A model generated the notes under the pieces. That model searched no databases. It was given only the letters and a program-made list of their open reading frames with translations, and was not told the origin of the DNA. A DNA stretch of 63,668 nt, from positions 1-63,668 of IMG/VR virus record IMGVR_UViG_3300049432_000050, one strand, 5' to 3'. Of the stretch, positions 1-63,668 are shown one piece after another. Each line of letters begins with the position of its first letter. Positions within the stretch are counted from its first letter, which is position 1. This DNA comes from a virus. Taxonomy: Duplodnaviria; Caudoviricetes. A program made the position numbers and the translations under genes.

Positions 1-126
1 GGCATACAGGCGGGACGGGATGGCGTGCGTTATTGAGCAGCCTTCGCGTGGACAGACGACGATGGTGAGGTCGGTCTCGGCGGCGTACACGAAGCCTTGC
101 TGGACGCGACGGAGTTCTGTGACGTG
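1..126. repeat. Terminal direct repeat, left copy (circular assembly overlap)
   Basis: 1-126 is identical to 63531-63656. Confidence 0.97.
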
Positions 127-132
127 GGTCAT
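1..132 (-). CDS. 5' part of junction-spanning zinc-finger/coiled-coil protein (continues at 63530-63201)
   Basis: ATG at 132 (MTHVTELRRVQQGFVYAAET) is in frame with the 63201 ORF when circularised; 462 nt in total. Confidence 0.8.
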   Translation of the reverse strand, partial: MTHVTELRRVQQGFVYAAETDLTIVVCPREGCSITHAIPSRLYA

Positions 133-135
133 GGC

Positions 136-318
136 TCAGTTTCCTAGTGATTGGGCGCGTGGGTACAGGTCACGGATCGTGCTCAGCATCAACTCGGCGC
201 CGACGTCTTCGCTGATCGTGAAGTCGTAATCGTGGCCCTGCGGGACGTGGGTGCGGCCGGGCTCGGTGAGGCCGAACCGGGCGGTCGCCTGCGGCCAGTT
301 ATAGGACGTCGCAGTCAT
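136..318 (-). CDS. Hypothetical protein
   Basis: 60 aa ORF in a tightly coupled leftward operon (ATGA overlaps). Confidence 0.7.
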   Translation of the reverse strand: MTATSYNWPQATARFGLTEPGRTHVPQGHDYDFTISEDVGAELMLSTIRDLYPRAQSLGN

Positions 319-515
319 GTCTGCACCTGCACCACGGGGAGCGGCGTACGGAGGTCGACGTAGGCACCGTCGACACTCTCCTCCCTCGGACGCACATCGA
401 GAACGACGTGCGTGTGGGACCAGTCGACCGCGATCCCGTCACCGCGCTTGAGATCGCGTGGCGCCGTCGGCGTGCTCGCCTCGAAGTTGTCGATCTGCGG
501 GATGTGGAAGCTCAT
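315..515 (-). CDS. Hypothetical protein
   Basis: 66 aa, GGAG RBS, ATGA overlaps on both sides. Confidence 0.7.
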   Translation of the reverse strand: MSFHIPQIDNFEASTPTAPRDLKRGDGIAVDWSHTHVVLDVRPREESVDGAYVDLRTPLPVVQVQT

Positions 516-712
516 GGCTTCGGGGTCTCCTTGTTGAGGATGGGGGTCACGAGGCCGTCCGTGAAGCCGACGGCGTCTGCGATGGCGCGGTGCGTGAGCC
601 CGGCCGCAACGGCTTCACGGACGGCCTGGTCGCGGCCGGGACGTAGGGCTTTTTCGGTGTCTCGGGCCCGACGCCACGGGGCGGTGCGCGCCCTGAGTTC
701 GTCGGTGGTCAT
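512..712 (-). CDS. Small helix-turn-helix DNA-binding protein
   Basis: RDQAVREAVAAGLTHRAIADAVGFT HTH pattern; ATG at 712 overlaps the upstream stop. Confidence 0.7.
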   Translation of the reverse strand: MTTDELRARTAPWRRARDTEKALRPGRDQAVREAVAAGLTHRAIADAVGFTDGLVTPILNKETPKP

Positions 713-897
713 GCCAACTGCTCCAGTCGATAATGCGTCGCGGCGGTCTTGACGATGTCGTGCCGGTCGCCATGCTGCTCGCGGCTGGCGCGGCATGCGG
801 CGCGGAACGCGTCGGGGTTGAGTGCGGGGCGCAGCGCGGCGTAGATCGCGCAGGCGCTGGCCTTCTCGGTGGCGGTAAGGTTCTGTGCGTTGCTCAT
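709..897 (-). CDS. Hypothetical protein, first gene of the leftward operon (probably leaderless)
   Basis: ATG lies 6 nt after the -10 hexamer CATACT. Confidence 0.7.
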   Translation of the reverse strand: MSNAQNLTATEKASACAIYAALRPALNPDAFRAACRASREQHGDRHDIVKTAATHYRLEQLA

Positions 898-903
898 AAG
901 CTA

Positions 904-932
904 AGTATGCCTAGCGGCTGAGCGGAAGTCAA
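904..932 (-). promoter_or_regulatory. Sigma70-like leftward promoter TTGACT-N17-CATACT
   Basis: Hexamers at 932-927 and 909-904 with a 17-nt spacer. Confidence 0.75.
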
Positions 933-970
933 GGCCAAACCCCCACAAACTTCACGGGGCGGCGTACGGG

Positions 971-1117
971 CTACCGACTCGGTGGTCGCGGCAGCGGCTT
1001 CGTGATGGCGGCGCGCGTGCCGCGCTGTCCGCAACCCGGGCAACACGGGCCGGGCGTGAACAGAACCGTTCGGCAGTCCGGGGTGAGGCACCGCCAGACC
1101 CTTGGGAGCGGTGCCAT
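971..1117 (-). CDS. Small zinc-ribbon protein
   Basis: CLTPDC...CPGCG; TAGCGT 7 nt upstream of ATG. Confidence 0.5.
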   Translation of the reverse strand: MAPLPRVWRCLTPDCRTVLFTPGPCCPGCGQRGTRAAITKPLPRPPSR

Positions 1118-1139
1118 GCCGTGAACGCTAGCGTGCGGG

Positions 1140-1874
1140 TTACGGCGGTGGCGGCGGCGCGGCGGGTGGCTGGCAGACGTAGCCGAGCGACTCGTCGCAC
1201 GGCGCGGGTGGCGCCGGGGGTCCCTGCGGCCCCTGCTCGCCCGTCGCACCCTGCGGCCCTGGCGGTCCCGTGGATGCCGGGCACAAGCCGGCGGCGCACG
1301 CCGCGTTGACCTGATCCTGTGTCGGCGGCGGCGCGTCCCGGCCGTTGCACGAGCCGCCACAGAGTTCGGTGAGCGCGGCCATGAGCTCAGCGCGCGTGAC
1401 GGGCGGGGCATCCTTCCCCGGCTCGCCGTTCGCGCCGACGCACAACATCCGTCGGCACCAGACAGCGAAACCCTCAGCGACCCCCTCGGCCGTGAGTGCT
1501 GGAGCGTCCCTGCCCGCTCGTCCTGTGCTGCCTGTTCTGCCCGGCTTGCCCGTCCTGCCGCGCAGCCCGTTCAAGCCTCGCATGCCCACTCTGCCACCGG
1601 GCCCCGTAGTGCCACCGGGCCCCTGCGCCCCAACGACACGCTCGACGCATGCCTGCGGTCGCTTCGCGACGGTCAGGCAGCGGCGGGTCGCGTCATCCTT
1701 GTGCTCGTTCGTTGCGATCCGGGCACGGTTCGTCACGATGATCTCCCGGTTGGCCTTCCCCGTGGTAGCGGCCGTGTCCGCCTTGTCGGAGATAGCCAGG
1801 ATCGCGCCGCCAACGACCAGCACGGCCACCACGAACCCCGCGAAGATTCGTGCCGCAAGCCCTTGAGCTGTCAT
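1140..1874 (-). CDS. Membrane-anchored collagen-like protein
   Basis: N-terminal TM helix, Gly-X-Y runs, Cys-rich spacers, poly-Pro end. Confidence 0.85.
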   Translation of the reverse strand: MTAQGLAARIFAGFVVAVLVVGGAILAISDKADTAATTGKANREIIVTNRARIATNEHKDDATRRCLTVAKRPQACVERVVGAQGPGGTTGPGGRVGMRGLNGLRGRTGKPGRTGSTGRAGRDAPALTAEGVAEGFAVWCRRMLCVGANGEPGKDAPPVTRAELMAALTELCGGSCNGRDAPPPTQDQVNAACAAGLCPASTGPPGPQGATGEQGPQGPPAPPAPCDESLGYVCQPPAAPPPPP

Positions 1875-2629
1875 CGCGCCTCATCGGCGTCCTCGGGCGA
1901 CTGACTGGCCGCGTCGGCCGCCGTACCGGGAGGCTCGTGCGACTCGACGTCATCCGCGCGCTGCTGCTGCGCCGCTAGATCCTCAGCGACAATCGCATCC
2001 GCCGCCTCAATACGCGCACCCGACGCCTCCGTCCTAGCCCGCGACTTCTCGGCGAGCAGACCCGCCGCTTCCTGCCTGGCCCCCGACTCCTCCGTGCGCG
2101 CAGCGGACGCCACAAGATCAAGGATCTTCTCAAGGGCGTCGCGCGCCAGATCGCGGTCCCCGCGCGCGAGCCTACGATCCTCCTTAGCGAGCTCCCGCAC
2201 CGTCCCCATCTCGATCTGAAGCGCCGTGATGCTCTCCCGGTTGGCCCGAGCGAACTCGACGGCCGCGAGCCTGTTCTCCTCCGCTGCGATCCTGCTCGCC
2301 TGCGCGTGCTCCTCGAGCCTGTTCGTCGTGTCCTTCAGCGTTGACCCCGAGTCCGTCCGGAACTGCCCCGCGATCTCATTGAGAACCTCCAGCACCGGAG
2401 CGAGCTGCGCGAGCAGCTTCATGTACTGGATGTTCGGAACGACCTCCTCGTTGAAGACCGTGATCCCTTTCGCGGCCGGCAGGATCACCTTCCACAGCAG
2501 GAACGCGAGCGCAGCGAGCAGCCCGGCGGCGCCGAGGATGTAGCCGATGCCTTGGCTGAGAACTGACGCCTCCAGACCGCGAAGGGTACTCGCTGCCCCC
2601 GGGCCGCGTACTAGTCTGTGTAGCCGCAC
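1871..2629 (-). CDS. Membrane protein with long coiled coil (start uncertain: GTG 2629 or CTG 2575)
   Basis: TM segment GIGYILGAAGLLAALAFLLW, then FRTDSGSTLKD motif typical of actinophage lysis-region membrane proteins. Confidence 0.7.
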   Translation of the reverse strand: MRLHRLVRGPGAASTLRGLEASVLSQGIGYILGAAGLLAALAFLLWKVILPAAKGITVFNEEVVPNIQYMKLLAQLAPVLEVLNEIAGQFRTDSGSTLKDTTNRLEEHAQASRIAAEENRLAAVEFARANRESITALQIEMGTVRELAKEDRRLARGDRDLARDALEKILDLVASAARTEESGARQEAAGLLAEKSRARTEASGARIEAADAIVAEDLAAQQQRADDVESHEPPGTAADAASQSPEDADEAR

Positions 2630-2667
2630 GCCACCTACTATCCGGCGCGTCACGGAGAGGACAAGGC

Positions 2668-2865
2668 ATGGCTCAGCAGGCCCGCAAGCCCGACGACCTC
2701 GGTGGCTGGGGACCCAAAGCCTGGGACCAGCTGCGCGCCGACGTCGACTGGGTGATCGGCGTGATGCGAGCCCGCATGGAAAAGGGGCCACCGTGGTTCC
2801 TGATCCTCAGTGGGTGCATCGTCCCGATCGTGATCGCGGTCATCGCGACATCCCCCTGGAAATGA
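2668..2865 (+). CDS. Small membrane protein
   Basis: GGAGAGG RBS; C-terminal TM helix. Confidence 0.7.
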   Translation: MAQQARKPDDLGGWGPKAWDQLRADVDWVIGVMRARMEKGPPWFLILSGCIVPIVIAVIATSPWK

Positions 2866-3527
2866 GACCCGTCGCTGGGATCCGTCGACACCTTCGGCGC
2901 CGTGTCGAACCGACCGTCGGGCACTACGCCCTGCTGGGCCTGCTGATCGGGCTCGTCGGCGCGTCCACGATCGTCATCGGGGCGCTCGCGCTCAACGAAT
3001 TCCAGCACCAGCGCGAAGCCCGCGTCGCTGACCAGCTCGCGTTCACCGCCACGAAAAGCGACGTCGCGAAACTCAAGCGCGACCTGCAGGCATACGCGCG
3101 GGCGCAAGCCCCGACGGACCGGGAGATCGCGGACGCCGTCGTCTACCGATTGAAGGTGTGCCTCCGAACCCCGGTGTGCCACGGACAGGTCGTCAGGCTC
3201 ATCAACCGCGTCGTCCGCGTCACGAACAACCGCATCGTCCCCGCGCCCGCGAACGGAACCCCGGCCGCGCCGGGACCGGCGCCGGCGCGCACGATCGTCG
3301 TGCAAGGCCAGCCCGGAAAGCCCGGTCGCGACGGGGCGCCCGGGACACCAGGACGCGCGGGCAAACCCGGCGGCGCCGGGACCGTGGACAGCAACCTCGT
3401 CGACGGCCTCGACAACCGCATCGCCGACCTCGAGAGCGCGCTGCAGGGCGTCGTGGGTCGCGTCGCGGTCCTCGACCGGCTCGTCGGTGCGCTGTGTCGC
3501 CTGCTGACCCCCGGCAAGTGCGCGTGA
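2862..3527 (+). CDS. Membrane-anchored collagen-like protein
   Basis: ATGA coupling; TM helix, Gly-X-Y run, C-terminal coiled coil. Confidence 0.8.
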   Translation: MRPVAGIRRHLRRRVEPTVGHYALLGLLIGLVGASTIVIGALALNEFQHQREARVADQLAFTATKSDVAKLKRDLQAYARAQAPTDREIADAVVYRLKVCLRTPVCHGQVVRLINRVVRVTNNRIVPAPANGTPAAPGPAPARTIVVQGQPGKPGRDGAPGTPGRAGKPGGAGTVDSNLVDGLDNRIADLESALQGVVGRVAVLDRLVGALCRLLTPGKCA

Positions 3528-3589
3528 AACCGGTGCCGCTGCCGCGCGTACGATGAACGCGACCGTACCCACAGACCGGGGGAGACCCA

Positions 3590-3760
3590 TTGCCAGCCAA
3601 ACCAGTCGCGAAGATCCAAGCCGTCGGCGCGGGCGGCGCCGCAGGAATCATCCTCGTCGCCGTCGCCGGCGCAGTCGGCCTTGACCTCGCCCCGGAGGTC
3701 GCGGCGGCCGTCGTGACGCTCCTCACGTTCGGCGCGGGCTACCTCAAGCGCGGCGCGTGA
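3590..3760 (+). CDS. Putative holin (56 aa, two TM helices; not in the ORF track)
   Basis: GGAG RBS + TTG; MPAKPVAKIQAVGAGGAAGIILVAVAGAVGLDLAPEVAAAVVTLLTFGAGYLKRGA, just upstream of the endolysin. Confidence 0.7.
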   Translation: MPAKPVAKIQAVGAGGAAGIILVAVAGAVGLDLAPEVAAAVVTLLTFGAGYLKRGA

Positions 3761-3936
3761 TGCTCAGCATCCTGAAGCGAATCCTCGGGCCGCACGACGA
3801 CACCGCCGCCCCGGAGCTCGACGACCCCGACCACATCGACGGGGAACCAGAACTCACAGACGAAGACCTCGCCGGCCGCCTGGAGGACGTCGAGCCGCTG
3901 ACGTCGCATGTCAACCTGAAAGACGAGGATGCGTGA
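3760..3936 (+). CDS. Small acidic protein (58 aa; not in the ORF track)
   Basis: TGATG and GTGA coupling on both sides; MLSILKRILGPHDD... Confidence 0.6.
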   Translation: MLSILKRILGPHDDTAAPELDDPDHIDGEPELTDEDLAGRLEDVEPLTSHVNLKDEDA

Positions 3937-4475
3937 GCCGCTACACCCCGCACGTCGTTCACCGCCGCCGCTCACCCAACCAATCAAGCCGCGGCGGCGC
4001 GAGACCCCGCATCATCGTCCTGCACTCCACCGAGGGCAGCAACATCCCTGGGTCGAGCGCGGACCTGATCGGCTGCACCAGCTTTCTGTGCCAGCCCGGC
4101 GTGCAAGCCTCGTCGCACGTCATCGTCGACGGCGACGGCCACAGCGCGCGTCTCGTGGCCGACGAGGCGAAGAGTTGGGCGCAGGCGCGGTACAACCCGT
4201 TCGCGCTGAGCATCGAACAGATCGGGCACGCCGCCTCCGAGCACTGGACGCGCAACGAGATCCGCGAGACCGCCAGATGGATCGCACGGTGGTCGAAGCG
4301 ATGGAACATCCCGATCCGGCAGGGCGCCGTCAACGGCGGGTTCGTCACGAAACCGGGGGTCGTCACGCACAAGCAGCTCGGCGTGCTCGGCGGCGGCCAC
4401 GTCGACCCAGGCCCCCGCTACCCGTTCGAAGCGACACTGCGGCTCGCCCGGTTCTACCGCAGCAAGCTCGGCTAG
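3933..4475 (+). CDS. Endolysin, N-acetylmuramoyl-L-alanine amidase (Amidase_2 type)
   Basis: IVLHSTEG, ASSH, SIEQIG, VVTH...GHVDPG motifs. Confidence 0.9.
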   Translation: MSRYTPHVVHRRRSPNQSSRGGARPRIIVLHSTEGSNIPGSSADLIGCTSFLCQPGVQASSHVIVDGDGHSARLVADEAKSWAQARYNPFALSIEQIGHAASEHWTRNEIRETARWIARWSKRWNIPIRQGAVNGGFVTKPGVVTHKQLGVLGGGHVDPGPRYPFEATLRLARFYRSKLG

Positions 4476-4643
4476 GTGCCCGTCACCCTGGAGCAGCGCG
4501 TCGCGGCGCTCGAGCGGTCCGTGCGCGAGATCGCTGAGACGGTCGCGGAGCTCGCCCGTGACCGCAAGGCGATCGTGCGGATGACAGCCGTCGTCGGCCG
4601 CCACCCCGATACCGCCGTGGTCGAGACGCAGCTCGACCCGTAG
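4476..4643 (+). CDS. Small coiled-coil protein
   Basis: 55 aa ORF directly after the endolysin stop (LEQRVAALERSV). Confidence 0.55.
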   Translation: MPVTLEQRVAALERSVREIAETVAELARDRKAIVRMTAVVGRHPDTAVVETQLDP

Positions 4644-4651
4644 CCTGAACG

Positions 4652-4686
4652 GCAACGACCCGCCGGAGGAGACGGCGGGCCGTTGC
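4652..4686 (+). terminator. GC-rich hairpin ending the lysis operon
   Basis: GCAACGACCCGCCG / CGGCGGGCCGTTGC inverted repeat. Confidence 0.55.
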
Positions 4687-4843
4687 TAGCGCTGTTAGTC
4701 TTCCGAGATTGGCCCGGTGCGGTTCGAGCCGCCCGGGACCTGACATCTACGAAAGGTGGAGGTTTCGTGACGTCGTTCCCTGAGAGTACCCGATGCGCAG
4801 GCGCTGCACGTTGCCGTTCCGTTAGACCACGGCACACCGGCTC

Positions 4844-5479
4844 GTGACCGGCGCACCGAACCTCCGTGTCATCACCGGCGAAGGTGAGATCGCAGAAGAC
4901 CTCACCGCCATTCCGAGCGACGAAGCCGTCCTCGTCGAGCGCCTGAAGAAAGCGGGCCGGGAGATCGCCGCGCTAAAGGGCCAGATCGCAAGGCTCGCCG
5001 CTGCGGACCCGAACGCTGAGACCGTCACCGCGCTGCTACAGCACTGGCAGAAGACGTGCGGTCACCCACGAGCGAAGATCCCGCTGGACGGCGTCAGAGC
5101 AGACGCCGCACGGAAGATGCTCAAAGCGAAGTACACCCCGGAGCAGCTGCGGTTCGTGATCGATGTCGCCGCAGAACAACCCTGGATGGGGGACTACGGG
5201 CAACGCTTCACCGAGCCCGGCGACGGCCGCAAACGCCGAGACGAGCTCACGCTGCTGTTCCGCGACGAGAAGCACGTCGAAGACCTCATCCGCCTCGGGA
5301 CGGGCGCGAACACCCTGCGGGAATATCGCCGGTTCGTGCACCGCCTCGTCCAAGAACACCCCAAGCTCGTGACCGCGCTCGCGTTGCTCGCCGCCCGCGA
5401 ACCAGTCCGCGGCGAAGTCCTCGCATCCGCCGCGATGTGGGCAAAAGGAGAGGTGACGCGCAATGCAGATCACCGATGA
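4844..5479 (+). CDS. Protein resembling the C-terminal domain of phage replication initiators
   Basis: LLQHWQKTCGHPRAK...YTPEQLRFVID...PWMG...LTLLFRD pattern. Confidence 0.55.
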   Translation: MTGAPNLRVITGEGEIAEDLTAIPSDEAVLVERLKKAGREIAALKGQIARLAAADPNAETVTALLQHWQKTCGHPRAKIPLDGVRADAARKMLKAKYTPEQLRFVIDVAAEQPWMGDYGQRFTEPGDGRKRRDELTLLFRDEKHVEDLIRLGTGANTLREYRRFVHRLVQEHPKLVTALALLAAREPVRGEVLASAAMWAKGEVTRNADHR

Positions 5480-5660
5480 CGCGTGGCCACCCTGGAGGCC
5501 CGGGGCGCCGCAGGCACGCTGCCAGGGATCGTCATGCACCCCCGACGGATGCTCCGGAATGCTCGTCGTCGCGAGCACCCTCATCGATGGGTTGTGTGCC
5601 GCGTGCGCCCGGACCGTCGATACCGCGGACCGCGAGCTACGGCTAGGAGTCGACGAATGA
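5463..5660 (+). CDS. Small Cys-rich hypothetical protein
   Basis: GGAGAGG RBS; CxxC motifs. Confidence 0.55.
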   Translation: MQITDDAWPPWRPGAPQARCQGSSCTPDGCSGMLVVASTLIDGLCAACARTVDTADRELRLGVDE

Positions 5661-5947
5661 GCGCGCACCCCGACTACGTGCCCGCCGCCGAATGGGCATC
5701 GTGGGAAGCGGAACGCGAGCAACGCAACCGCGACAACGACAAGGCTATCCGCGAGCTCCAACGCCGCGTGAACGCCGCGAGGATCCCGTGCCTGATCGAC
5801 CGCGTAGAGGACGCAGAGAACAGGACATACCTCGTAACCGAAGCGATGCTCGCCGCGCTCCAACTGCTCGCGGAAACCCGGGAACGACTCGCGGACACCG
5901 AGCAACTCCTATCGGACGTGATCCGCGAACGCCGCGAGCCGTCGTGA
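5657..5947 (+). CDS. Hypothetical coiled-coil protein
   Basis: AGGAG RBS, ATGA coupling. Confidence 0.65.
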   Translation: MSAHPDYVPAAEWASWEAEREQRNRDNDKAIRELQRRVNAARIPCLIDRVEDAENRTYLVTEAMLAALQLLAETRERLADTEQLLSDVIRERREPS

Positions 5948-6261
5948 GCATCCACGTCATGTCCTGGGTGCTACGGCACTCCGAGGAGAGCGTGTCCGGC
6001 CGCCGACTCGTCCTCCTCGTACTGGCCGACCACGCGCACGAGGACGGCACCTGCTCATGGCCGAGCATCGCGACGATCGCGAAGGAAACACGCATGAGCG
6101 AACGCGGCGCGCAATACGCCCTGCGGAAGCTCGAGCAGGCCGGCCGAATAGTCCGCGAGGGCTGGTCGACGCACAAGACGACGAGCTACCGCGTGATCAT
6201 GGAGGAGCCCCCTCCAACGCAACTACTCGCGGCCGAAATCGACCGTCGCGAGCCCTTCTAG
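5944..6261 (+). CDS. Winged-helix protein of the replication-initiator N-terminal type (HTH_36-like)
   Basis: MSIHVMSWV...RLVLLVLADHA..DG.CSWPSIATIAKETRMSER. Confidence 0.8.
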   Translation: MSIHVMSWVLRHSEESVSGRRLVLLVLADHAHEDGTCSWPSIATIAKETRMSERGAQYALRKLEQAGRIVREGWSTHKTTSYRVIMEEPPPTQLLAAEIDRREPF

Positions 6262-6263
6262 GG

Positions 6264-6303
6264 GGGGTGCACTCTGTGCACCCTTGTGCGCCATATTGCA
6301 CCC
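6264..6303. other. Candidate replication origin / iteron-like palindrome
   Basis: GGGTGCAC-TCT-GTGCACCC plus a further TGCACCC, directly after the HTH gene; strand composition shifts nearby. Confidence 0.45.
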
Positions 6304-6419
6304 TAACCGTCCTAACAGCACGTATGGGCTTAGCGCCACTGGCGTTCCATCCATCGTTCGGGGATTGCAGTTTGAGCGCTGTGGTCGTGCGCGCGACGCA
6401 AACTTTTGGCCGGTTCGCC

Positions 6420-6447
6420 TTGACTTCCGCGCCCCGGTCACTAAAGT
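6420..6447 (+). promoter_or_regulatory. Sigma70-like rightward early promoter TTGACT-N16-TAAAGT
   Basis: Upstream of the long + strand operon; shares 14 bp with the promoter at 922-935. Confidence 0.6.
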
Positions 6448-6521
6448 GTGTTTTGCCTACTCCACGATGGATGCGGCGCAGCCGCCCAGCCGGGCGGGAG
6501 AACCACAGCGAAAGGCAGGGC

Positions 6522-6743
6522 ATGAACATCGAAATCGGCATGAGCCGAGTGGGCCTCCGTAGTTTCGCGAACGACATCCTCACGGCGTGCGACGAGCACT
6601 CGGAGGGCCAAGGCATCGAGGTTTGCCTGACCGCTCAGCCGAACGGGAGCGGTCCCGAGTTGACGATCACGCTCGACAACGACGACATGGAAGACCGCGA
6701 TGATCTGTCGGACGACGTCGCGTACTGGACGCTGAACGCGTGA
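6522..6743 (+). CDS. Hypothetical acidic protein
   Basis: GAAAGG RBS; first gene of the operon. Confidence 0.7.
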   Translation: MNIEIGMSRVGLRSFANDILTACDEHSEGQGIEVCLTAQPNGSGPELTITLDNDDMEDRDDLSDDVAYWTLNA

Positions 6744-6967
6744 TGCTGACCCCGATCGTCACGGAGCCGGGAGACCGCGCCCGCCGTGCGTATCGCCGGG
6801 AGATCCGGTCCGCGCTGAAGATCGGTGTGCACCCGACGGATGTCGCGGTTGTCGTCACGGCGTTCGCTGGTGAGCGCCCGGAGCCGGAGGAACTGCGGTG
6901 CGCGCTGGAGCAGTACGTCCCGGCGCTGATGCTGGTCGACGCGAGCGACGAGGAGCACCGGCGATGA
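6740..6967 (+). CDS. Hypothetical protein
   Basis: Coupled ORF. Confidence 0.6.
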   Translation: MMLTPIVTEPGDRARRAYRREIRSALKIGVHPTDVAVVVTAFAGERPEPEELRCALEQYVPALMLVDASDEEHRR

Positions 6968-7176
6968 GCACCGGGACGTCGAAGCCGTGGAAGTTCCCGA
7001 TGCCGCCACGAACCGCGGACGAACAGGCGCGGTGGGATGTGGAGGATCAGCGTCGCCGTGACCGGCAGGCGAGCATGGTCACGGGCGTAACTGCGGCCGA
7101 CATGCCGGGACCGTGCGCACTCGCCGTGCTCGTCGCGGGTGCCGCTGTGTGCGGCTGGCTCGGCCGGGGCGCGTGA
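6964..7176 (+). CDS. Small membrane protein
   Basis: GAGGAG RBS; C-terminal TM helix. Confidence 0.6.
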   Translation: MSTGTSKPWKFPMPPRTADEQARWDVEDQRRRDRQASMVTGVTAADMPGPCALAVLVAGAAVCGWLGRGA

Positions 7177-7361
7177 TGTCCGTTCTTCTTCATCGACCCG
7201 TGCTGCTGATCGTCGCGCTTGTCCTGTCGACAGTCGGCACGGTGCCGTTCGTCGGCTGGACGTGGGCGATCGTCCTGAACGTGGCGATGCTGCCGCTGAC
7301 AGCCGCGCTGGGCGTCGTCGTGGGATTCGTCGCTGGGAAGGCCCGGCGCGGCAAGTCCTGA
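7176..7361 (+). CDS. Small membrane protein (two TM helices)
   Basis: Hydrophobic 61 aa ORF with basic tail. Confidence 0.6.
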   Translation: MSVLLHRPVLLIVALVLSTVGTVPFVGWTWAIVLNVAMLPLTAALGVVVGFVAGKARRGKS

Positions 7362-7368
7362 AAGCAGA

Positions 7369-7400
7369 CCGGCCCCCGCCTAAGGCAGGGCGGGGGCCGG
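7369..7400 (+). terminator. GC-rich hairpin
   Basis: CCGGCCCCCGCC / GGCGGGGGCCGG 12-bp stem in an intergenic gap. Confidence 0.5.
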
Positions 7401-7430
7401 GAGAACCATTCAACCGAGAACCGAGGGCTC

Positions 7431-7742
7431 GTGATCGAAGGCGCACGCATCATATCCGTATCACACCAACAGCAGCCGTTGACGGCGCTGCAGACCGCTG
7501 AACGACGGCTCGCGCGTGCCCTGGAGGCGCGTGGGATCGCTGAGGCGGTGGAGCAGTCCGCGGAGACGAACATCGTTCGCCACGGCGGCCCGGACAAGGC
7601 GTCGGCGTACCTGATCAGTCGTTGGATGCGGTCGCATGAGCGCGTGTTCATCTGCGACGTGGAGGTGCGGCGCTGGAACACGAGGCTGGAGGCGGCGATG
7701 GTGGCCGAGCACACGAACGGAGGACGGGCAAATGGACGTTGA
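7431..7742 (+). CDS. Hypothetical protein
   Basis: 103 aa ORF with GAGG RBS. Confidence 0.65.
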   Translation: MIEGARIISVSHQQQPLTALQTAERRLARALEARGIAEAVEQSAETNIVRHGGPDKASAYLISRWMRSHERVFICDVEVRRWNTRLEAAMVAEHTNGGRANGR

Positions 7743-8046
7743 CCGCATCATGCTGTTCGAGGGAGCCGAGGGCGACCCCGCGACGGGCGACGGGTGGCTG
7801 CCGAGCGTCTGGCTCGAGCGCGACGGGACCGACCTGTACCTCGGAGTCAATGAAGAGGTAGCGGGCGTCGCGGAAGGTGTACCTCGCGACGCGTTTGATG
7901 CGATCCGTGCGCGCCAGTTGACAGGCGCCGAGCGGCGCGTCCTGCTCGCCGCCGTGATGGGCGACCACATGAACCCGGACGACCTCAACACCGCCGTCGC
8001 AAAGCTCGAATCGGTGCTCGACGAGGACGGAGGACAGTCAGCATGA
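7732..8046 (+). CDS. Hypothetical protein
   Basis: GGAGGA RBS. Confidence 0.7.
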   Translation: MDVDRIMLFEGAEGDPATGDGWLPSVWLERDGTDLYLGVNEEVAGVAEGVPRDAFDAIRARQLTGAERRVLLAAVMGDHMNPDDLNTAVAKLESVLDEDGGQSA

Positions 8047-8267
8047 ACGTGTTCAGGTTGCAGCGGGAGGCAAGGGCCCGGTCGCATGAGGCGACGGTCG
8101 CCCACGACCGCGGAGACTGGACGGAGGCCGCGCAATTGCGCAACGAGGCCACGGACCTGTGGGGGGCCGCGACCGAGCGGTGGCGCGTCTGGGAAGGGCG
8201 ACTCGTGCTCGTCGTGGCCGTGTCCGCGATCGTGTGCATCGCGGCGGTCGGCGGGTGGGTGGCATGA
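8043..8267 (+). CDS. Small membrane protein
   Basis: GGAGGA RBS; C-terminal TM helix. Confidence 0.65.
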   Translation: MNVFRLQREARARSHEATVAHDRGDWTEAAQLRNEATDLWGAATERWRVWEGRLVLVVAVSAIVCIAAVGGWVA

Positions 8268-8398
8268 CCCTCGTTCTGCTCGTTCTGCTCGTCGTGTCTC
8301 TGCTCGGCATCCTCGTCCTGGACGCGCTGCTGCGTGGCTGGGGCGACACCCGGCAGACCCCGTACCCCGCACCCCGCGACTCAGGAGATCTGCCATGA
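8264..8398 (+). CDS. Small membrane protein
   Basis: Leu/Val-rich helix; ATGA coupling. Confidence 0.55.
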   Translation: MTLVLLVLLVVSLLGILVLDALLRGWGDTRQTPYPAPRDSGDLP

Positions 8399-9120
8399 CT
8401 GCCTTGAGCATCGAGCGGCCGGTCGCGCTGGTCGTCGAGCAGGACGACAAAGTCCGGGTCATGCTCGGTGACAACCTGACCGCGGACGGCTTGGAGGTCA
8501 TCACCGCGGGCGACGCTGGCGAGGGCTTGCGGCTCGCTGGCCGGCACGCGCCGGATGTCGCGGTCGTCGGCGTGAACGGCGGGTCGGGCCGGGACTTCGC
8601 GAAGGTCGTGCGTGCCGGCGAATCCGGCGTTGACCGCCGCTTGCCGATGGTGCTCCTCGGCGGCGATCAACGCGAGCTCGACACGCTCCGCGCGTTCCAG
8701 GCCGGGGCGGACGACTACATGGCGCGGGAGGGCTTCAGCTACCCGGTGCTGTACGCCCGTGTCCGGGCGTTGCTCAGGCGTGTCGAGCTGGATCAGCAGA
8801 CGCGGGAGCGGGTGCGGCGCGCGGGCGGCGTCACGATCGATGGTGCGACCAGGGTCGCGACGATCGAGGGTGGCCCGCCGATCAGCCTGACGAAGCACGA
8901 GTTCTCGCTGTTGTGGGCGCTCGCGGGGGATCCGTTGCGGATCTTCGCGAAGGAGGAGTTGCTGCGGATCATGGGCAACCGTGCGTCGGGGTCGTTGCGG
9001 ACCGTCGATTCGCACGCGTCCAGGTTGCGTAAGAAGTTGGGGAACCCGCCCGGCGTCGTCGTGGGGCGTTGGGGCGCGGGGTACTCGTTGCTGGCGGCCG
9101 AGAGCGCGGTGACGTTGTGA
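8395..9120 (+). CDS. OmpR/PhoB-family response regulator with degenerate receiver domain
   Basis: REC-like N-terminus (AGADDY) plus winged helix (LTKHEFSLL, RTVDSHASRLRKKL, WGAGY). Confidence 0.9.
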   Translation: MTALSIERPVALVVEQDDKVRVMLGDNLTADGLEVITAGDAGEGLRLAGRHAPDVAVVGVNGGSGRDFAKVVRAGESGVDRRLPMVLLGGDQRELDTLRAFQAGADDYMAREGFSYPVLYARVRALLRRVELDQQTRERVRRAGGVTIDGATRVATIEGGPPISLTKHEFSLLWALAGDPLRIFAKEELLRIMGNRASGSLRTVDSHASRLRKKLGNPPGVVVGRWGAGYSLLAAESAVTL

Positions 9121-9308
9121 GCGCGCCGCTCGTCACTCCGCTGCAGATTTGGGCCATAGCAGCGTGCTTTCCCCTCAAGGCCGTCTACATCTCGCAGGTC
9201 GCCCCGTTCGACAAGTTACCTGTCCCGAAGGGCACGGTATGGGTCGGCGCTGAGAACGAGCCAGCTGGGGTCGTCCTTCTGCCCGATGGTTCGGAGGATC
9301 AGTCGTGA
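9117..9308 (+). CDS. Hypothetical protein
   Basis: GTGA-coupled ORF. Confidence 0.5.
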   Translation: MSAPLVTPLQIWAIAACFPLKAVYISQVAPFDKLPVPKGTVWVGAENEPAGVVLLPDGSEDQS

Positions 9309-9520
9309 GCGGTCTGCTTGCCGAGTTGGAGGACGCGTACGCGCTCGCCGTGAAGCTGCGCAACGCGCTCGGGAACATCGCCAGCGCCGCAGGGGAATCG
9401 CTGAACGTGGAGCACGCGGCCAGCGGCGGCGACGACAGGCTGAACGACATCGCCGACCTCGCGGATGACCTTACGAGCCAGATCAGTAATCAGTGCACAG
9501 CGCTGAGAGGGAGCATGTGA
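9305..9520 (+). CDS. Hypothetical helical protein
   Basis: GGAGG RBS. Confidence 0.65.
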   Translation: MSGLLAELEDAYALAVKLRNALGNIASAAGESLNVEHAASGGDDRLNDIADLADDLTSQISNQCTALRGSM

Positions 9521-10620
9521 TGGCCGAGGAACCGGGCACCGAACTGCCCGCCGAGCACGAGCTTCAAGGCGAGCCGATGGCGCTCATCAAGCGCGTCCCG
9601 TTGCCTCCCGCGATCGGGCCGCACGTCCTGTCCGACGATGAGATCCGCCGGACGTGGCGGCTGTCGTCGGCGTTGGCGGCGTCGGGGATGTTCAAGGATG
9701 CGCGGCAGGCGGAGGTCGCGTTCGCGAAGGTGCTGATCGGCCAGGATCTCGGGATCAGCGCGACGCGTGCGCTGGCGGGCATCGACATCGTGAAGGGCAA
9801 CGTACAGTTGCGTGGCGTGCTGCTCCTCGCGTTCGTCCGCGAATCCAAGACGTACGACTACAAGATCATCGAGCTGGACGGCGAGACGGAGATCCCGGAC
9901 GTCAAGACGGACGCCGAGCGCGAGGCGAAGCAGCGCGCGACGCTGCGGTTCTTTCAGATCCAGCCGGACGGGTCGCGGGAAGCGCTGACGCCGGACATCA
10001 CGTTCACGATGGCGATGGCCCGCAAGCAGGGCAACGTGAAGACGGACAGTGCGTGGATGTCGGCGCGGCGGAACATGCTGTTGTGGCGGGCGGCGTCGGA
10101 TGGCGTGAAGTTCCATTGCCCCGACCTCCTCGGCGGGGTCCCTGTCTACGTCGAAGGCGAACTCGACAACGTCAGGGGCGAGATCGGGGCGGGCACTGGC
10201 ACCGGGGAGGCGCGCGGCGTGGACCTCGGCCCGGAGGTTGAGGCGGTCATCGCCCGCGCGACGGAGCTCGGGCATGCCGGCCTGTCGGATCGTGCGTCGA
10301 TCGAGACGCAGCTGGGGGATCAGCCGCCGTGGAAGTTTCAGGAGTGGGTGCGCGCCGCGAAGCTCGAGCTTGACGGGGTGCCGCGGGACGCTGAGGTCGT
10401 CGAACCGATAGACGCCGCGGATGTGGAGGCGCCGGCGGCGGACGACGCGGAGGTGATCGAGGCGTTGCGTGCCCGCGCCCTGGATCTCCTCGCTGACGCC
10501 GACGGGTTCGATCAGGAGGACGACCCCGACAAGGCCGCGATGGCGCGTGAGGAGGCGGAGCAGATCATGGCTCGCGTCGATCGTGCGGACACCGGTCAGA
10601 CGACGCTCGGGGGGCTGTGA
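9520..10620 (+). CDS. RecT-like single-strand annealing protein
   Basis: LAASGMF...GQDLGI...IDIVKG...RNMLLWRA...CPDLLGG; paired with an exonuclease. Confidence 0.75.
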   Translation: MAEEPGTELPAEHELQGEPMALIKRVPLPPAIGPHVLSDDEIRRTWRLSSALAASGMFKDARQAEVAFAKVLIGQDLGISATRALAGIDIVKGNVQLRGVLLLAFVRESKTYDYKIIELDGETEIPDVKTDAEREAKQRATLRFFQIQPDGSREALTPDITFTMAMARKQGNVKTDSAWMSARRNMLLWRAASDGVKFHCPDLLGGVPVYVEGELDNVRGEIGAGTGTGEARGVDLGPEVEAVIARATELGHAGLSDRASIETQLGDQPPWKFQEWVRAAKLELDGVPRDAEVVEPIDAADVEAPAADDAEVIEALRARALDLLADADGFDQEDDPDKAAMAREEAEQIMARVDRADTGQTTLGGL

Positions 10621-11693
10621 TGACGGTTCGTGAGCGTCCGACGACGTACCGCCAATCGACGTTGCGCAGTTTCGAAACGTGCGCCAGGCGCGCGATTCAC
10701 GGTCTCGCGCTGGACGATGATCTGTCGGCGGGGAACGTTGGTGCTTCGGCGGCTCTCGGCGCAGCGTTCCACGCTGTGGCCGCTGAGATTCTGCGGACGT
10801 TGCGCCGCACGGGTGAGCAGCAGATGCCGACGCAGGAAGGAATTGAGATTCTTTATGAGGTCATGGCCCGCGGCGATTGGGTGCTCGGCGCCGACGAGCG
10901 TGATGACCTGCGCGCGTTCGTGTTGACGTTCTGCTCGTACTACAAGTGGCCGCGGCCCCCGATGGCGCTCGAGCGGCAGATCGCGACGGACATCGTGTGC
11001 CCTGACGGCGTGACGCGGACGCTGACGGGGACGCCGGATGCGCTCGTCGCGGATCCCCCGGACGGCGTTATTGCGATTGACTATAAGACGGGTCGTGGTG
11101 AGCGCAGGTCGCCGCGGAAGATGCCGGCGGGGGACGATCCGATCGTTGGCCGCGAGTATCTGTCTGTCGGCGGCACGTTCCAGCTGGACGTGTATGGCCT
11201 GCTCGTGCTGCGCGAGTATCCGGCGGCGCAGCGTGTGACGCTCAGGGAGGCGTGGTTGCGGTTCGGTGAGCGTTGCGAGGCGACGCTTGGCCGTGACGAG
11301 CTTGAGCATGTCGAGCGGGAGATCGCCGTGCAGATGATGCTCTTGGACCGCGCGATCGACGAGGGGCCCGATGGGAAGCTCGCGAAGCCGCGGCCGGGCC
11401 GTCAGTGCTTGCGGGCGTGCCCGGTGAAGCGGTCCTGCCCGATCCCCGCGGAGCAGCGCGGCGTTGGCGCTCTCGCGGACTCCGCGGACGCGGACGCTGA
11501 GGCGGCGCGGTTCGTTGTTGTCGATGCGCTGCGGCAGGAGCAGCGGGACGCGTTGAAAGCGGTGTACGAGGAGACGGGCCGGCCGCCCGAGGTTGGGGAT
11601 GGCCGCGGGTTGTTCTGGCGCGACAAGGCGGCGGGCGGCCGGGATTTCGGCGTTTGGCCGCTCTCGGATCACAACGGAGGGGAGCAGGCATGA
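10617..11693 (+). CDS. PD-(D/E)XK exonuclease, Cas4/RecB-like
   Basis: LTGTPD, IDYKTG, FQLDVY, N-terminal Cys plus C-terminal CLRACPVKRSC cluster. Confidence 0.85.
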   Translation: MMTVRERPTTYRQSTLRSFETCARRAIHGLALDDDLSAGNVGASAALGAAFHAVAAEILRTLRRTGEQQMPTQEGIEILYEVMARGDWVLGADERDDLRAFVLTFCSYYKWPRPPMALERQIATDIVCPDGVTRTLTGTPDALVADPPDGVIAIDYKTGRGERRSPRKMPAGDDPIVGREYLSVGGTFQLDVYGLLVLREYPAAQRVTLREAWLRFGERCEATLGRDELEHVEREIAVQMMLLDRAIDEGPDGKLAKPRPGRQCLRACPVKRSCPIPAEQRGVGALADSADADAEAARFVVVDALRQEQRDALKAVYEETGRPPEVGDGRGLFWRDKAAGGRDFGVWPLSDHNGGEQA

Positions 11694-12055
11694 GCAGGTT
11701 GAGCGATTACGAGTTCGATCGGATGCTCGACGAGCACCAGGAGCGCGAGCGCGAGGACGCGGTGGGACGTGCCGTGATCGGAGACATCGAGGCGCGGCGT
11801 CCTGATGCCGAGCGGCGGGAGATCACGTTCGCGGAGTTGTGCTGCGGTGACTACATGACCAACGAGGACGGTCCGGCGGCGCGTTGGGTCAAGGTCGAGA
11901 AGATCGATGGCACTCCGGCGACAACCGCTGAGGCGACGGTGACGTTCGTCACGCCGCAGCCTCTCGGCGTGGCGCTGGAGGACCACTGGATTATCCGCCG
12001 GACGTGGGATACGCCCGTCACGATCGACGCGGCGGTCAGGAGCGAACAGGCATGA
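11690..12055 (+). CDS. Hypothetical protein
   Basis: GGAG RBS; coupled. Confidence 0.65.
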   Translation: MSRLSDYEFDRMLDEHQEREREDAVGRAVIGDIEARRPDAERREITFAELCCGDYMTNEDGPAARWVKVEKIDGTPATTAEATVTFVTPQPLGVALEDHWIIRRTWDTPVTIDAAVRSEQA

Positions 12056-12237
12056 GGACTCGCACGCTGGAAGACGTCATGGCGCTACGCCGATCCATTC
12101 GGATGCGAGCGCAGATCGGCCGCTCGTTGCACACGATGGCGTCGGGAATGGGCGGACTCGCGCTCGCCTTCGACCGACTTGGGGACGTGTCGCGACGCTT
12201 TATCGCCGCGCTGGACGACCGAAAGAAGCGGACATGA
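12052..12237 (+). CDS. Hypothetical protein
   Basis: Coupled ORF. Confidence 0.55.
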   Translation: MRTRTLEDVMALRRSIRMRAQIGRSLHTMASGMGGLALAFDRLGDVSRRFIAALDDRKKRT

Positions 12238-12683
12238 GCGCGATCACGTTCAAGCATGGGCCGGTGACGATCACGGTCGACGGGCTCCCCGAGTCGGTGT
12301 CGGAGGAGGCGGTCAAGCTCGAGCTCGCGTTGCACAGTCTCCCGTATGACGATCCGCACGCGGCGTTCGCTGCGAACTTCGCGGCGTTCGGAGGCACGAG
12401 CACCTTTCCGCAGGTTGACGCGCGGCGGGAGTTCTCGTGCAAGTCGGCGGTGCTCGGTGTCGACGAGTTTGGGGAGGGCACCGAACTGCGCAGCGAGGTC
12501 ACGCTGTACCCGCCAGCGAACGACATGCGGGCGCCGCGGCAGTCGGATGCGATTGCGGCAGCGCTGGAGGAGGAGCGGCGTGACACGCAGGGTGGTCTTC
12601 CTGTCGCACCGGAGTGCGCCGGGGCGTGCGTGTGCGATCCGGCGTGCGACGCGTTCGCGCCATGCGAACGGCTGGGCTCGTGA
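12234..12683 (+). CDS. Hypothetical protein
   Basis: Coupled ORF, Cys-rich end. Confidence 0.6.
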   Translation: MSAITFKHGPVTITVDGLPESVSEEAVKLELALHSLPYDDPHAAFAANFAAFGGTSTFPQVDARREFSCKSAVLGVDEFGEGTELRSEVTLYPPANDMRAPRQSDAIAAALEEERRDTQGGLPVAPECAGACVCDPACDAFAPCERLGS

Positions 12684-13033
12684 GCCCGAAGCGCAAGCGT
12701 GTATCGCTGACGCAGCGGTACACCAGCACGAACCGGGCATTCTGGAGCGTCGGCCGCGAACTCGGGATGCGCCCCGCCGCCATCCGCGTGCTCGTCGCCG
12801 TCGCTGACCGTGGAGGCCGCGCGACCACGACGGAGCTCAACGCAGACGTCGACCTTCAGCAGTCCGACGTCGCCCGGATGCTGCGCGAGCTGTACGCGGC
12901 GGGGCTCGCTACCGGCGTCGCGGTCGACGGTGGCCGGCGGCGTGGTGGCGTGACGACGCGGGTGTCGTTGACGGGTGAGGGCCGCGAGCTCGTGGACCGT
13001 GTCACAGCGCTGGTGAACGGGGCGGGCAAATGA
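12680..13033 (+). CDS. MarR-like winged-helix protein
   Basis: RVLVAVA...TTTEL...QSDVARMLREL..AGL...VSLTGEGR. Confidence 0.75.
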   Translation: MSPKRKRVSLTQRYTSTNRAFWSVGRELGMRPAAIRVLVAVADRGGRATTTELNADVDLQQSDVARMLRELYAAGLATGVAVDGGRRRGGVTTRVSLTGEGRELVDRVTALVNGAGK

Positions 13034-13431
13034 GCGCGGCGGCGCGGCACACGACCGGCACGATGCTGCTCGCTCGCACGATGTACGGCACCGGTGATGC
13101 TTGGACGCCGACGGAGATCGTTAGGTATCTCGCGGAGCAGGGCGTTGTCGTGGATCGGGTCACGGTCCTGCGGTGGGTGGATCCTGGGTTCGCGGAGCGA
13201 CGACGCCGGGAGCAGCGTGATGCCGCGAAGCGCAGGCGCGCGAGGGTCGCTGCGGTGCCGGTGTTGGACAGGATGCGCGAGCTGCGGTCGGCGGGCCTGT
13301 CGTTCTCGGGGATCGCGATCGTCGTGCTACTGGACTGGGGTATCGACTTGAGCGCGGATCAGGTGCGGTACTACATGCGCACGGGCCGTGAGCCCCGCAT
13401 CCCGAAACGCAAGGCGGCGGCGAATGCCTGA
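13030..13431 (+). CDS. Protein with two HTH-like segments
   Basis: WTPTEIVRYL...TVLRWV and ELRSAGLSFSGIA. Confidence 0.6.
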   Translation: MSAAARHTTGTMLLARTMYGTGDAWTPTEIVRYLAEQGVVVDRVTVLRWVDPGFAERRRREQRDAAKRRRARVAAVPVLDRMRELRSAGLSFSGIAIVVLLDWGIDLSADQVRYYMRTGREPRIPKRKAAANA

Positions 13432-13798
13432 GTGCTTCTTTCGCGGCTGGCCGGGCGCTGGTCCGTGCGACGGTGCGCTGATCCGCGCACACCTGATCCC
13501 GCGGCAGAAGATCAAGCAGGCCGTTCGGGGCAATCACTACTTCCCCGAGTCGCACAAGGTCAGCGCGGTCGAGCAGCAGCAACGCGCGATCAGGGATTGG
13601 CTGGACGATCCGCGGTCGTGGGTGCCGTGCTGCGGTGGGCCGATGGGCTTGTCGGGACATCACGGGATGCTCGATGTGTCGCGGAAGCTGCGGATCTCCC
13701 GTGACGTTCTTCCCGCGGCAGTCGAGGAGTTCGCCGCAGAGCTGGGCTTGATGTGGTGGCTGGACAGGACGTATCCGAAGATCAATCGAGAGGGGTAG
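13424..13798 (+). CDS. Possible His-Me finger (HNH-like) nuclease
   Basis: C...C...RAHLIP...DDPRSWVPCC...HH..LD. Confidence 0.45.
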   Translation: MPECFFRGWPGAGPCDGALIRAHLIPRQKIKQAVRGNHYFPESHKVSAVEQQQRAIRDWLDDPRSWVPCCGGPMGLSGHHGMLDVSRKLRISRDVLPAAVEEFAAELGLMWWLDRTYPKINREG

Positions 13799-13800
13799 CG

Positions 13801-14232
13801 ATGAGCATCACGCAGACGCAGGGGAACCAGGATGGGGCCGTGCCCGACGCGCCCGAGGATCCGCCGGAGGCCGCGACGACGCGGAAGACGACGTTCCGGG
13901 TGTACGCGGATTTCAAGGTTCGCGACAAGATCGAGCGGTGGGCTGCCGCCAGCGATGTCGCGGGGGCTCAGCAGTTGCTTCGCTCGTTCCCGGTGGACGC
14001 GGTCGATGATGACCTGATGTACCTCGGGACGTACGACGCGACGCATCGCGACAACGCCGCGGAGCAGATGATGGCCGACAAGGAGCCGTCGGACAGGGTG
14101 CGGCTCGTGCAGCTCACGTACGCGGCGCACATCGACATGTGGTTCCCGGTGTTGAGTGTGGCGTCGGGGTACGTGAAGGATGTCCCCGCGGTCTGGGAGA
14201 TCAATCCCGTCAGCCGCATCGGCGGGCGATAG
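13801..14232 (+). CDS. Hypothetical protein
   Basis: GAGG RBS; 143 aa. Confidence 0.65.
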   Translation: MSITQTQGNQDGAVPDAPEDPPEAATTRKTTFRVYADFKVRDKIERWAAASDVAGAQQLLRSFPVDAVDDDLMYLGTYDATHRDNAAEQMMADKEPSDRVRLVQLTYAAHIDMWFPVLSVASGYVKDVPAVWEINPVSRIGGR

Positions 14233-14236
14233 AGCC

Positions 14237-14551
14237 ATGCCCGCTACGGAAGAGAAGATCGATCCGCGGTCGCTTGTGCGGGTCCTGATGCGCGGCGACC
14301 GCGCGACGGGCCGTCACGGGAAGGATGGGCCGCTTGCGACGCTGACCGTCGCGCGGTTGCATGACCTGTCGGACCGGGAGGCGTTGGAGCTCGTGCCGTA
14401 CGCGTATGGCTTCGCGGTCGCGTTGAATAACGAGCCGCTGGATTTCACGGATGCCTTGTGCGAGGAGCATGCGGAGATTGTGTTGGCGGGGTGGCAGGAT
14501 GGGGCGCGGGAGGACCCGGACCGGACCATGCCCGCGGCGGTGAACCCATGA
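14237..14551 (+). CDS. Hypothetical protein
   Basis: Operon-consistent ORF. Confidence 0.6.
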   Translation: MPATEEKIDPRSLVRVLMRGDRATGRHGKDGPLATLTVARLHDLSDREALELVPYAYGFAVALNNEPLDFTDALCEEHAEIVLAGWQDGAREDPDRTMPAAVNP

Positions 14552-14751
14552 GCGGTCTCGTGAACAGCGAAGGCTTCAAGTTCGGCGCTGCCTACCGGGC
14601 ACTGAAGCACGCCGCCGAGTCGCGCGGTCTGATCGTTTCGCCACCGTACGCCGACGCGAAGGCGCGCGAGGCGTTCACTAACGGCTACGAGTCGGCGCTG
14701 AGCGACGTCGCCCTCGGCCGCCTGCCCGTGCCATCGCCGGAGACCCCATGA
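14548..14751 (+). CDS. Hypothetical protein
   Basis: Coupled ORF. Confidence 0.6.
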   Translation: MSGLVNSEGFKFGAAYRALKHAAESRGLIVSPPYADAKAREAFTNGYESALSDVALGRLPVPSPETP

Positions 14752-14981
14752 GCGCCGAGGCGAAGTGGAGCGACCTGTCCAAGCGCGAGAAGCTGGACCT
14801 GATGTGCGCGATGGTTAGCCCGGCCGTGAAGGCCCGCGTCAAGCATTTCTTTCGCGGGCGGGCGATGACCGATCCACAGTACGTGATGAACGTCGTCCTG
14901 CGGGAGTCGTGGCGCGAGCAGCACGGCGACACGGCGGAGTGGGATCGTGTCGCGGCAGCGGCCGGGACCGTGATTCGATGA
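14748..14981 (+). CDS. Hypothetical protein
   Basis: GGAG RBS; coupled. Confidence 0.6.
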   Translation: MSAEAKWSDLSKREKLDLMCAMVSPAVKARVKHFFRGRAMTDPQYVMNVVLRESWREQHGDTAEWDRVAAAAGTVIR

Positions 14982-15460
14982 CCGGCTCGGCCTGCCTGCT
15001 CGCCCTGCTGGCCGCGCTGATGGTGCCCGCGATGGCTGGCGCGTTCCCCGTCACGCAGGATCTTACGGTCGCACGAGCCGTGCTGCCCGCGGGGCACCCG
15101 TGCAAGACGACGGTCGCGATCCAGCCGCGCCCGGATCTGCCGGGGCTCGCCGCGGCACCGATTGGTGTCTTGACCGCGCAAGGCTGGATGCAGCGCCTTG
15201 CGGACGGCCGCCTCGAGCCCTTGGACTGCGTCGTCCGCGTGAACCCCGCCGAGTGGGCTCGCCTGACGGCGTGTGGCCGGCGTCGCGCGCTCAAGCATGA
15301 GGTGATGCACATGGGCGGCCACGAGCACAGCGAGGGCGGGATCATGGCCGCGACGCCGCAGGCTCGTGCCCGGGTCGCGGTGCCGGGTTGCCCGGTCGCG
15401 CGGCGGCATCGTGCGCGGCGGTTGCGTGGCCCGATGTTCGACAGTTGGGGGCAACGATGA
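14978..15460 (+). CDS. Secreted metzincin-type zinc metallopeptidase
   Basis: Signal peptide; HEVMHMGGHEH (HExxHxxGxxH) followed by a GIM Met-turn. Confidence 0.75.
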   Translation: MTGSACLLALLAALMVPAMAGAFPVTQDLTVARAVLPAGHPCKTTVAIQPRPDLPGLAAAPIGVLTAQGWMQRLADGRLEPLDCVVRVNPAEWARLTACGRRRALKHEVMHMGGHEHSEGGIMAATPQARARVAVPGCPVARRHRARRLRGPMFDSWGQR

Positions 15461-15843
15461 CCACCGCGGCGGACCTGGTCGTCTGCGACCTCACGCTGAC
15501 CGGCGAACCCGTCGTGAAGGGTCGCCCGCGCATGGGTCGCGGAAGGACGTACACCCCAGCGGCGACGGTCGCGGCGGAGGAAGCGATCCGCTGGCAGCTG
15601 CGCGCCGCCGGCGTGCGGCCGGTCGCGGACGATCCGCTGGAGGTGCTGCTGCGGTTCCGCTGCTCCGGCCACCGCCGCCGCGATATCGACAATCTCTGCA
15701 AGCTGGCTCTCGATGCCTGTAACGGGTTCGCATGGGTGGACGATTCGCAGGTCGTGCATCTCGACGTGTGGCTGGAGCGCCAGTCGACGAGGCCGGGGAC
15801 GGATCTGCGCATCACGCGCTACGTCGAGGGGACACTGCGATGA
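15457..15843 (+). CDS. rusA: RusA-family Holliday junction resolvase
   Basis: GEPVVKGRPR, RDIDNLCKLALD, WVDDSQV. Confidence 0.92.
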   Translation: MTTAADLVVCDLTLTGEPVVKGRPRMGRGRTYTPAATVAAEEAIRWQLRAAGVRPVADDPLEVLLRFRCSGHRRRDIDNLCKLALDACNGFAWVDDSQVVHLDVWLERQSTRPGTDLRITRYVEGTLR

Positions 15844-16067
15844 CCGGCGAGGAGCTGTACGCGCAGTGGCGCACGTACATGGGCGGGGGCGACGAGGCGT
15901 GGTCGACGCTCCAGTCCGAAGTGCGGGCATCATGGGATCTCCTCGCCGCTTGGGTCACGAAGGAGCGCCAGGCGTGCGCGGCGGATGCGCTGCGAGCACT
16001 TGCCGATGCCATGCAGGACGCCTGGGAGCGAAGGGAGCAACGGCGATGTCACCCGTCCACGACATGA
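15840..16067 (+). CDS. Hypothetical protein
   Basis: Coupled ORF. Confidence 0.6.
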   Translation: MTGEELYAQWRTYMGGGDEAWSTLQSEVRASWDLLAAWVTKERQACAADALRALADAMQDAWERREQRRCHPSTT

Positions 16068-16582
16068 CGAAGGCAGCGCGCAGCATCGTCGGCAAGCCCG
16101 CGACCGGAACGGCGGCGACGTGCGCCGAGTGCGGGTATGGGACGGTCAGCCTCGGCGGGGACGTGCCGCTGGTCGTCCATTCCGCGCGGTGCCCGCGGGT
16201 GCTCGCCGGTCAGCGCGACGGCTTGCCTTTGCCGCCCTTCGTTGCGTGTCGGCTGACGTCGTGTAAGCGGGTGCTCGATCCGGCGCGCGTGGCGAACGGC
16301 GCTACGGCGTGCAACGAGCGCCACAAGACCGCGGCGTGGAAGATCGAACGCCGGTACGGCCGCCATGACGCGCAGGGCCGGGGCGGGCGTGCGAACGGCT
16401 CACAGCGACCCGCTAAGCCAAGCGGGCTACAAGTGGCATACGGCCGCGCGTACGAGGAGCTGCATGCTCGCCTGTGGCACTTCCCGGACGGCGAGGCCTT
16501 GATCAAGGAAGCGTTGCGGGCCGCGTTGTCTGAGCGGCAGCGCGCACAACTCGAAGCGAGAGAACGGAGCAACGATGCCTGA
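16046..16582 (+). CDS. Zinc-binding hypothetical protein
   Basis: CAECG...HSARC and CRLTSC...CNERH. Confidence 0.6.
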   Translation: MSPVHDMTKAARSIVGKPATGTAATCAECGYGTVSLGGDVPLVVHSARCPRVLAGQRDGLPLPPFVACRLTSCKRVLDPARVANGATACNERHKTAAWKIERRYGRHDAQGRGGRANGSQRPAKPSGLQVAYGRAYEELHARLWHFPDGEALIKEALRAALSERQRAQLEARERSNDA

Positions 16583-16710
16583 CCCGATGTGCTGGAGGCC
16601 GGCCGGGATCTTTCGGTCGCGCGGGGAGCCGTGGGAGTCACGGGACCGATCGACGCAGGAGGACGCTCAGAAGACGCAGGACGTGATGCTCTCTCGGCGT
16701 GGAGGCGACC

Positions 16711-16917
16711 ATGCCTGACGTCTGCGCGTGCGGCCATCCCGCCGAAGCACACGGGCTAGTAGCCGGCTTCACGTGCTCACCCGACGTCACGATCGACGGG
16801 GCTACATCGGTGCCCGATGTGTGGGTGTGCGAGGGCGCTCGGCTGGTCGCCGTGACCGAGGATGCGTCCCCGTGGGATTGCGTGTGTGGCTGCGTGCTGC
16901 TCGAGGACCCGCGATGA
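16711..16917 (+). CDS. Small Cys-rich protein
   Basis: GGAGG RBS; CACGH...H...CVCGC. Confidence 0.6.
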   Translation: MPDVCACGHPAEAHGLVAGFTCSPDVTIDGATSVPDVWVCEGARLVAVTEDASPWDCVCGCVLLEDPR

Positions 16918-17129
16918 CCGCGCCGCTTGAGGCCGAGCCGCAGACGGTGCGCGTCCAGGTCGACGTGTCCGGACTCCCCGCCGTCATGGCGTTGGCACGC
17001 GCGGCACGTGACGTGATCGACCACGCCGAGCCCGGGCAGGACGGCGCGACGTGGCCGCTCGTGCGTCCCGCTGACCTCCGAGCGCTCGAGGGCGCCGTCG
17101 CACCGATCTTCCCGGGGCCGAGCGCATGA
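16914..17129 (+). CDS. Hypothetical protein
   Basis: GAGGA RBS; coupled. Confidence 0.6.
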   Translation: MTAPLEAEPQTVRVQVDVSGLPAVMALARAARDVIDHAEPGQDGATWPLVRPADLRALEGAVAPIFPGPSA

Positions 17130-17374
17130 CGGATGTCCTCTGCAGCGACGGCAAGGGCGGCGGTTGCGGCAAGCCCGTCACGGGCCCGCGGGCGAGCGCG
17201 CACGGCCCGATCGACCCCGCGAAGTTCGTGCAGAACGGCGACTTCGATCTGCTCCTCAAGCAGGCCGGCTACAAGCCGAACGAGGCGTACGGCACGGGCG
17301 GGTCATGGTCGCCTCCGTTGCTGATGCACTTGGACTGCGCGCGAGCGGCAGGCATAGAGGTGCCGGATGTCTAG
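17126..17374 (+). CDS. Small zinc-binding protein
   Basis: CSDGKGGGCGK...HLDC. Confidence 0.6.
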   Translation: MTDVLCSDGKGGGCGKPVTGPRASAHGPIDPAKFVQNGDFDLLLKQAGYKPNEAYGTGGSWSPPLLMHLDCARAAGIEVPDV

Positions 17375-17612
17375 CCGACCAGTTGGCGCGCCGGCGACGT
17401 GGGACACCGACCGGGAGCGATGTCCCGGCAAGACGTGCGAGGGACCATGCCCGCGCTCGGGCTGCTTGTGCGCGCCGTGCGCGTGCAGCGTGTGCACGAC
17501 CCGGACCGGCCGGGCGCTGCGGCAACGCACCCCGCTCCGGGCCCGCACTGACGTGGCGATCCTGGAGCGCCTGTTTGACCCGGAGCCCACACCGATCCGC
17601 GACCGCACCTGA
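17367..17612 (+). CDS. Small very Cys-rich protein
   Basis: GAGGTG RBS; CPGKTCEGPCPRSGCLCAPCACSVC. Confidence 0.55.
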   Translation: MSSRPVGAPATWDTDRERCPGKTCEGPCPRSGCLCAPCACSVCTTRTGRALRQRTPLRARTDVAILERLFDPEPTPIRDRT

Positions 17613-17763
17613 CCGCGGCGGCAACGATGATGCCCACACCACACACGAGGAACGAGGGGACCCGCATATGCCGCACACCGATCGCCGTGCCGGCGCGTAG
17701 CATCCCTGGTGCCGTATGCCACCGCCGTCGGGTCGCAAGCCCCCCGCCTCCGGCCCGACACAT

Positions 17764-17796
17764 GCGAGCGCCCGGCCCTGCCCGCCGGGCGCTCGC
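17764..17796 (+). terminator. 13-bp GC hairpin
   Basis: GCGAGCGCCCGGC / GCCGGGCGCTCGC. Confidence 0.55.
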
Positions 17797-17826
17797 AACA
17801 CTCCCAGCCACCGGTAGCCTGTGCGC

Positions 17827-18012
17827 ATGACCGTCGCCGGTGACCAAGACCTCGCACTAGCCGCGCTCGCCGGCCAGCATCCTGTTGCGTTCTTCGGGAC
17901 GCTGACGGAGCTCATCGAGCTTGCCGGGGCGGCTGCGATCGTGCATGACGACCTGCATGTCCACGGGACCGTGATCCCCGCCGCGACGGATCGCGGCGAC
18001 GACATCGGCTAG
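17827..18012 (+). CDS. Hypothetical protein (probably leaderless)
   Basis: TAGCCT 6 nt before ATG. Confidence 0.6.
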   Translation: MTVAGDQDLALAALAGQHPVAFFGTLTELIELAGAAAIVHDDLHVHGTVIPAATDRGDDIG

Positions 18013-18029
18013 GTCCGGTAGGGTGCGCG

Positions 18030-18245
18030 CCACGCCAATTGCCAACGAAGGGGCAGCGGCGGTGATGATCGTGGAGGCCAGAGGCACGATCCAGCCGAAG
18101 ACGTGGAGTGCCGTGAGCACAAGCGTCTGGTGATCTGGACAGGGCGACCGGAGCCCAGTTGACCGGTCAGCGCCAAGACGATCGGAGCCGTAGCCCCCGC
18201 CTGCCGGAAGTGCATGCGCCCCGCTCACGGCGGGGCGCATGCTGT
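18030..18245 (+). ncRNA. Candidate structured non-coding RNA of unknown family
   Basis: Intergenic; -10-like TAGGGT upstream; closing helix, three internal hairpins and a terminal 13-bp hairpin. Confidence 0.4.
18212..18242 (+). terminator. Perfect 13-bp hairpin
   Basis: GCATGCGCCCCGC / GCGGGGCGCATGC. Confidence 0.6.
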
Positions 18246-18290
18246 ACCGGGGCACGCCTCGCGCCGCCGGGTCGCCTACCCTTGCGGGGC

Positions 18291-18692
18291 ATGAGCACCG
18301 TCACGGACGCGCCACTGAACCGGGTGCAGTGGCCGAGACTCAGCACCTGCAGTAGGTGCGCTGCGGAGATCCTGATCGCGTTGGCCGCGGACCGCCGCAC
18401 CAGTCTGATCCTGGACGCGTGGCCGGTGATCGTTGGCGTCGACACATGCCCGACCTGTCAGGGCCGTGGCCGGCGCGGCACACCCGACGACCCGCGCACC
18501 AGGCATCACAAGCTGACCGATGACGCGCTGGCGACGTGCCCGAAGTGCGGCGGCAGTGGGAAGACGGGCGAGGCGTTGACGAGAGAGCACGTCGTGATGA
18601 GCCACGACGGGATCGCGCGCCGCTGGCAACAGCTGGGCGGCCCGTGGAGCTCCGCGTATCGCGTGCATACGTGCGCGGGAGCGGACGCATGA
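18291..18692 (+). CDS. Protein with DnaJ-type zinc-finger repeats (probably leaderless)
   Basis: CPTCQGRG and CPKCGGSG; TACCCT 8 nt before ATG. Confidence 0.7.
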   Translation: MSTVTDAPLNRVQWPRLSTCSRCAAEILIALAADRRTSLILDAWPVIVGVDTCPTCQGRGRRGTPDDPRTRHHKLTDDALATCPKCGGSGKTGEALTREHVVMSHDGIARRWQQLGGPWSSAYRVHTCAGADA

Positions 18693-19054
18693 GCGCGCTT
18701 GTGGTCGCAGCCGCTCTGTTCCTGCCGGGGCAGCCGGTGAAGGCGCCACGCCCGCCGTGCTGGCGCCGCGTGTGCCGCGAGCGCGTCGAGATGCGGACCT
18801 ACAAGCGCAGGCCGATGCCGTGGTGCACGTGGGGCCCGGAGTCGGGCGCGTGGCGTCCTGAGTGGTCGCTCGCGCGGTACAGGCAGCCGAACATCTCGGG
18901 TGGCACGGGCGGCGGGAAGTTCCAGATCCTCACGGGCACGTGGTGGGCGCATGGCGGCTGGGGCCTGCCGCAGTTCGCGCGCCCAGTCGTGCAGGAACGC
19001 GTCGCGCGACGCGTCAAGGGGTCGCAGGGCCTCGGCGCCTGGGTGAACTGCTGA
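18689..19054 (+). CDS. Secreted Rpf-like lytic transglycosylase
   Basis: Signal peptide; ESG...GGKFQI..TW.AHGG.G.P..A....Q..VA.RV...QGLGAW..C matches the Rpf domain pattern. Confidence 0.8.
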   Translation: MSALVVAAALFLPGQPVKAPRPPCWRRVCRERVEMRTYKRRPMPWCTWGPESGAWRPEWSLARYRQPNISGGTGGGKFQILTGTWWAHGGWGLPQFARPVVQERVARRVKGSQGLGAWVNC

Positions 19055-19070
19055 TGATCGGGCCACAGGC

Positions 19071-19649
19071 GTGATCCGCCGCTTCCCGATTGATCACAAG
19101 CGCCCGTGGATCGCCGGGACCGTCGTGCGGCGCGCGATCCCACGCGTCCACGGCACCCCGCTCGTGCGTGTCCTGAGCGTCCGTGAGCAGCAGCTACGCA
19201 CCGTCAGCCACAAGGATGCGCTCAACGAGGACTTTCAGGGCAAGCGCGCCCGCGTGGCCTTCCAGCTCGACTGGGTACGCCGCCACGACAAGCACTGGTG
19301 CCGCCGTCATCCCTGCGCGTCGGACGCGCAGCTGATGGAACGGTGGCGCGCCCGGCACGCGACGCGCACCGTGCACGTCGTCACGCTCGAGCTCATCCGC
19401 ATCGACCGGGAGCGGTTTCTGGCGCATCAGCGGCCGTTGTCGGGTCACACGACGGGCGGAAACGGCCAGTATGCCGCGGTCGCATCGATCGACAGGTTGC
19501 CCGTCGCAGCGTTGTCGGACGATGACGTACGCGAGGCGCGGCTTGCCGGCGCGCGGGTTAGGCAGGAGCGCTCAGAACGCCAGCGGGCAGAGGTCGCGCT
19601 TGTGCGCGCGGACCGTGGCAGGTTGCAACGCCGCCGTCACGCTGGCTAG
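19071..19649 (+). CDS. ASCH-like domain protein
   Basis: VRVLSVREQQLRTVSHKDALNEDF resembles the ASCH V.V..V..E.L..I...DA..EGF motif. Confidence 0.5.
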   Translation: MIRRFPIDHKRPWIAGTVVRRAIPRVHGTPLVRVLSVREQQLRTVSHKDALNEDFQGKRARVAFQLDWVRRHDKHWCRRHPCASDAQLMERWRARHATRTVHVVTLELIRIDRERFLAHQRPLSGHTTGGNGQYAAVASIDRLPVAALSDDDVREARLAGARVRQERSERQRAEVALVRADRGRLQRRRHAG

Positions 19650-19772
19650 TCTGTGGCCCGTATCAGCGGCGAGCAGCGACGGTCAACAGGGAAAGGAAAG
19701 CCCTACCGGCTGCGCAAATCTCGTTAGCCGAGCCACGCCCGCGATGGGCCCACACGCAGGATCGGAGCGCTC

Positions 19773-20048
19773 ATGGCCGACATCATCCTGAAGGCGATCA
19801 AGCCGGCGCTCAGCGACCTGCTCGACAAACTCAAGGCGCAGGCCCCGGCCGCGATCGACGCGCTCATCGCATGGCTCATCACCGTTCTGCCGGGCAGCGT
19901 CGACAAGCTCACCGCCGCGTTCCGCACGCTGTACTCGGACATCACGACACGGCTCGTGGCATGGCTTCCGTCCACGAAGGCGCCGCTCGTGGCGACCATC
20001 GACAAGGCGGTCGGGTTCATCAAGACGAAGGTCCTCGCAAAGCTGTAA
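19773..20048 (+). CDS. Amphipathic helical hypothetical protein
   Basis: GGAG RBS; 91 aa. Confidence 0.7.
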   Translation: MADIILKAIKPALSDLLDKLKAQAPAAIDALIAWLITVLPGSVDKLTAAFRTLYSDITTRLVAWLPSTKAPLVATIDKAVGFIKTKVLAKL

Positions 20049-20141
20049 GAGCACCAGGAAAGGCGTAGACTGTTGGGAGCAACTAGAGGGCCCGCATCGC
20101 TGAGACGACCGGGCCCCGGCACACGATCACTGGAGGATCGA

Positions 20142-20939
20142 ATGCAGGACGAGCCTACCGTTCCACCTGGCTACTGCGAATGTGGATGTGGCGAGAAAGC
20201 ATCGCTGGCAGCGCGCACGCGTACTGCCACCGGTCACGTCAAGGGGCAGCCAATGCGATTCAAGATTGGCCACCAGCGCTACAACAGCAACCCGCTAGCA
20301 GAGGGGCAGCGCTTTGGGCGTCTGACCGTGCAGGCGGATCATGCGAGACCGCGCTCGGCGGACCGTATCGGTGTGCGCTGCGATTGCGGAACGGTGAAAG
20401 AGGTTGCTCTGCACAACCTGCTGCACAACACCCGGTCGTGCGGTTGCCTGCGCGACGAGCAGTCAGGCGAGCGGTCCAGACAGACCATCGTGCACGGCCA
20501 CTGCCGCAACGGCAAGGCGACGCCGACCTACGATGCATGGAAGGCCATGCTGGGCCGCTGCTCTCAGCCGAAGACGAACGGCTACCACAACTACGGGGGT
20601 CGCGGGATCGTCGTGTGCGAGCGCTGGCGGTCGTTCCCCCCCTTCCTCGAAGACATGGGCGAGAGACCCGCTGGGCATTCACTCGACCGCATCGACGTCA
20701 ACGGCAACTACGAACCGGGGAACTGCCGATGGGCAACACCGGCAGAGCAGCAAGCAAACACCCGCCGAGCGCGAGGGCTGCCAAGCAACCCCACGGTCCG
20801 CGAACTGCTGGACGATGCGGGTGTTCCTGCCGTCGTCCATGGCGCACAGGGCGTTGATCGCCGTGCTGTAGCGACGCGCGTGGCCTACCTGCTCCAGCTG
20901 CTGGCTACGCACGGCATCCCAGTGGATGGGTCAGCATGA
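20142..20939 (+). CDS. Free-standing HNH homing endonuclease
   Basis: [54 protein letters not shown]. Confidence 0.9.
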
Positions 20940-21265
20940 GAGCGGCGAAGGTCTGCAGCCACGTTGGACCAGACGGCTCGTGCGCCGAGCTCCAGCCCTG
21001 CCCAACGCACGCACCTCAGCCGTGGCAGGGCAGCACACGCCGGCAGCAGCTCCCGCCGGGCTGGTCGCACCGCATCGTTCCCCGCATCCTCAAGCGCGAC
21101 CCGGTGTGCACCGATGGCGTGGCGTGTGGCGGCCGCTCGCTTTCCACGGAGGTGCACCACACGCGCGGCCCGCATGACCACAGCGACGAGGCGCTGGCCG
21201 GTGTCTGCCACGACTGCCACGCCTACAGGACGGGGCAGCAGGCAGCCGAAGGGAGACGCGCATGA
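20936..21265 (+). CDS. HNH endonuclease, packaging-associated type
   Basis: ILKRDPVC...STEVHH...LAGVCHDCH; lies upstream of terminase. Confidence 0.85.
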
Positions 21266-21489
21266 CTGCGAACACGAGGCGCATCGGACCGCTAGAGGGC
21301 GGCACGCGGCCGTACCGACACTGGATGCTGCACCTCCCGGGCGGGATACGCGTGATGAGTACCCCGCTGACACTGATGCTGTACCGAGCGAACGCCGACG
21401 GCCACCTACGAGCCCTACCGTTCACGCAACGGTGCATGGTGGAACGCAAGCGGCAGACGCAGCAGGCAGCAGGCAGACGACGCGCATGA
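21262..21489 (+). CDS. Hypothetical protein
   Basis: GGAG RBS; coupled. Confidence 0.55.
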   Translation: MTANTRRIGPLEGGTRPYRHWMLHLPGGIRVMSTPLTLMLYRANADGHLRALPFTQRCMVERKRQTQQAAGRRRA

Positions 21490-21611
21490 GTCCCTTCCGG
21501 TCAGCGAAGCAGCGACGAGCCATGTTCGCCAAGGCACCCAAGGTCGCGAAGCGCTGGGCCAGACGGTACGGCAGCAAGCCACGCCCAAAGAAGGGCAAGG
21601 GCAAGTCGTGA
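21486..21611 (+). CDS. Small highly basic protein
   Basis: MSPFRSAKQRRAMFAKAPKVAKRWA..., coupled on both sides. Confidence 0.65.
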   Translation: MSPFRSAKQRRAMFAKAPKVAKRWARRYGSKPRPKKGKGKS

Positions 21612-21874
21612 GGGACATGTACGTAGATGTCGTGGCACAGATCAGGGCGACCCTGCCGGAATTCGCTCAGCGCAACGGCGTTGACCTGACGCCGAAAGTG
21701 ATGGACAACCTTGCGCACTGGGTGGCGGGCGCCGTCCCCAGCGGCACGTTCCGGGCATACTGCGTAGGGATCGGCGGAGACGGAGAAGAGGACATCGCCT
21801 GCGCTTGCCCCGGAGTCTGCCGATGCTGGATGCAGCTAACGCCCGACGAGACGAGAGACCTCCCGGAACGATGA
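21608..21874 (+). CDS. Hypothetical protein
   Basis: Coupled ORF. Confidence 0.55.
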   Translation: MRDMYVDVVAQIRATLPEFAQRNGVDLTPKVMDNLAHWVAGAVPSGTFRAYCVGIGGDGEEDIACACPGVCRCWMQLTPDETRDLPER

Positions 21875-22014
21875 GCCTCGCCATGTTCTTCTACCTGACC
21901 GTCGCTCTCGTGTTCGCACTCGCACTCGCATGCACAGGCATGCCACGCCGCGCAGCCAAGACAACCGTTGTGCTCTGGCTCTTGCTGCTTGCTGTGCTGG
22001 GACTCATCGGATGA
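21871..22014 (+). CDS. Small membrane protein
   Basis: Two hydrophobic helices separated by MPRR. Confidence 0.55.
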   Translation: MSLAMFFYLTVALVFALALACTGMPRRAAKTTVVLWLLLLAVLGLIG

Positions 22015-22036
22015 CCGCGGCCATGACCCGTCGCGC

Positions 22037-22180
22037 ATGAGCACACCGCTCGCCATCGCAACAAGCGCGCTCGGCATCGTACTCGTCATGCTCGCAGTCG
22101 AGATGCCACGCCGACGAACCGCACACGCCGTGGGACTAGCCGGACTCCTCATCGCGTTCGCCCCCCTGCTCATCCGCTGA
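22037..22180 (+). CDS. Small membrane protein, similar in layout to the previous gene
   Basis: Two hydrophobic helices separated by MPRRR; both genes are 47 aa. Confidence 0.5.
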   Translation: MSTPLAIATSALGIVLVMLAVEMPRRRTAHAVGLAGLLIAFAPLLIR

Positions 22181-22292
22181 CCCAGGGGGAGACCCGTCTG
22201 TCTCATCCAACGGGGACCGATGAGCGCTGCGAGCCGATGTGTGTACGGGTTGCTGTTCGATGGCCGCATGGCCTTGAAGGGTGGTGAGCCGC

Positions 22293-22841
22293 ATGGCTCG
22301 TGGTCCGTTGCCTGATCCGCAGCGTCGGCGTCGGAATGCGCCGACGATCCCTACGACGTCGTTGCCTGCTTCGGGGCGTGCTGGTCCGGCGCCGGCGTGT
22401 CCGTATGAGCTCGGGGCCGCGGGTGGCGCGTGGTGGGTGTGGGCGTGGGGTTTGCCGCAGGCGTGCGCGTGGTCTGACGGGGATCTGTATGTCGTGGCGC
22501 GGCGGGCTCGCCTGGAGGATGATGTTGCGTTGCGTGCCCCGGTGGTGCATGACGATCTTGCGGTGCTGCTGGAGGGCGCGGATGAGGTCGCGATCGAGGC
22601 GGTTGAGGCTGCGATCTTGACGCTGCGGCGGTTGGCGACGGGGAAGCTCGCGGTCGAGAAGGAGATGCGCGAGCTCGACGGGAAGCTGGGGTTGTCGCCG
22701 GAGGCGCTGGCGAAGTTGCGGTGGTCGATCGTGGATGAGGGCGTCGATGATGCGCCCGCGGCGCCGGCGCGGCCGGGCGGAACGGTGCGCAACCTGCGAG
22801 CGGTCGATCCGAAGCTGGCTGACGAGCACCAAGCGTCGTAG
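22293..22841 (+). CDS. terS: Terminase small subunit
   Basis: MARGPLPDPQRRRRNA, WGLPQA..W, EMRELDGKLGLSP...LRW; directly precedes TerL. Confidence 0.85.
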   Translation: MARGPLPDPQRRRRNAPTIPTTSLPASGRAGPAPACPYELGAAGGAWWVWAWGLPQACAWSDGDLYVVARRARLEDDVALRAPVVHDDLAVLLEGADEVAIEAVEAAILTLRRLATGKLAVEKEMRELDGKLGLSPEALAKLRWSIVDEGVDDAPAAPARPGGTVRNLRAVDPKLADEHQAS

Positions 22842-24502
22842 TGGGCTGGCGGGGGCCGCGCTATCCGGGCGAGTTCCCGTCGCTGGGGCATCTGGTCATC
22901 GCGTGGATCGAGGCGCATTGCGTGATCCCTGACAGGGCGGTCGCGGGCGAACCGTTCGTGCTGTCCGATGAGCAGGCGTTGCATCTGCTGTGGCAGTTTC
23001 GGTTGTGGCCGGATGCCGGCGTGGATGTTGACAGGCCGGCGGCGCCGTTCGTGTACAACGGGTCGTTGATGGTCCGTTCGCAGAAGTGGGGGAAGGCGCC
23101 GTTCAGCGCCGCCCGGATCTGCGCGCAGGCCGAGGGCCCGGTCCTGTTCGCGGGGTGGGCGGACGGCGGGGAGCGAACCGGCTGGGGGGACGTGTACGAG
23201 GCGGGGGAGCCGATGGGGATGGCGTGGGCGACGCCGCACATTCAGGTCGCGGCGACCGCGGACGACCAGACGGAGAACATCTGGCGGGCGCTGAAACCGA
23301 TGATCGAGCTGTCCCCCCGGTTGCGGCGGATCATGTCGGACACAGGCCTTGACCGCATCAACCTTCGGGGCGGCGGGATCATCGAACGGGTCTCCAGCAA
23401 CGCGACAACACGGCTGGGCGCTCGGATCATCTACGTCGAGATCGATCAGCCGGAGTCGATGCTGCCGACGAACGGCGGGGAGAAGCTGACGGACACCCTG
23501 TTGCGGAACGTCGCGGGGATGGGCGGCCGGTGGGCGGCGACCGGGAACGCGCATGACCCGTCGGAGAACAGTGTTCAGCAGACATGGGTTGAGCGGCCGA
23601 TGGAGGACGTGTTCATCGATTACCCGGAGCCGCTGGCGGGGTCGTGGACGAATCGCCGGGAGCGCCGCCGCATCCTGAAGCATGCCTACGCGGGCGCCCC
23701 GTGGGTCGACGTGGACCGCATCGAGGCGGACTGCGACCGTTTGGCGGCGAAGGGCGATCCGGGGCAGGCGGAGCGCTGGTTCGGTAACCGGGTCGTCGCC
23801 GGCGTCTCCAAAGCATTCGACGCGGAGCGGTTCAAGACCCTCGAGCTGGCGGGCGGGATCGCGGCTGGCCGGCTGGTAACGCTCGGCGGTGATGGCGCGA
23901 AACGCTTCGACGCGACGGGGATCGTCGCGACCGATGTGGAGACGGGGCATCAGGTCGTCGTCGCGGTCTGGGAACGCCCGCTCGAGCTGCCGGAGCAGGC
24001 GCCGTGGGGCGTCCCGATCGGCGAGGTCAACGAGGCGATGGCGTTCGCGTTCGGGTACTGGCGGGTGTGGCGGGCGTACTGGGACCCGCCGTTCTACGTC
24101 GATGACATCGCCAGGTGGGCAGGCATGTACGGCGATGACAAGGTTGTGGAGTGGTGGACGAATCGCACGAAGGCGATGGCGTTCGCGCTGCGGGAGTACC
24201 ACGAGAGCCTGGGGACCGATGACACGAGCGCGGTGTTGTCGCACGGCCCGCTGGATGACTCCCCGGAGTCCGTGGCTGCGCATGGCGCGCTGGTGCGTCA
24301 CGTCGGCAACGCGGTGCGCCGCACGACGAAGATGCGCGATGAGCATGGGTGGCTATGGACGATTAGCAAGGATGCGCAGAAGAGCGTGCGCAAGATCGAC
24401 CTGGCGATGGCGTCCTGTTTGAGCTGGACGGCGCGGCAGGACGCGGTTCGCTCCGGGGCGTTGGCACCGGAGCCTGAGTACGCCCGTGCGGCGTGGCAAT
24501 AG
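22841..24502 (+). CDS. terL: Terminase large subunit
   Basis: Walker A RSQKWGKA, nuclease LGGDG...DATG, KIDLAMA. Confidence 0.92.
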   Translation: MGWRGPRYPGEFPSLGHLVIAWIEAHCVIPDRAVAGEPFVLSDEQALHLLWQFRLWPDAGVDVDRPAAPFVYNGSLMVRSQKWGKAPFSAARICAQAEGPVLFAGWADGGERTGWGDVYEAGEPMGMAWATPHIQVAATADDQTENIWRALKPMIELSPRLRRIMSDTGLDRINLRGGGIIERVSSNATTRLGARIIYVEIDQPESMLPTNGGEKLTDTLLRNVAGMGGRWAATGNAHDPSENSVQQTWVERPMEDVFIDYPEPLAGSWTNRRERRRILKHAYAGAPWVDVDRIEADCDRLAAKGDPGQAERWFGNRVVAGVSKAFDAERFKTLELAGGIAAGRLVTLGGDGAKRFDATGIVATDVETGHQVVVAVWERPLELPEQAPWGVPIGEVNEAMAFAFGYWRVWRAYWDPPFYVDDIARWAGMYGDDKVVEWWTNRTKAMAFALREYHESLGTDDTSAVLSHGPLDDSPESVAAHGALVRHVGNAVRRTTKMRDEHGWLWTISKDAQKSVRKIDLAMASCLSWTARQDAVRSGALAPEPEYARAAWQ

Positions 24503-24509
24503 AGAGGCG

Positions 24510-26039
24510 GTGAACGCTGTGCCCCCAACGATGAGCGAGCTCGGTAGGCAGGCCGACCGTCTGATGTCCAAGCTCGACGATCGCAAGGCGGAGCATGATC
24601 GGGTGTTGCCGTACGCGCAGCGCTGCCCCGACCGTGTCCCGGTGCCTGACGCTGTTGTCGCGGCGAAGCTCGTGAAGGCGTACACGCATCTGATGGCGAT
24701 GTGCGAGATGCCGTGGGGGGAGCTCGTGATCGCGTCGAAGCTCGACCGGTTGGAGGTCAACGGCATCACGAGCCCCGATAGCGACGGGCAGGGGTCCGGG
24801 AAGGTGACGTCCGATGCGGTGTGGGAGCAGGTGTGGCAGGAGAACGGGATGGGCCTCGAGTCCAAGCTTGCGCACCGTGCCGCGTTGTTGGATGGGCGGG
24901 CGCACGCGATCGTGTGGCCCCGGTCGCGGTGGGAGGACGACGGGGAGGGCGGCGTTCTCGGCGCCGACGGGCCGCTCGTGCGGATTGACGACTGCACGAC
25001 GACGATCGTTGAGCACGCGGAGGGCTCGCGGTCGCTGCGGGTCGCTGCGCTCAGGCGCTGGCTGGATGAGGACGCCGGGCCGGCGGCTGAGGCGTGCACG
25101 TTGTATCGCCCGGACGGCATCTACAAGTTTCGGACGGTCCCGCTGGCTGAGCGCGACGACGCGACGTCGTTCAGTGCGAACAACCGGCGGTGGGGGATGC
25201 GCGAGGTCGATGGGGAGTCGTGGCCGCTGCCGAACCCGCTGGGGGTGGTGCCGGTCGTGGAGATCGCCGTGAACCGCCGATTGGCTGCGGGACGGTTCAC
25301 GGAGTGCCGCGGCGAGTTTCAGGACGCGACCGGCCTGATGGATCGCGTCAACCTCCTCACGTTCCTGGGGCTCGTCGTCGCGGTCACCATGAGCTTTCCG
25401 CTCAGGGTCGTCATCGGCGACAAGATCCTGCTCGACGACGACGGGACCCCGGTGCCGCCGTTCGAGGCGTACGTCGGCGGTGCGGTGCAGTTCGAGGATC
25501 CCGCGACGAAGCTCGCGGGGTATGAGGCGGCGGACCGCGGGCAACTCTCGATCTACGACGAGCTTGCGCAGCTGGCGTCCGCGACGTCAACACCACGGCA
25601 TTACTTCCCGATCTCGGGTGCGATCTCGAACATTGCGGCGGAGACGATCCGGGCGTTCGAGTCGCCGATGCACGCCGCCGTCGAAGGCAGCCATAAGCCG
25701 TCACTGTCGGAGGGCCACGAGGAAACGATGCGCTTGGGTGGCCTGATGCTTCCCGATCCCGTCCGGTTGTCTCGTCGCGCGGCGTTGTTGTGGGCGGAGC
25801 ATGAGTCCAGGTCGTTGTCGGAGAAGGCGGACGCGTTCACGAAGCTCATCGGTGCCGGGGGCGCGGGTGGGTTGCCGTGGCAGGCCGCGGCGGAGATCGC
25901 GCTCGGCCTCGGCACGGACCAGTTGCGCCGCTATGAGGCTGAGCAGGCGGGGTCGGCGCTCGCGCAGATCATCGCGGCCGCGCAATCCGGGCTGGACAAG
26001 GCGCCCGTACCGGCCGGGGCGGTCAATGGCGGCGGTTGA
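24510..26039 (+). CDS. Portal protein (SPP1 gp6-like)
   Basis: Size and position; NPLGVVPVVE, GEF...DRVN motifs. Confidence 0.9.
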   Translation: MNAVPPTMSELGRQADRLMSKLDDRKAEHDRVLPYAQRCPDRVPVPDAVVAAKLVKAYTHLMAMCEMPWGELVIASKLDRLEVNGITSPDSDGQGSGKVTSDAVWEQVWQENGMGLESKLAHRAALLDGRAHAIVWPRSRWEDDGEGGVLGADGPLVRIDDCTTTIVEHAEGSRSLRVAALRRWLDEDAGPAAEACTLYRPDGIYKFRTVPLAERDDATSFSANNRRWGMREVDGESWPLPNPLGVVPVVEIAVNRRLAAGRFTECRGEFQDATGLMDRVNLLTFLGLVVAVTMSFPLRVVIGDKILLDDDGTPVPPFEAYVGGAVQFEDPATKLAGYEAADRGQLSIYDELAQLASATSTPRHYFPISGAISNIAAETIRAFESPMHAAVEGSHKPSLSEGHEETMRLGGLMLPDPVRLSRRAALLWAEHESRSLSEKADAFTKLIGAGGAGGLPWQAAAEIALGLGTDQLRRYEAEQAGSALAQIIAAAQSGLDKAPVPAGAVNGGG

Positions 26040-26766
26040 CGCTCAAATCACAGCTCAAGCGCGTTTGCGGGACGCCGCGCGTCGCGGGGTCGTGCAGGCG
26101 TGGAACTCGCTTGGCTCCTACGACGAGCAGGACGTGTCGCGGTGGCTGGCTCTCGTCGTGCCGTTCCTGCTGGCGGTGCAGCGCGTGTCGGTGACCGTCA
26201 CGGACGCGTACGTCGCGCGTGCGCTCGGGCGCCCGCCGCTCGGGATCGATCCGTTGCCGGTGATCGACGCGGTCCGCGGCGACACCCGGATCCCGGACGT
26301 GTACCGCCGCCCGTTCGTGACGGTCTGGTCGGAGCTGAAGATCGGCAAGGAGTACGAGGAAGCGGTCGCGATCGGCCTCGACCGGGCGGAAGCGACGATC
26401 GCGACGGACGTCCAGCTCGCGCATCGCGGCGCGATGCAAGCAATCCAGGACGCCGATCCCACGATCTTCGGGTACGCCCGCAAGGCCGACCCCGGCGCCT
26501 GCCCATACTGCGTGCTCCTCGACGGTGCCTATGTCCTGCGGGCCGACGCGCTCGCGATGCACCCGCGGTGCGGCTGCAGCCTGGAGCCGTTGACGGGCCC
26601 GCATCCGCGCGCCGCGCACTTGCCGGACGGCCGCAGCATCACGGAGCTTCGCGCGCAGGACGAGCCGCTGGCGGGCGTGACGGTGTTCGATCACGGCGAG
26701 TACGGGCCGACGCTCGGCGACCCCGAGCACGACCACCTCACCGAAGCGGAAGCGTTGGCGAGGTAA
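26026..26766 (+). CDS. MuF-like minor capsid / capsid maturation protein
   Basis: VYRRPFVTVW, ACPYC...MHPRCGC, HGEYGP. Confidence 0.8.
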   Translation: MAAVDAQITAQARLRDAARRGVVQAWNSLGSYDEQDVSRWLALVVPFLLAVQRVSVTVTDAYVARALGRPPLGIDPLPVIDAVRGDTRIPDVYRRPFVTVWSELKIGKEYEEAVAIGLDRAEATIATDVQLAHRGAMQAIQDADPTIFGYARKADPGACPYCVLLDGAYVLRADALAMHPRCGCSLEPLTGPHPRAAHLPDGRSITELRAQDEPLAGVTVFDHGEYGPTLGDPEHDHLTEAEALAR

Positions 26767-26800
26767 CGAGCGGCGCCGCAGGGCGCCAGAAGGAGGCCGC

Positions 26801-27058
26801 ATGGCCTGGCATACCGAGGATGAAGACGGCGAACCGATGAATGCCCTTGCGAACGATCGGCCGGAGCAGAACCCGGTCGACGAGCACGGGGAGATGTTGT
26901 CGGGCAGGTTGGCGAACGCGGAGAAGCGCATCGCGCAAGCCCAGATGCATATGGAAGAGGCGCGGCTACAGCTCGCGCAGTGGAAGCCGGTAGCAGAGTC
27001 GTGCCGGGCGGGGCTTGAGACGCTGAAGTCGAATCAGCTGAAGGCGGTGGCGACATGA
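26801..27058 (+). CDS. Small coiled-coil protein
   Basis: AAGGAGG RBS; ATGA-coupled to the scaffold gene. Confidence 0.65.
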   Translation: MAWHTEDEDGEPMNALANDRPEQNPVDEHGEMLSGRLANAEKRIAQAQMHMEEARLQLAQWKPVAESCRAGLETLKSNQLKAVAT

Positions 27059-27885
27059 GCCGCCTGCTGGCCGACGCATTAGAGCTCGCCGCGCTGCTGC
27101 GGCCCGCATGGGCTGACGTGAGCGCTGGGATCCCGTCGTGGCACCTTCGCAACGAGGGCGACGACGACGACGACTCGGCCGATGACAGCGCCGACGATGA
27201 CGACTCGGCGGATGTCACGGACGACGACGACAAGGACGACGACACTGCGGCGGACGACAAGCCTGCGGATGACGCCGAGCTCGAGGAGTGGAAAGCCTAC
27301 GCCCGCAAGTGGGAAAAGCGCGCGAAGGACAAACCGACCGGCGCGGGCCGCGCTGAGCGTGAGGCGGCCCGCCTGAAGCGGGAGCGTGACGAGCTCGCCG
27401 CGAAGCTCAAGGAACGCGAGGACGCCGACAAGTCCGATCAGGAGAAAGCGATCGACACGGCGAAGCGACAGGCCCGTGAGGAAGCGCTGAGCGAAGCGGA
27501 CAAGGACCGTCGCGCAGATCGCCTGGAGATGGCGGTGTCGAAGGTCGCGGCGATCCGCGGTGTCAAGCTCGGCGCCGGAGACGACGCGAAGACCGTGAAA
27601 TTCACGGACCCCGATGACGTCCTCATGTGGCTGGAGAAGCAGATCGACCGCGGCGACATCGACGCGGACACGATCTACAAGGACGGCCGCGTCGACATGG
27701 ACGCCCTAGCCGAAGAACTCATGGCTCTCGCGGAAGCGAAGCCCGGGTGGCTCGCCGGCGCCGGGAAGCAGAACGGCATCCCGGCGGGAAGCTCGGACGC
27801 AGGCAAGGGTGCCGCGCCGTCCGGTAACAGCGTCGAGTCGGAACTGAAGGCAGTGCAGCGTCGCCGCCACTCGACGGTGACGTAA
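27055..27885 (+). CDS. Capsid scaffolding protein
   Basis: Asp-rich N-terminus, WKAYARKWEKRAK, coiled coil; position. Confidence 0.85.
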   Translation: MSRLLADALELAALLRPAWADVSAGIPSWHLRNEGDDDDDSADDSADDDDSADVTDDDDKDDDTAADDKPADDAELEEWKAYARKWEKRAKDKPTGAGRAEREAARLKRERDELAAKLKEREDADKSDQEKAIDTAKRQAREEALSEADKDRRADRLEMAVSKVAAIRGVKLGAGDDAKTVKFTDPDDVLMWLEKQIDRGDIDADTIYKDGRVDMDALAEELMALAEAKPGWLAGAGKQNGIPAGSSDAGKGAAPSGNSVESELKAVQRRRHSTVT

Positions 27886-27909
27886 CCCACCGAAAGCAGG
27901 AGAACGCTC

Positions 27910-28122
27910 ATGGCCGCAGACGATGATTGGACGAAGGACGATGACGGTCGCCCCCGCGACGTGCTCGAGCAGCACCGCGTGCGGATGGAAGAGGACCCGG
28001 CGTACCGTGAGGCGGCGCTGACTCCCCCGGGGAATCATCCGCCGGGCGGACACGTCGATGACATTCAGCGGACCGCTGACGGTGAGCCGGCCGCCGGGGA
28101 CGAGAAGGCCGCCACGAAGTAG
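27910..28122 (+). CDS. Small acidic protein
   Basis: AGGAG RBS. Confidence 0.6.
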   Translation: MAADDDWTKDDDGRPRDVLEQHRVRMEEDPAYREAALTPPGNHPPGGHVDDIQRTADGEPAAGDEKAATK

Positions 28123-28281
28123 CAGGACGGGCGAGCGCCGCATGGTGCCGCTCCCCCTCGGGCTCGTGTTCGCACCGGGCCCAGCGAACCGAACCGAACA
28201 AGACGGCCGCACGGCCGAGAAAGCCACCGCAGGGCGGCTCCACACCCCGCAGCACCCCTCATTTCCGAATAGGAGTCGCAC

Positions 28282-29229
28282 ATGCCGACCTTTCTGACCA
28301 TGCCGCAGGTTGCCACCAGGGCACTTGCGACGCTCCTGAACGATTCCGTGCTGATCGGGCTCGTCAGCCGCGACTACGACAGTGCGTTCGCTGGGAAGCA
28401 GGGCGCGACCGTCAACGTCCGCGTCCCGATGGTGTTCGCCGCCAACAGCTTCAACCGGTCGACGGGCATTCAGCTGCAGAACCCCGCTGAGGACACGTTC
28501 CCCGTCGTCTTGGACAAGATCGCGGACGTGTCGTTCGCGGTCACGTCGGAGGACCTGACGCTCACGATCGACGACTTCACCGACCGACTCCTGAACCCTG
28601 CGATGCAGGCGATCATCGAGATGGTCGAGGGCGACATCACGGAGAAGCTCGTTGACGCCGCGAACCAGACCGCGAACCCGGGCGCGACGAATGACTATCC
28701 GGCGAAGCAGTCCGGTGGCGGTGTCGTCACGACCCCGGACGGGACGCACCCGTCGAAGGTGCTGATCCCCGCCAAGACGAAGCTGAACCGCAACAAGATC
28801 CCGACCGTCAACCGGTTCGCGATCTTCTCCCCCGAAGCATCCGGTGTCGTGATCGGCGACTCGATCATGCATGAGGCCGACAAGCGCGGGAACACCGACG
28901 GGCTCGTCGAAGCCGCGATCGGCCGGAAGTTCGGGTTCGACTCGTACGAGTCCAACTACCTTGGGTATGGGTCCGGGGACCGCGGGCAGGCGGACGGCGT
29001 CGCGTTCCACAGGGACGCGATCACGCTCGCGACCAGGACCCTCGAACTGCCGCTCGGGAAGATCGGATCGCAGGCGGCTGTCAAGAGCTACAAGGGCCTC
29101 GGATTGCGAATCGTCTATGGATACGACATGACCTACAAACAAGACATTTGCTCCATCGATTTTCTTTACGGCACTCGTGCGGTCCGTCCGCAGGCCGCCG
29201 TTGAGCTCGATCTCGCGCAGGGCTCCTAA
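28282..29229 (+). CDS. Major capsid protein (P22 coat-like)
   Basis: VSRDY...GATVNVRVP...IGRKFGFD.YES...AFHRDA...SIDFLYG. Confidence 0.9.
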   Translation: MPTFLTMPQVATRALATLLNDSVLIGLVSRDYDSAFAGKQGATVNVRVPMVFAANSFNRSTGIQLQNPAEDTFPVVLDKIADVSFAVTSEDLTLTIDDFTDRLLNPAMQAIIEMVEGDITEKLVDAANQTANPGATNDYPAKQSGGGVVTTPDGTHPSKVLIPAKTKLNRNKIPTVNRFAIFSPEASGVVIGDSIMHEADKRGNTDGLVEAAIGRKFGFDSYESNYLGYGSGDRGQADGVAFHRDAITLATRTLELPLGKIGSQAAVKSYKGLGLRIVYGYDMTYKQDICSIDFLYGTRAVRPQAAVELDLAQGS

Positions 29230-29240
29230 CCCAACCTGAG

Positions 29241-29264
29241 CGGCCCGGCGCATGAGCCGGGCCG
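29241..29264 (+). terminator. Hairpin after the capsid gene
   Basis: CGGCCCGGC / GCCGGGCCG. Confidence 0.55.
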
Positions 29265-29285
29265 TCGCGACGTAAGGAGGCCCTG

Positions 29286-30128
29286 ATGCCGAAGTACGAG
29301 GTGCGGCTGCGGTCGCAGACGGACGATCAGTCGAGACTCACGACGCTGTCCGCGGCCAGCGAGGAGGAAGCGAGGGCGCGCTGCGTGCTCGCTGAGCGCG
29401 AGGTCGTGGACTACACCCTGGACGGCGACGAGTACCTGACGGACGACGAGCGGGAAGCGATCGTCGACACTGTCCGTGTTGACGATGACGGGAAGATGGT
29501 GGGTGCGGACAAGCGGTTCCGCGGGAAGCTGCACCAGCACCTCCAACAGCAGCTGTACGTCGTCGAGGCGGTGCGGGAGGTTCCGTTGGACACGGGTCGG
29601 CTCGTCGCGGAGCTCGTGGCGCTCAAGCAGGTCCCGGAGACGTGGGACCGCATGCTGGAGGACATGCACGCCGCCGGGATCGATCTCGCTGCGGTGACCG
29701 CCTTGATCTACGGGGTGCCGACGAAGAATCAGTACGACGGGACGGCGGTCACGGACTGGGATACCGACACGATCAAGGCGGCGTTGCTGACCGCGTACAC
29801 GGTCAATCAGGACACGCACGATTTCTTCGATGACGTGTCCGGGACGGAGATCACGGGGACGGGGTACACCGCCGGGGGCGCGACGCTCGGGTCGAAGACG
29901 GCGACGTATGACACCGCGACCGACCAGACCCGGATGGACGCGGCCGACACGACATGGACGACGAGCACGCTCAGCGCAACGGATTGCGTGGTCTACAAGA
30001 GCACGGGGACCGCGAGCACGTCGCCGTTGATCGTCGCCGTTGACTTCGGTGGGACTGTCGCGACGACCGCCGGGACGTTTCAGGTCACCTGGGATTCGCT
30101 CGGGTTGCACGTCCTGGATCTGACGTAG
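29286..30128 (+). CDS. Two-domain putative virion protein
   Basis: C-terminal Thr/Gly-rich beta domain (DTIKAAL...EITGTGYTAGG..L...VDFGG) seen in phage fibre-associated proteins. Confidence 0.7.
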   Translation: MPKYEVRLRSQTDDQSRLTTLSAASEEEARARCVLAEREVVDYTLDGDEYLTDDEREAIVDTVRVDDDGKMVGADKRFRGKLHQHLQQQLYVVEAVREVPLDTGRLVAELVALKQVPETWDRMLEDMHAAGIDLAAVTALIYGVPTKNQYDGTAVTDWDTDTIKAALLTAYTVNQDTHDFFDDVSGTEITGTGYTAGGATLGSKTATYDTATDQTRMDAADTTWTTSTLSATDCVVYKSTGTASTSPLIVAVDFGGTVATTAGTFQVTWDSLGLHVLDLT

Positions 30129-30131
30129 AGG

Positions 30132-30479
30132 GTGGTTCGGCACACCCTTCAGGTGCAGGCGTTCGCGACTCCGGCCCGGTTGAACAACCTGCAGGCGGAT
30201 GTCAATACTGCCGTGGCGGGCCGTGTTGACGTGACGAACCTCACGGTGCGTCAGCAGACGACCCGCGGCGTGTCGTACCTGTTGGTTGAGGCGGACTTCA
30301 CGGGCCGCGGGAGCGGGGAGGCGATCATGGACACGCTCGTCGCGCGGATGCAGACCCGGCAGACCGTCGCCCCGTCCTACGTGTGGCTGAAGTCGACGGA
30401 TGACGTGGCGCGAACGCAGACGGAGCGTCATGCGGTCGCGCCCGGCTGGACGATCACCGACGTCGTCACGCAGGTGTAG
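30132..30479 (+). CDS. Hypothetical (putative virion) protein
   Basis: Within the structural operon. Confidence 0.65.
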   Translation: MVRHTLQVQAFATPARLNNLQADVNTAVAGRVDVTNLTVRQQTTRGVSYLLVEADFTGRGSGEAIMDTLVARMQTRQTVAPSYVWLKSTDDVARTQTERHAVAPGWTITDVVTQV

Positions 30480-30481
30480 GC

Positions 30482-32434
30482 ATGGCGGTCCGCAACTTCA
30501 CCGCGAACAACAGCGAGTTGCGCGTCCCCGTCATCGCGGGCTCCAACGTGGGGGCGGATTTCACGCTCGCGGTCCTCGTGAAGCCGAACACGCACGCGGA
30601 CTGGCAGGCGATGATGGCCGGGCAGACGTCGGCCGGGGCGTATCAGTGGGAGTTCGGCGTCGACCCGGCGGACCGCGTCGTGTTCTACACCGTCAACGGC
30701 AACGCGCTCAGGACGGCTGCGGCGACGGTCTCGACGACGACGATCTGGTACATCGTCGCGGTCACCCGCAGCGCGACCGCGTCTCGGTTCCACGTCTTCC
30801 CGTTCGGGGGCCCGTGGTCGCACGCGGATGCCTCCAGCGCGTTCGGGACCGCATCGTCGACGAGCGGCGGGTACATCTCGTTCGGTGAGGCGCAGGACGT
30901 CGACGACCTGAACATGCGCATGGCGACCGCGGCCGTCTGGAACGCGGCGCTGTCCGACGCGCAGATCGAGGCGCTCGCGACGGGGACCGCGACCGCGAAC
31001 TGGGTCAACCATGCCGTCGCCCCGATCGGCGTGTGGGACTTCAATCAGGCCGTGAACACCGACAACGTCCCGGACCTGAAGGCCGCGCACGCCACGATCA
31101 CGGGGACGATCACCGGCACGACGGACCTCAACGGGATCGCCGGGACGACGATCGTGACCGGCGACGACCCGCCATCGTGGACGTTCGGGGCGGGCGGGAC
31201 GAACGCGACGGTGACAGCGGTCGCAGCGATCGGGTCCGCCGCAGCGGTCACGCACGCGGTATCGGCTGGCAGCGTGGTCACGAGCCCGCCGGGTCTGGGT
31301 GTCGGTTCGGCGCCGGTGAGCACCATTGCGGCCGGGTCGGTGGTCGCGGCGCCTGCAGCACTGGGAGCCGGGACCTCGCCAGCGCCGGCAGCAGTGGCGG
31401 GCAGCGTGACGGTGGCCCCCGCTGCGCTCGGTGCGGGCTCGGCGCCCCCGCCGGTACCGGCGGGCGCATATGAGGCGCTGGTGCCCGCGGCACTCGGCGC
31501 AGCGGTCGCCACGACACCCGTCGTCGGTGCGGGCAGCCTCGTCGTCTCGCCTGCGGCGCTCGGCGGCGGGTCAAGCCCCGTCCCGGCCGTCACGGCTGGC
31601 AGCGCGGTCACGGTGCCACCCGCGATTGGCGTTGGTTCCGCTCCGGCGCCCGCCGTCGCTGGCGCCTACGAAGTGCTGGCGACGGCGGCGTTCGGGATCG
31701 GCAGCGCGCCCGCGCCCGCGGTTACGGCGGGCAGCGCCATCGCAGCGCCCGCCGCCACGGGAACGGGAACAGCGCCGCCGCCCGCCGCGATGGCCGGGAC
31801 GGACGTGCAGCCACCCGCTGCGGTCGGCGCAGTAGCAGCCCTGACGCACACCGCGACCGCCGCCAGTGTCGTGAGCGCCCCCCCAGGCGTCGGGGCCGGG
31901 GCCGCGCCGCCGCCGGCCGTGTCGGGGTCCGGCAGCGCGGTCGTCAGCGCCCTGCCCGGCATCGCGACAGGCACCGCCCCCGCCCCCACCATCGACGCCG
32001 CAAGCGTCGTCACGCCACCAGCCGGGCTCGGCGCGGGGAACGTCCCGCCGCCAGCCGTCGCGGCGATGCTGACCGTGGCCGCCCCCGCAGCGCTCGGCGC
32101 CGCCGTGACGACGACCCCGGCCCTGGCCGCGTCATCGACGGTGCACGCCCCGCCCGCGCTCGGAGCCGGTGTCGCGACGACCCCCGGCGTCACAGCGAGC
32201 TTCGCAGTGCTGGCGCCCGCGGCGCTCGGATCGGCGGTCCTCGGGACGCACACGCTGCGCGCCGACTCCACGATCCTGCCCCCAGCCGCAATCGGGACCG
32301 GCATCAGCCCGCCGCCCGGTGTGTCGGGTGTGACGCCGAGCGTCATCGTCACGGGGCACCGCGGGACACTCGACGCGCTCGAAGCCCTGCCGTCCGGTGT
32401 CGCTGTGGCGGGCATGGAACTCGTCGGAACCTAG
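30482..32434 (+). CDS. LamG/concanavalin-like domain plus long Ala/Pro/Ser/Thr/Gly repeat fibre protein
   Basis: WYIVAVT, AAVWNAALSDAQI LamG motifs; many imperfect repeats of xxPAALGxGxAPxPxVxAG. Confidence 0.8.
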   Translation: MAVRNFTANNSELRVPVIAGSNVGADFTLAVLVKPNTHADWQAMMAGQTSAGAYQWEFGVDPADRVVFYTVNGNALRTAAATVSTTTIWYIVAVTRSATASRFHVFPFGGPWSHADASSAFGTASSTSGGYISFGEAQDVDDLNMRMATAAVWNAALSDAQIEALATGTATANWVNHAVAPIGVWDFNQAVNTDNVPDLKAAHATITGTITGTTDLNGIAGTTIVTGDDPPSWTFGAGGTNATVTAVAAIGSAAAVTHAVSAGSVVTSPPGLGVGSAPVSTIAAGSVVAAPAALGAGTSPAPAAVAGSVTVAPAALGAGSAPPPVPAGAYEALVPAALGAAVATTPVVGAGSLVVSPAALGGGSSPVPAVTAGSAVTVPPAIGVGSAPAPAVAGAYEVLATAAFGIGSAPAPAVTAGSAIAAPAATGTGTAPPPAAMAGTDVQPPAAVGAVAALTHTATAASVVSAPPGVGAGAAPPPAVSGSGSAVVSALPGIATGTAPAPTIDAASVVTPPAGLGAGNVPPPAVAAMLTVAAPAALGAAVTTTPALAASSTVHAPPALGAGVATTPGVTASFAVLAPAALGSAVLGTHTLRADSTILPPAAIGTGISPPPGVSGVTPSVIVTGHRGTLDALEALPSGVAVAGMELVGT

Positions 32435-32442
32435 GAGGCGCA

Positions 32443-32886
32443 TTGGCGAACTTCGCGACACTCACCGACCTGGCAATCCGGCTCAGCCGCACAACCTCGG
32501 GGGAACTCACGGCCGCGCAGACCGCGCAAGGCAACCTGCTGCTCGAGCTCGCGTCCGGCCTGATCCGGGAGGCCGCGGGCAAGGCCGCGACCTGGGACCC
32601 GGTGCCGGTCCCGACGATTCTGCGCGCGGTGTGTCTGGAGGCGTGCCGCCGCGTGATGACAAACCCGGCCGGGGTCCGGTCGGAGGGCGAAACGCTCGGC
32701 GCGCATCAGCACTCCGTCAGCTACCCCGACGGCGCCGGCGACCTATACCTGACGGACCGTGAAGCGAAGCTCGTCAGGGCCGCCGCCGGGTTGGCGGGCA
32801 GCGCGACAACGATGCCGCTCACGACCGTGGACCTGCTGATCGAGCTCCGGGACACCGGAGAGATCGCGGCGTTCCCAGCCGAATGA
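32443..32886 (+). CDS. Head-to-tail adaptor
   Basis: FATLTDL, LLELASGLIR, RRVMTNPAGVRSE, LYLTDRE. Confidence 0.85.
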   Translation: MANFATLTDLAIRLSRTTSGELTAAQTAQGNLLLELASGLIREAAGKAATWDPVPVPTILRAVCLEACRRVMTNPAGVRSEGETLGAHQHSVSYPDGAGDLYLTDREAKLVRAAAGLAGSATTMPLTTVDLLIELRDTGEIAAFPAE

Positions 32887-33524
32887 GCCTCGTGATCCTC
32901 GTTCCCGTTCTCGCGCGCCCGCAGAACGTGGCGCCGCTGCTCACCTCGATCGGTCTGTCCACGCCGCAACCGCACCGGATCCTCTTCCTCGCGGACCCGG
33001 GCGACACCGCTGAGCACGCCGCGATCACGCACGCGGGCGGCTGGATGCTGTCCCCGGGAGGCGGGTACGCAGCGAAGGTCAACGCCGGGGTCCGCGCGAC
33101 CGACGAGCCGCTGATCCTGCTCGCCGCCGATGACGTTCGGCCCCATCCGGGATGGCTGCCGCGAGCACTCGCGCTGATCAATCGCGGCGCGCACGTCGTT
33201 GGTCTCAACGACCTCATCCCGCGCCCCTTGCGGCCGACGCACGCGACGCACTTCCTGATCACCCGCGAATACGCCGCGAAGCCATGCGCGGACGGGTCGC
33301 GGGGTCCACTCTGGGAGGGCTACGCGCACTGGCGCACCGACGATGAGCTGATCGCGACCGCCACAAAACGCGGGGTGTACGCCTACTGCCCGCAAGCGAT
33401 CGTCGAACACGTCGGCCATCCGATGACACCTGGCGGCGTCGATGACGACACATACAGGAAGGGACGCGCGCAGGCACGTCTCGACGGGAAGCGGTTCGCG
33501 CGGAGAGCGCACTTGTGGGCGTGA
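32883..33524 (+). CDS. Glycosyltransferase (GT-A fold)
   Basis: VILVPV, LAADDV, EGYAHWRTDDEL, IVEH. Confidence 0.8.
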   Translation: MSLVILVPVLARPQNVAPLLTSIGLSTPQPHRILFLADPGDTAEHAAITHAGGWMLSPGGGYAAKVNAGVRATDEPLILLAADDVRPHPGWLPRALALINRGAHVVGLNDLIPRPLRPTHATHFLITREYAAKPCADGSRGPLWEGYAHWRTDDELIATATKRGVYAYCPQAIVEHVGHPMTPGGVDDDTYRKGRAQARLDGKRFARRAHLWA

Positions 33525-34141
33525 GCTGGGTCACGGTGACTACGGGCACGTTCGGCGACGAGTCGTGGCAGCGGCTCGCGCGGGAGCGCGCCGGCGCGTC
33601 GGTGCCGGCCGGGGTGCCGTGGATTCACGTGCATGGCGACACGATCGCAGCGGCGCGAAACGCAGCGCTCGCAAGAGTTGAGAGTGCGTTCGTGATCGGA
33701 CTCGATGCCGACGACCAGCTTCCGGGCATCGAGTACATCGAGGCGATGGCCCGCGGCACAGCTGACGTCCGCGTGCCGCTCGTGACCTACGTCCGAGACG
33801 GGCGGGCGCAACGGCCGTGGCAGCCCCGCGTCGCCGGGCACACGCACGACTGCGTTGCGGACTGCCTGGAAGCGGGGAACTGGGTGCCGATCGGGGCATG
33901 CGCCCGAACGAGCCTGCTGCGGACCGTCGGCTTCCATGACTTCGGCTGGTCGGAGGATTGGGCGACGTGGGCTTTCGCCGCTCGGGCGGGCGCATCGTTC
34001 GAACTGATCCGCGACGCGGTATACGTCGCGCACGTCGACACGGCTGGCCGCAATCGTGGACAGAGCCGAGAGGCACGGGACGCGGCGCACTGGGAGATCC
34101 ACCGGACGGTATGGCCCGAACGCTACGCAGAGGCAACGTGA
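33521..34141 (+). CDS. Glycosyltransferase (GT2-like)
   Basis: AARNAAL, GLDADD, VGF...EDW. Confidence 0.85.
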   Translation: MSWVTVTTGTFGDESWQRLARERAGASVPAGVPWIHVHGDTIAAARNAALARVESAFVIGLDADDQLPGIEYIEAMARGTADVRVPLVTYVRDGRAQRPWQPRVAGHTHDCVADCLEAGNWVPIGACARTSLLRTVGFHDFGWSEDWATWAFAARAGASFELIRDAVYVAHVDTAGRNRGQSREARDAAHWEIHRTVWPERYAEAT

Positions 34142-34824
34142 TCGCGCTGCTCGTGATGACGGACGGCCGCCGCGAGTACCTGCAGCAAACCCTCGCCCGG
34201 TTCGACGAGATGGCGGCCGGCACGATCACGCGCCGGGTGATCCACGACGACTCCGGCGACGCCGACTACGCGCACTGGCTACGCCGAGCGCTGCCGGGAT
34301 ACGAGATCGTCGTAACGGGTGGCCGAACGGGGTTCGCGGCGGCAATGGCATCCGCGTGGCGCACGGTCGCGGATGGCCCCGAACCGTTCGTGATGCACCT
34401 CGAAGACGACTTCCTGTTCACGCGCCCCGTCAACCTCGACGACCTCACCGGCCTACTCGCCGACCGGCCGTATCTCGCGCAGGTCGCGTTTCGCCGGCAG
34501 GCATGGGGCGCGGAGATCGAGCACGGCGGGTTTATGGCGATGATGCCGGGCGCGTACAGCGAGCACACCGACGGACGGCGGTTCTGGGTGGAAACGATCC
34601 GCAACTACTCCACGAACCCGAGCGTGCATCGCCGCGAGCTCTGCCACACAGGGTGGCCACAGTCGCAGCACAGCGAGGGCCTGTACGGCTTCCAGCTGCG
34701 CGAGACCGGGTTGCCGTGGGGTGTCGCCCCGGACGATGTGCGGTTCGGGTTCTGGGGGTCAATGGCGGACGGCGGCGAATGGATCTGGCACATCGGGGAC
34801 TATCGGCGGGGACACACGTACTAG
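34138..34824 (+). CDS. Glycosyltransferase (GT-A fold)
   Basis: IHDDSGD, MHLEDDF, STNPS, HIG. Confidence 0.8.
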   Translation: MIALLVMTDGRREYLQQTLARFDEMAAGTITRRVIHDDSGDADYAHWLRRALPGYEIVVTGGRTGFAAAMASAWRTVADGPEPFVMHLEDDFLFTRPVNLDDLTGLLADRPYLAQVAFRRQAWGAEIEHGGFMAMMPGAYSEHTDGRRFWVETIRNYSTNPSVHRRELCHTGWPQSQHSEGLYGFQLRETGLPWGVAPDDVRFGFWGSMADGGEWIWHIGDYRRGHTY

Positions 34825-35459
34825 TGCGCGTCTGTGTCCCCTACCGCCCGGACTGCGGGCATCGCGACAGACTGTGGGCAGCATGCGAAACGCGATGGCG
34901 GACGCTGCTTCCCGACGTTGAGATCGTCACCGGGCAGGACGCCGGGGAGCCAATGAACCGGGCGCGATGGCGCAACCGGGCGGCGGCCGGCACGTGGGAC
35001 GTCGCGGTGTTCGCGGACGCCGACATCATGGTCAGCATGCCCGAGCAGGTCACGCTTGCCGTCGCGACCGCCGGGCGAACGGGGCACCTCACCTACGCGC
35101 ATGACTGGCGCGCACAGCTGTCACAGCAGGGAACGACGGAGGTGCTGCAGGGCGGCGACCCGTGCCGCGCGGACATTGAGGCGTGGGATCCGCACACGTT
35201 CTCCGGGTGCTACGCCGTTCCGCGCCGCTTGTGGGACATCGTCGGCGGGTTCGACGAGCGGTTCGCCGGGTGGGGATGGGAGGATCTGGCGTTCATGCGG
35301 GCATGCGGCGCTCTCGGCGGCGGCCTGCAACGCGCACCGGGCGTCATCTACCACTGCTGGCACCCACAGGAACACGACGACGGCAACGAGGAGTTGTGGC
35401 GCGCGTATGAGCGGGCGGGCTGGGCTCCCCACAAGATGAGGCAGGTGATCGCACGGTGA
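34824..35459 (+). CDS. Glycosyltransferase (GT7/galactosyltransferase C-terminal-like)
   Basis: VPYR, FADAD, GGFDERFAGWGWED, YHCWH. Confidence 0.88.
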   Translation: MRVCVPYRPDCGHRDRLWAACETRWRTLLPDVEIVTGQDAGEPMNRARWRNRAAAGTWDVAVFADADIMVSMPEQVTLAVATAGRTGHLTYAHDWRAQLSQQGTTEVLQGGDPCRADIEAWDPHTFSGCYAVPRRLWDIVGGFDERFAGWGWEDLAFMRACGALGGGLQRAPGVIYHCWHPQEHDDGNEELWRAYERAGWAPHKMRQVIAR

Positions 35460-35995
35460 CCGCAACGAACGTCGGGAAATGGGACCGCTGGTTCGCGCTG
35501 CTCGGCCCCGACTGGGAACCCTTCGGGCAAACCGAAACGTACGAGCTCGCCGCCACGTGGCTGAAGCCGTGCGCCCTGGTCGCTGACTGGGGATGCGGAA
35601 AAGGCTGGATGCGGCACCACATCAAGCGCGACCGCTACTACGGAGTGGATGGGTCGCGGTCCCCGTTCGCGGATGAGATCGCGGACCTCGCGGACTACCA
35701 CCGGGAGTCGCCGGGGATCGTGCTGCGGCACGTCCTCGAGCATGATTACCGGTGGGAACGAATTCTCGCGAACGCGTGCGCAGCGTTCCAGCAGCGGATG
35801 GCGCTGGTGTTGTTCACGCCGCTCGGGGACACGACACGCGAGATCGCGTATGCCGCTGATCCGGGGGTGCCGGACATCTCGTTCGCGTTCTCAGACATCA
35901 AGCGGCACCTGGAGCCGTTCGCGTGGCGCCACGACACGCTGAGCACCGCATCACAGTACGGGACGGAAACGATCTTCTACGTGGAGCGCCCGTGA
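35456..35995 (+). CDS. Class I SAM-dependent methyltransferase
   Basis: ADWGCGKG, YYGVDGS, RHVLEH. Confidence 0.85.
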   Translation: MTATNVGKWDRWFALLGPDWEPFGQTETYELAATWLKPCALVADWGCGKGWMRHHIKRDRYYGVDGSRSPFADEIADLADYHRESPGIVLRHVLEHDYRWERILANACAAFQQRMALVLFTPLGDTTREIAYAADPGVPDISFAFSDIKRHLEPFAWRHDTLSTASQYGTETIFYVERP

Positions 35996-36035
35996 TGGCG
36001 CTACCAGAAATGCAACGAACGGGAATGAGGTACTG

Positions 36036-36305
36036 ATGAATCTTCGGCATGTGGTGGCAGTTGGTCTCGTGCGGGCCGCAGCGCGTGTACTCGCGGGGCA
36101 CGACGATCATGTCGTGATCCTGAACACGAACCGCATGCGGAACCTCCCCGGCAAACCAGACGCGGGGCTGATCAAGCCGTTCCTGCTCAGCGGCGGCAAG
36201 ACGGCGTTGTCTTTCTCGCCTGACGACGCACCGGAGTCTCTTGGCACGCCCGTGCCAGAACGTATCGCGCGTTTGGCCGGATACGACGTCGATCGCATCT
36301 CATGA
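36036..36305 (+). CDS. Hypothetical protein
   Basis: GAGG RBS; 89 aa. Confidence 0.5.
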   Translation: MNLRHVVAVGLVRAAARVLAGHDDHVVILNTNRMRNLPGKPDAGLIKPFLLSGGKTALSFSPDDAPESLGTPVPERIARLAGYDVDRIS

Positions 36306-36447
36306 CTACGGCTAAGCGGGAACGCGCGGACACGGCGTTCTGGGCGGTGCGGCTGTGACGCTCTGCCGATGTATCTGTGACAATAGGAGGACCCGCCAGC
36401 GCTTGCGACGCTGCGGGTCCCGGCCAATCCTGAGACGGAGGATCGAC

Positions 36448-37158
36448 ATGAACGATGATACGCCAGCGGAGGTCATGGACCGCTTCTGGCAACGCGTCGA
36501 TAAGCGCCCCGACTGCTGGCTTTGGACGGGTGGCCGTCGGAAGGGCAGACCGATCTTCTACGTCAGCAGTGAACGAGGCTACATCTACGGACGTCGCTTT
36601 GCGTGGGAGATCAACGGCGGCGAGCTGGACTCAAAGACGCTAGTCAAGGCAGCCTGCGGAGTGACGCTATGCGTCAACCCCGAACACGCCGTTCTGGTCC
36701 CGCGATGCCAAGTGGGCACGCAAGATATCGCTGCTGAGAAGCGGTGCGGAGGCTGCAAGGAGATGCTTCCCGCGCATGCCTTTAGTCGAAACCGCCGGAC
36801 ATCTACAGGTCTGTCGTCATGGTGTCGATCTTGCGTGCAGGAGAAGGCGCGTAACTACCGACTGAGCGATCCCGATGGGTGGCGCGAGAACAAGCTCTTC
36901 GTACGCTACGGGATCACCGCTGAGCAATACGATGCCCTGTTGGCGGCACATCGAGGGGTCTGCGCGGTGTGCGAGCGACCCAACAATCAGAACGACCGTC
37001 GCACAGGCCAGCACCGCCGACTGCACATCGACCATGACCATGCGACCGGCAAGGTTCGCGGACTGCTGTGCGCGAAATGCAATTCAGCTCTCGGACACGC
37101 CGACGACAGCCCGGAGCGACTACGCGCGATGGCCCTATATCTGGAGCGCTCCACATGA
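36448..37158 (+). CDS. Endonuclease VII-domain homing endonuclease with N-terminal HNH-like domain
   Basis: RFWQRVDK..DCWLWTG, CVNPEH, YGIT, CAVC, IDHDHATGKVRGLLCAKCN. Confidence 0.9.
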   Translation: MNDDTPAEVMDRFWQRVDKRPDCWLWTGGRRKGRPIFYVSSERGYIYGRRFAWEINGGELDSKTLVKAACGVTLCVNPEHAVLVPRCQVGTQDIAAEKRCGGCKEMLPAHAFSRNRRTSTGLSSWCRSCVQEKARNYRLSDPDGWRENKLFVRYGITAEQYDALLAAHRGVCAVCERPNNQNDRRTGQHRRLHIDHDHATGKVRGLLCAKCNSALGHADDSPERLRAMALYLERST

Positions 37159-37949
37159 CAACGGTCGCTGTCAGCCTCGTGAAAGACGAGCTGGACATCC
37201 TGCCGTTCACGCTCGCGCACATGCTGGAGCAATGCGACGCGATCATCGTCGCGGACAACATGAGCCGCGACGGGACACGCGAACTGCTGCACGGGTGGAT
37301 GGACGGTCGCCTGACCGTCATCGATGACCTCGAGCCCGCGTATCTCCAGTCGGAGAAGATGAGCGCGCTCGCGGAGCGGGCCCGCGGGATGGGCGCGACC
37401 TGGGTCCTGCCGTGGGACAGCGACGAGGCGTGGTTTGCGCGCAGTGGCCGCCGGATCGCTGACGTGCTGGCCGGGCTGCCGCGAGACGTGCTGATCGTGG
37501 AGGCCGACCTGTGGGATCACGTCCCGACGAGCCTTGACCCCGACGACGCGAACCCGCTGACCCGGATCGGGTGGCGCCGCTCCTACCCGGGCCCGCTGCC
37601 GAAGGTCGCGGTCCGCGCAGTGGACGGTGTCGTGATTGAGCAGGGCAACCACGGCGCGTGGTTCCCGCACACGGACCTGCCGGCGAAGGTGTCGAACCTC
37701 CTCACGCTCCGCCACTATGCCCTGCGGTCACCGGAGCAGATGATCCGCAAGGCACGCAACGGCGGCGCGGCGTACGCGGCAACCACCCTGCCGGAGCACG
37801 TCGGTGCGCACTGGCGGCGATGGTCGATGCTCAGCGACGAGCAGTTGCGCGAGGTGTTCGAGCGCTACTACTTCGCGGCGGACCCGGAGGCCGGTCCGAT
37901 GCCGCTGACGTTCGACCCGGCGCCGGTGCGATGCCCATTGCCGTCCTAG
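37155..37949 (+). CDS. Glycosyltransferase family 2-like
   Basis: VKDELDI, ADNMSRDGT, PWDSDE, QGNH, RHY..RS.EQ. Confidence 0.85.
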   Translation: MTTVAVSLVKDELDILPFTLAHMLEQCDAIIVADNMSRDGTRELLHGWMDGRLTVIDDLEPAYLQSEKMSALAERARGMGATWVLPWDSDEAWFARSGRRIADVLAGLPRDVLIVEADLWDHVPTSLDPDDANPLTRIGWRRSYPGPLPKVAVRAVDGVVIEQGNHGAWFPHTDLPAKVSNLLTLRHYALRSPEQMIRKARNGGAAYAATTLPEHVGAHWRRWSMLSDEQLREVFERYYFAADPEAGPMPLTFDPAPVRCPLPS

Positions 37950-38662
37950 TGCCTTGGAGGACCTCGTCGTGTCCGCATCGCAAGCGGGCGTTCGCGTGGG
38001 TGCTCGCAAGGCTCGCCGTGCACGGCTGGCCGATCATCGTCGGGAGGCACGACGACGGGCCGTGGTGCAAGGCGATGGCGGTCGCGGACGCGCTCGATCA
38101 GACAGCCGCGGATGTCCTCGTTCTGCATGACGCGGACGTGATCGCGGATGGGCTCGCTGAGGCCGTGCGAACGGTGCAGGCGGGTGCCGCGTGGGCGATG
38201 GCGCACCGCAGCGTCCACCGACTCACGGAGGCCGCCACCGGCCGCCTGATCGCCGGGGAGGACCCGGCGGGACTGGCGGTCGCGGAGCGCGCGTACCGCG
38301 GCGTCGAAGGCGGCGGCATCACCATCGTGCGGCGCGACGTGTACGAGGACTGCCCGCTGGACCCGCGGTTCCTCGGATGGTCCGGCGAGGACGAAGCGTT
38401 CGGCTGGGCACTCAGGACGCTGAACGGCCCGCCGTGGCGGCCGCTGGGGCACGCGCCGCTGTGGCACTGCTGGCATCCGTCACAGTCGCGGGCAACGAGG
38501 GCGCGCGGTTCGCTCGTGAGTTGGGACCTCAGAAAGAGATACGCGCGAGCACAGCACGACCCGACCGCCATGAGGGCACTGATCGAGGAGGCGAAGACCT
38601 GTGAGCTTGACGGACCTGCTGAACCGGCCGGTGACGATCGTCAGGCGGTCCGAGGTCGATGA
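37931..38662 (+). CDS. Glycosyltransferase (GT7-like; paralog of 34824-35459)
   Basis: VPWR, LHDADV, DPRFLGWSGED, WHCWH. Confidence 0.85.
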   Translation: MPIAVLVPWRTSSCPHRKRAFAWVLARLAVHGWPIIVGRHDDGPWCKAMAVADALDQTAADVLVLHDADVIADGLAEAVRTVQAGAAWAMAHRSVHRLTEAATGRLIAGEDPAGLAVAERAYRGVEGGGITIVRRDVYEDCPLDPRFLGWSGEDEAFGWALRTLNGPPWRPLGHAPLWHCWHPSQSRATRARGSLVSWDLRKRYARAQHDPTAMRALIEEAKTCELDGPAEPAGDDRQAVRGR

Positions 38663-38945
38663 CGACGCGTTCGACCCCGCCCCCGGCGAAACGCTGGTCG
38701 TCACGATCGGGGAACTTCAGCAGACGCAGCGCACCGAGCCCGTCGCAGAAGGCGAGCTGTCCGTCACGACGTGGCTGCTCGTGCTCCCGGCGGGCACGGT
38801 CATCGACACGGGGGATGGCGTGATCGCGGACGGCTCCGTGTACGAGGTCATCGGTGACAGCTGGCGAGCCCGTAACCCGCGCACGAGACTGGAAAGCCAT
38901 GTGGAATGCACGATCAAGCGAACCGGTGGGGAGGGCGGATCGTGA
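38601..38945 (+). CDS. Head-to-tail stopper
   Basis: Size and position; DGSVYEVIG, SHVE. Confidence 0.75.
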   Translation: MSLTDLLNRPVTIVRRSEVDDDAFDPAPGETLVVTIGELQQTQRTEPVAEGELSVTTWLLVLPAGTVIDTGDGVIADGSVYEVIGDSWRARNPRTRLESHVECTIKRTGGEGGS

Positions 38946-39385
38946 GCACCGTCATCGTGCTTCCCGACGTCGAGGCGCTCGTCGGCGGGTGGCTGACCGC
39001 GAGTCCCCTGATCACCGGCATGGACGCCCGTGTGGCCGCTCGCACCCCGGACTCGATGACGCGACCGTGGGTGCGTGTGACGCTGCTCACCGCCGAAGAT
39101 GACCCGGCCTCCCAGGTCGAGTATCTCGTCGACTACGGGCTGCAGCTCGACTGCTACGCGGGGTCGACGTCGATGGCGGCGTACACGGGCCGCGCGGAAG
39201 CCGGGCTCCTCGCGCGCCGCGTCCGCGCCGTCCTGAAGGCCCAGCAGGGCGTGTCAGCGGACGGTGTCGTCGTGACACGCGTCAGGTTCCCCGGATTCGC
39301 GCGGCTGCCCGACACGGCGTATGAGCCGGCCAGGGAGCGGTACGTCATCACCGTGGAGGTCCTCGCGCATGCGCTACCGGCCTGA
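38942..39385 (+). CDS. Tail terminator
   Basis: LPDVEAL, LQLDCYA, RERY; position. Confidence 0.7.
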   Translation: MSTVIVLPDVEALVGGWLTASPLITGMDARVAARTPDSMTRPWVRVTLLTAEDDPASQVEYLVDYGLQLDCYAGSTSMAAYTGRAEAGLLARRVRAVLKAQQGVSADGVVVTRVRFPGFARLPDTAYEPARERYVITVEVLAHALPA

Positions 39386-39668
39386 GCCCGGGTACCGCAA
39401 GGCGCTGCGGGCGCAGCCGGAGTTCAAGGCGGCGATGGTCTTCACGACGCGGTACGTCGCCGGGGTCATCAGGTTCATGGCGCTGCCATACCGGCACACC
39501 GGCTACTACATTCAGCGCATCGAGGAGCGCGGAACCACGATCCGCTTCCGGGATTGGGGTTGGCATTTTTCCGAGTATGGGACCGTGCGGAATCCGCCGC
39601 AGCGCAACGCGTACCGTGGCGTCAAGGCGTCCGGGCTCGGCTGGCGCGACGGGCGCGAACAGCTCTAG
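39369..39668 (+). CDS. HK97 gp10-like neck/tail completion protein
   Basis: HTGYY, WHFSEYGT..NPP. Confidence 0.65.
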   Translation: MRYRPEPGYRKALRAQPEFKAAMVFTTRYVAGVIRFMALPYRHTGYYIQRIEERGTTIRFRDWGWHFSEYGTVRNPPQRNAYRGVKASGLGWRDGREQL

Positions 39669-39739
39669 AACTTCTCGCCCGCAGTTCGCGCGGGCTCGAT
39701 CGCAAGACCCCTGCAAGTCCCCGATGAAAGGACGCTCTC

Positions 39740-40312
39740 ATGGCGTGGCAGGATCCGACCGAAATTACAGTCGCCAGTGCGGGAGAAATTTTCATAGCTC
39801 CCGTCGGCACCGCGCTCCCCACCACCCCGACGGCGGCGCTGAACGCGGCGTTCGTCGGCCTCGGTTACGTCACCGAGGACGGCGTGACGTTCACGATCAC
39901 CCCGGAGATCCAGGAAATCCCGGCGTGGCAGTCCCGGCAGCCCGTCCGCCGCGACCTGATCTCCCAGGCCGTCGGGGCGTCGTTCTCGCTGCTGCAGTGG
40001 AACGAAACGAACGTGCCGTTCGCGTTCGGTGGCGGGACGGTCACGAATCCGTCCGGGTCGATCTACCGCTACGAACTGCCGACGTCCGGCGCGCTCGACG
40101 AGAGAGCAGTGATCGTCGACGGGCTCGACGGCACCCGGCACGTGCGGTTCATCCTGCCGCGCTGCTCGGTGACGGATGCCGTCGAGACGCAGCTCGTCAG
40201 GACATCGGCGGCGGTCCTGCCGATCACGCTCGCGGGCTCCCAGCCGTCCGACGGGTCCTCGGCGTTCGTGTTCCTCACCGACGACTCCGCCGCGTTCGTG
40301 GCCGGTTCCTGA
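39740..40312 (+). CDS. Major tail protein
   Basis: IAPVGTALPT, LGYVTEDGV, IPAWQ. Confidence 0.9.
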   Translation: MAWQDPTEITVASAGEIFIAPVGTALPTTPTAALNAAFVGLGYVTEDGVTFTITPEIQEIPAWQSRQPVRRDLISQAVGASFSLLQWNETNVPFAFGGGTVTNPSGSIYRYELPTSGALDERAVIVDGLDGTRHVRFILPRCSVTDAVETQLVRTSAAVLPITLAGSQPSDGSSAFVFLTDDSAAFVAGS

Positions 40313-40671
40313 TGGCTGCCACGACGAAGGCGAAGCCTCCGGCGGCAGCGAAGAATGGGGGGCCGCCCGCTCAGCGCGTCATCGATCTCGCCGCGGCACG
40401 GGTCGCGCGGCTGGAAGCGCAGGGCGAGCTCGTCACGCTCAAGTGGTCGGATGACATCACGTTCACGCTCCCCGTGGAGATGCCCGCCGACTTCGCGATC
40501 CTCGGACAGGAACGCGACGTTCACGGCGCCGTCGCCGCGCTCATCGGGGACCGCACCGACGAGTTCTTCGCGTTGCGGCCATCAATGGATGACCTGATGG
40601 AACTCCTGCAGGCCGCCGGGAAGGTGTACGGCATGGAGCCGGGGGAATCACCAGCCTCGGATGGGTCCTAG
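40312..40671 (+). CDS. Tail assembly chaperone (G)
   Basis: Between major tail and tape measure genes; ends at a slippery site. Confidence 0.85.
   Translation: MAATTKAKPPAAAKNGGPPAQRVIDLAAARVARLEAQGELVTLKWSDDITFTLPVEMPADFAILGQERDVHGAVAALIGDRTDEFFALRPSMDDLMELLQAAGKVYGMEPGESPASDGS
40641..40647 (+). other. Programmed -1 frameshift site G GGG GAA
   Basis: The -1 frame is open from here through LEADFQHYY to 41042. Confidence 0.85.
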
Positions 40672-41042
40672 CCTCGCGCTGGGGCTTGCTCGAGGCGGAC
40701 TTTCAGCACTACTACTCGATGGACCTTCGGGTGCAGGTCGGCGTGTCCGGCTGCCGTAGGCTGTGGGCTCTTGTCCGCGGCCTGCCTGTCGATGCTGCGG
40801 TGTGGCGCGACGGGAAGCACTGGACGCAAGCGGACGAGTTGCAGGCGATCGGAATAGAGCGTGGGGATATCTGGGGTCATCGCCTTGCGGTGGCCTCTCG
40901 TGCGTTCAAGGGCCGCATCCCGGAGATGCCCAGGATTGAGCACCCGGACAGGCGCGGCTCCGAGGATGTGCCGGCGAGGCCGAGGATGTCGTCGCGGTCT
41001 GAGATCCATGCGTTCGCACGAGCGGTAGGGGGCGGCGGCTGA
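40641..41042 (+). CDS. Tail assembly chaperone frameshift extension (GT)
   Basis: LEADFQHYY..DL...RRLWALVRGLP motif. Confidence 0.8.
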   Translation, partial: GGITSLGWVLASRWGLLEADFQHYYSMDLRVQVGVSGCRRLWALVRGLPVDAAVWRDGKHWTQADELQAIGIERGDIWGHRLAVASRAFKGRIPEMPRIEHPDRRGSEDVPARPRMSSRSEIHAFARAVGGGG

Positions 41043-44000
41043 TGGCGACGAAGGTGGGCACCGGCTACGTCTCGATCGAGCCAGAATTCGACCAGTTCGA
41101 CGCGCAGGTCCGCGCCCGCCTGTCGGCGCTCGACAACGAGTTCAAGCGGGTCGGCCGGTCCGCCGGGGACGGGTTCTCGCAAGGGTTCTCCGCGGGCCGT
41201 TCGTCGCGTGAGCTTGACACGGTCCGCGGGAAGCTCAGCGACGTTGACCGGGAGGCGAAGAAGACATCCAAGAGCCTCGGCGGCATCGGGTCCGGCGGCG
41301 GCGGTGGCGGGATCAGGAACACGAGCCGTGACCTCGATGCGTTCGGTGGCGCCGCGGCGGGGGCGACGGCAACGATCGGCGGGTTCCGTGTCGCGCTCGC
41401 CGCGCTCGTGCCCGTCACGATCGGGTTCGGTGGCGCAGCGGTCGCGGCCGGCGCGAGCCTGATCCCGCTCGCCGGGCTCGCCGCCGCCGCAGGCAACGCG
41501 CTGGCCGCCGCGGCGCAGGGAATGGGGGTCTTCAAGCTCGCGACAATGGGTGTCGCGGACGCGCTGAAGGAACAGGTCGATAAGCAGGGCAAGGCGGCGT
41601 CCGCGGCGATCAGCACCGCGGGGCAGCAGCGCGCCGCCGCACGATCGATCCAGTCCGCGCAGGACGGGCTACGCGACGCCGTCCGTGCCGCGTCCGACGC
41701 GGTACTGGAACAGGCGAAGGCCGCGGACGCGATCACGCCGGCGTTCACCACGGCGCGTGTCCGCGTGAACGATCTGCGTCAAGCGGTCGTCGATGCTGGT
41801 CTGTCGTTGCGTGGCGCGAAGCTCGCCGCGGAGGATGCGCGGCAGGCTCTCGCGGACCTCGTCAACGGCCCGGATCCGCGGAAGCTCGCGGACGCGCACC
41901 GTGCGATCACCGACGCGGTTCGTGGTGAGGACTCGGCGGTGCAGGCGCTGACGGACGCGCACAAGGCGCTGCAGGATCTCCTCAAGCCCGCCGACGCGCT
42001 CTCGGTTGCGGACGCGACGGATGCGGTCGCGGACGCGGTCCGCAACGAGGAACGCGCCCGCCTCGCGCTGAACAAGCAGATCACCGAGACCAGGTTCATC
42101 CTGCAGGGTGGCCCAGGGGTCACCGACGACGCGCAGGCACAGGCCCGCCTCGATCTCGCGGACGCGGAGAACGCGGTAGGGGACGCGACGCGGCAGACGG
42201 AGCACGCGAAGGAGGGCCTCAAGAAGCTGGAGGGTCCCGACCAATCGGCGGTTGAGGCGGCCCGCCGGAAGGTCAGCGACGCTGAGGAAGGGGTTCGCCG
42301 CGCGGCGGAAACGACGCTGAGCGCACGGAAGGATCTCGTCGACCTTGAGAAGCCCGCGACGTCATTGGAGCTCGCGAAGGCACGCTTGGATGTTGCGCAG
42401 GCGGAGAACGCGGTGGGGGACGCTGAGCGTGACCGGTTGCGATCGTCGCGGGATCTCGCGGAAGCGGAGAAGCTTGGGCTCAGCCGGGCGCCCGAGGTCG
42501 TCGCCGCCCGTGACGCGCTGGCGAAAGCAAACCGGGACGTCGAGGACTCCGAACGGGCGGTCGCACGCGCTGAGCAGGCATTGGGGGATGCGCAGCTGTC
42601 CGCGAAGGAGGCGATGGCGTCCGCCGGACTGGCCGCAGCGAACCTGAACGAGAAGTTCGACAAGCTCCCGCCGGCCGCGCAGGCATTCGTGCGGGTGCTG
42701 AAGGACATGAAGCCGCGCCTCGACGAGCTGCGGCAGACCGCTGCCGCCGGGTTCTTCCCCGGCGCCACCGAGGGGCTACAGGCAGCCGCGCACAACTTCG
42801 ACAGCGTCAACAAGGTCGTCGGGCAGACCGCGACCGTCCTCGGCGAAGCGGCCCGCAAGAGCGGCGAGCTCGTCGGGAGCCCGGCGTTCGGGAAGGATCT
42901 AGAGACGATCGGTGGCCGCAACGCGAAGGTGCTCGACACCCTCGGCGAAGCACTCCGCCACGTCGTATCCGCGTTGCGGTACGTCGCGCTGGCAGCGGGC
43001 CCGTTGACGCAGCACCTCGCGGACCTCATCAACGGCTGGTCGAAAACTGCGGCATCCTCAGCGAAGGCGGGCGAGGAGTCCGGCCGGCTCGCGGGGTTCT
43101 TCCAGAAGACGGAGGACATCACCCGCCGGCTGCTGTCCGTGCTCGGGCACCTCGGCTCCGGGCTGCTCGGTGTCGGCAAGGCCGGGAAGGACACCGGCGA
43201 CGACATCTGGAAGAGCATTGACAAGGCCGCGAAGCGGTTCGATGAGTGGGCGAACAGCGCGAAGGGCCAGAAGGCGCTGAAGGACTTCTTCCGCGAAGCG
43301 AAGGAGCTCGCGGCGGCACTCATCCCGATCATCGGGGGTGTCGCGAAGGGCGTCGGGTTCCTCGTGTTCAAGGCGCTGCCGTTGTCGGAGATCCTGAAGC
43401 TCCTCGGCCCGTACGCCGACGAGGCGACGGTCGCGTTCGTCGCGTTCAAGGTCGCGACGTTCGCTGCGGCGGCCGCATCGAACGTCGCGGGGTTCGCGAC
43501 GAAGGCGTGGGCGGCCGGGCAATGGCTGCTCAACGCGGCCCTGGCGGCGAACCCGATCGTGCTCATCGTCGCCGGTCTCGCCGCGCTCGCCGCAGGACTG
43601 ATCTACGCGTACACGCACTCCGAGACGTTCCGCAAGATCGTCGACGGTGCGCTGCATGCCGTCGGTGACGCGTTCACGTGGATGTGGAACGCCGCGAAGG
43701 ACGTCTTCAACTGGCTGAAGGAGAACTGGCCGCTCGTGCTAGCGATCCTCACGGGGCCGATTGGGCTCGCGGTCCTAGAGATCGTGAAGCACTGGGATGA
43801 CATCAAGCGCATCTTCACGGACGGCGTGAAGGCAGTCATCGACGGCATCACCGCCGCCGCGCAGTGGTTCATCGACGCTGGAAAGAACATGGTGCGCTGG
43901 ATCGTGGATGGCATCAAGGCTCTCGCGTCCGCGCTCGCGGATGCCGCGGGCTGGGTCAAGAACCGCTTCGTTGACGGCATCCAAGCGGTCGCCGAAGCCT

Positions 44001-45733
44001 TCAAGTCCGTCGGGACCTGGGTGCTCAACCGGTTCGTGGACGGCGTGAAAGCGGTCGCCAGCGTCATTGCCGATGTCGCGGGCTGGCTAAAGAACCGGTT
44101 CGTGGAGGGCGTCAAGAACTCGATCGACGCGTTCCTGTCCGTCGGCGGGTGGGTGCTGCACCGGTTCGTCGACGGCGTGATGGCGGCAGTGGACGTGGTC
44201 CTATCGGTCGGCGGGTGGCTGAAGAACCGGTTCCTTGATGGCGTCAACGCCGCGAAGGATGGCTTCCTGAGCGTCGGGAAGAGCATCCTCGGGTTCATCG
44301 TCGACGGCATGAAGAGTGGTGGCCGCCTGCTGCTCGGGTTCGTCAACGACATCATCGACATCGTCAACTCGCTGCTGGGCGCGATCGGTGTCGACAAGAT
44401 CGGGCACATCTCCGCGAAGAGCGTGGGGCTCGCCGCCGAGGGGCACGCACGCGGCGGGGTACTCGGGCTCGCTCGCGGCGGCGCGTTCGCACGGACAGGC
44501 GGCATCGTCGACAAGCCGATGGTCATGCTCGGCGAGGAAGCTCCGACGCACAGGGAATGGGTCATCCCGGAGAACCCGGCATACCGCGACCGGGCGCGCG
44601 ACCTCCTCATGCAGGCATGGGGGACGATTGGGTTCGCGGGCGGCGGCGTCTACAGCAAGAGCGACTTGGCCGCGCTGTGGAAGCGCGCGAACGGCGGGCT
44701 CGGCGACGCGAACCTCATGGCCGCTATCGCGCTCGCGGAATCCGGGGGCGACCCGCGGGCACACAACCCGTCTGGCGCATCAGGTCTATGGCAGATCCTC
44801 GGCAAGCCGTTCCCCGGCGACGCGTTCGACCCGGCGACGAATGCGCGGATGGCCGGCGCGAAGCTGAGCTCGCAAGGGCTCGGGGCCTGGGTGGCGTACA
44901 CGAACGGCGCGTACCGCAAGTTCATGGGCGGCGGCGACAGCGGCGGCGGGCTGCTCGGCAAGATCACCGGCGCCATCGGTGACCTCCTGTCCAAGGGCGC
45001 CGGGCTCATCCTCGACAAGCTCCCCGGGGCCGGTGGCCTCCCGCGCTGGCTGCGCGGCATCGGCGAATCGCTACTGGAAAAGGTCGGCGGATGGGTGAAA
45101 GACAAGGTGTCCGATTTCATCGGTCTCGGCGACGGCGACGGCGCACCGAAGGGCGGTGTGACGGACGCGATTCAGGGCGCGATGGCGCTCGCCCGCAGCA
45201 TGGGCCTCCAGATCACGAGCACGACCGGTGGGCAGCACGCAGCGAACTCCTGGCACTACAAGGGGCGCGCCGCGGACGTCGCCGGAACGCCCGCGCAGAT
45301 GGCCGCGTTCTACAAGGCGGCGCTCGGCCGGTACGACGGGAAGCTGCTCGAACTGTTCTATGACCCGGTCGGCGCGATCAAGAACGGCCAATCCATCCCG
45401 GCGATCGGCGGGCACTCCGATCACGTGCACATCGCGCTTGCGAAGGGCGGCCTCCTCGGCCCGGACGCCCCACCGTTCGGGGGGTCATTCGCGCTCGGCG
45501 GCATCGTCCCGGGCCCCACCGGGGCCCCCCGCCTCATCGAAGCTCACGGAGGAGAGACCGTCATGCCAGAAGGCGAACTGCGAGTACTCATCGGCGAGCT
45601 CCGAGCGTTGAACGCGTCCCCCACCCTTGACGTGATCCGCGCCCTCGTCGGGATCGTCAACACCCAGCAGGGCCGCAGCGCGCGGCACAGGTCGATGACG
45701 GCTGGGCTCGGAGGGTTCCCGGCAACACCGTGA
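41042..45733 (+). CDS. Tape measure protein with C-terminal lytic transglycosylase and peptidase-like domains
   Basis: 1563 aa; coiled coils, Trp/Phe periodic repeats, AIALAESGG...GLWQI, SWHY.GRAADV...HSDHVH. Confidence 0.93.
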   Translation: MATKVGTGYVSIEPEFDQFDAQVRARLSALDNEFKRVGRSAGDGFSQGFSAGRSSRELDTVRGKLSDVDREAKKTSKSLGGIGSGGGGGGIRNTSRDLDAFGGAAAGATATIGGFRVALAALVPVTIGFGGAAVAAGASLIPLAGLAAAAGNALAAAAQGMGVFKLATMGVADALKEQVDKQGKAASAAISTAGQQRAAARSIQSAQDGLRDAVRAASDAVLEQAKAADAITPAFTTARVRVNDLRQAVVDAGLSLRGAKLAAEDARQALADLVNGPDPRKLADAHRAITDAVRGEDSAVQALTDAHKALQDLLKPADALSVADATDAVADAVRNEERARLALNKQITETRFILQGGPGVTDDAQAQARLDLADAENAVGDATRQTEHAKEGLKKLEGPDQSAVEAARRKVSDAEEGVRRAAETTLSARKDLVDLEKPATSLELAKARLDVAQAENAVGDAERDRLRSSRDLAEAEKLGLSRAPEVVAARDALAKANRDVEDSERAVARAEQALGDAQLSAKEAMASAGLAAANLNEKFDKLPPAAQAFVRVLKDMKPRLDELRQTAAAGFFPGATEGLQAAAHNFDSVNKVVGQTATVLGEAARKSGELVGSPAFGKDLETIGGRNAKVLDTLGEALRHVVSALRYVALAAGPLTQHLADLINGWSKTAASSAKAGEESGRLAGFFQKTEDITRRLLSVLGHLGSGLLGVGKAGKDTGDDIWKSIDKAAKRFDEWANSAKGQKALKDFFREAKELAAALIPIIGGVAKGVGFLVFKALPLSEILKLLGPYADEATVAFVAFKVATFAAAAASNVAGFATKAWAAGQWLLNAALAANPIVLIVAGLAALAAGLIYAYTHSETFRKIVDGALHAVGDAFTWMWNAAKDVFNWLKENWPLVLAILTGPIGLAVLEIVKHWDDIKRIFTDGVKAVIDGITAAAQWFIDAGKNMVRWIVDGIKALASALADAAGWVKNRFVDGIQAVAEAFKSVGTWVLNRFVDGVKAVASVIADVAGWLKNRFVEGVKNSIDAFLSVGGWVLHRFVDGVMAAVDVVLSVGGWLKNRFLDGVNAAKDGFLSVGKSILGFIVDGMKSGGRLLLGFVNDIIDIVNSLLGAIGVDKIGHISAKSVGLAAEGHARGGVLGLARGGAFARTGGIVDKPMVMLGEEAPTHREWVIPENPAYRDRARDLLMQAWGTIGFAGGGVYSKSDLAALWKRANGGLGDANLMAAIALAESGGDPRAHNPSGASGLWQILGKPFPGDAFDPATNARMAGAKLSSQGLGAWVAYTNGAYRKFMGGGDSGGGLLGKITGAIGDLLSKGAGLILDKLPGAGGLPRWLRGIGESLLEKVGGWVKDKVSDFIGLGDGDGAPKGGVTDAIQGAMALARSMGLQITSTTGGQHAANSWHYKGRAADVAGTPAQMAAFYKAALGRYDGKLLELFYDPVGAIKNGQSIPAIGGHSDHVHIALAKGGLLGPDAPPFGGSFALGGIVPGPTGAPRLIEAHGGETVMPEGELRVLIGELRALNASPTLDVIRALVGIVNTQQGRSARHRSMTAGLGGFPATP

Positions 45734-48321
45734 CCCTCGAAGCGTTCACGCTCGACGGCCTGTCGCTGTCCAACGGCTCCCCGTTCGAGCTCGCGGACAC
45801 CCCCGAATTCATCCCGGCCCCGATGCGCGCGGACTGGGTTGGCGGCCCTGACGTCGACGGGGCGATCCTGCTCGAGGACCCGCACGCCGACAATTGCGTG
45901 TTCACGCTCCCCCTCAGGATCTCTCAGCAGGCGACCGCGGACCCCTTGGTCGCCGGATACCTCGGGCAACTCCTCGACAAACTCGGCGCCGCGGCACGCG
46001 AAGGCTCTGCGGGGATCGATCTCGTGTGGACCCCGAAGGACTGGGCGCGGTCGTTCACGGCGGTCGTGCTGCTCGGAGAGATCGCCGGGCTACCCCTCGA
46101 CTCCCGCGGCGCACAGGTGGGATGGCTCGTCAGGTCCCCGGTGATCACCGTCCGGCTGACAGGCAAGCCGTTCCTCTATGGGGCGTGGCTGGACTCGTTC
46201 AGCGACACGTTCGCGACGGACACGATCGCGAACTACACGCTCGACCTCGGGTCCGGGACGATCAGCGTTAGCGGCGGACAGCTCGTGCCGTCCAGCACCG
46301 CCGAGAAGAACCTCGCGCACACCGCCTCCACATACGACCTCGAGAACGCCCGCGCAACGATCAAGGTCACGACCGGGGCCTCCGTCGCATCAGGTCTCGC
46401 CGGCCCGATCCTCAAGCGCCTGGACGCGAACAACTATCTCGCGGGGCAACTCGTGTTCGCGGGCGCGTCGAGCCTCGTGCGGATCGTCAAGCGCGACGGT
46501 GGGACGGTCACGACGCTCGCGTCAAGCTCGACGTTCACGACGACCACCGCGACGTCGTACTGGGTGCGGGTGCGGCAGGACGGCAACACGCTGGTCGCGG
46601 AAGCGTTCGCGAGCGCACCGGGAGCGACGACTACGCGGATCACCGGCAGCGGGATCCTGTGGCCGCTCGCGGGCGCCGACATCACGAAGTTCGGACTCGG
46701 CGTCAAGGGCCGCGCCGGGATCCGTTTCCAGCCCGCGGGGACGGACTGGCGCGCGGATGACTTCACGGTCGAGCCGAATGTCTCAACGAACGTTGGGAAC
46801 ACGACGAGTCCGGTCATCGACTTCGTCCTGTCCGACGTGCCGGGGGACACGGCCGCGGAGGGCAAGCTGACGGTCATCGACAGCGCCGGGCAGCCCCGCC
46901 GCCACTTCGAGCTGGCGATCGACCCGGAGTATGTGTCGACGGCCGCGAGCTTTATCGCGAAGGCGAGCCTTGTTACCTCGGGGTTCGCGGGGATCCCCGC
47001 GACGTTGACGATCGCGCCGACCGCGGCGTTCGGGACCGGAACCCTCACGCACGTCGGGGGGTGGCGCGTCAAGCTCCTCGGCGCGCAGGTCTCCGGCCCC
47101 GGAGTGCAGGCCCGGCTCGCGTACCGCACCGGGGACGGGCAGTACAGCTTCACGCCATGGGTCACTCCGCCGTTCGAGGACGCCGAATGCGAGATCGACT
47201 TCGGCGTCATCCAGATCGGCGCCGTCGCGCTCGGGACACAGGCGTGGGACGGCCGCGTCGAAGCGAGGTCCACGACACCCGGGGACACCCTGTCGATGCC
47301 GAACGCGGCAGCGGGAATGCTGCTGCTTCCCGTCGACGGCGGGCACATCAAGGCGCGCCGCAAGTACGTGCATCAGGCCGGGGCGTACGTCGCCCGCGAC
47401 GAGTTCACCGCCATCACCGCCGGGACCGCCCTGAACGCCCGCGCGGCGACGCTCGGTGGGACATGGGCAACATCCGGTGCGACCACGGACTTCGCGGCGT
47501 CCGACTCCCCGGCGGGGTCTGAGACGATGATGCGCGCCACGACCTCGGACACCACGAACGGCCGCACCGCGCTCCTCGGCTCAACCGTCTACGCCGCGAT
47601 CGAGATCGGCGTCGACGCGCAGTTCACAGGCTTCGACGACGACGCCCTGCTCTATGCGCAGCTCATCGCCCGGTATGTCGACTCCAGCAACTACCTGCTC
47701 TGCTCGTGGAACTTCCGTGACGATGGGTCGAGGCCGGCGCTCACGATCTACAAGGTCATCGCCGGGGCCTCAACGATCATCACCTATGAGCAGGAGATGT
47801 GGTCTCCGATCCCGGCCGTGGACACGTGGTACACGATCCGGCTCGTCGTGTTCGCGTCCGGCGTCGGGAACGCCGCCGTGCTGAACACCGCGACCGGAGC
47901 GACGCAGCTCTCCGCCGTGTTCTCCGACTCGGTGCTCGCGACGGGCGGCACCCTCGACGATGGGAAGATCGGATTCCGGGACATCAGCAGCGGCACACCA
48001 TCCCCCGTCGTCACCCGCTACTACGACAACTTCTACGCCGCGACCCCGGCCGCCGAAACGCTCGTCATCGAGTCCGGGCGCACACTCGTCCTCACGCACG
48101 ACACCGCCCTGAAAGAAGCCAGCAGCGGCGGCACCTATGGACTGCTCGCCCCGCGCGGCGCCCGCGTGTTCGTGCCGCACGCCGGCCGCGACGACAGGCA
48201 AGCCAGGTTCGTCGCGAAAGCCCGCCGTGTCGACGTCGATACGACCACCGACGCGAACCTCACGGACGCCCTCACCACGCAGCTGTCCTACCGGCCGCGG
48301 TACAGGATTCCGCGCGCATGA
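45730..48321 (+). CDS. Minor tail protein (distal-tail-like with inserted beta-sandwich domains)
   Basis: Follows the tape measure; two lectin-like Thr/Gly-rich domains. Confidence 0.75.
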   Translation: MTLEAFTLDGLSLSNGSPFELADTPEFIPAPMRADWVGGPDVDGAILLEDPHADNCVFTLPLRISQQATADPLVAGYLGQLLDKLGAAAREGSAGIDLVWTPKDWARSFTAVVLLGEIAGLPLDSRGAQVGWLVRSPVITVRLTGKPFLYGAWLDSFSDTFATDTIANYTLDLGSGTISVSGGQLVPSSTAEKNLAHTASTYDLENARATIKVTTGASVASGLAGPILKRLDANNYLAGQLVFAGASSLVRIVKRDGGTVTTLASSSTFTTTTATSYWVRVRQDGNTLVAEAFASAPGATTTRITGSGILWPLAGADITKFGLGVKGRAGIRFQPAGTDWRADDFTVEPNVSTNVGNTTSPVIDFVLSDVPGDTAAEGKLTVIDSAGQPRRHFELAIDPEYVSTAASFIAKASLVTSGFAGIPATLTIAPTAAFGTGTLTHVGGWRVKLLGAQVSGPGVQARLAYRTGDGQYSFTPWVTPPFEDAECEIDFGVIQIGAVALGTQAWDGRVEARSTTPGDTLSMPNAAAGMLLLPVDGGHIKARRKYVHQAGAYVARDEFTAITAGTALNARAATLGGTWATSGATTDFAASDSPAGSETMMRATTSDTTNGRTALLGSTVYAAIEIGVDAQFTGFDDDALLYAQLIARYVDSSNYLLCSWNFRDDGSRPALTIYKVIAGASTIITYEQEMWSPIPAVDTWYTIRLVVFASGVGNAAVLNTATGATQLSAVFSDSVLATGGTLDDGKIGFRDISSGTPSPVVTRYYDNFYAATPAAETLVIESGRTLVLTHDTALKEASSGGTYGLLAPRGARVFVPHAGRDDRQARFVAKARRVDVDTTTDANLTDALTTQLSYRPRYRIPRA

Positions 48322-49961
48322 AACCCCCGCTCGGGCTGCACACCGAGATCGAGACGGCCGCCGGAGACACGTACCGCTGGGACGGCAATGCCCGCAACCC
48401 CGCAGACCGGCCGCAAGCCGTCACGTGCGGGTCGAAGCTCGGGGAGGGCTACAGCCAGAGCACCGTCACACTGGCCCGCAAGGGAGCTCTCTCCTACCCC
48501 GACATCGACGAGTTCGCAACGATCCGGCACATCGGCCTTGACGGCCAGATCGCGTACGAGGGCAGGATCGCGGCGACCCCCCGCTCGGGACGCAAGATCG
48601 AAGTGCAGGCCGTCGGATGGATGAGTCACGCCCGCGACACCCCGATCCCCGCGCTCCTCATCGTCGACCGGGACATGAACAACTGGGCGGGCGCAAGTCG
48701 CACCCGCAACATTGCGCTCACGGCATCGAACATCACGAGCGCGGAACCGCCACGCCCGATGTCCGACAGCGCGAACGCGGCAGGGCTGCTATTGGCGCAC
48801 GCGAGCGAATGGGCATCCCCAATCAGGCCCGACACCGAAGCGTGGTACGACGCCGGACCGTTCGTAGACGGCAACAAGATCGCCCGCCTCTACTACGACA
48901 TGGCCGCCGCAGGCAACACCTCCACAGCCAACGCGAACTGGGACCTACAGATCCGCACGACGAACACCGACGACGCGTCCGTGATCGTCGCGAGCTCCGG
49001 GGACATATGGGCGAGCGTCCCGATCGCGCAGGCCATGAGCGACATCATCGGATCCCGCTACGCGTTCGTCAGCTTCGTCTACACCGTGTCCCCCGGTGGC
49101 GCCCCGGCCTACGACTACAGCGTGCATGCCCGCAAGCTCGCCGTGTGGGGCAACCACGGCCTCAACCTCTACGGCACCACCGAGCCGTACGGCGCTCGCG
49201 CGTCGGACATCATCCGGTACGTCGCCGGGCTCTACGCCCCCCTGCTCGACACGAGCGGCATCGCGGACTCACCGAGCATCATCGATCAGTTCCGCTTCAA
49301 GGAGCAGACCTACGCCTACGACGTGTTCACGAAAGCCAACGCGTACGACCGGTACAACATCGCGGTCTGGGACGACCGGATCCTCACATACACGGCGATG
49401 CCCGCCGCCACCGACGACCCGACATGGGTCGTTCGCGCATCCGACGGCAACGGCTACGAACCCAACTGGACAGGCCCCAGCACGGCCGCGACCGCGAACG
49501 GCGTGATGGTCCGCTTTCAGAACGTCCTCACCGGCCAGGAGGACGTCGTATCCCCCGACACCGACGCCACACTCGCGGACACCCGCGACACGATCGCCGC
49601 GAACCGCGCCGGCATCCCACGCTGGGAAGCGATCCAGCTCCCCGACCCCAACACCCCGACCGGGGCAGCGGAGATCGGCCGGGCGATCCTCGCCGAGTTC
49701 AACCGGCCGCGGCACCCCGGAGACATCACCGTCCGCGGTCACATCCGAGACCTCGCCGGGAACTGGCACCAGGGGTGGCGCGTCAAAGCCGGCGACACCG
49801 TACTGCTCGAGGACGACCCCGACGCGACGCCGCTCACGATCTGGGATGCGCCGTGGACGCAGGACACAAAGACGCTGACGATGCACGTCGACGGTGCGGC
49901 GGCGACAAGCGACGGGATCCTCGGAGACCTACTGACGCTCAGAGACAGGCGGGTTGCGTGA
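48318..49961 (+). CDS. Minor tail protein (baseplate hub-like)
   Basis: Position and size. Confidence 0.7.
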   Translation: MKPPLGLHTEIETAAGDTYRWDGNARNPADRPQAVTCGSKLGEGYSQSTVTLARKGALSYPDIDEFATIRHIGLDGQIAYEGRIAATPRSGRKIEVQAVGWMSHARDTPIPALLIVDRDMNNWAGASRTRNIALTASNITSAEPPRPMSDSANAAGLLLAHASEWASPIRPDTEAWYDAGPFVDGNKIARLYYDMAAAGNTSTANANWDLQIRTTNTDDASVIVASSGDIWASVPIAQAMSDIIGSRYAFVSFVYTVSPGGAPAYDYSVHARKLAVWGNHGLNLYGTTEPYGARASDIIRYVAGLYAPLLDTSGIADSPSIIDQFRFKEQTYAYDVFTKANAYDRYNIAVWDDRILTYTAMPAATDDPTWVVRASDGNGYEPNWTGPSTAATANGVMVRFQNVLTGQEDVVSPDTDATLADTRDTIAANRAGIPRWEAIQLPDPNTPTGAAEIGRAILAEFNRPRHPGDITVRGHIRDLAGNWHQGWRVKAGDTVLLEDDPDATPLTIWDAPWTQDTKTLTMHVDGAAATSDGILGDLLTLRDRRVA

Positions 49962-50167
49962 GCACGGACGCGAACCTCGCCGCCGCGCAAACAGCGCTGA
50001 ACGACCGCGCGAAATGGATCGGTGAGACGTTCCCGGACCGCATCGACAAGGCGCAACAGGCAGCACTCACGATGATGCGCGCCGACCTTGATGCGCTCAC
50101 GGCGAAGGTGGCCGCTCTCGATGCCCGCGTGCTGCTGCTGGAGAAAGTCAAGCCGCCGACGAAGTAG
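49958..50167 (+). CDS. Small coiled-coil protein
   Basis: GTGA coupling; LTAKVAALDARV. Confidence 0.6.
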   Translation: MSTDANLAAAQTALNDRAKWIGETFPDRIDKAQQAALTMMRADLDALTAKVAALDARVLLLEKVKPPTK

Positions 50168-50194
50168 CATCCCCGGTCGCCTCCCCTTCGCGAT

Positions 50195-50231
50195 CGAACG
50201 CCGCTCCTCACGGGGCGGCGTTCGTCGTTCT
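50195..50231 (+). terminator. Intrinsic terminator ending the tail operon
   Basis: CGAACGCCGCTC / GGGCGGCGTTCG followed by TCGTTCT. Confidence 0.7.
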
Positions 50232-50284
50232 CCCGTCAGGTAGGTAGCCTCCGCCGCGACACCCGAAATGTGGAGGTAGAGATC

Positions 50285-50488
50285 ATGGCCGCACCCGCCG
50301 AAGCGAAGTCCCTCCTCAAGCGCGAGCCCGTCGCGCTCGCGACCGGAGCGATGACGATCCTGTCGACCGTCGTGTACGTCCTCCCGAGCATGGGCCTCCC
50401 GATCCCAGACAAGGTTCAGAAGGGCATCACGCTACTCGCGATGGTCGCCGGGGGACTCGGGATCCGGTCGCTCGTGAAGCCCGCGTGA
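50285..50488 (+). CDS. Holin-like two-TM protein
   Basis: GGAGG RBS; KREPVA...IRSLVKP pattern common in actinophage holins. Confidence 0.65.
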   Translation: MAAPAEAKSLLKREPVALATGAMTILSTVVYVLPSMGLPIPDKVQKGITLLAMVAGGLGIRSLVKPA

Positions 50489-50489
50489 C

Positions 50490-50591
50490 ATGCCGACGAT
50501 CACGTTCGATTTCGTGCACATCACGCTCAGCCTCGGGGAACTCCCCGCGCTGATCGCGAAGGCGTTCTGCGCAATCGTCCCGTTCTGCTGA
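50490..50591 (+). CDS. 33-aa hydrophobic microprotein
   Basis: Fills the gap in the operon. Confidence 0.35.
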   Translation: MPTITFDFVHITLSLGELPALIAKAFCAIVPFC

Positions 50592-50602
50592 GGACCCGGG
50601 CC

Positions 50603-50770
50603 GTGGCCATCGCCTTGTGCTCGATCGCTGGTGCGATCCTCGGCGGCGGGATCGCCGGCAACATCGCGACCCGTCAACCCGACGGGTGGGCGCTCATCAT
50701 CCCGCTCGGACTCATGGGCATGGTCGGCGGCGCGATCCTCGGCGCTGGCATTGGCGCCGTGGCCTGGTGA
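50603..50770 (+). CDS. Glycine-zipper membrane microprotein (55 aa)
   Basis: GAILGGGIAG...GGAILGAGIGA; GAGGA RBS. Confidence 0.55.
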   Translation: MAIALCSIAGAILGGGIAGNIATRQPDGWALIIPLGLMGMVGGAILGAGIGAVAW

Positions 50771-50856
50771 GCGGCGCGCCCGGCCCGTTGCTGCTGACGT
50801 TCGCCATCGGCGCGATCATCGTCGTGCTCGCCGCAGCGATCACCACCCTGCTGTGA
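50767..50856 (+). CDS. 29-aa single-TM microprotein
   Basis: GTGA coupling; hydrophobic. Confidence 0.4.
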   Translation: MSGAPGPLLLTFAIGAIIVVLAAAITTLL

Positions 50857-50956
50857 CGCCCGTGGCCTGCACGCCGCATCGGGGGTGTTTGCGGCACCGC
50901 CCCCGCGGGTTGGCCGCCCGGACCGCTGGAGAGGCGTTCGCACGCCTCACACGACC

Positions 50957-51478
50957 ATGATCGACGTGAACACGGCGCTCCTCCAACGCCTCGCGCCCGT
51001 GCTGCGCGCCGACGACGGCGACAAGTACCTCGACGGGCCCGTCACCGTCCACGCCTGCATAGCGGGGACGTTCGCGCAATTCTGGATCGCGTACCCAGGG
51101 GACCCCGACCACACGGGCATCGACTGGGAGATGGTCATGTTCAGCGTCGGGACCGGGGGCGAACCACTGCAGGCGGCGTACGCGCGGCATCGCACCGTCA
51201 CCGTCCGCCCCTGGACGCAGGTCCGGAAGGTCGATGGGCACCCCGTTGTGCTCGTCAGCCGGCACAAGCACGCGAGCTACTTCGATGGCATGTGGCATCG
51301 TCACGGCCGGCACCTGGAGCGCACGAACGCCCGGCGCGAGCTCGCGTACACACTCGTGCTGGACGTGCCCGCGGCGGTCGCGAAGCGTCCGGCTCACATG
51401 GACCCGGACGCATGGGTCCTTCGGCGCCTGCAGAAACGATCTGTGTTTCGCCGCGCGTCCGCGCGACTCGTGGGCTAA
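50957..51478 (+). CDS. Vps62/NPP1-like domain protein
   Basis: LAPVLR, QFWIAYP, HTGIDWEMV, YARH, HPVVLVSRHKHASY. Confidence 0.55.
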   Translation: MIDVNTALLQRLAPVLRADDGDKYLDGPVTVHACIAGTFAQFWIAYPGDPDHTGIDWEMVMFSVGTGGEPLQAAYARHRTVTVRPWTQVRKVDGHPVVLVSRHKHASYFDGMWHRHGRHLERTNARRELAYTLVLDVPAAVAKRPAHMDPDAWVLRRLQKRSVFRRASARLVG

Positions 51479-51551
51479 CCACCGCGGGATATGGGACAAT
51501 CAGCGGGCAGGGACACCCCGGTGTCCGAGAACCACACAGGCAGGAGCACCG

Positions 51552-51782
51552 ATGGACACAGCCGAAACACCCCCGCCCGAGCGCGCCCGCGTGACGATCA
51601 TCTACAAGAGCGGCGCGACCATCGACATGACATGCGACAACGTCATCGTGCGCAAACGAGCCAGCGAGATTGTGGAGATCGAATGGGTCGCCGCTCGCCC
51701 CCGCCCGCTACACATCGGCCTGGATGACATCGCAGCAGTCTGGGAGCACGTAGACGACGGCCCCGCGCCCGATGTTCAGTAG
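51552..51782 (+). CDS. Hypothetical protein
   Basis: AGGAG RBS. Confidence 0.65.
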   Translation: MDTAETPPPERARVTIIYKSGATIDMTCDNVIVRKRASEIVEIEWVAARPRPLHIGLDDIAAVWEHVDDGPAPDVQ

Positions 51783-52209
51783 GCGCCCTACGCACAGCGC
51801 GCAGTACCGCGCGCACATCGCAAGCCCCGAATGGGACCGCATCCGTGCTGGCGCCCTACAACGCTCGGGCTACAGCTGCGACCTCTGCGGACGCAACCGA
51901 GACGCACTCCGCCGCATCGGCAGACATCTGCAGGTCCATCACAAGCATTACAGGAACCTCGGCCGCGAACGCCCCGAAGACCTCGCCGTGCTGTGCGCCG
52001 GCGGCCGTGGCGGCTGCCACGCGCTCGCTGACGCACAGCGCCGCGCCGCGAACGGCACCACACGCGCACCCGCCCGCAAGCACCGATCGCGCCGAGGCCG
52101 CCGGCGCCGCGTGAGCGCACCCGTACGCGCGCTACTGACCCCCGTCGGGATCTTCCTCACCGCCGCTGGCGGCCTGAAGCTCTGCGCGATCATTCTCCCG
52201 CGCGTATGA
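51772..52209 (+). CDS. HNH endonuclease with C-terminal hydrophobic helix
   Basis: CDLCG, LQVHHKHY.NLG.E..EDL.VLC...CH. Confidence 0.8.
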   Translation: MFSRRPTHSAQYRAHIASPEWDRIRAGALQRSGYSCDLCGRNRDALRRIGRHLQVHHKHYRNLGRERPEDLAVLCAGGRGGCHALADAQRRAANGTTRAPARKHRSRRGRRRRVSAPVRALLTPVGIFLTAAGGLKLCAIILPRV

Positions 52210-52403
52210 ACGCTGACGGATGGATCATCGACGTGTGCCGCACCTGCGGACGCATCGCGACATGGCCGTTCTGCGTGCACCGGTCCCTCACGAGAGACGA
52301 CGGGAAGCCGTGGTGCGTACAAGTCATCGTCCGGCCAGCCACCGCCGAAGGGCGCGAGCTCGCGGCGCTGAACGCCGCCCAACGCACGGAACGGAGAGCG
52401 TGA
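52206..52403 (+). CDS. Small Cys-containing protein
   Basis: CRTCG; coupled. Confidence 0.55.
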   Translation: MNADGWIIDVCRTCGRIATWPFCVHRSLTRDDGKPWCVQVIVRPATAEGRELAALNAAQRTERRA

Positions 52404-52654
52404 GCGACCCGTTCTCCACGCACTGCGCGTACTGCGGCTCACCCGACGTGCTCGACGACGCATGGTTCTGCGACAAGCCCGCGTGCTGGGACGCGTATGA
52501 CGCGGAATGCCGCGAAGAGATCGCCTACCAAGACCGCACACCCCTGACCCGCAACAAAGCGACCGGCGACCTCATGTCAACGAAGGCAGCGGTCTGGGGC
52601 ACCCCGGTCCTGCGGATGGACCGCGCGGCGGCGCTCCTCATTCCGCCGTTGTAA
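52400..52654 (+). CDS. Small zinc-binding protein
   Basis: CAYCG...FCDKPAC. Confidence 0.55.
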   Translation: MSDPFSTHCAYCGSPDVLDDAWFCDKPACWDAYDAECREEIAYQDRTPLTRNKATGDLMSTKAAVWGTPVLRMDRAAALLIPPL

Positions 52655-52671
52655 AGGCGAAACTTCCGGGT

Positions 52672-53259
52672 GTGCTCGCGCCACCCGAAACCCCCACGAT
52701 CCCCGAGTGGGCGCCCCGCGACCTATGGCACCGCATCGGCATGGAACTCGGCGTCTTCGCCCCCCCGGCGGGCACCGAACGAGTCGAACGGACCTTCAGC
52801 CTGTCGATGCGCGGCGTGTCAGCGAACCGGCTGAAAGGCCGCCGCTTCGACGCCGCGAAGACCGACCTGCAGGGCCGCCTCATGCGCGAAATGCACAAGC
52901 TTCAATACCTGCTCCCCCGGCCGATCCCGAGCGTCGGGGAGGATGGGCAGGAACCCGTCTATGTCCACGCACGGCTGCGGTGCGCGACGCCGGCCGGCCG
53001 CGATGACGACAACTTTGGGCGGCATGTCATCAAGTCGCTCGGTGATGCGTTCGTCGGCCCGAAGTGGAAGGGTCAGCCGAGGAAGGGTGAGAAGCGGATT
53101 CCCGCGCACGGCAAGCTGATCTACAACGGCGCGCTGTACGAAGGCGGCTGGCTGCGGGACGACACGGGGCGGCATTGGATCTGGACGTTCGACATCGACC
53201 GCAAGCTCGGGCCGCCGTGCCTGACCGTGACGATTGTGTGGGATCAGCCCGAGCTCTAG
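52672..53259 (+). CDS. Divergent RusA-like endonuclease (start uncertain)
   Basis: SAN, RDDDN....KSLGDA, GWLRDD. Confidence 0.55.
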   Translation: MLAPPETPTIPEWAPRDLWHRIGMELGVFAPPAGTERVERTFSLSMRGVSANRLKGRRFDAAKTDLQGRLMREMHKLQYLLPRPIPSVGEDGQEPVYVHARLRCATPAGRDDDNFGRHVIKSLGDAFVGPKWKGQPRKGEKRIPAHGKLIYNGALYEGGWLRDDTGRHWIWTFDIDRKLGPPCLTVTIVWDQPEL

Positions 53260-53351
53260 TGCCGCGACTCGACGTTGTGCGTCATGTGCGCCACCCGGAC
53301 CGCACGCGCGGGGGCGTTTTCGTTCCCAGACGTTCCCCGCAGCCTACCGGT

Positions 53352-54839
53352 TCACGCCGGGATCGGTTCGGAATCCGGCGCATCGTCCGCGACGGCGAAC
53401 GACTCGTTGACCTCCGCTATGAGCTCATCGGGCACCCAGTAGGCGCGAAACCGGCGCGGCGTCATCGCGGTAGACGCGTCTGCCGGCGAAACCCACGGCA
53501 GCCATGAAAGCCACCGCGGCACCGTGTGCGCCTCGAACTCGTCCGCGGCCTCGTCCACCTTGACGTAGCCCACCCCCGGCAGCGACGGCGGGATCTCATC
53601 CGCTCGCGCGCCCGACATGTACGCGGTGCGGCCGAGAATCTTGCGGACCGTGTCCACGTTGTCGATGCGCAGAGCGATCTTTACGGGGATCTCGTCGCGG
53701 TCCCGCACGATCTCCTTCGTGGCGTTCTGGACGGCGCCGACGACGCTGCATCCCGGTGCGCGCCCGACGTTGATGAGTTGCCGCACCGACTCGCCGACCT
53801 TCTTATCCGCGGCGAGGACACCCTGCTCGTCGAAGAAGATGACCGTGAGAGGCCGCTCCGGCGTCGGTGTCAGCTTGCGCTCACCGCGTCCCTTCAGGTA
53901 CGGCAAGTTGTCCTTCATTCGCGTAACGCCCTTCGCGAGCAGCGCCTCGATGTCCTCGTCGGTATCCGCGAACTCAGCGAACAGATTGCGGCCCGGGAAC
54001 AACTCGACGCCGCCCTTCGCGTCCGCGACCCAAATCTCGACGGAGCCCTCCCGGATATACGGGATCAGGTGCAGGATGATGCTCCAGAACACCGAGCCCT
54101 TGCCCGCCCCCGTCTGCCCAACGACGAGGACGTGCGACCCGAGCACTGGGGCCGTAACCTTCCGCCCGCGCTCGTCGACGCCGATCGGGATGCGGCGCAG
54201 ATCCACCTCGCTCGTGGACGCCGGGATGCCGGGGAACGGGACGACGTCAGCGAGCGGGTCGTCCCCGCGGGGAAGCTCGAGCGTGACGTAGTCCGTCTGC
54301 GGGATGTCCGTCACGCGGCACTCCCGCGCGAGGAACGCTTTTGCGAGGTTCTGCGCGGTCTGCCCGTCATGCCCGACGAACTCGCGTGTCGTCTGTCCCG
54401 GCAGCACCTTCACGCGGACCGTGTCACCGGAGCGCGTGCAGGTCACCTTTGCGAGCTTCGGGACCTTGTCGAATCCGTTGTCAACGATCCCGGTGAGGTT
54501 CTGCCCAGCGAGCACGCGCTGCCACCGCCGCTCATACAGTCGCCACCTGCGGAACGCGCTGTACAGCCTGACGCCGATCAGGCCACGGTACGCCGCGAGG
54601 ACGCCCAGGCGGCCTGTTGTGCGCGCGAGGACGCGGCCCGTGATGTTCCATGCGATCAGGGCCAGGGCACCGTAGAACACGACGCCGACCGCGGCATGCA
54701 AGGTCGTCACGACCGCGAGCGCGACGAACGCGGCGAGCAGGCCGGCGCGGACCGGAAACCGGTATGCCGCGACAGCGACGATCGCGACCGTCTGACACAC
54801 AATCACGATGAGGTTCCAGATCAGGACCGCCCAATCCAT
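53352..54839 (-). CDS. FtsK/SpoIIIE-family (TraB-like) membrane DNA translocase
   Basis: N-terminal TM helices; HVLVVGQTGAGKG, DAKGGVEL, IFFDE, GRAPG...AVQ, PGVGYV. Confidence 0.9.
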   Translation of the reverse strand: MDWAVLIWNLIVIVCQTVAIVAVAAYRFPVRAGLLAAFVALAVVTTLHAAVGVVFYGALALIAWNITGRVLARTTGRLGVLAAYRGLIGVRLYSAFRRWRLYERRWQRVLAGQNLTGIVDNGFDKVPKLAKVTCTRSGDTVRVKVLPGQTTREFVGHDGQTAQNLAKAFLARECRVTDIPQTDYVTLELPRGDDPLADVVPFPGIPASTSEVDLRRIPIGVDERGRKVTAPVLGSHVLVVGQTGAGKGSVFWSIILHLIPYIREGSVEIWVADAKGGVELFPGRNLFAEFADTDEDIEALLAKGVTRMKDNLPYLKGRGERKLTPTPERPLTVIFFDEQGVLAADKKVGESVRQLINVGRAPGCSVVGAVQNATKEIVRDRDEIPVKIALRIDNVDTVRKILGRTAYMSGARADEIPPSLPGVGYVKVDEAADEFEAHTVPRWLSWLPWVSPADASTAMTPRRFRAYWVPDELIAEVNESFAVADDAPDSEPIPA

Positions 54840-56191
54840 CAGGCACCCACGTCGAAGAGGGAGCCCTGACCTGTCGCGGCGACCGCGGCGCGTGCCTGCT
54901 CGGCCTCCAGGCGCTTGACGAGCGTCATGCCGTCCGGGTGCTCAGACCACCACGCAATACGAGCCTCAGCGATCGCGACGTACTCCGGCTCGCGTTCGAT
55001 GCCGACGAAGTCAAAGCCCTCCAGCTCCGTCGCGCAGCCCGTTGTGCCGCTGCCGGCGAACGGGTCGAGCACCGTCCCGCTGGGCGGGGTGACGAGCCGC
55101 ACGAGCCAGCGCATCAGGCTCAAACTCTTAACAGTCGGATGGGTATTGCGCCGTGGCCGTGGGACGTTGGAACGGCCGGGCCGCGGCATCCTTTCGTGCA
55201 ATGTTCCGCTGGGGCGATGGTCGAATGGGTCGCTCTCGCGCTCCTCGAACCCCTCGAGTCCCGCGTTGCGCTCGGCGCTGGAACTCTTCGCGCAGTAGAA
55301 CGCGCGTCGTTCCGTGTCCTCATGCCGGTGGTCGAAGGTGGGGAAGAACCGCGACGCGCCACCCGAATCGCCCGTGCTGATGACCTTACCTATGGGTGGC
55401 GCAGGGATACCGTTGTAGCCCCCTAGACCGTAATCGCGTCGGGCGGTACCGGGATGAGTCGTCAGCGTTCCCGTCTGCTCATCCAATAAACGGACCGGGC
55501 AGTCCTCGACGCACCTGTACGCGGCGACCTCTTCGGTACCGTCAGCATCCGCGTAGCCCGCGCTCATATCGCCGTTGCGCCCAACCCCGGCCTTGAAGTC
55601 CAGCGATACGCCGGGGCTCTCGCTGCCGAACTGCGGGTTAGGCACAGCGGGGCTCGCGGACTTCACGCGTCGTGTCCCTACCGGCTCGCAACGGGGCGAG
55701 TGACTGAGGATCGTGTTCGCGGGCCAACGACCCAGGTTGGCGTTGTGGCCACCCTCGTCTCCGGCCTCACCGGCGTTCCATCCCCATCCATCAGCACGTC
55801 GTCCGCCGCTCACTGACGCCGGCACATCCTTTGACGAGCCCACCCGGCACCCGTCCACGTTCAGTGCCCCGGTCCCGCGCGCGAGGACGTTCGCGCTCAC
55901 GGTCCCGCTCAAGGGTTTGCGGGCGACGACGATCGGCTCATGCGCGGGCTTGAGAGCGGTCCCCCACCCGGCCCAGCGCTCAGCGTCGGGGGTGGCGGGC
56001 GCGGTGACGGGAACCATGCCATTTATGGTTTCCGACCGCGACGTAAAGCCATCCGTGGCACCCGTCGTTCCCTGCCCCGCGTAGGTTGCGCCGCGCGTGC
56101 CATCCGGGAACTGGGGTCGCATTCCGACGACCTCCCGCTCCACTCCCGCCGCCTTGTCGATCGCCTTGCTCACGTCCAGCGACTTAGGCGC
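54839..56191 (-). CDS. Amino-DNA methyltransferase (N6A/N4C, beta class), C-terminal part
   Basis: KSLDVSKAIDK, GWGTALKPAHEPI, GRWPAN, HPTVK, VLDPFAGSGTTG; same frame as 56192-56620. Confidence 0.88.
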   Translation of the reverse strand, partial: APKSLDVSKAIDKAAGVEREVVGMRPQFPDGTRGATYAGQGTTGATDGFTSRSETINGMVPVTAPATPDAERWAGWGTALKPAHEPIVVARKPLSGTVSANVLARGTGALNVDGCRVGSSKDVPASVSGGRRADGWGWNAGEAGDEGGHNANLGRWPANTILSHSPRCEPVGTRRVKSASPAVPNPQFGSESPGVSLDFKAGVGRNGDMSAGYADADGTEEVAAYRCVEDCPVRLLDEQTGTLTTHPGTARRDYGLGGYNGIPAPPIGKVISTGDSGGASRFFPTFDHRHEDTERRAFYCAKSSSAERNAGLEGFEERESDPFDHRPSGTLHERMPRPGRSNVPRPRRNTHPTVKSLSLMRWLVRLVTPPSGTVLDPFAGSGTTGCATELEGFDFVGIEREPEYVAIAEARIAWWSEHPDGMTLVKRLEAEQARAAVAATGQGSLFDVGA

Positions 56192-56620
56192 TCAGGGGAA
56201 GCCGCTCCCGTACAACCAGTCCAGTTCTGGTCCGAGCGACTCCCCATTGGCATCACCTCCCCCGTTCAGGTGGAGGATGCGGTCACGGATCTCGAAACCG
56301 GCGAGGCGGATCGCGATGCACAGCAGGTCATACGTCCTAGTGCCCCCGAAGGCAACGAGGTGCGCCCCGGGTTTCAGGACGCGGTAGACCTCTCGCCAGT
56401 ACGCGGGTCCGGGCACAAAGCTATCCCAGGAACTCCCCATGAATCCATTGCCGCGATGGACGTAGTCGTCTCCGGCGAGCCAGTGCGTCAAGACCTCCGC
56501 GATGTCCGGCTCACGGCTCAGGCCGTAGGGCGGATCAGTCACGCACGCGTCAACACTCGCTTCGGGCATCGCGGCCATCGCCTCGACGCAGTTGCCGTGG
56601 ATGATGCGCGAGCCCATCAC
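56192..56620 (-). CDS. Amino-DNA methyltransferase, N-terminal part ending at an in-frame TGA
   Basis: VTDPPYG, RVLKPG, GFEIRD, WLYGSGFP*. Confidence 0.88.
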   Translation of the reverse strand: MMGSRIIHGNCVEAMAAMPEASVDACVTDPPYGLSREPDIAEVLTHWLAGDDYVHRGNGFMGSSWDSFVPGPAYWREVYRVLKPGAHLVAFGGTRTYDLLCIAIRLAGFEIRDRILHLNGGGDANGESLGPELDWLYGSGFP

Positions 56621-57021
56621 TCGGCCTCCCTCGCGAGCCGGCGAAGCTCCTTCTCGGCGCGGTCCGCCTTGCGTGCCTGCTCATCGCACTCCCCGGCAAA
56701 CCTGTCCGCCTCCTTCGCGGCGAACCGGGCAGCCGACGCCACGCACCGCCGCAACGCCTGCGCGCACCGGCCGTGCGCCGCGACAACCAACGCGAGCGCG
56801 TGATCCGCGTCCAACACCAGATCAGCGTCCGCGGCATCATCGTCGAACTCGCGCACAGCCAGGTACGCCCTGTCCATGCTCGTCCGGGCACGCTTCAGCG
56901 CCGCGTGCGCCCGCTGCCGAGCCCCAGCGCACCGTCGCTTCAGCGCTACCGCCTGAGCCTGCGCACGCCCCTCGTCACGCTGCAGGAACGCGGCCTGCGC
57001 CTGCTGGCGCGCGTCAGGCAT
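56617..57021 (-). CDS. Hypothetical Ala-rich helical protein
   Basis: GGGGAG RBS; TGATG and GTGA coupling. Confidence 0.65.
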   Translation of the reverse strand: MPDARQQAQAAFLQRDEGRAQAQAVALKRRCAGARQRAHAALKRARTSMDRAYLAVREFDDDAADADLVLDADHALALVVAAHGRCAQALRRCVASAARFAAKEADRFAGECDEQARKADRAEKELRRLAREAE

Positions 57022-57137
57022 CAGGACCACTCCCCGGACCGCATGAGCTCCCGGACGGCTCGCCCGACGAGCCAAGCAGCGTAGACGTGAACGCCGTCGC
57101 CGAGTGCGGACAGCCGGGATCGGTCCACCCGCGCCCG
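57021..57137 (-). pseudogene. Orphaned duplicate 3' end of the C5 methyltransferase gene
   Basis: Encodes RARVDRSRLSALGDGVHVYAAWLVGRAVRELMRSGEWS*, homologous to the C-terminus of 57688-58866. Confidence 0.85.
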
Positions 57138-57159
57138 CACTCGCCGCACACGGGCGGGG

Positions 57160-57654
57160 CTACTCGTCGCGGACGATCACGAACTCTGCGCCGATCTTGC
57201 GCTTCGTCAGGAGAGGGTCGCCGTACTTCTTGAAGCGCTGGTGATGCTTCCCACAGAGGGCGAGCCTGCGTGCCGGCTTCCCGCAAACTGAGCACATGGT
57301 GCGCGGCCGCGCTTTCTTGCCGTGGCGCCAGTGCCAGCGCAGATGGCAGGAGCCGCAGAGGGTTGCGATGTTCTCCTCGACGTTGTTCGACGGGTCCTCG
57401 TCGCGGTGATGCGTGTGCAGGCCCTCGATCGCGCCGCACTCCTCGCAAGCTCGTCCGCGTAGCTTCTTCGCTCGGGCGCGGTTCCCAGCGAGACTGACAA
57501 TGTCCTGTCGCATGCCGTCGGCCATGCACCGCTCGTCGCAGTAGATGCGTGCCAGAAAGCGGGTGCGGTCCTCCAGCCGACCGTTGAAGCGCTTGCGGAT
57601 AAGCTGCTCCCCGCATGCGGCGCAGTGCTTGACCGGATCGGGCTTCGCCTTCAT
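57160..57654 (-). CDS. HNH homing endonuclease
   Basis: CAACG, CEECG, HTHHRDEDPSNN..ENIATLCGSCH, LCGKHHQR..KYGDP; TATGAT 8 nt upstream of ATG. Confidence 0.9.
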   Translation of the reverse strand: MKAKPDPVKHCAACGEQLIRKRFNGRLEDRTRFLARIYCDERCMADGMRQDIVSLAGNRARAKKLRGRACEECGAIEGLHTHHRDEDPSNNVEENIATLCGSCHLRWHWRHGKKARPRTMCSVCGKPARRLALCGKHHQRFKKYGDPLLTKRKIGAEFVIVRDE

Positions 57655-57677
57655 CGGTTCCCATCATACAACGTGTG

Positions 57678-58862
57678 TTAGTCGGCATCATTCCCACCGT
57701 CCTGCCTGCATGTGCTCTCGGATGGCAAGCCCAACTGTGTACGCCACATGGACGCAAACTCCGTCACCGAGAGCGCTGAGTCTGGATCGGTCCACCCGGG
57801 CGGCACTCCGAGCATCCACTCCACGAACTCGGGAGCTAAGCGGAGCCGGGGCGGATCCGTGGACGCGTCCCCATCGGTGGATGGCGGGGGCGTAGGCGCC
57901 CCAGTCGACAGCGACGCCATGGCTCCGCTCAGCTTTAGGTCGCCCTTGCCATATCGCTGCTGATTCTTCTCCCCATCCGACCGACTCGGAGTCGGCAGGA
58001 GGTTGAGCTTCGTCGCGGTGATCTCCAGGGACTTGCGCTCGAACTCGCTCGGTGCTCCCGTGTCCTTCACCATGTGCCGCGTCGGCGTCGGGAGCATCGC
58101 AAGGGACTTCATCAGCGAGGTGCCGGTGCTGTTCTTGCCGGGGATGTTCGGGCTGCCATCCGCCCGCCCGTCGCGTGCCACTGGCGTTGGCAGCAGCGGT
58201 GTCGACCCGGTCACCATGTTGCGTTCCGCTGCCGGCCGATGCTCGTACACCTCTACGAACCCCGACAGCGAACAACCGGTCCCGGAGATGGGGGGCCCCG
58301 ACCGCGGCGGCGGGGACGCATTCCCAGCGGACATCGAACCCGAGCGTGGCCATGTCCCTGAGAACGACTCCCCACAGGGATCCAGCAGGCTCGCCTGGGG
58401 CAGCAGCCATCCCCCTGATGTCGCCGACGTTCTCAATGAGCACGTAGCGAGGTTCAAGCTCGCCAATGAGTCGCTGCATCTCGCCCCACAGAAAGGTTTC
58501 GGCGTGCTCGAACCCGTTGCGCTTCCCGGCGCTGGAGATGCCACGGCAGGGGAACCCGCCGGCGACGAGGTCGACCGGTGTAGCGATGTCAGCGCGAACT
58601 CCAACTCGTTCCCCGTCGGCCCCGGCTTGCGGGCTTGGCCCTCCTTCGCGAAGCCGTGTGGCGTGGGCAGCAGCTTGACCTCGCAGGGTGCGGATGTCAT
58701 CGAACACCGGCACCCCGGGGAACCTGGTCCCGAGTAGCTCGCGTCGCCATGGGTCGGATTCGCACATCCAAGCGTGCCGGAAGCCGGCGAGGTGCAGCCC
58801 GAGGTCGAGCAATCCCACGCCAGAAAAGAGGGACCCGACCGTGGGACATCCTTCCGGCCCAT
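57678..58862 (-). CDS. Alternative-frame polypeptide of the C5 methyltransferase (motif IX and four LPTP repeats; true start may be internal)
   Basis: 394-codon open frame; WPRSG, LPTP x4, LAPEFVEWMLGVPPGWTD. Confidence 0.7.
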   Translation of the reverse strand: MGRKDVPRSGPSFLAWDCSTSGCTSPASGTLGCANPTHGDASYSGPGSPGCRCSMTSAPCEVKLLPTPHGFAKEGQARKPGPTGNELEFALTSLHRSTSSPAGSPAVASPAPGSATGSSTPKPFCGARCSDSLASLNLATCSLRTSATSGGWLLPQASLLDPCGESFSGTWPRSGSMSAGNASPPPRSGPPISGTGCSLSGFVEVYEHRPAAERNMVTGSTPLLPTPVARDGRADGSPNIPGKNSTGTSLMKSLAMLPTPTRHMVKDTGAPSEFERKSLEITATKLNLLPTPSRSDGEKNQQRYGKGDLKLSGAMASLSTGAPTPPPSTDGDASTDPPRLRLAPEFVEWMLGVPPGWTDPDSALSVTEFASMWRTQLGLPSESTCRQDGGNDAD

Positions 58863-58866
58863 TCAC
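57688..58866 (-). CDS. DNA (cytosine-5) methyltransferase, catalytic polypeptide lacking motif IX
   Basis: SLFSGVG, GGFPC, IENV, GAPHLRDRLF, RLSALGDGV; GGAGG RBS + GTG. Confidence 0.9.
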   Translation of the reverse strand: MNGPEGCPTVGSLFSGVGLLDLGLHLAGFRHAWMCESDPWRRELLGTRFPGVPVFDDIRTLRGQAAAHATRLREGGPSPQAGADGERVGVRADIATPVDLVAGGFPCRGISSAGKRNGFEHAETFLWGEMQRLIGELEPRYVLIENVGDIRGMAAAPGEPAGSLWGVVLRDMATLGFDVRWECVPAAAVGAPHLRDRLFAVGVRRGVRASAGSGTQHGDRVDTAAANASGTRRAGGWQPEHPRQEQHRHLADEVPCDAPDADAAHGEGHGSTERVRAQVPGDHRDEAQPPADSESVGWGEESAAIWQGRPKAERSHGVAVDWGAYAPAIHRWGRVHGSAPAPLSSRVRGVDARSAARVDRSRLSALGDGVCVHVAYTVGLAIREHMQAGRWE

Positions 58867-59210
58867 GACCCCTCCCGTTGCGCAACCAGCCGGAACCGCT
58901 GCCACGAACACCAACGATGCGCAAGGCGCGTCACCCGGTCCCCCGCCGACGAATGATCGTAAGCCGGGACGAACCCAACAGCGTCATCACGCTCGAGCAC
59001 CCGCGGCCACCCATTCGCCCGCGCATACGCCACGTCCGCCGCGGGCACCCGGACCGCGATAACGCCCTTCGATGCGTGGCAGTGGCGGTCCTCGTTCGTG
59101 CGGTCATTCGCCGCGCCGACCACCCACGCCCACACACACACCGCGGCCACAACCGCACCGAGGAACGCGACACGGATAGCCAACGCACCGAACAACGAAC
59201 GCGGCTGCAT
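58863..59210 (-). CDS. Membrane-anchored hypothetical protein
   Basis: N-terminal TM helix; coupled. Confidence 0.6.
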   Translation of the reverse strand: MQPRSLFGALAIRVAFLGAVVAAVCVWAWVVGAANDRTNEDRHCHASKGVIAVRVPAADVAYARANGWPRVLERDDAVGFVPAYDHSSAGDRVTRLAHRWCSWQRFRLVAQREGS

Positions 59211-59551
59211 CAGCCACCTACCCGCGCGTTGGCGCGCACACGAAGCGCGATGTCCGCCAGCTCATATGCCAACGGCCAATCGGGGCACGTATCAGCCGCG
59301 ATGCTGCATTGCGTCAACGGCGACTCATGTATCCAGTCACGAAACGCGCTCGCCAACGCATCACGAATCAGCCCCTCCGCTGCGTTCGGATCAACGACCT
59401 CGAACCGCCAGGACAACGGTGCCGTGGTGTCTACGACAAAGTCCGTGCTCTCGCCGCTGCCGGTCCACACCCCGCCGTGCTCGGCGGTCGGGTCCAGGCG
59501 ATCCGCAAGTGCCCTGAGGGCACGCGCGATGATCTGCGCCACGACCCTCAT
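59210..59551 (-). CDS. Hypothetical protein
   Basis: ATGA/TGATG coupling. Confidence 0.6.
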   Translation of the reverse strand: MRVVAQIIARALRALADRLDPTAEHGGVWTGSGESTDFVVDTTAPLSWRFEVVDPNAAEGLIRDALASAFRDWIHESPLTQCSIAADTCPDWPLAYELADIALRVRANARVGG

Positions 59552-59919
59552 CGGCTCGGGTGCACGAGATCCGGGGGCGGACGATGCGACTGCGTGATAT
59601 CCGGCGACAACGCACTCAGATCCAGCACGCCGCCCGCGACCAGGATGCCGAGCACCACGAGCAGCATCACGATCCCGAACGCGTACGCCGCAAGACGATC
59701 CCACCGCAACCCCCGCTCCGGCGGCGGCTCAGACTCCACAAGACGATCCGGAGCCAACACGATGATCTCCGGACGATCACCCCGCCGCTCCAAACGCTGC
59801 AGACCATCCGGGCCGTACACGTAGTGCTCAGCGGGAACCGGGCGAGCCTCAGGCACCGGACGCTCAACCACCTCACCGTGCAGCCGCTCGACCTCACGGG
59901 AACGACGACGCGCGGTCAT
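59548..59919 (-). CDS. Membrane protein
   Basis: TM helix LAAYAFGIVMLLVVLGILVAGG. Confidence 0.6.
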   Translation of the reverse strand: MTARRRSREVERLHGEVVERPVPEARPVPAEHYVYGPDGLQRLERRGDRPEIIVLAPDRLVESEPPPERGLRWDRLAAYAFGIVMLLVVLGILVAGGVLDLSALSPDITQSHRPPPDLVHPSR

Positions 59920-60264
59920 CGCGGACACCACTCGTGACGAGCCCCGACGACTTCCTTCTTCGGGCTCTGCAACGCGACGAGCAGCACGAAGCCAGGAGCC
60001 CTGCCCACGTTCGTGATCTGCCGGACCGACGCAGCGCCGCTCATCGCAGATCCCCCGCTCCAGAGAGCCCGAACACACGACGAACAAGGGCCCGGGGTCC
60101 GCGGTCGCCCCGCGAGCTAGCCGGGCGAAGCGGAAAGGCTAGCGATGCGGGGCGTGCCGCGCGACCGACCGTTGTTTTGGTGGGTGCGGGGGCCGTTGCG
60201 CTTTCGTTTCGTAGGCGGCGTGGTTTGTGGTCTGGTGCGAGGTCGGGGTGTTCGCCTTCGGTGG

Positions 60265-60504
60265 TCATGGTGTCGCTCCGTTGTGTCGCTGTGCGCGAGC
60301 GAGGTCATCGAGCAGTGTGGCGCCCGCGGTCGTCGCGAGGATCTGGAGGGACGATCCGTCGGTGAAGGTGATGACGATGCTGTGGCGGCCTTGTGTGACA
60401 GCCGCGCGGCGGATGGTCTTCCCGGCGATGTCGCTCGCGATGGTTGGGTGCGGTTCGCCGTGGGAGATGAGGAGCACGATGGGGGTTTCGTTGGGGTTGG
60501 TCAT
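60265..60504 (-). CDS. Hypothetical protein
   Basis: GAGGAG RBS; IAGKTI...ITFTDGS. Confidence 0.65.
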   Translation of the reverse strand: MTNPNETPIVLLISHGEPHPTIASDIAGKTIRRAAVTQGRHSIVITFTDGSSLQILATTAGATLLDDLARAQRHNGATP

Positions 60505-60680
60505 GCGGCGGCTCCTCGTCGGGTTGCGTCGCGTAGGGCGTTGAGGTCGCGGACGATGCGTTCGCGGCGTGCGCGCTGGTCGGCGCTCATCGGCATCTTC
60601 GTCGCGACGTGGTAGTGGCCGTGGTGGTAGGTGAGCCAGGGGTAGCGGGCTTGGAGCTCGGCGGGGGTGCGGAGGGTCAT
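60501..60680 (-). CDS. Hypothetical protein
   Basis: Coupled ORF. Confidence 0.55.
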   Translation of the reverse strand: MTLRTPAELQARYPWLTYHHGHYHVATKMPMSADQRARRERIVRDLNALRDATRRGAAA

Positions 60681-60889
60681 GGCGCGGTCTCTCGTTCGGC
60701 TTGCTTGCGGCAGTGCGCGGCGAGGAACGCGACGCCGTCGGGGTTGTCGACGAGTTCTGTGATCTCGTCGCTGATGAGCGCTTCGCCGATGCCGGTCGCG
60801 AGGATCGCGGCCCGGTCGTATGTCTGGAGCGCTTCGAGGCGGTCGGCGATGTTGGTGAAGACCCGGGCTGCGGTGAGCGGTTCGTTCAT
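60677..60889 (-). CDS. Hypothetical protein
   Basis: GGAG RBS; coupled. Confidence 0.6.
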   Translation of the reverse strand: MNEPLTAARVFTNIADRLEALQTYDRAAILATGIGEALISDEITELVDNPDGVAFLAAHCRKQAERETAP

Positions 60890-61167
60890 GGTGTTCTCCG
60901 TGGCGCGATCTTCGGGAGCGGGGTGCCCTCTTGCATCTCGCGCACCTTCGCGTCGTATGTGGCCCTCTTGACGTCATGCATCACGTCGCCGGCTGGCAGG
61001 GCGCGGCTCGCGCGGTCTGTGCCGCGGGGGTCGGCGTTGGTCGTGAGCGCGTTCTCCAGCGCTCGGCGTACCCAGCGTTCGCGTGGGATGTCTCCGCGCG
61101 CCTGGTCGATGCGTTCCCGCAGCTCGGGCGGGAGTCGCACGGTGGTCGTCTTCGTTTCGCTCAGCAT
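60886..61167 (-). CDS. Ribbon-helix-helix DNA-binding protein (probably leaderless)
   Basis: TTTVRLPPELRERID...WVRRALENAL; TACGAT 6 nt before ATG. Confidence 0.75.
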   Translation of the reverse strand: MLSETKTTTVRLPPELRERIDQARGDIPRERWVRRALENALTTNADPRGTDRASRALPAGDVMHDVKRATYDAKVREMQEGTPLPKIAPRRTP

Positions 61168-61217
61168 GAGTGCATCGTACAGCACGTGCCGACGGATGCA
61201 TGCGATAGAATGCGGGG

Positions 61218-61703
61218 GTGCAAGCAGACCAGTCGAAGACGATCGCTGAGCGCCGCAAGTGGTACGCCGACGTCTACCTCAAGTCGTCGCACTGGCGCCG
61301 GACTCGGCTCGCGGCGATTGAGCGTGCTGGCCGTCGCTGCAAGCGGTGCCGCGACACGCCGCCCGTCCTGCACGTGCATCACCGGTCGTACGCGCGGCTG
61401 TGGTGCGAGCTGCCCGGCGATCTGGAGGTGCTGTGCGAGGACTGCCACCGGCGGGCGCATGGTGTGAGCGCGCAGGGCAAGAGCCCGAAGGCTCGGCGGG
61501 GCGGTGGCGCAAAGCGTCGGGCGGAGCGGTTGCGGCGGGATGGAACGAGCGTCCTGCTCGCCATCGATGAGCGGCCCCGGTCGACGGCGGACGTCGCAAC
61601 GCTCGCGGGGATCACGCCGGAGCGCGCCATCCGTGCCCTGCACGTTCTGCTCGCGCAGGGGAAGGTCCGGCATCTGGAGGCTCGTGGCGTCTGGTGGGAG
61701 TGA
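61218..61703 (+). CDS. HNH endonuclease with C-terminal winged helix (probably leaderless)
   Basis: CKRC, LHVHHRSY, DLEVLCEDCH; STADVATLAGIT; TAGAAT 6 nt before GTG. Confidence 0.8.
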   Translation: MQADQSKTIAERRKWYADVYLKSSHWRRTRLAAIERAGRRCKRCRDTPPVLHVHHRSYARLWCELPGDLEVLCEDCHRRAHGVSAQGKSPKARRGGGAKRRAERLRRDGTSVLLAIDERPRSTADVATLAGITPERAIRALHVLLAQGKVRHLEARGVWWE

Positions 61704-61710
61704 CCCGGCC

Positions 61711-62082
61711 TCATCGGATTTTCTTTCCTTTGGGCATGCCGCCGCGTCCGCTGATGCGTTTGCCGCCGCTGAGTGGTGATCCGCCGCGACCGACGATGCT
61801 GCGGGATGCGGGCTTGCGGCTGCTGCTGGCGCGGCCGAGGATGGGTTGCGAGCTCCGGACCTTGCTCTTGCGCGGCGCGGACGTCGCCGCTGGCCGGCTT
61901 GGCTTCGCGGGTCGTGGCGCCCGGGTCGGCTTCGTGGGCTTGCGGGTCTCGCGCGGCGACGGCCGCGGGCTCGAGGTGAGCGCACGGTGCCCTTCCCTGT
62001 GCCTTGTCCCGCTGCCTGGGTTGCGGACGGGGTCGGGGTCCTGCCCGGGGTCGCGGCCGAGGACGATGCGGCGGAGACTCAT
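61711..62082 (-). CDS. Highly basic low-complexity protein
   Basis: ATGA-coupled; rich in R/K/S/P/G. Confidence 0.45.
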   Translation of the reverse strand: MSLRRIVLGRDPGQDPDPVRNPGSGTRHREGHRALTSSPRPSPRETRKPTKPTRAPRPAKPSRPAATSAPRKSKVRSSQPILGRASSSRKPASRSIVGRGGSPLSGGKRISGRGGMPKGKKIR

Positions 62083-62435
62083 GTGTTCGCCGCGCGGAGC
62101 TGGTCGAGCATGGCGCGCTTCTCATCCTCGATCTTGCGCAGGTCGATCTTGAAGTAGTCGGCGAGGATCTGCGTGATGGGCAGGCCAACCGGCGCGAGCG
62201 ATTCGCCCCACGACTCATAGTCGGGGTTGCGCATGGCCAGCCCATCGATGTAGTCGCTCATGGTCGGAGCTTCTGCTTTGCGCCGCCGGGGGTGCCAGAC
62301 GTAGGGTGGCTGCCCGTTGTCGCCCGCCTCGCGGTACCGAGCGAGGATGTAGCCGCCAGTCTCGATGAACTCGCCAATGAGCTGCGATTCGTCCTGGATG
62401 GCGCTCAGCTTGTCGTGTTCGGGATAGTCGCTCAT
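62079..62435 (-). CDS. Hypothetical phage protein
   Basis: AGGAG RBS; YPEHDKL...SQLIGEF...LADYF.ID..KIE.EKR.ML. Confidence 0.75.
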   Translation of the reverse strand: MSDYPEHDKLSAIQDESQLIGEFIETGGYILARYREAGDNGQPPYVWHPRRRKAEAPTMSDYIDGLAMRNPDYESWGESLAPVGLPITQILADYFKIDLRKIEDEKRAMLDQLRAANT

Positions 62436-62447
62436 GGCGTGGTTCTC

Positions 62448-62666
62448 CTACGGGCTGGTGGGGGTCGTGACGGGCAGGACGTGCGCGGGCTCGGCGCCTC
62501 CCGCGAGTCCTACGGATCGCATGATGCGCTCGGCGAGCCTGACGGCGTCGCTCGAATGGAGAACGACCGCGTATTCGTTGCGTCCGTTCGGGGCTGTGGC
62601 GACCCACACGAACCCGTGCTCCTCCCATGAATTGACGTACCCGCCGCCCATCGCTGGGATGCTCAT
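62448..62666 (-). CDS. Hypothetical protein
   Basis: Coupled ORF. Confidence 0.6.
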   Translation of the reverse strand: MSIPAMGGGYVNSWEEHGFVWVATAPNGRNEYAVVLHSSDAVRLAERIMRSVGLAGGAEPAHVLPVTTPTSP

Positions 62667-62947
62667 GCTGGGAGCCCGAGGTTGTGCGCGGGTTCGGTGC
62701 CGTGGCGGCGCGCGATCCTGACGGCCTGCTTGTGCCAGCACGGCCCGTTCGCGGGGCAATCGCAGCTCATGTGGTCGGCGCCGTCGATGCGTTCCACGGT
62801 GACCTTGTAGAAGCTGCCGGGGGTGTCGCCCTGCACGCCGTAGGTACGGACGTGCGGGAGGAACCGGACGCGACCTTCCGCGTGACGGTTGGCGGCCTTG
62901 CGGGCGAGACGTGGACTCAGCGGGCGGTGCTCGGGGACGACGCTCAT
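62663..62947 (-). CDS. SWIM zinc-finger protein
   Basis: YKVTV...SCDCPANGPCWH. Confidence 0.8.
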   Translation of the reverse strand: MSVVPEHRPLSPRLARKAANRHAEGRVRFLPHVRTYGVQGDTPGSFYKVTVERIDGADHMSCDCPANGPCWHKQAVRIARRHGTEPAHNLGLPA

Positions 62948-63123
62948 CGTGAGTCTCCGTGGTCGTAGAGGTCTCCGGCTAGCGCTGCAGCTGCGGCGTC
63001 GGACTCCGTTTCGTATTCGCCGGCCATCCACTGAATGAAGTAGGTCCAGGCATCGAAGAGGCCGTAGCGGTATGACTTGATGGTGTAGCCGTTGATCGTC
63101 TCGTGGGTACGAATCGTGATCAT
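62944..63123 (-). CDS. Hypothetical protein
   Basis: GGAGG RBS. Confidence 0.65.
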   Translation of the reverse strand: MITIRTHETINGYTIKSYRYGLFDAWTYFIQWMAGEYETESDAAAAALAGDLYDHGDSR

Positions 63124-63200
63124 GGTTGCCTCCAAGTGGCGTGACACGTTGCGCGGGCCATGTGCGGCGTGACGCGCTGCTTGTCCGGGACGGTCATCGC

Positions 63201-63656
63201 TCAGCCTTCGGTCGGGTGTGCATGGTCGGGATGCTTCGTGGCCATGTGCCGCTGGAGGTTCGTGAACGACCGGTTGCAGCACGGGCAGACGCCGTTACCG
63301 ACGCGCTTGCGTTCCTTGTCGCGCTGGTTGCGAGCACGGGTCGCGGCGGCACGCTGCGCGCGTTCAGACGCCCGGATCTGATCGCGCTCGGCGGCAATCC
63401 GGCCGGACCGTTGGCGTTCGCGCTCAAGCTGCTCACGCAGGGCATCCTCGTCGCTCGGACCGAGGAACGTCGCTGAATGCCCGTTCGGGCAATACCAGCT
63501 GATCTTCGCATGGCCGGCGCGTTTGGCGTCGGCATACAGGCGGGACGGGATGGCGTGCGTTATTGAGCAGCCTTCGCGTGGACAGACGACGATGGTGAGG
63601 TCGGTCTCGGCGGCGTACACGAAGCCTTGCTGGACGCGACGGAGTTCTGTGACGTG
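63201..63656 (-). CDS. Zinc-finger/coiled-coil protein (3' part; starts at 132 across the junction)
   Basis: CPREGC, YCPNGH, CPCCNRSFTNLQRHMATKH (C2H2). Confidence 0.8.
   Translation of the reverse strand, partial: HVTELRRVQQGFVYAAETDLTIVVCPREGCSITHAIPSRLYADAKRAGHAKISWYCPNGHSATFLGPSDEDALREQLERERQRSGRIAAERDQIRASERAQRAAATRARNQRDKERKRVGNGVCPCCNRSFTNLQRHMATKHPDHAHPTEG
63531..63656. repeat. Terminal direct repeat, right copy
   Basis: Identical to 1-126. Confidence 0.97.
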
Positions 63657-63668
63657 AGATCGGAAGAG
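63657..63668 (+). other. Illumina adapter remnant AGATCGGAAGAG (artifact)
   Basis: Exact match to the start of the TruSeq adapter. Confidence 0.95.

Follow-up and report, generated by a model that had tools for sequence, protein, structure and literature searches.

The DNA analysed here, a viral sequence of 63,668 nt (IMG/VR record IMGVR_UViG_3300049432_000050, referred to as the window), carries on its minus strand a methyltransferase gene whose frame is interrupted by a TGA codon placed between two proline codons. This arrangement raises the question of whether ribosomes cross the stop in a programmed manner, by a short hop or by readthrough, or whether the gene has been disabled. With moderate confidence, we favour a recent disabling insertion, accompanied by at most an incidental leak through the stop. 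The carrier of the gene is a soil phage, siphovirus-like and high-GC.

Structure of the interrupted gene

The minus strand at the site reads TAC GGG AGC GGC TTC CCC TGA GCG CCT AAG TCG CTG GAC GTG AGC. Translation of region 54839-56620 gives 594 positions, among them a single stop inside the frame (GSGFP*APKSLDVSK) in addition to the terminal one, and this internal stop splits the methyltransferase into 142-codon and 450-codon pieces, both in one frame. Two ORFs are listed there, i.e., 56192..56620 (142 aa) and 54839..56173 (444 aa), each with a GTG start. The initial annotation had described the string TTC CCC TGA GCG CCT AAG with both halves in one frame over 594 codons, which was confirmed by translation; the two Pro codons (CCC and CCT) that it saw as bounding the extra nucleotides, with UGA right after the first of them, were found in place, as was the GTG at 56173, with which the 444-aa ORF starts. 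The coordinates of all features are collected in Table 1.

The N-terminal piece holds motif IV (DPPY, residues 29-32) and has a GC3 of 0.80, while the C-terminal piece (GC3 0.78) comprises a variable target-recognition region and motif I (DPFAGSGTT). Because CC is repeated at both borders, the 9-nt block may be placed anywhere within 56186-56197. Without the insert, the loop of the inverted repeat would consist of the 3-nt Pro codon alone. Regarding possible restarts, no Shine-Dalgarno-like sequence lies directly upstream of GTG 56173, and judging from the sequence, the most plausible restart candidate is ATG 56122, whose 427-aa product is the one recorded by public gene callers (P0001); the GGGAGG that precedes this ATG derives from conserved E-R-E-V codons. 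The TTA codon of the C-terminal piece is one of four TTA codons across the 94 crude ORFs in the window. Of the neighbouring genes, the HNH endonuclease-like one gave no Pfam match at E <= 0.001, and the start of the FtsK/SpoIIIE-like gene overlaps the methylase stop (PF01580, 19.9 bits, below the cut-off of 24).

Table 1. Features of the interrupted methyltransferase gene and of its neighbourhood (coordinates refer to the window).
Feature	Position	Strand	Remarks
N-terminal piece	56195..56620	-	142 codons from GTG 56620-56618; ends WLYGSGFP
In-frame TGA stop	56192..56194	-	interrupts the methyltransferase frame
9 extra nt	56186..56194	-	read as TGA GCG CCT; 29 aligned homologues without them
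CCC Pro codon, proposed take-off	56195..56197	-	with TTC before and TGA after it gives UUC_CCC_UGA
CCT Pro codon, proposed landing	56186..56188	-	followed by consensus AAG TCG (K S)
C-terminal piece	54839..56191	-	same frame; 450 codons and stop at 54839-54841
Inverted repeat AGCGGCTT / AAGTCGCT	56178..56206	-	from S-G-F and K-S-L codons
GTG, first possible restart	56171..56173	-	444-aa product VSKAID...
Restart candidate	56120..56136	-	GGGAGG 56136-56131, 8 nt, ATG 56122-56120
TTA Leu codon	55487..55489	-	within conserved CPVRLLDEQ motif, C-terminal piece
HNH endonuclease-like gene	57163..57654	-	phrog_1271, E = 2.6e-9; two genes upstream, same block
FtsK/SpoIIIE-like gene	53352..54839	-	phrog_1358, E = 4.1e-21; directly downstream

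As for the reliability of the sequence, a 47,792-nt Logan contig from run X1 (depth 12.2) showed neither a difference nor a gap to the window over positions 54500-57000. As the window itself may stem from the sample of X1, this contig is a second assembly and not an independent sample, and the backing of the sequence comes solely from assemblies, possibly all from one sample. It is nevertheless scarcely probable that the insert arose as an artefact of assembly or sequencing, or as a minority variant raised to consensus. In favour of such an error one may point out that the record is a metagenome assembly of about 12x depth, and that the conserved 90-nt methylase segment is repeat-like in soil data (in run X2, depth reached 383 at 56096-56179 versus 0-190 in the neighbouring bins). 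However, the two assemblies are identical in every base across 2.5 kb, the large phage genes in the window (terminase, portal, major head, and tape measure) are uninterrupted, and a chimeric path could not have made the insert, because the non-duplicative 9-nt block matches no relative.

The gene product as a beta-class methyltransferase

The gene is predicted to encode an orphan, phage-borne N6/N4 DNA methyltransferase of the beta class. The read-through protein scored 89.4 bits against PF01555 (N6_N4_Mtase; curated cut-off 26.7), with the N-terminal piece covering profile positions 1-79 (28.9 bits, above the same cut-off) and the C-terminal one positions 159-220 (64.4 bits). The permutation typical of the class is present, as DPPY precedes DPFAGSGTT (near residues 519-527), and both columns are invariant in the alignment. 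A profile search of the PDB pointed to CcrM (6pbd, E = 4.4e-31) and M.RsrI (E = 1.9e-17), and the top Foldseek ranks were taken by 6pbd, 9c3u, 8urk, 2zie, and 1nw8 (CcrM, M.BceJIV, TTHA0409, and M.RsrI among them); the structure model had a mean pLDDT of 61.9, with the junction region (115-147) below 50. The window gene thus has in common with CcrM, M.RsrI, and M.BceJIV the DPPY near the N-terminus and FxGxG near the C-terminus, along with sequence and fold matches, whereas it differs from the solved beta-class enzymes by its stop and by a variable middle region of about 300 residues that is missing from those solved enzymes. The single uninterrupted frame expected of a PF01555 methyltransferase is broken here by the TGA at 56192-56194. 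The consensus motif of 30 sequences is WLYGSGFPKSLDVSKAIDKAAGAEREVVG, which agrees with the family motif given in the initial annotation, and the insert falls among three invariant residues, i.e., P145, K146, and S147.

Comparison with related loci

The initial annotation claimed that exactly 9 nt are extra and suggested looking for the same insert in homologs. The former holds, since all 29 aligned homologues read GF-PKS without additional residues, so the window has exactly three extra codons; the latter search gave a negative result for every relative with readable DNA. In IMG/VR, no locus with the 9-nt insert was found versus at least 120 canonical junctions, and scans for inserts of 3-15 nt at the junction yielded four loci, all of them unrelated chance matches. 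Of the IMG/VR loci from the protein scans with P0122 and P0124, 73 out of 107 were canonical (the rest being 18 pattern mis-hits and 16 loci without the motif), as were nine of the ten loci re-read among the non-scoring ones. Within genome_contigs, every locus with a readable junction was uninterrupted (58 loci and 21 loci from a second set). In the 58-locus set, eight loci were caught by the pattern upstream yet show the canonical GFPK, and L194 is cut by a contig end; the genome_contigs count leaves out L189 (misaligned), L151, L184, and L198. Soil relatives in runs X2 and X4 read TTCCCG/AAG across the site (with loose ends at 56185), and P0272, which belongs to the same loop sub-clade as the window, is uninterrupted as well (GGGDAAESLGPELAWMYGSGFPKSLDVGK). 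Among the matches listed, the canonical Pro codon in 120 IMG/VR homologues is CCG (89), CCC (17), CCT (8), or CCA (6).

In the collections searched, the full-protein search indicated one viral_contigs locus at 46% identity and no related locus in genome_contigs and metagenome_contigs, protein scans with P0122 and P0124 gave no locus above 68% identity, and the best result of tblastn with P0122 and P0139 against isolated phages was about 69% identity. Pattern scans for a stop after GFP, and for the loop of the sub-clade, returned unrelated chance loci only, and no RNA data are listed among the sequencing runs holding the sequence. At columns conserved in at least 90% of sequences, the window protein departs in 1 of 37 positions upstream and in 2 of 81 downstream, the 29 homologues ranging over 0-8 and 0-13, respectively. 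As neither half is decayed, the lesion would be recent; the intactness of both halves is also compatible with a maintained function, which counts against a disabling insertion.

The Pro/Lys junction itself is a spot prone to insertions. Inserts of 2 residues at the same position occur in P0031 (GFP-PS-KS) and P0093 (GFP-SL-KS), and, among the 418 proteins examined, inteins at W-x-Y-G/C...N/S-G-F-P-K-S were found in Mycobacterium phage Lilac gp101 and six other proteins, i.e., two codons upstream of the window's insert position. The Lilac gp101 intein allele and the window gene are alike in that the same W-x-Y-G-S-G-F-P-K-S motif is hit by inserted DNA; unlike the intein, which follows Y-G, has about 330 residues, and is spliced at the protein level, the 9 nt of the window encode no such element. 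With regard to the origin of these 9 nt, local duplication or template switching was rejected, as the best local direct or inverted match (7/9) was equalled by 591 of 1000 shuffled queries, and so was the copying of a repeated element, as the 12-mer CCCTGAGCGCCT has a single exact occurrence in the window.

Sub-clade proteins ending at GFP

GFP is also the exact end of six further proteins from the databases that belong to the window's loop sub-clade (P0122, P0124, P0242, P0125, P0127, and P0128), an observation that speaks against a disabling insertion. Five of them came from the search and show 64-86% identity to the N-terminal half, while P0242 was taken from a cluster listing; for some of them the encoding contigs are as long as 21 kb and number 7 and 17. 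Among the fragments that end inside the motif (from the 120-protein list), this ending is confined to members of this group (6 vs 4 against 0 vs 17; p = 7e-4 by Fisher test, and p = 2e-3 without the window's own protein). If these proteins end at real stops, the interruption would be old and maintained, which is not explained by a dead gene. We regard it as decidedly unlikely, though, that the interruption is a maintained trait of the 'GGDA...LGPEL'-loop sub-clade, with the enzyme produced through a minimal stop-hop or readthrough at the pheL-like UUC_CCC_UGA or switched by the gain and loss of short inserts at the DNA hairpin tip. When C-terminal partners of the GFP-ending relatives were sought within the 150 best representatives, only P0001 of the window was seen to start at the junction. 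Of the 120 proteins listed, 21 end at YGSG; an interpretation of these as stops or introns was rejected, as their closest genomic relative, L126 (94% to P0259), continues into FPKSLDVGK, and they are probably cut contigs.

Candidate recoding signals around the stop

The stop had initially been placed in the loop of an 8-bp stem. The arms AGCGGCTT (56206-56199) and AAGTCGCT (56185-56178) are indeed complementary (seven Watson-Crick pairs and one G.U), but the fold did not stand: the stem is absent from the minimum-free-energy folds of both the 71-nt and 35-nt contexts, and fold stability is no better than that of shuffles (z = 0.50, with 138/200 as stable or more, and z = 1.19, with 186/200). 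Among the matches listed, the same arms of canonical homologues pair at 8/8 positions in 4/120 cases and at 7/8 or more in 21/120, and the stem recurs in these relatives through codon choice. The window is among the few sequences with 8/8 arm pairing, which in itself is a point against a disabling insertion. GGAG upstream was present in 14/120 canonical homologues among the matches listed.

The Rfam scan of 55800-56600 gave one weak irrelevant match and no selenocysteine or other UGA-recoding element, and no tRNA genes are present in the window; selenocysteine insertion or other structured UGA recoding, as well as a phage-borne suppressor tRNA, were dropped on these grounds. TGA terminates 64 of the 94 crude ORFs and is therefore an ordinary stop in this window, so an alternative code with UGA as a sense codon was rejected too.

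Matched take-off and landing codons with an adjacent stop are present (CCC UGA GCG CCU), and, following wobble rules, one tRNA-Pro should read both CCC and CCU. This match comes down to the dinucleotide CC being repeated at both ends of the insert, which by our estimate would occur by chance about once in ten in DNA of such composition. Moreover, an overlapping +1 CCU constitutes a re-pairing site nearer than the proposed landing codon, and since the +1 frame stops after seven codons, this shift competes with the +9 hop. Conservation of the gap across related genes, as in programmed bypassing, was not found in IMG/VR and the 29 homologues, and the A-site codon at the block start is UGA instead of the UUA of the phiHau3 type, the sole TTA of the methylase gene lying 235 codons downstream of the stop. 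Of the stop-hop put forward in the initial annotation, the restoration of the consensus by removing 9 nt stands, whereas a programmed tuning of the methylase gains no support, given that no insert is shared and that the hairpin is neither predicted nor unusual.

Presumed course of translation

According to the favoured reading, a 9-nt in-frame insertion with a UGA would have entered between Pro and Lys of the invariant W-x-Y-G-S-G-F-P-K-S loop, within the loop that a short inverted repeat encloses, two codons downstream of the recurrent intein site. Ribosomes starting at GTG 56620 would mostly stop after GSGFP, leaving a 142-residue fragment that would keep the catalytic DPPY but not the AdoMet-binding motif, so the gene would be off or nearly off. 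As termination at UUC_CCC_UGA is intrinsically poor, a minor fraction of ribosomes may take other routes, namely a +1 slip onto CCU (a dead end after seven codons), UGA readthrough giving GFP-x-A-PKS, or re-pairing of tRNA-Pro on the CCU 9 nt downstream, which would yield the consensus protein. An unprogrammed low-level hop or UGA readthrough is mechanistically plausible, and we take these leak routes to be incidental and presumably low-level, not a selected device. The routes differ in their junction peptides, i.e., GSGFPK for the hop, GSGFPxAPK for readthrough, and GSGFPERLSRWT for the +1 shift.

Comparison with known recoding systems

The T4 gene 60 bypass has a 50-nt gap, a take-off stem-loop, and a nascent-peptide signal, is conserved in related phages, and reaches 30-50% efficiency. 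It shares with the window the matched take-off and landing codons and the stop directly after take-off; by contrast, the gap of the window is 9 nt, no structure is supported, no conservation is seen, and an overlapping re-pairing site competes.

A closer match is the leader gene pheL of E. coli, which, as described in the consulted portion of Gurvich et al. (NAR 2011, PMC3082878), ends in the shifty stop UUC_CCC_UGA, whose poor termination leads to +1 frameshifting, readthrough, and tmRNA tagging; the frameshifting was judged incidental by these authors. The codons UUC CCC UGA are identical at both sites; the nascent chain ends in Phe-Pro, and UGA is faced by a peptidyl-tRNA-Pro occupying the P site. 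However, the pheL stop is the natural end of a leader peptide, while that of the window lies inside a coding sequence with a +1 frame dead after seven codons, and the host of the window (68% GC) is not an enterobacterium.

Short-gap bypassing has also been proposed for the terminase of Streptomyces phage phiHau3, whose g6/7 junction peptide was detected in E. coli (Antonov et al., RNA Biol 2023, PMC10732093, in the sections consulted). The likeness consists in an actinophage-type genome, a block of 7-10 nt with flanks that are adjacent in relatives without it, a junction in a highly conserved protein motif, and restoration of the consensus upon block removal. The phiHau3 blocks, however, begin with the rare UUA, shift the frame, lie in an essential gene, and are common to related prophages, whereas the block of the window has a UGA stop in the A site, is in frame, lies in an accessory gene, and is shared by no relative with readable DNA.

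Alternative explanations

The alternatives named in the initial annotation, i.e., readthrough, a second start, and a recent inactivating insertion, were the right ones to weigh. A selected low-level recoding, in which the insert is kept since a tunable share of ribosomes yields the full-length enzyme through a CCC-to-CCU hop over UGA GCG or near-cognate UGA readthrough, is unlikely. Pro codons for take-off and landing flank the UGA, poor termination at UUC_CCC_UGA is documented (PMC3082878, in the part consulted), bypasses of 7-10 nt have been proposed in Streptomyces phage terminase genes (PMC10732093, likewise), both halves are intact, six more sub-clade proteins stop at GFP, and the loop may tolerate extra residues, given the 2-residue inserts in the otherwise whole P0031 and P0093. 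On the other hand, no relative with readable DNA carries the insert, P0272 of the same sub-clade is uninterrupted, folds, shuffles, and homologues do not support the hairpin, the +1 CCU re-pairs nearer and leads to a stop after seven codons, and the insert lies inside the invariant P145, K146, and S147; besides, the methylase is accessory and not essential, in which it differs from T4 gene 60 and the terminase. An on/off polymorphism, with a hypermutable indel at the tip of the inverted repeat giving insert-bearing (off) and insert-free (on) alleles in a manner resembling phase variation, is very unlikely. It would be consistent with three independent small inserts at the P/K position (the window, P0031, and P0093) and with the fact that the site, when devoid of the insert, is a 3-nt loop between the arms of the 8-bp inverted repeat, and it would explain the GFP-ending proteins on many contigs, as such a polymorphism branches assembly graphs at this spot. 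Nevertheless, the 9 nt are neither a repeat unit nor a duplication, so reversible slippage is hard to picture, no further insert at this position turned up in IMG/VR, and no insert-free variant is reported in X1, although contigs drop rare variants.

It is highly improbable that the N fragment and a C fragment restarted at GTG 56173 or ATG 56122 form an active two-piece methylase. The strong Shine-Dalgarno-like GGGAGG 8 nt before ATG 56122 and the 427-aa P0001 recorded by gene callers fit this idea, as do fragment complementation and the natural two-polypeptide C5 methylases M.AquI and M.EcoHK31I (PMC3404938 and PMC2836561, as far as the parts consulted go), and proteins with the C-terminal module only and unrelated N-termini exist (P0315 and P0402). 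However, the invariant P-K-S is lost with either restart, K152, D155, and R162 are additionally missing from the ATG product, and a conserved 20-residue segment would be in neither piece; the cut runs within the catalytic fold instead of between domains, the conserved E-R-E-V codons account for GGGAGG, and a start at the junction is seen in no other protein among the 150 best representatives.

Significance for phage methylases

If the gene has indeed been disabled, it would be a common phage methylase in the form of an ordinary nonsense allele, useful chiefly as a caution that matching codons around a stop, together with a stem derived from coding sequence, can mimic programmed bypassing. The site is at the same time a clean natural test case, with the exact pheL shifty stop followed at a distance of 9 nt by a cognate landing codon, and its three possible products (truncated, with three additional residues, and consensus) are distinguishable by mass. 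Should the interruption prove to be a trait of the sub-clade, it would represent the first conserved switch, by stop-hop or indel, on a phage DNA methyltransferase, only the second short-gap bypass system proposed in actinophage-like genomes, and a means for phages to throttle an anti-restriction methylase through translation or mutation. Recurring inteins and small inserts mark this motif as a hotspot of DNA insertion, and the protein family concerned is very large.

The interrupted methyltransferase gene

The window covers a full IMG/VR virus record (63,668 bases), classified as linear and, according to CheckV, approximately 75% complete, with a GC content of 65-72% along its entire length and a siphovirus-type gene set (large terminase, portal, major head, and tape-measure proteins); the sequencing runs that have words in common with it are labelled soil metagenomes. 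Reading of the minus strand gave ...TGG TTG TAC GGG AGC GGC TTC CCC TGA GCG CCT AAG TCG CTG GAC GTG AGC AAG..., and translation of 54839-56620, the beta-class N6/N4 DNA methyltransferase gene, gave a single frame of 594 positions with one internal stop (GSGFP*APKSLDVSK), which confirmed that both halves lie in one frame with the stop between them, as stated in the initial annotation. TGA terminates 64 of the 94 crude ORFs and is thus the normal stop of the window, within which no tRNA genes were found. The match between the Pfam N6_N4_Mtase profile and the read-through protein (89.4 bits; cut-off 26.7) straddles the stop, with profile positions 1-79 in the N-terminal piece and 159-220 in the C-terminal one, and composition is of the coding type in both pieces (GC3 of 0.80 and 0.78, respectively). 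The gene also carries a TTA Leu codon at 55487-55489 (minus strand), within the conserved CPVRLLDEQ motif, and the 94 crude ORFs contain only four TTA codons in all; where the host is Streptomyces-like, expression of genes with such codons depends on the bldA tRNA.

Coordinates of the interrupted methyltransferase gene and of HNH endonuclease-like genes
Feature	Position	Strand	Source or remark
In-frame TGA	56192-56194	minus	direct sequence read
N-terminal ORF, 142 aa	56192..56620	minus	ORF list
C-terminal ORF, 444 aa from GTG	54839..56173	minus	ORF list
HNH endonuclease-like gene	57163-57654	minus	PHROG match; two genes upstream of the methylase
HNH endonuclease-like gene	61218-61700	plus	PHROG match
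HNH endonuclease-like gene	20073-20936	plus	PHROG match

The read-through protein was aligned with 29 homologues (46-63% identity), picked from 120 listed because they extend over the N-terminus. All 29 have G-F-P-K-S, the three additional codons occur in the window alone, and the consensus is WLYGSGFPKSLDVSKAIDKAAGAEREVVG, so that both the family motif given in the initial annotation and the count of exactly 9 extra nucleotides were borne out; P145, K146, and S147 do not vary in either of the two alignments. At columns conserved in at least 90% of the other aligned sequences, the window protein departs at 1 of 37 before the stop and at 2 of 81 beyond; the 29 intact homologues themselves depart at 0-8 and 0-13 of these columns, respectively. 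This lack of decay is compatible with a recent lesion and with a maintained function alike.

Distribution of the insert among relatives

A degenerate-pattern scan of IMG/VR for Y-G-S/T-G-F-P, nine bases, and K-S/T-L-D-V had no match, and the same pattern without the nine bases matched at least 120 loci; two additional scans, in which 3-15 extra bases were permitted, had four matches, none of them in a related sequence. Among the 107 IMG/VR loci retrieved with P0122 and P0124 (homologues described below), 73 were canonical, 18 were pattern mis-hits, and 16 were without the motif. Ten of these loci were re-read by eye: nine are canonical, and the tenth, L242, fails further on from other causes. 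No interruption was seen in the 80 genome-contig loci collected with a related N-terminal protein, wherever the junction was readable (58 and 21 loci in two readings; L151, L184, L198, and the misaligned L189 were left out, and L194 is truncated by the contig end). The same insert, which had been proposed for checking in homologues, is therefore absent from all relatives with readable DNA in IMG/VR and genome contigs.

When the 142-residue N-terminal piece was compared with proteins of 78-249 residues, 6 of the 120 listed ended exactly in ...GFP, as read from their protein sequences: the window's own P0121, P0122 (86% identical, on a 21,257-base contig), P0124 (72% identical, on 7 contigs), P0125, P0127, and P0128. 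P0242, a cluster mate of P0124 on 17 contigs, ends likewise. Every GFP-ending protein has the loop GG(D/E)A...LGPEL just before the motif, and among the enders only members of this loop sub-clade have it (6 vs 4 against 0 vs 17; Fisher p = 7e-4 for the 120 listed, 2e-3 without the window's own protein). An end two residues earlier, ...YGSG, was found in five further loop-bearing proteins; of the 120 listed, 21 have this end, coming from many lineages and sources and in some cases from as many as 28 contigs with lengths up to 22 kb (P0123, P0126, P0130, P0133, P0134, P0137, P0139-P0142, P0145, P0146, P0151, P0152, P0156, P0181, P0185, P0212, P0215, P0227, and P0232). Should the proteins ending in GFP do so at true stops, the interruption would be old and maintained in the sub-clade. 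However, P0272, which also belongs to it, has ...GGGDAAESLGPELAWMYGSGFPKSLDVGK uninterrupted, and no matching C-terminal partner of at least 326 residues occurs among the proteins listed, in which P0001, the window's C-terminal product, alone is without an N-terminal part. Moreover, the proteins ending in YGSG probably come from contigs that were cut there, as may be judged from L126, which is 94% identical to one of them and reads on.

Signals at the stop codon

The initial annotation preferred a programmed hop from CCC to CCT over UGA GCG, with the stop in the loop of an 8-bp stem. The interruption itself was confirmed, but conservation and structure give such a hop no support. The arms AGCGGCTT/AAGTCGCT are complementary on paper, but the stem is in neither minimum free energy fold of the 71-base and 35-base contexts, whose stability was equalled or exceeded by 138/200 (z = 0.50) and 186/200 shuffles (z = 1.19), respectively. 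The arms are the S-G-F and K-S-L codons, pairing at 8/8 positions in 4 and at 7/8 or more in 21 of the 120 canonical IMG/VR homologues among the matches listed; in 14 of these 120, the G-S codons likewise produce the upstream GGAG. The matching Pro codons reduce to a CC repeat at the insert borders, and an Rfam scan returned nothing relevant.

The stop context, UUC_CCC_UGA, is that of the pheL site of Escherichia coli, for which 15% +1 frameshifting is reported in strain K-12, against at most 2% for CCC_UGA in general, with the Phe preceding Pro being crucial, as well as readthrough and tmRNA tagging; its authors considered the frameshifting incidental (PMC3082878). By analogy, a pause with peptidyl-tRNA-Pro facing UGA would be expected in the window, provided that its host acts in the same way. 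This tRNA would find its closest site for re-pairing in the overlapping CCU at +1, and this frame (GAG CGC CUA AGU CGC UGG ACG UGA) stops after seven codons. Any hop onto the CCU lying 9 bases downstream has to compete with +1 re-pairing, release, and readthrough. Short hops are cited in another report (+5/+6 hops and a two-codon hop), which also describes a 10-base block in the terminase of Streptomyces phage phiHau3, with the junction peptide found upon expression in E. coli (PMC10732093). In contrast to the window, that block opens with a rare UUA and shifts the frame, the gene is essential, and the block recurs in two prophages (PMC10732093). A selected low-level recoding is, in our view, unlikely.

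An insertion-prone junction

In Mycobacterium phage Lilac gp101 (L313:283-2487), an intein lies at ...WLYG|CLTADTEVL...ITGN|SGFPKSLDVSK, and an intein starts after W-x-Y-G in six further proteins of the 418 examined (P0132, P0192, P0333, P0338, P0404, and P0411), with the recurrent pattern W-x-Y-G|C-L-x-x-D-T-E...N|S-G-F-P-K-S. In P0100, an intein occupies a different conserved site (GFMGK|C...GN|SWDSF). Two-residue in-frame inserts are present at the window's exact Pro/Lys position in P0031 (GFP-PS-KS, 935 aa) and P0093 (GFP-SL-KS, 788 aa, 8 contigs), both otherwise whole. Before the motif, length is highly variable across the family: P0003 (737 aa) has an insertion of about 200 residues (approximately 130-330) directly before G-Q-G-F-P-K-S, at the position of the window's 19-residue GGDA loop.

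With the nine bases removed, the site would form a loop of 3 bases within the 8-bp inverted repeat. The best local direct or inverted template for the nine bases matches at 7/9, equalled by 591/1000 shuffled queries, and their exact 12-mer context is unique within the window. Free-standing homing endonucleases are frequently located beside the gene that they cut. As a guess, the nine bases might come from imprecise repair, either at the tip of the hairpin or close to the target of a homing endonuclease. The 90 bases after the junction (56096-56185, coding KSLDVSKAIDKAAGVEREVVG) are so conserved in their DNA sequence that they attract contigs from other soil phages and look repeat-like, with a depth of 383 in run X2 versus 0-190 in neighbouring bins; such a stretch can break assemblies, and it is likely a hotspot of recombination and assembly breaks.

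Readings of the interruption

That the insert is an artefact appears highly improbable. A Logan contig of run X1 (47,792 bases, depth 12.2) spans 54500-57000 with no differences and no gaps; since X1 may be the record's source sample, this is the agreement of a second assembler on probably the same reads rather than of an independent sample. Contigs also lose rare variants. In soil runs X2 and X4, alignment of relatives' contigs ends at 56185, beyond which they carry ...TGGCTGTACGGCTCGGGCTTCCCG in reverse complement and hence the canonical junction, with no insert. An on/off indel polymorphism is considered quite unlikely. Very unlikely, too, is a two-piece enzyme of the N-terminal piece and a restarted C-terminal one. 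ATG 56122 has GGGAGG 8 bases upstream, and its 427-residue product, P0001, is recorded by public gene callers; yet GGGAGG is a product of the conserved E-R-E-V codons, and the invariant P-K-S is kept by neither this ATG nor GTG 56173, so that this segment would be in neither piece. The cut falls within the catalytic fold (W-R-K-S-N-P-M of CcrM aligns with W-L-Y-G-S-G-F), and among the 150 best representatives of the C-terminal piece, P0001 alone starts at the junction. Elsewhere in the family, P0315 and P0402 consist of the C-terminal module from near W-x-G-W-x-T-A-L-K-P after about 30 unrelated N-terminal residues and may be naturally separate subunits. For Fishburnevirus-type mycobacteriophages (Mycobacterium phage Jebeks, L123, 35945-37971, and matches H1-H15), the homologous methylase is annotated as three or four ORFs (398, 30, 68, and 123 aa), with the break near the C-terminal AdoMet motif and not at the window's site.

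The reading that we favour, with some reserve, is a recent nine-base insertion at an insertion-prone spot, which would have disabled the methylase, with the pheL-like shifty stop UUC_CCC_UGA possibly permitting an incidental leak past the interruption.

Follow-up and report, generated by a model that had tools for sequence, protein, structure and literature searches.

In the 63,668-nt stretch of viral DNA analysed here (hereafter the window), an HNH endonuclease gene lies between two diverged copies of the 3′ end of a C5-methyltransferase (C5-MTase) gene that is read in two overlapping frames. The reading that we consider probable is that this two-frame C5-MTase was invaded by an HNH element placed behind an imported gene end (tail A), and that the native end (tail B) was left stranded on the far side of the nuclease gene. 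According to the ORF list, all genes of the locus in the region shown are on the minus strand; their coordinates are given in Table 1.

Table 1. Features of the C5-MTase/HNH locus, in coordinates of the window.
Feature	Position	Strand	Basis or remark
C5-MTase alpha ORF, 408 aa plus stop	57688..58914	(-)	ORF list, Pfam, PHROG, tblastn, alignment
Beta-frame ORF, 394 aa (ORF extent; start codon putative), +1 relative to alpha	57678..58862	(-)	ORF list, tblastn, PHROG, GC3
Tail A, upstream repeat copy	57684..57808	(-)	blastn and pairwise alignment
-10-like hexamer TATGAT	57663..57668	(-)	8 nt before the HNH ATG
HNH endonuclease gene, 164 aa	57160..57654	(-)	ORF list, PHROG, family alignment
Stop-free -1 frame of HNH, 225 codons	57014..57691	(-)	From the ATG overlapping the alpha stop; within ORF 57014..57757
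42-aa orphan ORF, alpha-like frame of tail B	57021..57149	(-)	ORF list
Tail B, downstream orphan repeat copy	57017..57142	(-)	blastn
Next gene, 135 aa	56617..57024	(-)	ATG overlaps the tail B stop

Evidence for two coding frames in the C5-methyltransferase gene

The alpha ORF matches Pfam PF00145 over aa 26-225 (3.8e-31) and PHROG 363 (3.4e-50). Its motifs, mapped by tblastn to Tweety gp72 and by alignment with nine relatives, run in the order of motifs I-VIII, an unconserved linker, the segment WGAYAPAIHRW..APAP and motif X (LGDGV), the latter lying in tail A. The beta frame contains the LLPTPxxxD modules and motif IX (PEFVEWMLGVPPGWTD); its residues 97-363 match PHROG 1008 'DNA methyltransferase' (1.2e-23), and tblastn matches it to the TaylorSipht gp41 methyltransferase. 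The modules align with gp41 in the beta frame, and alpha is unconserved across that stretch. LGDGV is in the alpha frame and motif IX FVEWMLGVPPGW in the beta frame. When Tweety gp72 and TaylorSipht gp40/gp41 were compared by tblastn with the window and with two other loci (L002 and L007), the N-terminal domain, WG.Y..AI.RW and motif X fell on the alpha side, and the LLPTP modules and FVEWM.G.P.GW on the beta side. The GC3 signal switches between the alpha and beta frames.

The same arrangement was observed in relatives, as a beta ORF nested in the alpha gene in a different frame is present in the window and in 11 subfamily members. We sampled 80 viral loci by the alpha N-terminus, 71 of which could be classified for the frame of motif X: it was in the alpha frame in 66, and the alpha ORF reached it in 64. 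Over the catalytic region, the +1 frame lacked stops in 75 of 78 loci (2.6 expected), and the -1 frame was open in none of the 78. Taken together, these data show that alpha and beta are both real coding frames. The claim that the duplicated tail has to satisfy two frames at once thus stands as far as the two frames are concerned, but the two-frame constraint is limited to roughly the first 16 codons past GW.

A precedent is M.EcoHK31I, a heterodimeric C5-MTase with the beta subunit encoded inside the alpha gene in another frame (PMC2836561). [quoted passage not shown] The differences are that the target-recognition domain of M.EcoHK31I is on alpha, whereas the recognition modules of the window (LLPTP repeats) are in beta, and that in the window the beta frame is already open at the 5′ end of the gene and the alpha segment WG.Y..AI.RW is interleaved between beta-frame segments. 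Programmed frameshifting was considered for the frame-alternating motifs and rejected: it would take four shifts, the junctions showed no slippery sites, and the +1 frame is already open where the gene begins.

The methyltransferase 3′ end is present twice

The initial annotation noticed that the C5-MTase 3′ end occurs on both sides of the HNH gene, and this was confirmed. The 15-mer GGATCGGTCCACCCG is found exactly at 57117-57131 and 57784-57798, and the HNH ORF is flanked by the two copies. The repeat is longer than this 15-mer, since blastn aligned 57684-57808 with 57017-57142 over 126 nt with 69.8% identity and one gap (E 2.4e-12); its score of 53.6 bits compares with a maximum of 27.4 among 200 shuffles, and tail B is the single other match of tail A in the entire window. 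The alpha ORF takes its C-terminus, RVDRSRLSALGDGVCVHVAYTVGLAIREHMQAGRWE followed by the stop, from the upstream copy, and the 42-aa ORF in the downstream copy reads MRRVRARVDRSRLSALGDGVHVYAAWLVGRAVRELMRSGEWS. In the +1 frame, GWTDPDSALSVTEF of the beta ORF corresponds to GWTDPGCPHSATAF of ORF 57014..57757. Tail A thus gives beta the end of motif IX and alpha its motif X and stop, and in addition carries TGATGCC-GAC. The orphan ORF begins with a GTG 10 nt past the HNH stop, and its stop overlaps the ATG of the next gene, for which Pfam and PHROG gave no family match. The last codons of tail B contain a Shine-Dalgarno-like GGGGAG run together with the TGATG overlap. This overlap had been taken to mark the downstream copy as the original end; the argument fails because TGATGCC occurs in both copies.

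A core of 14 residues, RVDRSRLSALGDGV, is the same in both tails, and 10 codons of the 37-codon tail differ synonymously between the copies, including AGA/CGG and AGC/TCC within the core. For this reason, both tails appear to have evolved under selection before they were joined.

An HNH family inserted between motifs IX and X

The nuclease of the window has two CxxC..CxxxC/H zinc knuckles and an HH..N..N..H core. It matches PHROG 1271 (2.6e-9); the Pfam HNH model gave 16.5 bits, under the cut-off of 21.4. The core is intact: the window protein has every residue of the 22 invariant columns in an alignment of 29 family members, among them C70, C73, H82, H83, N91, N95, C100, H104 and H108. A protein search found 46 homologues, the closest of which (P0005-P0007, proteins only) are 80-82% identical.

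For the locus scans we used a 10-sequence HNH alignment because the first one was too diverse and had to be set aside. Members of the family occurred at 82 distinct loci, in each case inside a C5-MTase gene with motif IX on one side and motif X on the other. In these loci, which are related and therefore do not represent independent events, the -1 frame crosses the HNH gene without a stop in 81 of 82, that is, the methyltransferase frame is stop-free across the nuclease gene, and motif X comes immediately after HNH in this frame in 69 of the 78 loci whose sequence was long enough to tell. Complete HNH genes lacked a -1-frame stop in 72 of 74 cases (0.59 expected), and the +1 frame was open in none of the 74.

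The distribution of the family is sporadic. Only 2 of 80 methyltransferases sampled irrespective of HNH carry the gene, and HNH-bearing and HNH-free alleles can be nearly the same, with N-terminal domains 94.7% identical in the pair L011/L146 and 95.9% in L091/L150. The DNA alignments of these pairs showed that the cassette replaces about 66 nt after PRWV and brings a diverged end of motif IX (LMNxPVFWVKP* instead of LMGLPxGWTMPSC). HNH pairs up to 99.3% identical reside in methyltransferases which are only 50-65% identical; over 1024 pairs, the identities of the N-terminal domain and of HNH correlate (r 0.73), so that much of the family history is vertical. The proposal that the cassette homes into conserved motif IX/X sequence is in agreement with these data, as the element occupies one site in diverged C5-MTase genes and is absent from near-identical alleles.

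The further proposal, that the element stays harmless by carrying a replaced tail, does not hold for the family, whose usual way is read-through of the nested gene. The window and a second locus, L034, use a full replacement tail that ends the methyltransferase before HNH; in L034, a full motif X precedes HNH and a decayed remnant follows it. In the window, the methylase is not read through, as the alpha stop (57688-57690) precedes the HNH ATG at 57654. Nevertheless, the -1 frame of the window HNH gene has no stops vs. 3.2 expected (P 0.01, synonymous shuffling). Instead of reaching motif X, it continues into the beta-like frame of tail B, and it has no PHROG match; it is a disconnected remnant of the frame that is read through in the nested layout of the family. 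A second genome combining tail A with this HNH was not found.

As to expression, the HNH gene was said to have its own -10, and a lone TATGAT is indeed present, but a consensus promoter scan of 56900-57900 detected no full sigma-70-type promoter. The pattern TGnTAnnnT occurs within 70 nt upstream of HNH in 25 of 80 family loci vs. none of 70 control windows. The hexamer may give a leaderless HNH transcript, and we infer that the nuclease would be expressed from it. No Rfam match that could indicate an intron was obtained at E<=1 in 56500-59000.

The downstream tail resembles the native end

At the protein level, to which these comparisons are confined, tail B matched the C-terminus of the HNH-free beta-frame protein P0050 at 35 of 46 positions (76%, E 2e-15) without a gap, whereas tail A reached about 40% identity with a 6-aa gap. 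Among 26 alpha homologues examined, a script found motif X in 22; tail B was closer to 16 of them and tail A to 3, with 3 ties, and tail B was also the closer one for all four homologues whose N-termini are most similar (69-71%). The match to P0050 and the four nearest homologues thus support the conclusion that tail B is most probably the native methyltransferase end and tail A the outlier, so that the view of the downstream orphan as the original end is supported. The two tails resemble different sub-lineages of the family (CVHVAY / VGLAIREHM vs. HVYxAWxVGRAVRELMRxGEW types), and tail A resembles its more distant members. GC3 in the alpha frame of tail A is 0.61, on 36 codons only, vs. 0.78-0.87 in the neighbouring genes; by manual check, its first 19 codons have GC3 no lower than in one relative.

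P0050 was not found among the viral contigs. A DNA search of a phage collection with 56500-59000 gave nothing near, and a distant DNA search with the same segment gave only 75-82-nt matches in other methylases. A degenerate pattern for the 14-residue core hit no viral contig; the shorter RSRLSALGDGV hit 11, all HNH-free.

These comparisons bear on the reverse polarity, which seems unlikely to us. In this case, tail A would be resident, and a unit comprising promoter, HNH and tail B, perhaps extending into the start of the next gene, would have come from an HNH-bearing relative by recombination homologous on the right and illegitimate on the left, between ..GCC and GAC TAA... Such an origin agrees with the conserved order noted above, in which motif X comes immediately after HNH in the -1 frame (69 of 78 loci): in about 70 loci, HNH and the downstream motif X form a unit that stays together, so a cassette carrying tail B fits as well as a resident tail B. 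It also agrees with the sequence of tail B after the HNH stop, SSPARVRRVRARVDRS, which resembles the family post-HNH linker PGVPRV...RVDRL, with the context of the beta stop (..DAD*HTLYDG), which resembles the pre-HNH ..DVD*..PHML*WY of the family, and with the methyltransferase including tail A being a complete gene of the HNH-free type. It is contradicted by the nearest relatives of the N-terminal domain and by P0050, all of which match tail B rather than tail A, as well as by the atypical GC3 of tail A.

Other explanations of the layout

An HNH that has been domesticated rather than being selfish, for instance, with cutting blocked by the phage's own methylation and the layout resulting from operon compaction, is rather improbable. 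The long, stable association with one methyltransferase family, the selection that keeps three overlapping frames intact, and the correlation of HNH and methyltransferase identities would suit it, but it is at odds with the presence of HNH in so few of the methyltransferases sampled without regard to it, with the roughly 95%-identical alleles that lack it and with the nearly identical HNH pairs in diverged enzymes. In addition, the authors of PMC11855218 reach the selfish reading for the ShiLan element.

We give little credence to a tandem duplication in place followed by drift, with no foreign tail. The copies are indeed closer to each other (0.68 over 110 nt) than either is to most relatives (0.48-0.65), and L034 also has two related copies; an unused copy, however, should decay, whereas tail B keeps the 14 core residues and open alpha-like and beta-like frames. 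Moreover, two of the 10 synonymous codon differences are multi-step changes, and the two tails resemble different sub-lineages.

A chimeric contig of two strains is barely conceivable, even though the record is a metagenome assembly and the stretch is contained in only one sequencing run, which may be its source, as a second assembly of that run contains a Logan contig (47,792 nt) that covers 56400-59100 without a difference, copies that are 70% alike do not confuse assemblers, and L034 has the same layout independently. The contigs of this run that contain the stretch show no junction skipping HNH. As a separate observation, extra summed contig depth was present only over 57037-57127, in the core of tail B; it was given no weight.

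Comparison with known systems

Free-standing phage endonuclease genes, such as T4 SegF and its relatives, lie between coding sequences and home without an intron by break repair; flanking markers are co-converted, and the donor flanks are diverged. To our knowledge, these elements sit between genes and carry no duplicated gene end. At the level of titles and abstracts, which is no proof of absence, the literature yielded no endonuclease-borne tail duplication in a phage beyond the paper on the ShiLan domain (Arsenault, Gosselin and Gogarten 2025, PMC11855218).

A matching layout is that of the 'gene hybrids' created by fungal-mitochondrial mobile endonuclease ORFs (mORFs) in Allomyces macrogynus atp6 and in atp6, atp9, cox2 and nad3 of Glomus sp. 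(PMC3630166). As presented in that source, these share with the window the succession of a gene core, an inserted in-phase C-terminus (foreign in the hybrids, presumably so in the window), an endonuclease ORF and a stranded native C-terminus; the copies are strongly diverged in DNA (63.5% for Glomus atp6 vs. 70% for the window) but similar in protein, and the native copy matches close relatives. Features of the Allomyces atp6 type are found in the window, where the endonuclease ORF lies between two diverged 3′ ends, the upstream copy is in phase and complete, and the downstream copy is the one that matches close relatives at the protein level. Unlike the mORF hybrids, the window belongs to a phage and not to an organelle, its nuclease is of the HNH and not of the LAGLIDADG or GIY-YIG type, its replaced tail serves two overlapping frames, and its HNH family usually relies on read-through instead.

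The ShiLan domain, or Pacc40 insertion, is a hidden out-of-frame HNH in actinobacteriophage DNA methylase genes, in which the first part of the insert has been noted to share a short similarity with the sequence that follows it (PMC11855218). Judged by what that paper reports, the two cases have in common an HNH homing endonuclease in a phage methylase gene without an intron or intein, a host frame that is stop-free through HNH (81 of 82 loci in the family studied here), a sporadic distribution and a proposed leaderless or own-start expression. In contrast to ShiLan, the methylase of the window ends 34 nt before HNH on the duplicated tail without read-through. The comparison concerns the layout of the two loci.

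Discussion

In the scheme that we favour, alpha would provide the catalytic body and motif X of the methyltransferase, and beta, in the +1 frame, the recognition modules and motif IX. This gene would have been invaded by a selfish HNH homing-endonuclease gene adapted to the C5-MTase family. The element would be preceded by a full duplicate of the final ~40 codons, tail A, whose source was presumably a more distant member of the same methyltransferase family, and this copy would complete both chains ahead of the HNH gene, giving alpha its motif X and stop and beta the end of motif IX. Tail B, displaced behind HNH and detached from the enzyme, would still supply the next gene with its ribosome-binding run and start overlap, and its 42-aa ORF might act as a relay for translational coupling. 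Presumably, HNH would cut HNH-free alleles at the doubly coded IX/X junction and spread by repair; tail A may have arrived with HNH or may have been recruited beside it by recombination between co-infecting relatives, and its many synonymous changes would protect it from cutting. At the same time, tail A ends in TGATGCC-GAC, so its source had the same downstream gene, and an exchange between two close relatives without any nuclease would leave an identical layout. Of the interpretation in the initial annotation, the family site, the native orphan and both coding frames are retained, and the TGATG argument and the full-length two-frame constraint are given up.

The locus is a variant and not a new kind of system, because the nuclease family and the tail swap are both already known elsewhere; the nested layout of the HNH family, in particular, was published in 2025 for the ShiLan domain (PMC11855218). 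Such loci are easily mis-annotated, since the beta ORFs are labelled 'hypothetical' and the orphan tails resemble small genes.

A doubtful further idea is that HNH traffic at the IX/X junction, where two frames are coding, determines how these methyltransferases are divided into subunits. GWTD, which ends motif IX, and RVDR, which leads into motif X, can be encoded by the same nucleotides with a shift of one base, and in L032-like loci HNH is flanked by two near-identical strings of about 15 nt that contain these codons. If the idea were true, recombination between the strings would delete HNH, superimpose the motifs and move motif X to the alpha frame, thereby turning an AquI-like split (beta with TRD, IX and X) into an EcoHK31I-like nested form; the window would represent a further, third stage, the element having left the interior of the gene by bringing along an entire spare tail.

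As the target of the nuclease, the doubly coded junction between motifs IX and X suggests itself as a candidate. With this locus, one homing-endonuclease family has two splicing-free lifestyles, being either nested and read through or placed behind a spare gene end, and the 'gene hybrid' layout of fungal mitochondria extends to phages, with the spare end having to serve two frames.

The methyltransferase 3′ end lies on both sides of the HNH gene

All strings quoted in the initial annotation are present in the window (68% G+C, 63,668 bases), and the reported duplication of the C5-methyltransferase 3′ end is real, its extent having been understated. The upstream copy (tail A, 57684-57808) and the downstream orphan copy (tail B, 57017-57142), which flank the HNH gene encoding a putative homing endonuclease, align over 126 nt with 69.8% identity and one gap (E 2.4e-12). 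The alignment scores 53.6 bits vs. a maximum of 27.4 in 200 shuffles, and tail B is the sole second match to tail A anywhere in the window. The TGATG overlap between the orphan's stop and the next gene's start had been read as the mark of the original end; since TGATGCC terminates both tails alike, it cannot discriminate between them.

Features of the methyltransferase block, 5′ to 3′ along the minus strand
Feature	Coordinates	Strand	Length	Match or remark
C5-methyltransferase (alpha) ORF	57688..58914	minus	408 aa	Pfam PF00145; PHROG 363 (3.4e-50)
beta ORF	57678..58862	minus	394 aa	+1 frame; residues 97-363, PHROG 1008 'DNA methyltransferase' (1.2e-23)
HNH ORF	57160..57654	minus	164 aa	
Orphan ORF	57021..57149	minus	42 aa	
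135-aa gene	56617..57024	minus	135 aa	no family match; ATG overlaps the orphan ORF's stop
N6/N4 DNA methyltransferase	54839-56620	minus		fifth gene feature (beta uncounted), after the 135-aa gene
its first ORF	56192..56620	minus	142 aa	Pfam PF01555, profile positions 1-79
its second ORF (same frame)	54839..56173	minus	444 aa	Pfam PF01555, positions 159-220
FtsK/SpoIIIE-like protein	53352-54839	minus	495 aa	PHROG 1358 (4.1e-21); just 3′ of the methyltransferase block

The alpha stop (57688-57690) falls within tail A, 34 nt 5′ of the HNH ATG; alpha thus ends ahead of the HNH gene, which in the window is not nested. The −1 frame relative to the HNH contains no stops (3.2 expected, P 0.01) and begins at an ATG overlapping the alpha stop; it leads into tail B in its beta-like frame instead of reaching motif X. 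This open frame looks like a relic of a nested state. Among the 71 loci with sufficient flanks, a methyltransferase tail on both HNH sides was found in two, the window (126 nt) and L034, with a complete motif X ahead of the HNH and, behind it, a decayed remnant, LSNLPVVPQCVAAAFVALSAAL.

As to the −10 element ascribed to the HNH gene, the window has only TATGAT, located 8 nt 5′ of the ATG, and a consensus scan detected no full promoter there. TGnTAnnnT occurs at most 70 nt 5′ of the gene in 25 of 80 family loci vs. none of 70 control windows. No Rfam family matched 56500-59000 at E≤1, so that no known intron is recognised in this interval.

The neighbouring N6/N4 methyltransferase is interrupted by one in-frame TGA at 56192-56194 (..YGSGFP*APKSLDVSKAIDK..), and the broken sequence is identical in a second assembly of the same sequencing run. 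The TGA could be a nonsense mutation, a read-through site or a sequencing error.

A methyltransferase in two overlapping frames

The beta ORF spans the methyltransferase gene's length. Frames were assigned from tblastn searches whose queries were actinophage methyltransferases encoded in a single frame or by two genes (Tweety gp72; TaylorSipht gp40 and gp41). The alpha frame holds the catalytic N-terminal domain, the WG.Y..AI.RW..AP.P block and motif X, and the beta frame holds the LLPTPxxxD modules and FVEWMLGVPPGW (motif IX). This division is identical in the window and in the comparison loci L002 and L007, and GC3 switches from one frame to the other over the length of the gene.

An alignment of the alpha N-terminal domain, for which the collection lists 574 relatives, was used to sample 80 viral loci. 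Of these, 71 were classifiable; six had too little sequence and three lacked motif X by the pattern used. Motif X lies in the alpha frame in 66 of the 71, and the alpha ORF extends to it in 64. Across the catalytic region, 75 of 78 loci have no stop in the +1 frame vs. 2.6 expected from synonymous-codon shuffling, and none of the 78 is open in the −1 frame. As the sampled loci share ancestry, these counts do not represent independent events. Judged from sequence, the two overlapping frames, alpha and the predicted beta chain, are both genuine. A precedent for a nested-frame beta with motif IX is M.EcoHK31I, described in PMC2836561 as having its beta chain wholly within alpha in another frame; unlike that enzyme as described there, the window family has the recognition modules likewise in beta.

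In almost every locus sampled (e.g., L007:2834-4605), the beta-frame ORF, labelled 'hypothetical protein' by gene callers, starts at or 5′ of the alpha start (−2 to −263 nt) and parallels alpha for 250-450 codons, even where G+C is 40-55%. Compared with Tweety gp72, alpha is longer by 29 residues inserted between motifs I-III and IV, at about 58595-58690 of the window on the minus strand. Read in the beta frame, this DNA specifies an additional module, KLLPTPHGFAKEGQARKPGPTGNELEFAL, and its GC3 points to beta as the favoured frame; this module also occupies the last LLPTP position of P0050, an HNH-free beta-frame protein. Loops in one chain seem to accommodate modules of the partner chain. An HNH-free relative (L204:1949-3460, minus strand of the locus) carries in the same III/IV loop an in-frame alpha insertion of ~150 residues with a Pfam HTH_7 match (4.6e-5) and, by eye, a CxxC...HH...CxxCHxxWH nuclease-like signature; the insertion may represent a further endonuclease, distinct from the HNH considered here, that has settled in this gene family.

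The HNH family is usually nested

The window HNH has 46 homologues at E≤1e-3, and none of the residues invariant across an alignment of 29 sequences is missing from it. An alignment of 10 sequences, used for scanning, retrieved 22 loci from viral sequences, 80 from metagenomes and 5 from genomes; one same-contig locus, partial matches (E>1e-25) and identical HNH sequences were excluded, leaving 82 distinct loci. The −1 frame is open through the entire gene in 81 of them (L050 is the exception). Where at least 120 nt of downstream sequence was available (78 loci), canonical motif X (R..RL..LGN..VP) stands directly 3′ of the HNH in this frame in 69, and the remaining nine mostly carry variant spellings. 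No −1-frame stop was present in 72 of 74 complete HNH genes vs. an expected 0.59 (on average 7.0 stops per gene under the null), and the +1 frame was open in none of the 74 (mean 7.65 stops). The HNH frame, where an N-terminal match was available (65 loci), was beta in 58 and the third frame in 7. The open −1 frame and the motif X behind the HNH indicate that the usual layout is a nuclease gene nested in a methyltransferase ORF that is translated through it. This nested layout, published for mycobacteriophage methylases as the ShiLan domain (as presented in PMC11855218), is the normal arrangement of the family, from which the window itself departs.

The HNH is present in 2 of the 80 methyltransferases sampled irrespective of it. 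HNH-bearing and HNH-free loci may be close relatives, with N-terminal domain identities of 94.7% (L011/L146), 95.9% (L091/L150) and 91.8% (L018/L150). In DNA alignments of the first two pairs both flanks are near-identical, and a cassette substitutes ~66 nt after the PRWV codons; it comprises a diverged motif IX end (LMNxPVFWVKP* replacing LMGLPxGWTMPSC...), a promoter-like stretch and the HNH, and the right flank RTDELRLLGNGVVP... is the same with or without it. HNH and methyltransferase identities are loosely coupled (r 0.73, 1024 pairs), HNH identity reaching 99.3% in pairs whose N-terminal domains are only 50-65% identical. The sporadic distribution, near-identical empty alleles and loose coupling provide evidence for a mobile HNH-family element.

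Tail B is the probable native end

Eleven HNH-free viral loci have in common RSRLSALGDGV in alpha together with FVEWMxGxPxGWSDPxCxLSATEF in the +1 frame. Conservation among them extends to positions that are synonymous in alpha, e.g., GGA GTT, which argues that the beta tail is also selected, over about 16 codons past GW. Tail B is slightly nearer to these relatives than tail A, both over a 57-nt core (identity 0.74-0.82 vs. 0.65-0.81) and over 110 nt (0.54-0.65 vs. 0.48-0.62). The beta-like frame of tail B matches the C-terminus (...FVEWMMGTPVCGECGLGWTDPDCPHSVTAYTSTAPGSSGARSGSGCEPGSGRDA) of P0050 (380 aa, 48% identical to the window beta) at 35 of 46 residues without a gap (E 2e-15), whereas tail A shows about 40% identity and requires a 6-residue gap.

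Alpha homologues were then ordered by the N-terminal domain alone; in 22 of the top 26 motif X was found by script, and tail B was the closer in 16, tail A in 3, with 3 ties. Tail B was closer in all four nearest homologues (P0074, P0075, P0076 and P0088; 69-71% N-terminal identity), P0088 matching it at 31 of 36 residues vs. 23 for tail A. Tail A resembles more remote family members (CVHVAY and VGLAIREHM types), and its GC3 is 0.61, as compared with 0.83 in tail B and 0.78-0.87 in neighbouring genes. Set beside these comparisons, the reversed polarity, in which tail A would be resident and the HNH imported with tail B, is less likely. The tails share an identical 14-residue core and differ synonymously at 10 codons of the 37-codon tail (including AGA/CGG and AGC/TCC in the core), which fits a recent union of two functional orthologues better than an in-place duplication.

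Tail B and the proteins P0050 and P0053 have six extra residues within motif IX (P-VCGECG-xGW or P-SCGACG-REW) that are missing in the 11 other relatives; in tail B this stretch (window 57117-57150) directly adjoins the HNH stop. It could be the footprint of an earlier HNH insertion or loss.

Discussion

The reading offered by the initial annotation was largely right as to the duplication, the two frames and the native downstream tail, the TGATG argument apart. We propose that a unit of tail A and HNH came from a co-infecting relative, or that tail A was recruited beside the HNH by recombination, and that the incoming unit displaced the native sequence from about motif IX on, thereby stranding tail B on the far side of the HNH gene. 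Tail A would complete both enzyme chains, alpha and the predicted beta, so that the methyltransferase need no longer be translated through the HNH. Tail B retains a GGGGAG run and the TGATG overlap with the next gene, and, as its open 42-codon frame starts 10 nt past the HNH stop, it may hand ribosomes to that gene.

GWTD(L), the motif IX end, and RVDR(L), the motif X lead-in, are written in almost the same ~15 nucleotides with an offset of one base (window 57784-57798). In L032 (2925-2945 and 3525-3545), L033 and L038 the GWTDL/RVDRL strings form a direct repeat around the HNH; the match there is only short and arises because the two strings are spelled near-identically one base apart. Among the 71 sampled loci that could be classified, 28, none of which carries the HNH, have the strings superimposed. 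Recombination between them would delete the HNH and move motif X by one frame.

The order core, tail A, HNH, tail B is the one seen in the 'gene hybrids' that endonuclease ORFs create in fungal mitochondria, described in PMC3630166 as a core, a foreign C-terminus, an endonuclease ORF and a stranded native C-terminus; in Glomus atp6, according to the same source, the two C-terminal copies share 63.5% identity, and it is the native one that matches relatives. Our literature search, which is no proof of absence, returned no phage report of such a layout among the texts it covered. The locus involves no new principle and combines known kinds of arrangement in a new variant.

What the first reader, a model, noticed from the sequence alone, without database searches (positions are those of the whole stretch)
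57678..58866. C5 methyltransferase encoded in two fully overlapping frames with repeated LPTP modules
Seen: frame A has motifs I, IV, VI, VIII and X, but its variable region is featureless and motif IX is missing. Frame B is open for 394 codons, has an ATG 4 nt from the frame A start (GTGAATG) behind one RBS, and carries motif IX (LAPEFVEWMLGVPPGWTD) plus four LPTP-initiated modules, one of them upstream of motif IV. Established: M.EcoHK31I uses an alternative-frame beta polypeptide carrying motif IX, and Bacillus phage multispecific MTases use tandem target-recognition domains. Inference: a heterodimeric, possibly multispecific anti-restriction methylase whose specificity modules are added in frame B while frame A tolerates them as linkers.
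Basis: partly seen in the sequence, partly recalled or inferred. Interest (0 to 1): 0.72.

Follow-up and report, generated by a model that had tools for sequence, protein, structure and literature searches.

The report
Two-frame phage cytosine methyltransferase gene
One 1.2-kb phage gene is kept open in two overlapping reading frames, which most likely give the catalytic chain and the DNA-recognition chain of a single DNA cytosine methyltransferase, and standard annotation records only the first chain.

Summary
On the minus strand, frame A (58866-57688, 392 aa) carries C5-methyltransferase motifs I, IV, VI, VIII and X. Frame B (+1; 58862-57678, 394 aa) carries four LPTP-headed modules and motif IX.

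This is not a sequencing error or a GC artefact.
- Of 158 distinct related genes, none has an LPTP word in frame A and 136 have one or more in frame B.
- The most variable codon position switches from the third position of A to the third position of B exactly over the modules and over motif IX, and switches back over a W-G-x-Y helix element and motif X.
- Frame B has 0 stops across the catalytic region in 15 subfamily genes, against 14.7 expected.
- The start heptamer NTGAATG recurs in 9 loci.
- Single-frame relatives carry all the parts in one chain, in the same order.
- A complex model places beta's motif IX against alpha's motif X (score 0.86, best control 0.00).

Best reading: an M.EcoHK31I-like alpha/beta enzyme, differing in that beta carries the whole array of exchangeable recognition cassettes. 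One cassette is inserted ahead of motif IV. No protein, activity or specificity data exist, so multispecificity and anti-restriction remain untested.

This scan has noted the same layout before on other DNA (8 notes). Three literature searches found no description of it beyond M.EcoHK31I.

The parts
58869..58876 (-). Purine-rich Shine-Dalgarno-like run shared by both starts
   Evidence: Read. It lies 2 nt upstream of the GTG and 6 nt upstream of the ATG.
58860..58866 (-). Start heptamer GTGAATG. GTG (58866-58864) is the frame A start, TGA (58865-58863) is the stop of the upstream ORF in frame B, and ATG (58862-58860) is the frame B start.
   Evidence: NTGAATG is seen in WIN, L003, L004, L006, L007, L009, L016, L095 and L150. 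The upstream genes ending at its TGA are unlike each other.
57688..58866 (-). Frame A ORF: the alpha chain, 392 aa plus stop. It holds the catalytic large domain (motifs I-VIII), a disordered linker, the W-G-x-Y helix and motif X.
57678..58862 (-). Frame B ORF (+1): the beta chain, 394 aa plus stop. It holds LPTP-headed cassettes and motif IX.
58798..58836 (-). Motif I (AdoMet site), frame A
   Evidence: Invariant columns. Coordinates worked out by hand numbering.
58581..58673 (-). Cassette 1 in frame B, inserted where frame A has a loop between motifs III and IV
   Evidence: GC is highest at the frame B third position (0.90-0.95, against 0.45-0.50 at the frame A third position). The same cassette type lies after motif VIII in L006, L016 and L095. 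The LPTP head is invariant in 9 of 9 frame B proteins while the cassette behind it differs.
58534..58560 (-). Motif IV (catalytic Pro-Cys), frame A
58426..58443 (-). Motif VI (Glu-Asn-Val), frame A
58270..58299 (-). Motif VIII, frame A. Its last codons overlap the head of cassette 2 in frame B in most relatives.
57909..58196 (-). Cassettes 2, 3 and 4 in frame B (58098-58196, 58002-58097, 57909-58001)
   Evidence: tblastn of single-frame relatives hits frame B here. In relatives the frame B third position is the most variable.
57916..58269 (-). Frame A reading of the cassette region: a poorly conserved, low-complexity linker
   Evidence: The alignment is full of gaps here. AlphaFold2 pLDDT is 31-40 for alpha residues 210-322.
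57838..57915 (-). W-G-x-Y helix element, frame A
   Evidence: Invariant columns. The frame A third position is the most variable here. It is in frame with the cassettes and motif IX in single-frame relatives.
57786..57848 (-). Motif IX, frame B
   Evidence: The frame B third position is the most variable over these codons in 14 relatives. It forms the interface with alpha motif X in the complex model.
57712..57789 (-). Motif X (Gly-Asp-Gly in place of Gly-Asn-Gly) and the C-terminal helix, frame A
58863..59210 (-). Upstream ORF (115 aa, no family found) whose stop lies inside the start heptamer

Best explanation
The gene encodes a two-chain DNA cytosine-5 methyltransferase from two fully overlapping same-strand frames.

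Alpha (frame A, from the GTG) is the catalytic large domain: motifs I-VIII, then after a disordered linker a W-G-x-Y helix and motif X. Beta (frame B, most likely from the ATG 4 nt downstream, served by the same ribosome-binding site and by ribosomes ending the upstream gene at the TGA in between) carries an array of exchangeable LPTP-headed cassettes and motif IX. That corresponds to the small, DNA-recognition domain.

The two chains assemble, with beta's motif IX packing against alpha's motif X, the W-G-x-Y helix and the motif I region. This rebuilds the usual enzyme, which then methylates phage DNA.

Shown: both frames are open, each segment is under purifying selection in its own frame, the start layout is conserved, and single-chain relatives have the same order of parts.

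Inferred: translation of both frames, assembly, activity, and the role of the cassettes in choosing targets.
For: 1. Family-wide layout. In 158 distinct related genes, motif IX is in the +1 frame only in 70, in frame A only in 30, and never in +2. LPTP-type words are in frame B and absent from frame A in 136, and in frame A in 0 (first seen).

2. Selection.
- In 17 low-GC relatives the most variable codon phase is the frame A third position except over the modules. There the frame B third position leads, 0.18-0.32 against 0.05-0.13.
- The same holds in the window's subfamily pair L092/L009, 0.47-0.67 against 0.13-0.27.
- In 14 subfamily genes the phase switches A, B, A over the W-G-x-Y element, motif IX and motif X.

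3. Frame B has 0 stops between motifs I and VIII in 15 subfamily genes, against 14.7 expected from synonymous-codon shuffles. The window's other genes have 0.0206 +1 stops per codon.

4. NTGAATG occurs at the start in 9 loci, with unrelated upstream genes ending at its TGA.

5. Single-frame proteins P0226 and P0256 hold motifs I-VIII, about ten cassettes, the W-G-x-Y element, IX and X in one chain. They hit the window in frames A, B, A, B, A.

6. Complex model of alpha with beta residues 215-394: score 0.86, 0.87 and 0.86, best of 3 controls 0.00. This mark was reached by 116 of 157 solved complexes and 2 of 215 mismatched pairs. The runs share at least 51% of contacts, and partner pLDDT is at least 54. 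The interface is motif IX against motif X, the W-G-x-Y helix and the motif I region. Because it amounts to a split known fold, the pass may reflect likeness to solved methyltransferases.

7. The alpha model matches only the large domain of M.HhaI and M.HaeIII, over about 197-200 columns.

8. Precedent: M.EcoHK31I needs alpha plus a beta encoded in another frame inside alpha (passages of PMC2836561 and PMC3404938).
Against: - There is no RNA, ribosome-profiling, protein or methylation data for this gene or any relative.
- About 220 N-terminal residues of beta are the out-of-frame reading of the catalytic domain. That would be an unusually long unstructured leader.
- Beta folded alone is low confidence (pLDDT 57, mostly coil).
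- Beta has no Pfam family and no solved relative (0 hits).
- Only cassette 4 and motif IX make confident contacts in the complex model.
- The alignments handed to the complex tool were my own, so its calibration holds only roughly.
- Motif X has Asp for the usual Asn and motif IV lacks the usual Gln after Pro-Cys, so activity is not certain.
- Five of the 13 distinct subfamily starts examined lack the exact heptamer.
Confidence: 0.7

Rival explanations
1. The two-chain enzyme is the same, but beta starts at an internal codon of frame B (for example a Met just upstream of cassette 1 or of cassette 2) and not at the ATG of the start heptamer.
For: - In other branches of the family the frame B ORF starts internally. 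In the low-GC cluster an ATG lies exactly 53 codons before the end of motif VIII, and in many mid-GC loci one lies 94-125 codons before it.
- One gene-called relative starts with Met two residues before the cassette 1 head (P0275).
- The window's frame B has Met codons shortly before cassettes 1 and 2.
Against: - Frame B is kept stop-free from the gene start in the whole subfamily, including members with no cassette before motif IV.
- The NTGAATG heptamer uses a rare Asn codon and recurs in 9 loci.
- No clear ribosome-binding sequence was seen before the internal Met codons. This was read by eye only.
Confidence: 0.15
2. One polypeptide is made by programmed ribosomal frameshifts: +1 after motif VIII, back before the W-G-x-Y element, +1 before motif IX, and back before motif X.
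For: - The order of parts equals that of single-chain relatives.
- One metagenome contig (L106) has a 1-nt deletion that fuses frame A to frame B right after motif VIII.
Against: - Four shifts per chain would be needed, or five counting cassette 1.
- No conserved slippery heptamer or stop is seen at the junction of motif VIII and the first cassette in 16 sequences.
- Both frames stay open far beyond the segments they would contribute.
- Frame B has its own conserved start.
- In M.EcoHK31I two separate chains were shown.
Confidence: 0.07
3. Frame B is an untranslated relic or a by-product of GC-rich codon usage. Alpha alone is the enzyme, or the gene is dead.
For: - Long open alternative frames are common at 67% GC. 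+1 runs of up to 236 codons occur in the window.
- Much apparent conservation in frame B over the catalytic region is only the shadow of frame A motifs.
Against: - Phase-specific variability shows selection on frame B codons in the modules and in motif IX.
- The layout also holds in relatives of 38-50% GC, where other frames are full of stops.
- Cassette types recur at different positions in different genes.
- Frame B is depleted of stops.
- Alpha lacks motif IX and any folded recognition domain.
Confidence: 0.05
4. Sequencing or assembly indels broke a normal single-frame gene.
For: Relative to single-frame enzymes the frame alternates, which is what indel errors would produce.
Against: The same alternation, at the same places, is found in independent genome, virus and metagenome contigs. 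Neither frame has a stop.
Confidence: 0.01

Closest known systems
M.EcoHK31I (E. coli HK31, YGGCCR), the alpha/beta C5 methyltransferase of Lee, Kam and Shaw 1995. I know it only through passages of PMC2836561 and PMC3404938; the 1995 paper itself was not held.
   Same: Beta is encoded in another reading frame inside the alpha gene. [quoted passage not shown] Both chains are needed for activity in that enzyme.
   Different: M.EcoHK31I is described with the recognition domain in alpha and a smaller, nested beta; the expression plasmids are named M38 and C23. Here the overlap is complete (394 of 394 frame B codons). Beta carries the whole cassette array, including one cassette ahead of motif IV. 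A W-G-x-Y element returns to frame A between the cassettes and motif IX. The two starts lie 4 nt apart. Sequence kinship to M.EcoHK31I could not be tested because its sequence was not on hand.
M.AquI-type split C5 methyltransferases (PMC3404938, passage). In this family these include Arthrobacter phage TaylorSipht genes 40 and 41 and P0136.
   Same: Two chains: a catalytic part with motifs I-VIII, and a recognition part with cassettes and motif IX.
   Different: In those enzymes the two genes lie one after the other and motif X is on the second chain. Here the genes overlap completely and motif X is on the catalytic chain.
Single-chain relatives P0226 (766 aa) and P0256 (824 aa), and Mycobacterium phage Tweety gp72
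   Same: Same parts in the same order: motifs I-VIII, LPTP-headed cassettes, the W-G-x-Y element, IX, X. Cassette types are shared.
   Different: All parts are in one frame and motif X has the usual Asn. Such in-frame forms are rare: 6 of the 150 best beta-like proteins have a PF00145 hit, 5 of them above Pfam's cut-off.
Multispecific C5 methyltransferases of Bacillus phages (SPR, phi3T and similar). This is recalled knowledge; no call tested it.
   Same: Both have a tandem array of short, variable recognition units between motifs VIII and IX.
   Different: Those enzymes are single chains in one frame. Homology of their units to the LPTP-headed cassettes was not tested. That each cassette confers a target is unproven here.

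Membership tests
C5 cytosine DNA methyltransferase (Pfam PF00145) | Motifs I, IV (catalytic Pro-Cys), VI (Glu-Asn-Val) and VIII in one chain | tested here: met
   PF00145 gives E 3.8e-31 on frame A residues 26-225. These columns are invariant in 35 sequences. M.HhaI matches over motifs I-VIII.
C5 cytosine DNA methyltransferase (Pfam PF00145) | Motif IX and a folded recognition domain between VIII and X in the same chain | tested here: not met
   The frame A reading between VIII and X is unconserved and modelled as disordered. Motif IX is in frame B.
C5 cytosine DNA methyltransferase (Pfam PF00145) | Motif X with Gly-Asn | tested here: inconclusive
   Motif X is present in frame A, but Asp replaces Asn. 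The Asp is invariant in the 35-sequence alignment. The effect on cofactor binding is unknown.
M.EcoHK31I-type alpha/beta methyltransferase | Beta ORF lies in another frame within the alpha ORF. Motif IX is on beta, and I-VIII and X are on alpha. | tested here: met
   The definition comes from passages of PMC2836561 and PMC3404938.
M.EcoHK31I-type alpha/beta methyltransferase | Both polypeptides are made and both are required for methylation | not testable with these tools
   Indirect support only: selection in both frames and the complex model (score 0.86, best control 0.00).
M.EcoHK31I-type alpha/beta methyltransferase | Recognition domain on alpha (as described for M.EcoHK31I) | tested here: not met
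   The cassette array is in frame B.
M.EcoHK31I-type alpha/beta methyltransferase | Sequence homology to M.EcoHK31I | not tested
The 1995 paper was not held.
M.AquI-type split methyltransferase | Two consecutive genes, with motifs IX and X both on the second chain | tested here: not met
   The genes overlap fully and motif X is in frame A.
Multispecific phage C5 methyltransferase | Tandem array of variable recognition units | tested here: met
   There are four cassettes here. Relatives have 1 to more than 20, of recurring types in varying order and position.
Multispecific phage C5 methyltransferase | Each unit confers its own DNA target | not testable with these tools
   This needs methylome data after expression and cassette deletions.

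The most novel reading that the evidence does not exclude
Beta is a plug-in recognition subunit. Each LPTP-headed cassette would read a different DNA target, and cassettes are swapped between phages and inserted wherever the alpha frame tolerates a loop, even ahead of motif IV. One small gene would then give a multispecific methylase that covers many host restriction systems. The NTGAATG heptamer would set the alpha-to-beta ratio by letting ribosomes that finish the upstream gene restart in either frame. That would make this one of the longest mutually overprinted gene pairs known in DNA phages, with each chain using the other's functional segments as linkers.
Probability: 0.25. Interest if true: 0.85.

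Novelty: new variant of a known kind. Interest (0 to 1): 0.68.

Why it matters
If both frames are translated, genome annotation is missing half of a very common phage enzyme. The beta profile finds 13,480 proteins at E up to 0.001 in a library of 1.84 billion representatives. Of the 150 best, 144 have no Pfam family.

Predictions of phage methylation specificity that use only the annotated chain would be looking at a linker. The gene would also be a clear natural case of long same-strand dual coding in a DNA virus, with selection alternating between frames. It would supply a set of short exchangeable cassettes that could be tested as DNA-recognition units. The shared-start heptamer is a simple, testable way to make two proteins from one ribosome-binding site.

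Tried and rejected
I used the search for related loci instead.
- A coarse comparison of amino-acid conservation in 15-residue windows for the two frames agreed in direction. It was blurred because cassettes are shuffled between genes.
- For the same reason the 14-sequence phase analysis was uninformative inside the cassette region, with all three phases near 0.5-0.6 (second table). The close pair L092/L009 and the low-GC cluster were informative instead.
- Beta alone gave a low-confidence model. It was not searched against structure libraries.
- The PDB profile search with beta gave 0 hits.
- I suspected that the stretch of beta just before the first post-VIII cassette (the frame B reading of the motif VII-VIII codons) is homologous to an in-frame element of the single-chain enzymes. 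A small profile test was dominated by the LPTP heads and did not settle it.
- No slippery site was found at the junction of motif VIII and the first cassette, so I rate frameshifting low.
- The 1995 M.EcoHK31I paper could not be read.
- Three literature searches (listings of 7, 15 of 17, and 7 papers) showed no paper on a family-wide two-frame phage methyltransferase. This is no proof that none exists.
The coordinates in 'parts' were therefore worked out by hand from residue numbers, and could be off by a codon at the edges.

Full report
**What is there.** The window is a virus record of about 68% GC. On the minus strand two ORFs overlap almost completely. Frame A runs 58866-57688 from a GTG (392 aa). 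Frame B, one base further on, runs 58862-57678 from an ATG (394 aa). The DNA at the start reads GTGAATG behind a purine-rich run. Pfam finds the C5 cytosine methylase family only in the first half of frame A and nothing in frame B. PHROGs finds a DNA-methyltransferase family in frame B over residues 97-363, E 1.2e-23.

**Comparison with enzymes read in one frame.**
- tblastn of Mycobacterium phage Tweety gp72 and Arthrobacter phage TaylorSipht gp41 against the region hits the window in alternating frames. So does tblastn of two single-chain relatives found later, P0226 and P0256.
- The order is: motifs I-VIII in A (58833-58156), LPTP-headed modules in B (58196-57909), a W-G-x-Y helix element in A (from 57906), motif IX in B, and motif X in A.
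- P0226 and P0256 carry all of these in one chain in that order, with about ten modules each.
- The window therefore holds the parts of a normal enzyme of this family, distributed over two frames.

**Not an error, a pseudogene or a GC artefact.**
- Frame A has many full-length homologues at 40-67% identity with the same architecture: no motif IX in frame, Asp for Asn in motif X, and a gap-ridden low-complexity stretch between VIII and the W-G-x-Y element.
- I fetched DNA for 169 related loci from genome, virus and metagenome collections.
- In 158 distinct genes, a motif IX pattern lies in the +1 frame only in 70, in frame A only in 30, in neither in 58, and never in +2. The 58 reflect pattern limits and cut contigs.
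- LPTP-type words lie in frame B with none in frame A in 136 genes. No gene has one in frame A.
- This holds down to 38-50% GC, where the other frames are full of stops.

**Selection.**
- In a cluster of 17 low-GC relatives the most variable codon phase is the frame A third position everywhere except codons 151-225, the modules. There the frame B third position is the most variable (0.18-0.32) and the frame A third position the least (0.05-0.13).
- In the pair L092/L009 of the window's own subfamily the switch is the same, 0.47-0.67 against 0.13-0.27.
- Over the last 300 bases of 14 subfamily genes, in 6-codon windows, the leading phase is A over the W-G-x-Y element, B over the core of motif IX, and A again over motif X.
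- In the window itself, GC is highest at the frame A third position over motifs I-III, IV-V, VIII and the W-G-x-Y element. It is highest at the frame B third position over the insertion before motif IV and over the modules.
- Each segment is thus constrained as protein in its own frame.

**Frame B is kept open well beyond the segments it needs.**
- The +1 frame of 18 other ORFs of the window has 0.0206 stops per codon and a longest open run of 236 codons.
- Between motifs I and VIII, 15 subfamily genes have 0 frame B stops against 14.7 expected when synonymous codons are shuffled within each gene.
- In all 98 distinct genes that could be scored, frame B is open at least 50 codons upstream of the end of motif VIII.
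- A start codon lies far upstream of the modules. In the low-GC cluster an ATG is exactly 53 codons upstream, in many mid-GC genes one is 94-125 codons upstream, and in the window's subfamily it is at the gene start.

**The start.** NTGAATG is found at the start in the window, L003, L004, L006, L007, L009, L016, L095 and L150. The NTG is the frame A start and the ATG is the first frame B codon after a stop. The TGA between them is the stop codon of an upstream gene. These upstream genes differ between loci, and most of them show gene-like GC at the third position. In the window that gene is the 115-aa ORF 58863-59210, which has no family hit. The heptamer needs the rare AAT codon at position 2 of alpha. 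I read this as a shared start: ribosomes bound at one site, or ending the upstream gene, can begin in either frame. This is inference.

**Cassettes.**
- The modules fall into recurring types that appear in different numbers, orders and positions in different genes.
- The window's first module lies upstream of motif IV, in a loop of alpha that is modelled with low confidence. It belongs to a type that lies after motif VIII in L006, L016 and L095.
- Frame B proteins have been called as hypothetical proteins in other datasets.
- In an alignment of the window's frame B with eight of them, the LPTP head before the motif IV codons is invariant in 9 of 9, while the cassette behind it differs in type and length. 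That looks like cassette exchange at a fixed site.
- Relatives range from one cassette to more than twenty (P0136).

**Structure and assembly.**
- The alpha model (pLDDT 65.8, pTM 0.63) is confident over the catalytic domain and the motif X helix. It falls below 50 for residues 210-322, the frame A reading of the cassettes.
- It matches only the large domain of M.HhaI, M.HaeIII and DNMT1.
- Beta residues 215-394 alone give a poor model (pLDDT 57) and have no solved relative.
- The complex job (alpha plus beta 215-394, my own alignments) gave 0.86, 0.87 and 0.86 against 0.00 for the best of three controls. This mark was reached by 116 of 157 solved complexes and 2 of 215 mismatched pairs.
- The runs share at least 51% of contacts and the partner's pLDDT is at least 54.
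- The confident interface joins beta's motif IX and the head of cassette 4 to alpha's motif X, the W-G-x-Y helix, the motif I-II region and motif VIII.
- Because this amounts to a split known fold, the pass shows that the pieces fit the canonical enzyme. It does not show that they bind in a cell.

**Mechanism and rivals.**
- The best-supported reading is a two-chain enzyme like M.EcoHK31I. Its beta chain is encoded in another frame inside alpha, carries motif IX, and is required with alpha for activity (passages of PMC2836561; PMC3404938).
- Programmed frameshifting would need four or five shifts. It finds no slippery site at the first junction, and it explains neither the long open stretches nor the frame B start.
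- A relic or artefact reading is contradicted by the phase analysis.
- An internal start for beta remains possible.
- Multispecificity and an anti-restriction role are plausible for an orphan phage methylase. The neighbours are an HNH endonuclease and a second methylase, and no recognisable restriction enzyme gene was seen. Both roles remain untested.

**Novelty.**
- The kind (alpha/beta, alternative frame) has been known since 1995 for one enzyme.
- New here are the complete overlap, the cassette array on beta, a cassette ahead of motif IV, the return of the W-G-x-Y element to frame A, the shared start, and the size of the family that keeps the layout.
- The beta profile finds 13,480 proteins at E up to 0.001. 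Of the 150 best, 144 have no Pfam family.
- The same layout was noted eight times before by this scan on other DNA. I formed my reading before that look-up and tested it independently here.
- Three literature searches found no published description.

Noticed in passing
window 54839-56620 (-): A second DNA methyltransferase of another family (phrog_67) appears as two ORFs, 56620-56192 and 56173-54839, separated by a stop.
   Followed up: partly
window 57160-57654 (-): An HNH endonuclease gene (phrog_1271, E 2.6e-9) lies directly downstream of the two-frame methylase. No recognisable restriction enzyme gene lies next to it.
   Followed up: partly
L106:1308-2162: A metagenome contig in which a 1-nt deletion right after motif VIII fuses frame A to frame B. 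This gives one chain with motifs I-VIII, cassettes and motif IX, but no motif X in frame. It may be a natural variant or a sequencing error.
   Followed up: partly
P0136 (1050 aa): A protein with no catalytic domain but more than twenty LPTP-headed cassettes, followed by the W-G-x-Y element and motifs IX and X. It is an extreme recognition subunit of the split (M.AquI-like) kind.
   Followed up: no
L004, L012, L094 and P0215 and others: Some relatives carry an 18-nt insertion inside motif IX (frame B) that adds a Cys-x-x-Cys pair. In frame A the same bases lengthen the stretch before motif X.
   Followed up: no
L002 (Mycobacterium phage Tweety gene 72): The annotated single-chain methylase has one LPTP module in frame and two more LPTP words in its +1 frame between motif VIII and that module. 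So cultured mycobacteriophages may also use a second frame.
   Followed up: no
P0198: A gene-called frame B protein begins with an extra cassette that lies upstream of where the frame A start aligns.
   Followed up: no
L022 cluster, codons 91-150: Variability at frame A synonymous sites falls to about 0.12 where the frame B ORF overlaps motifs VI-VIII, against 0.22-0.36 elsewhere. This suggests that this stretch of beta is also constrained.
   Followed up: partly
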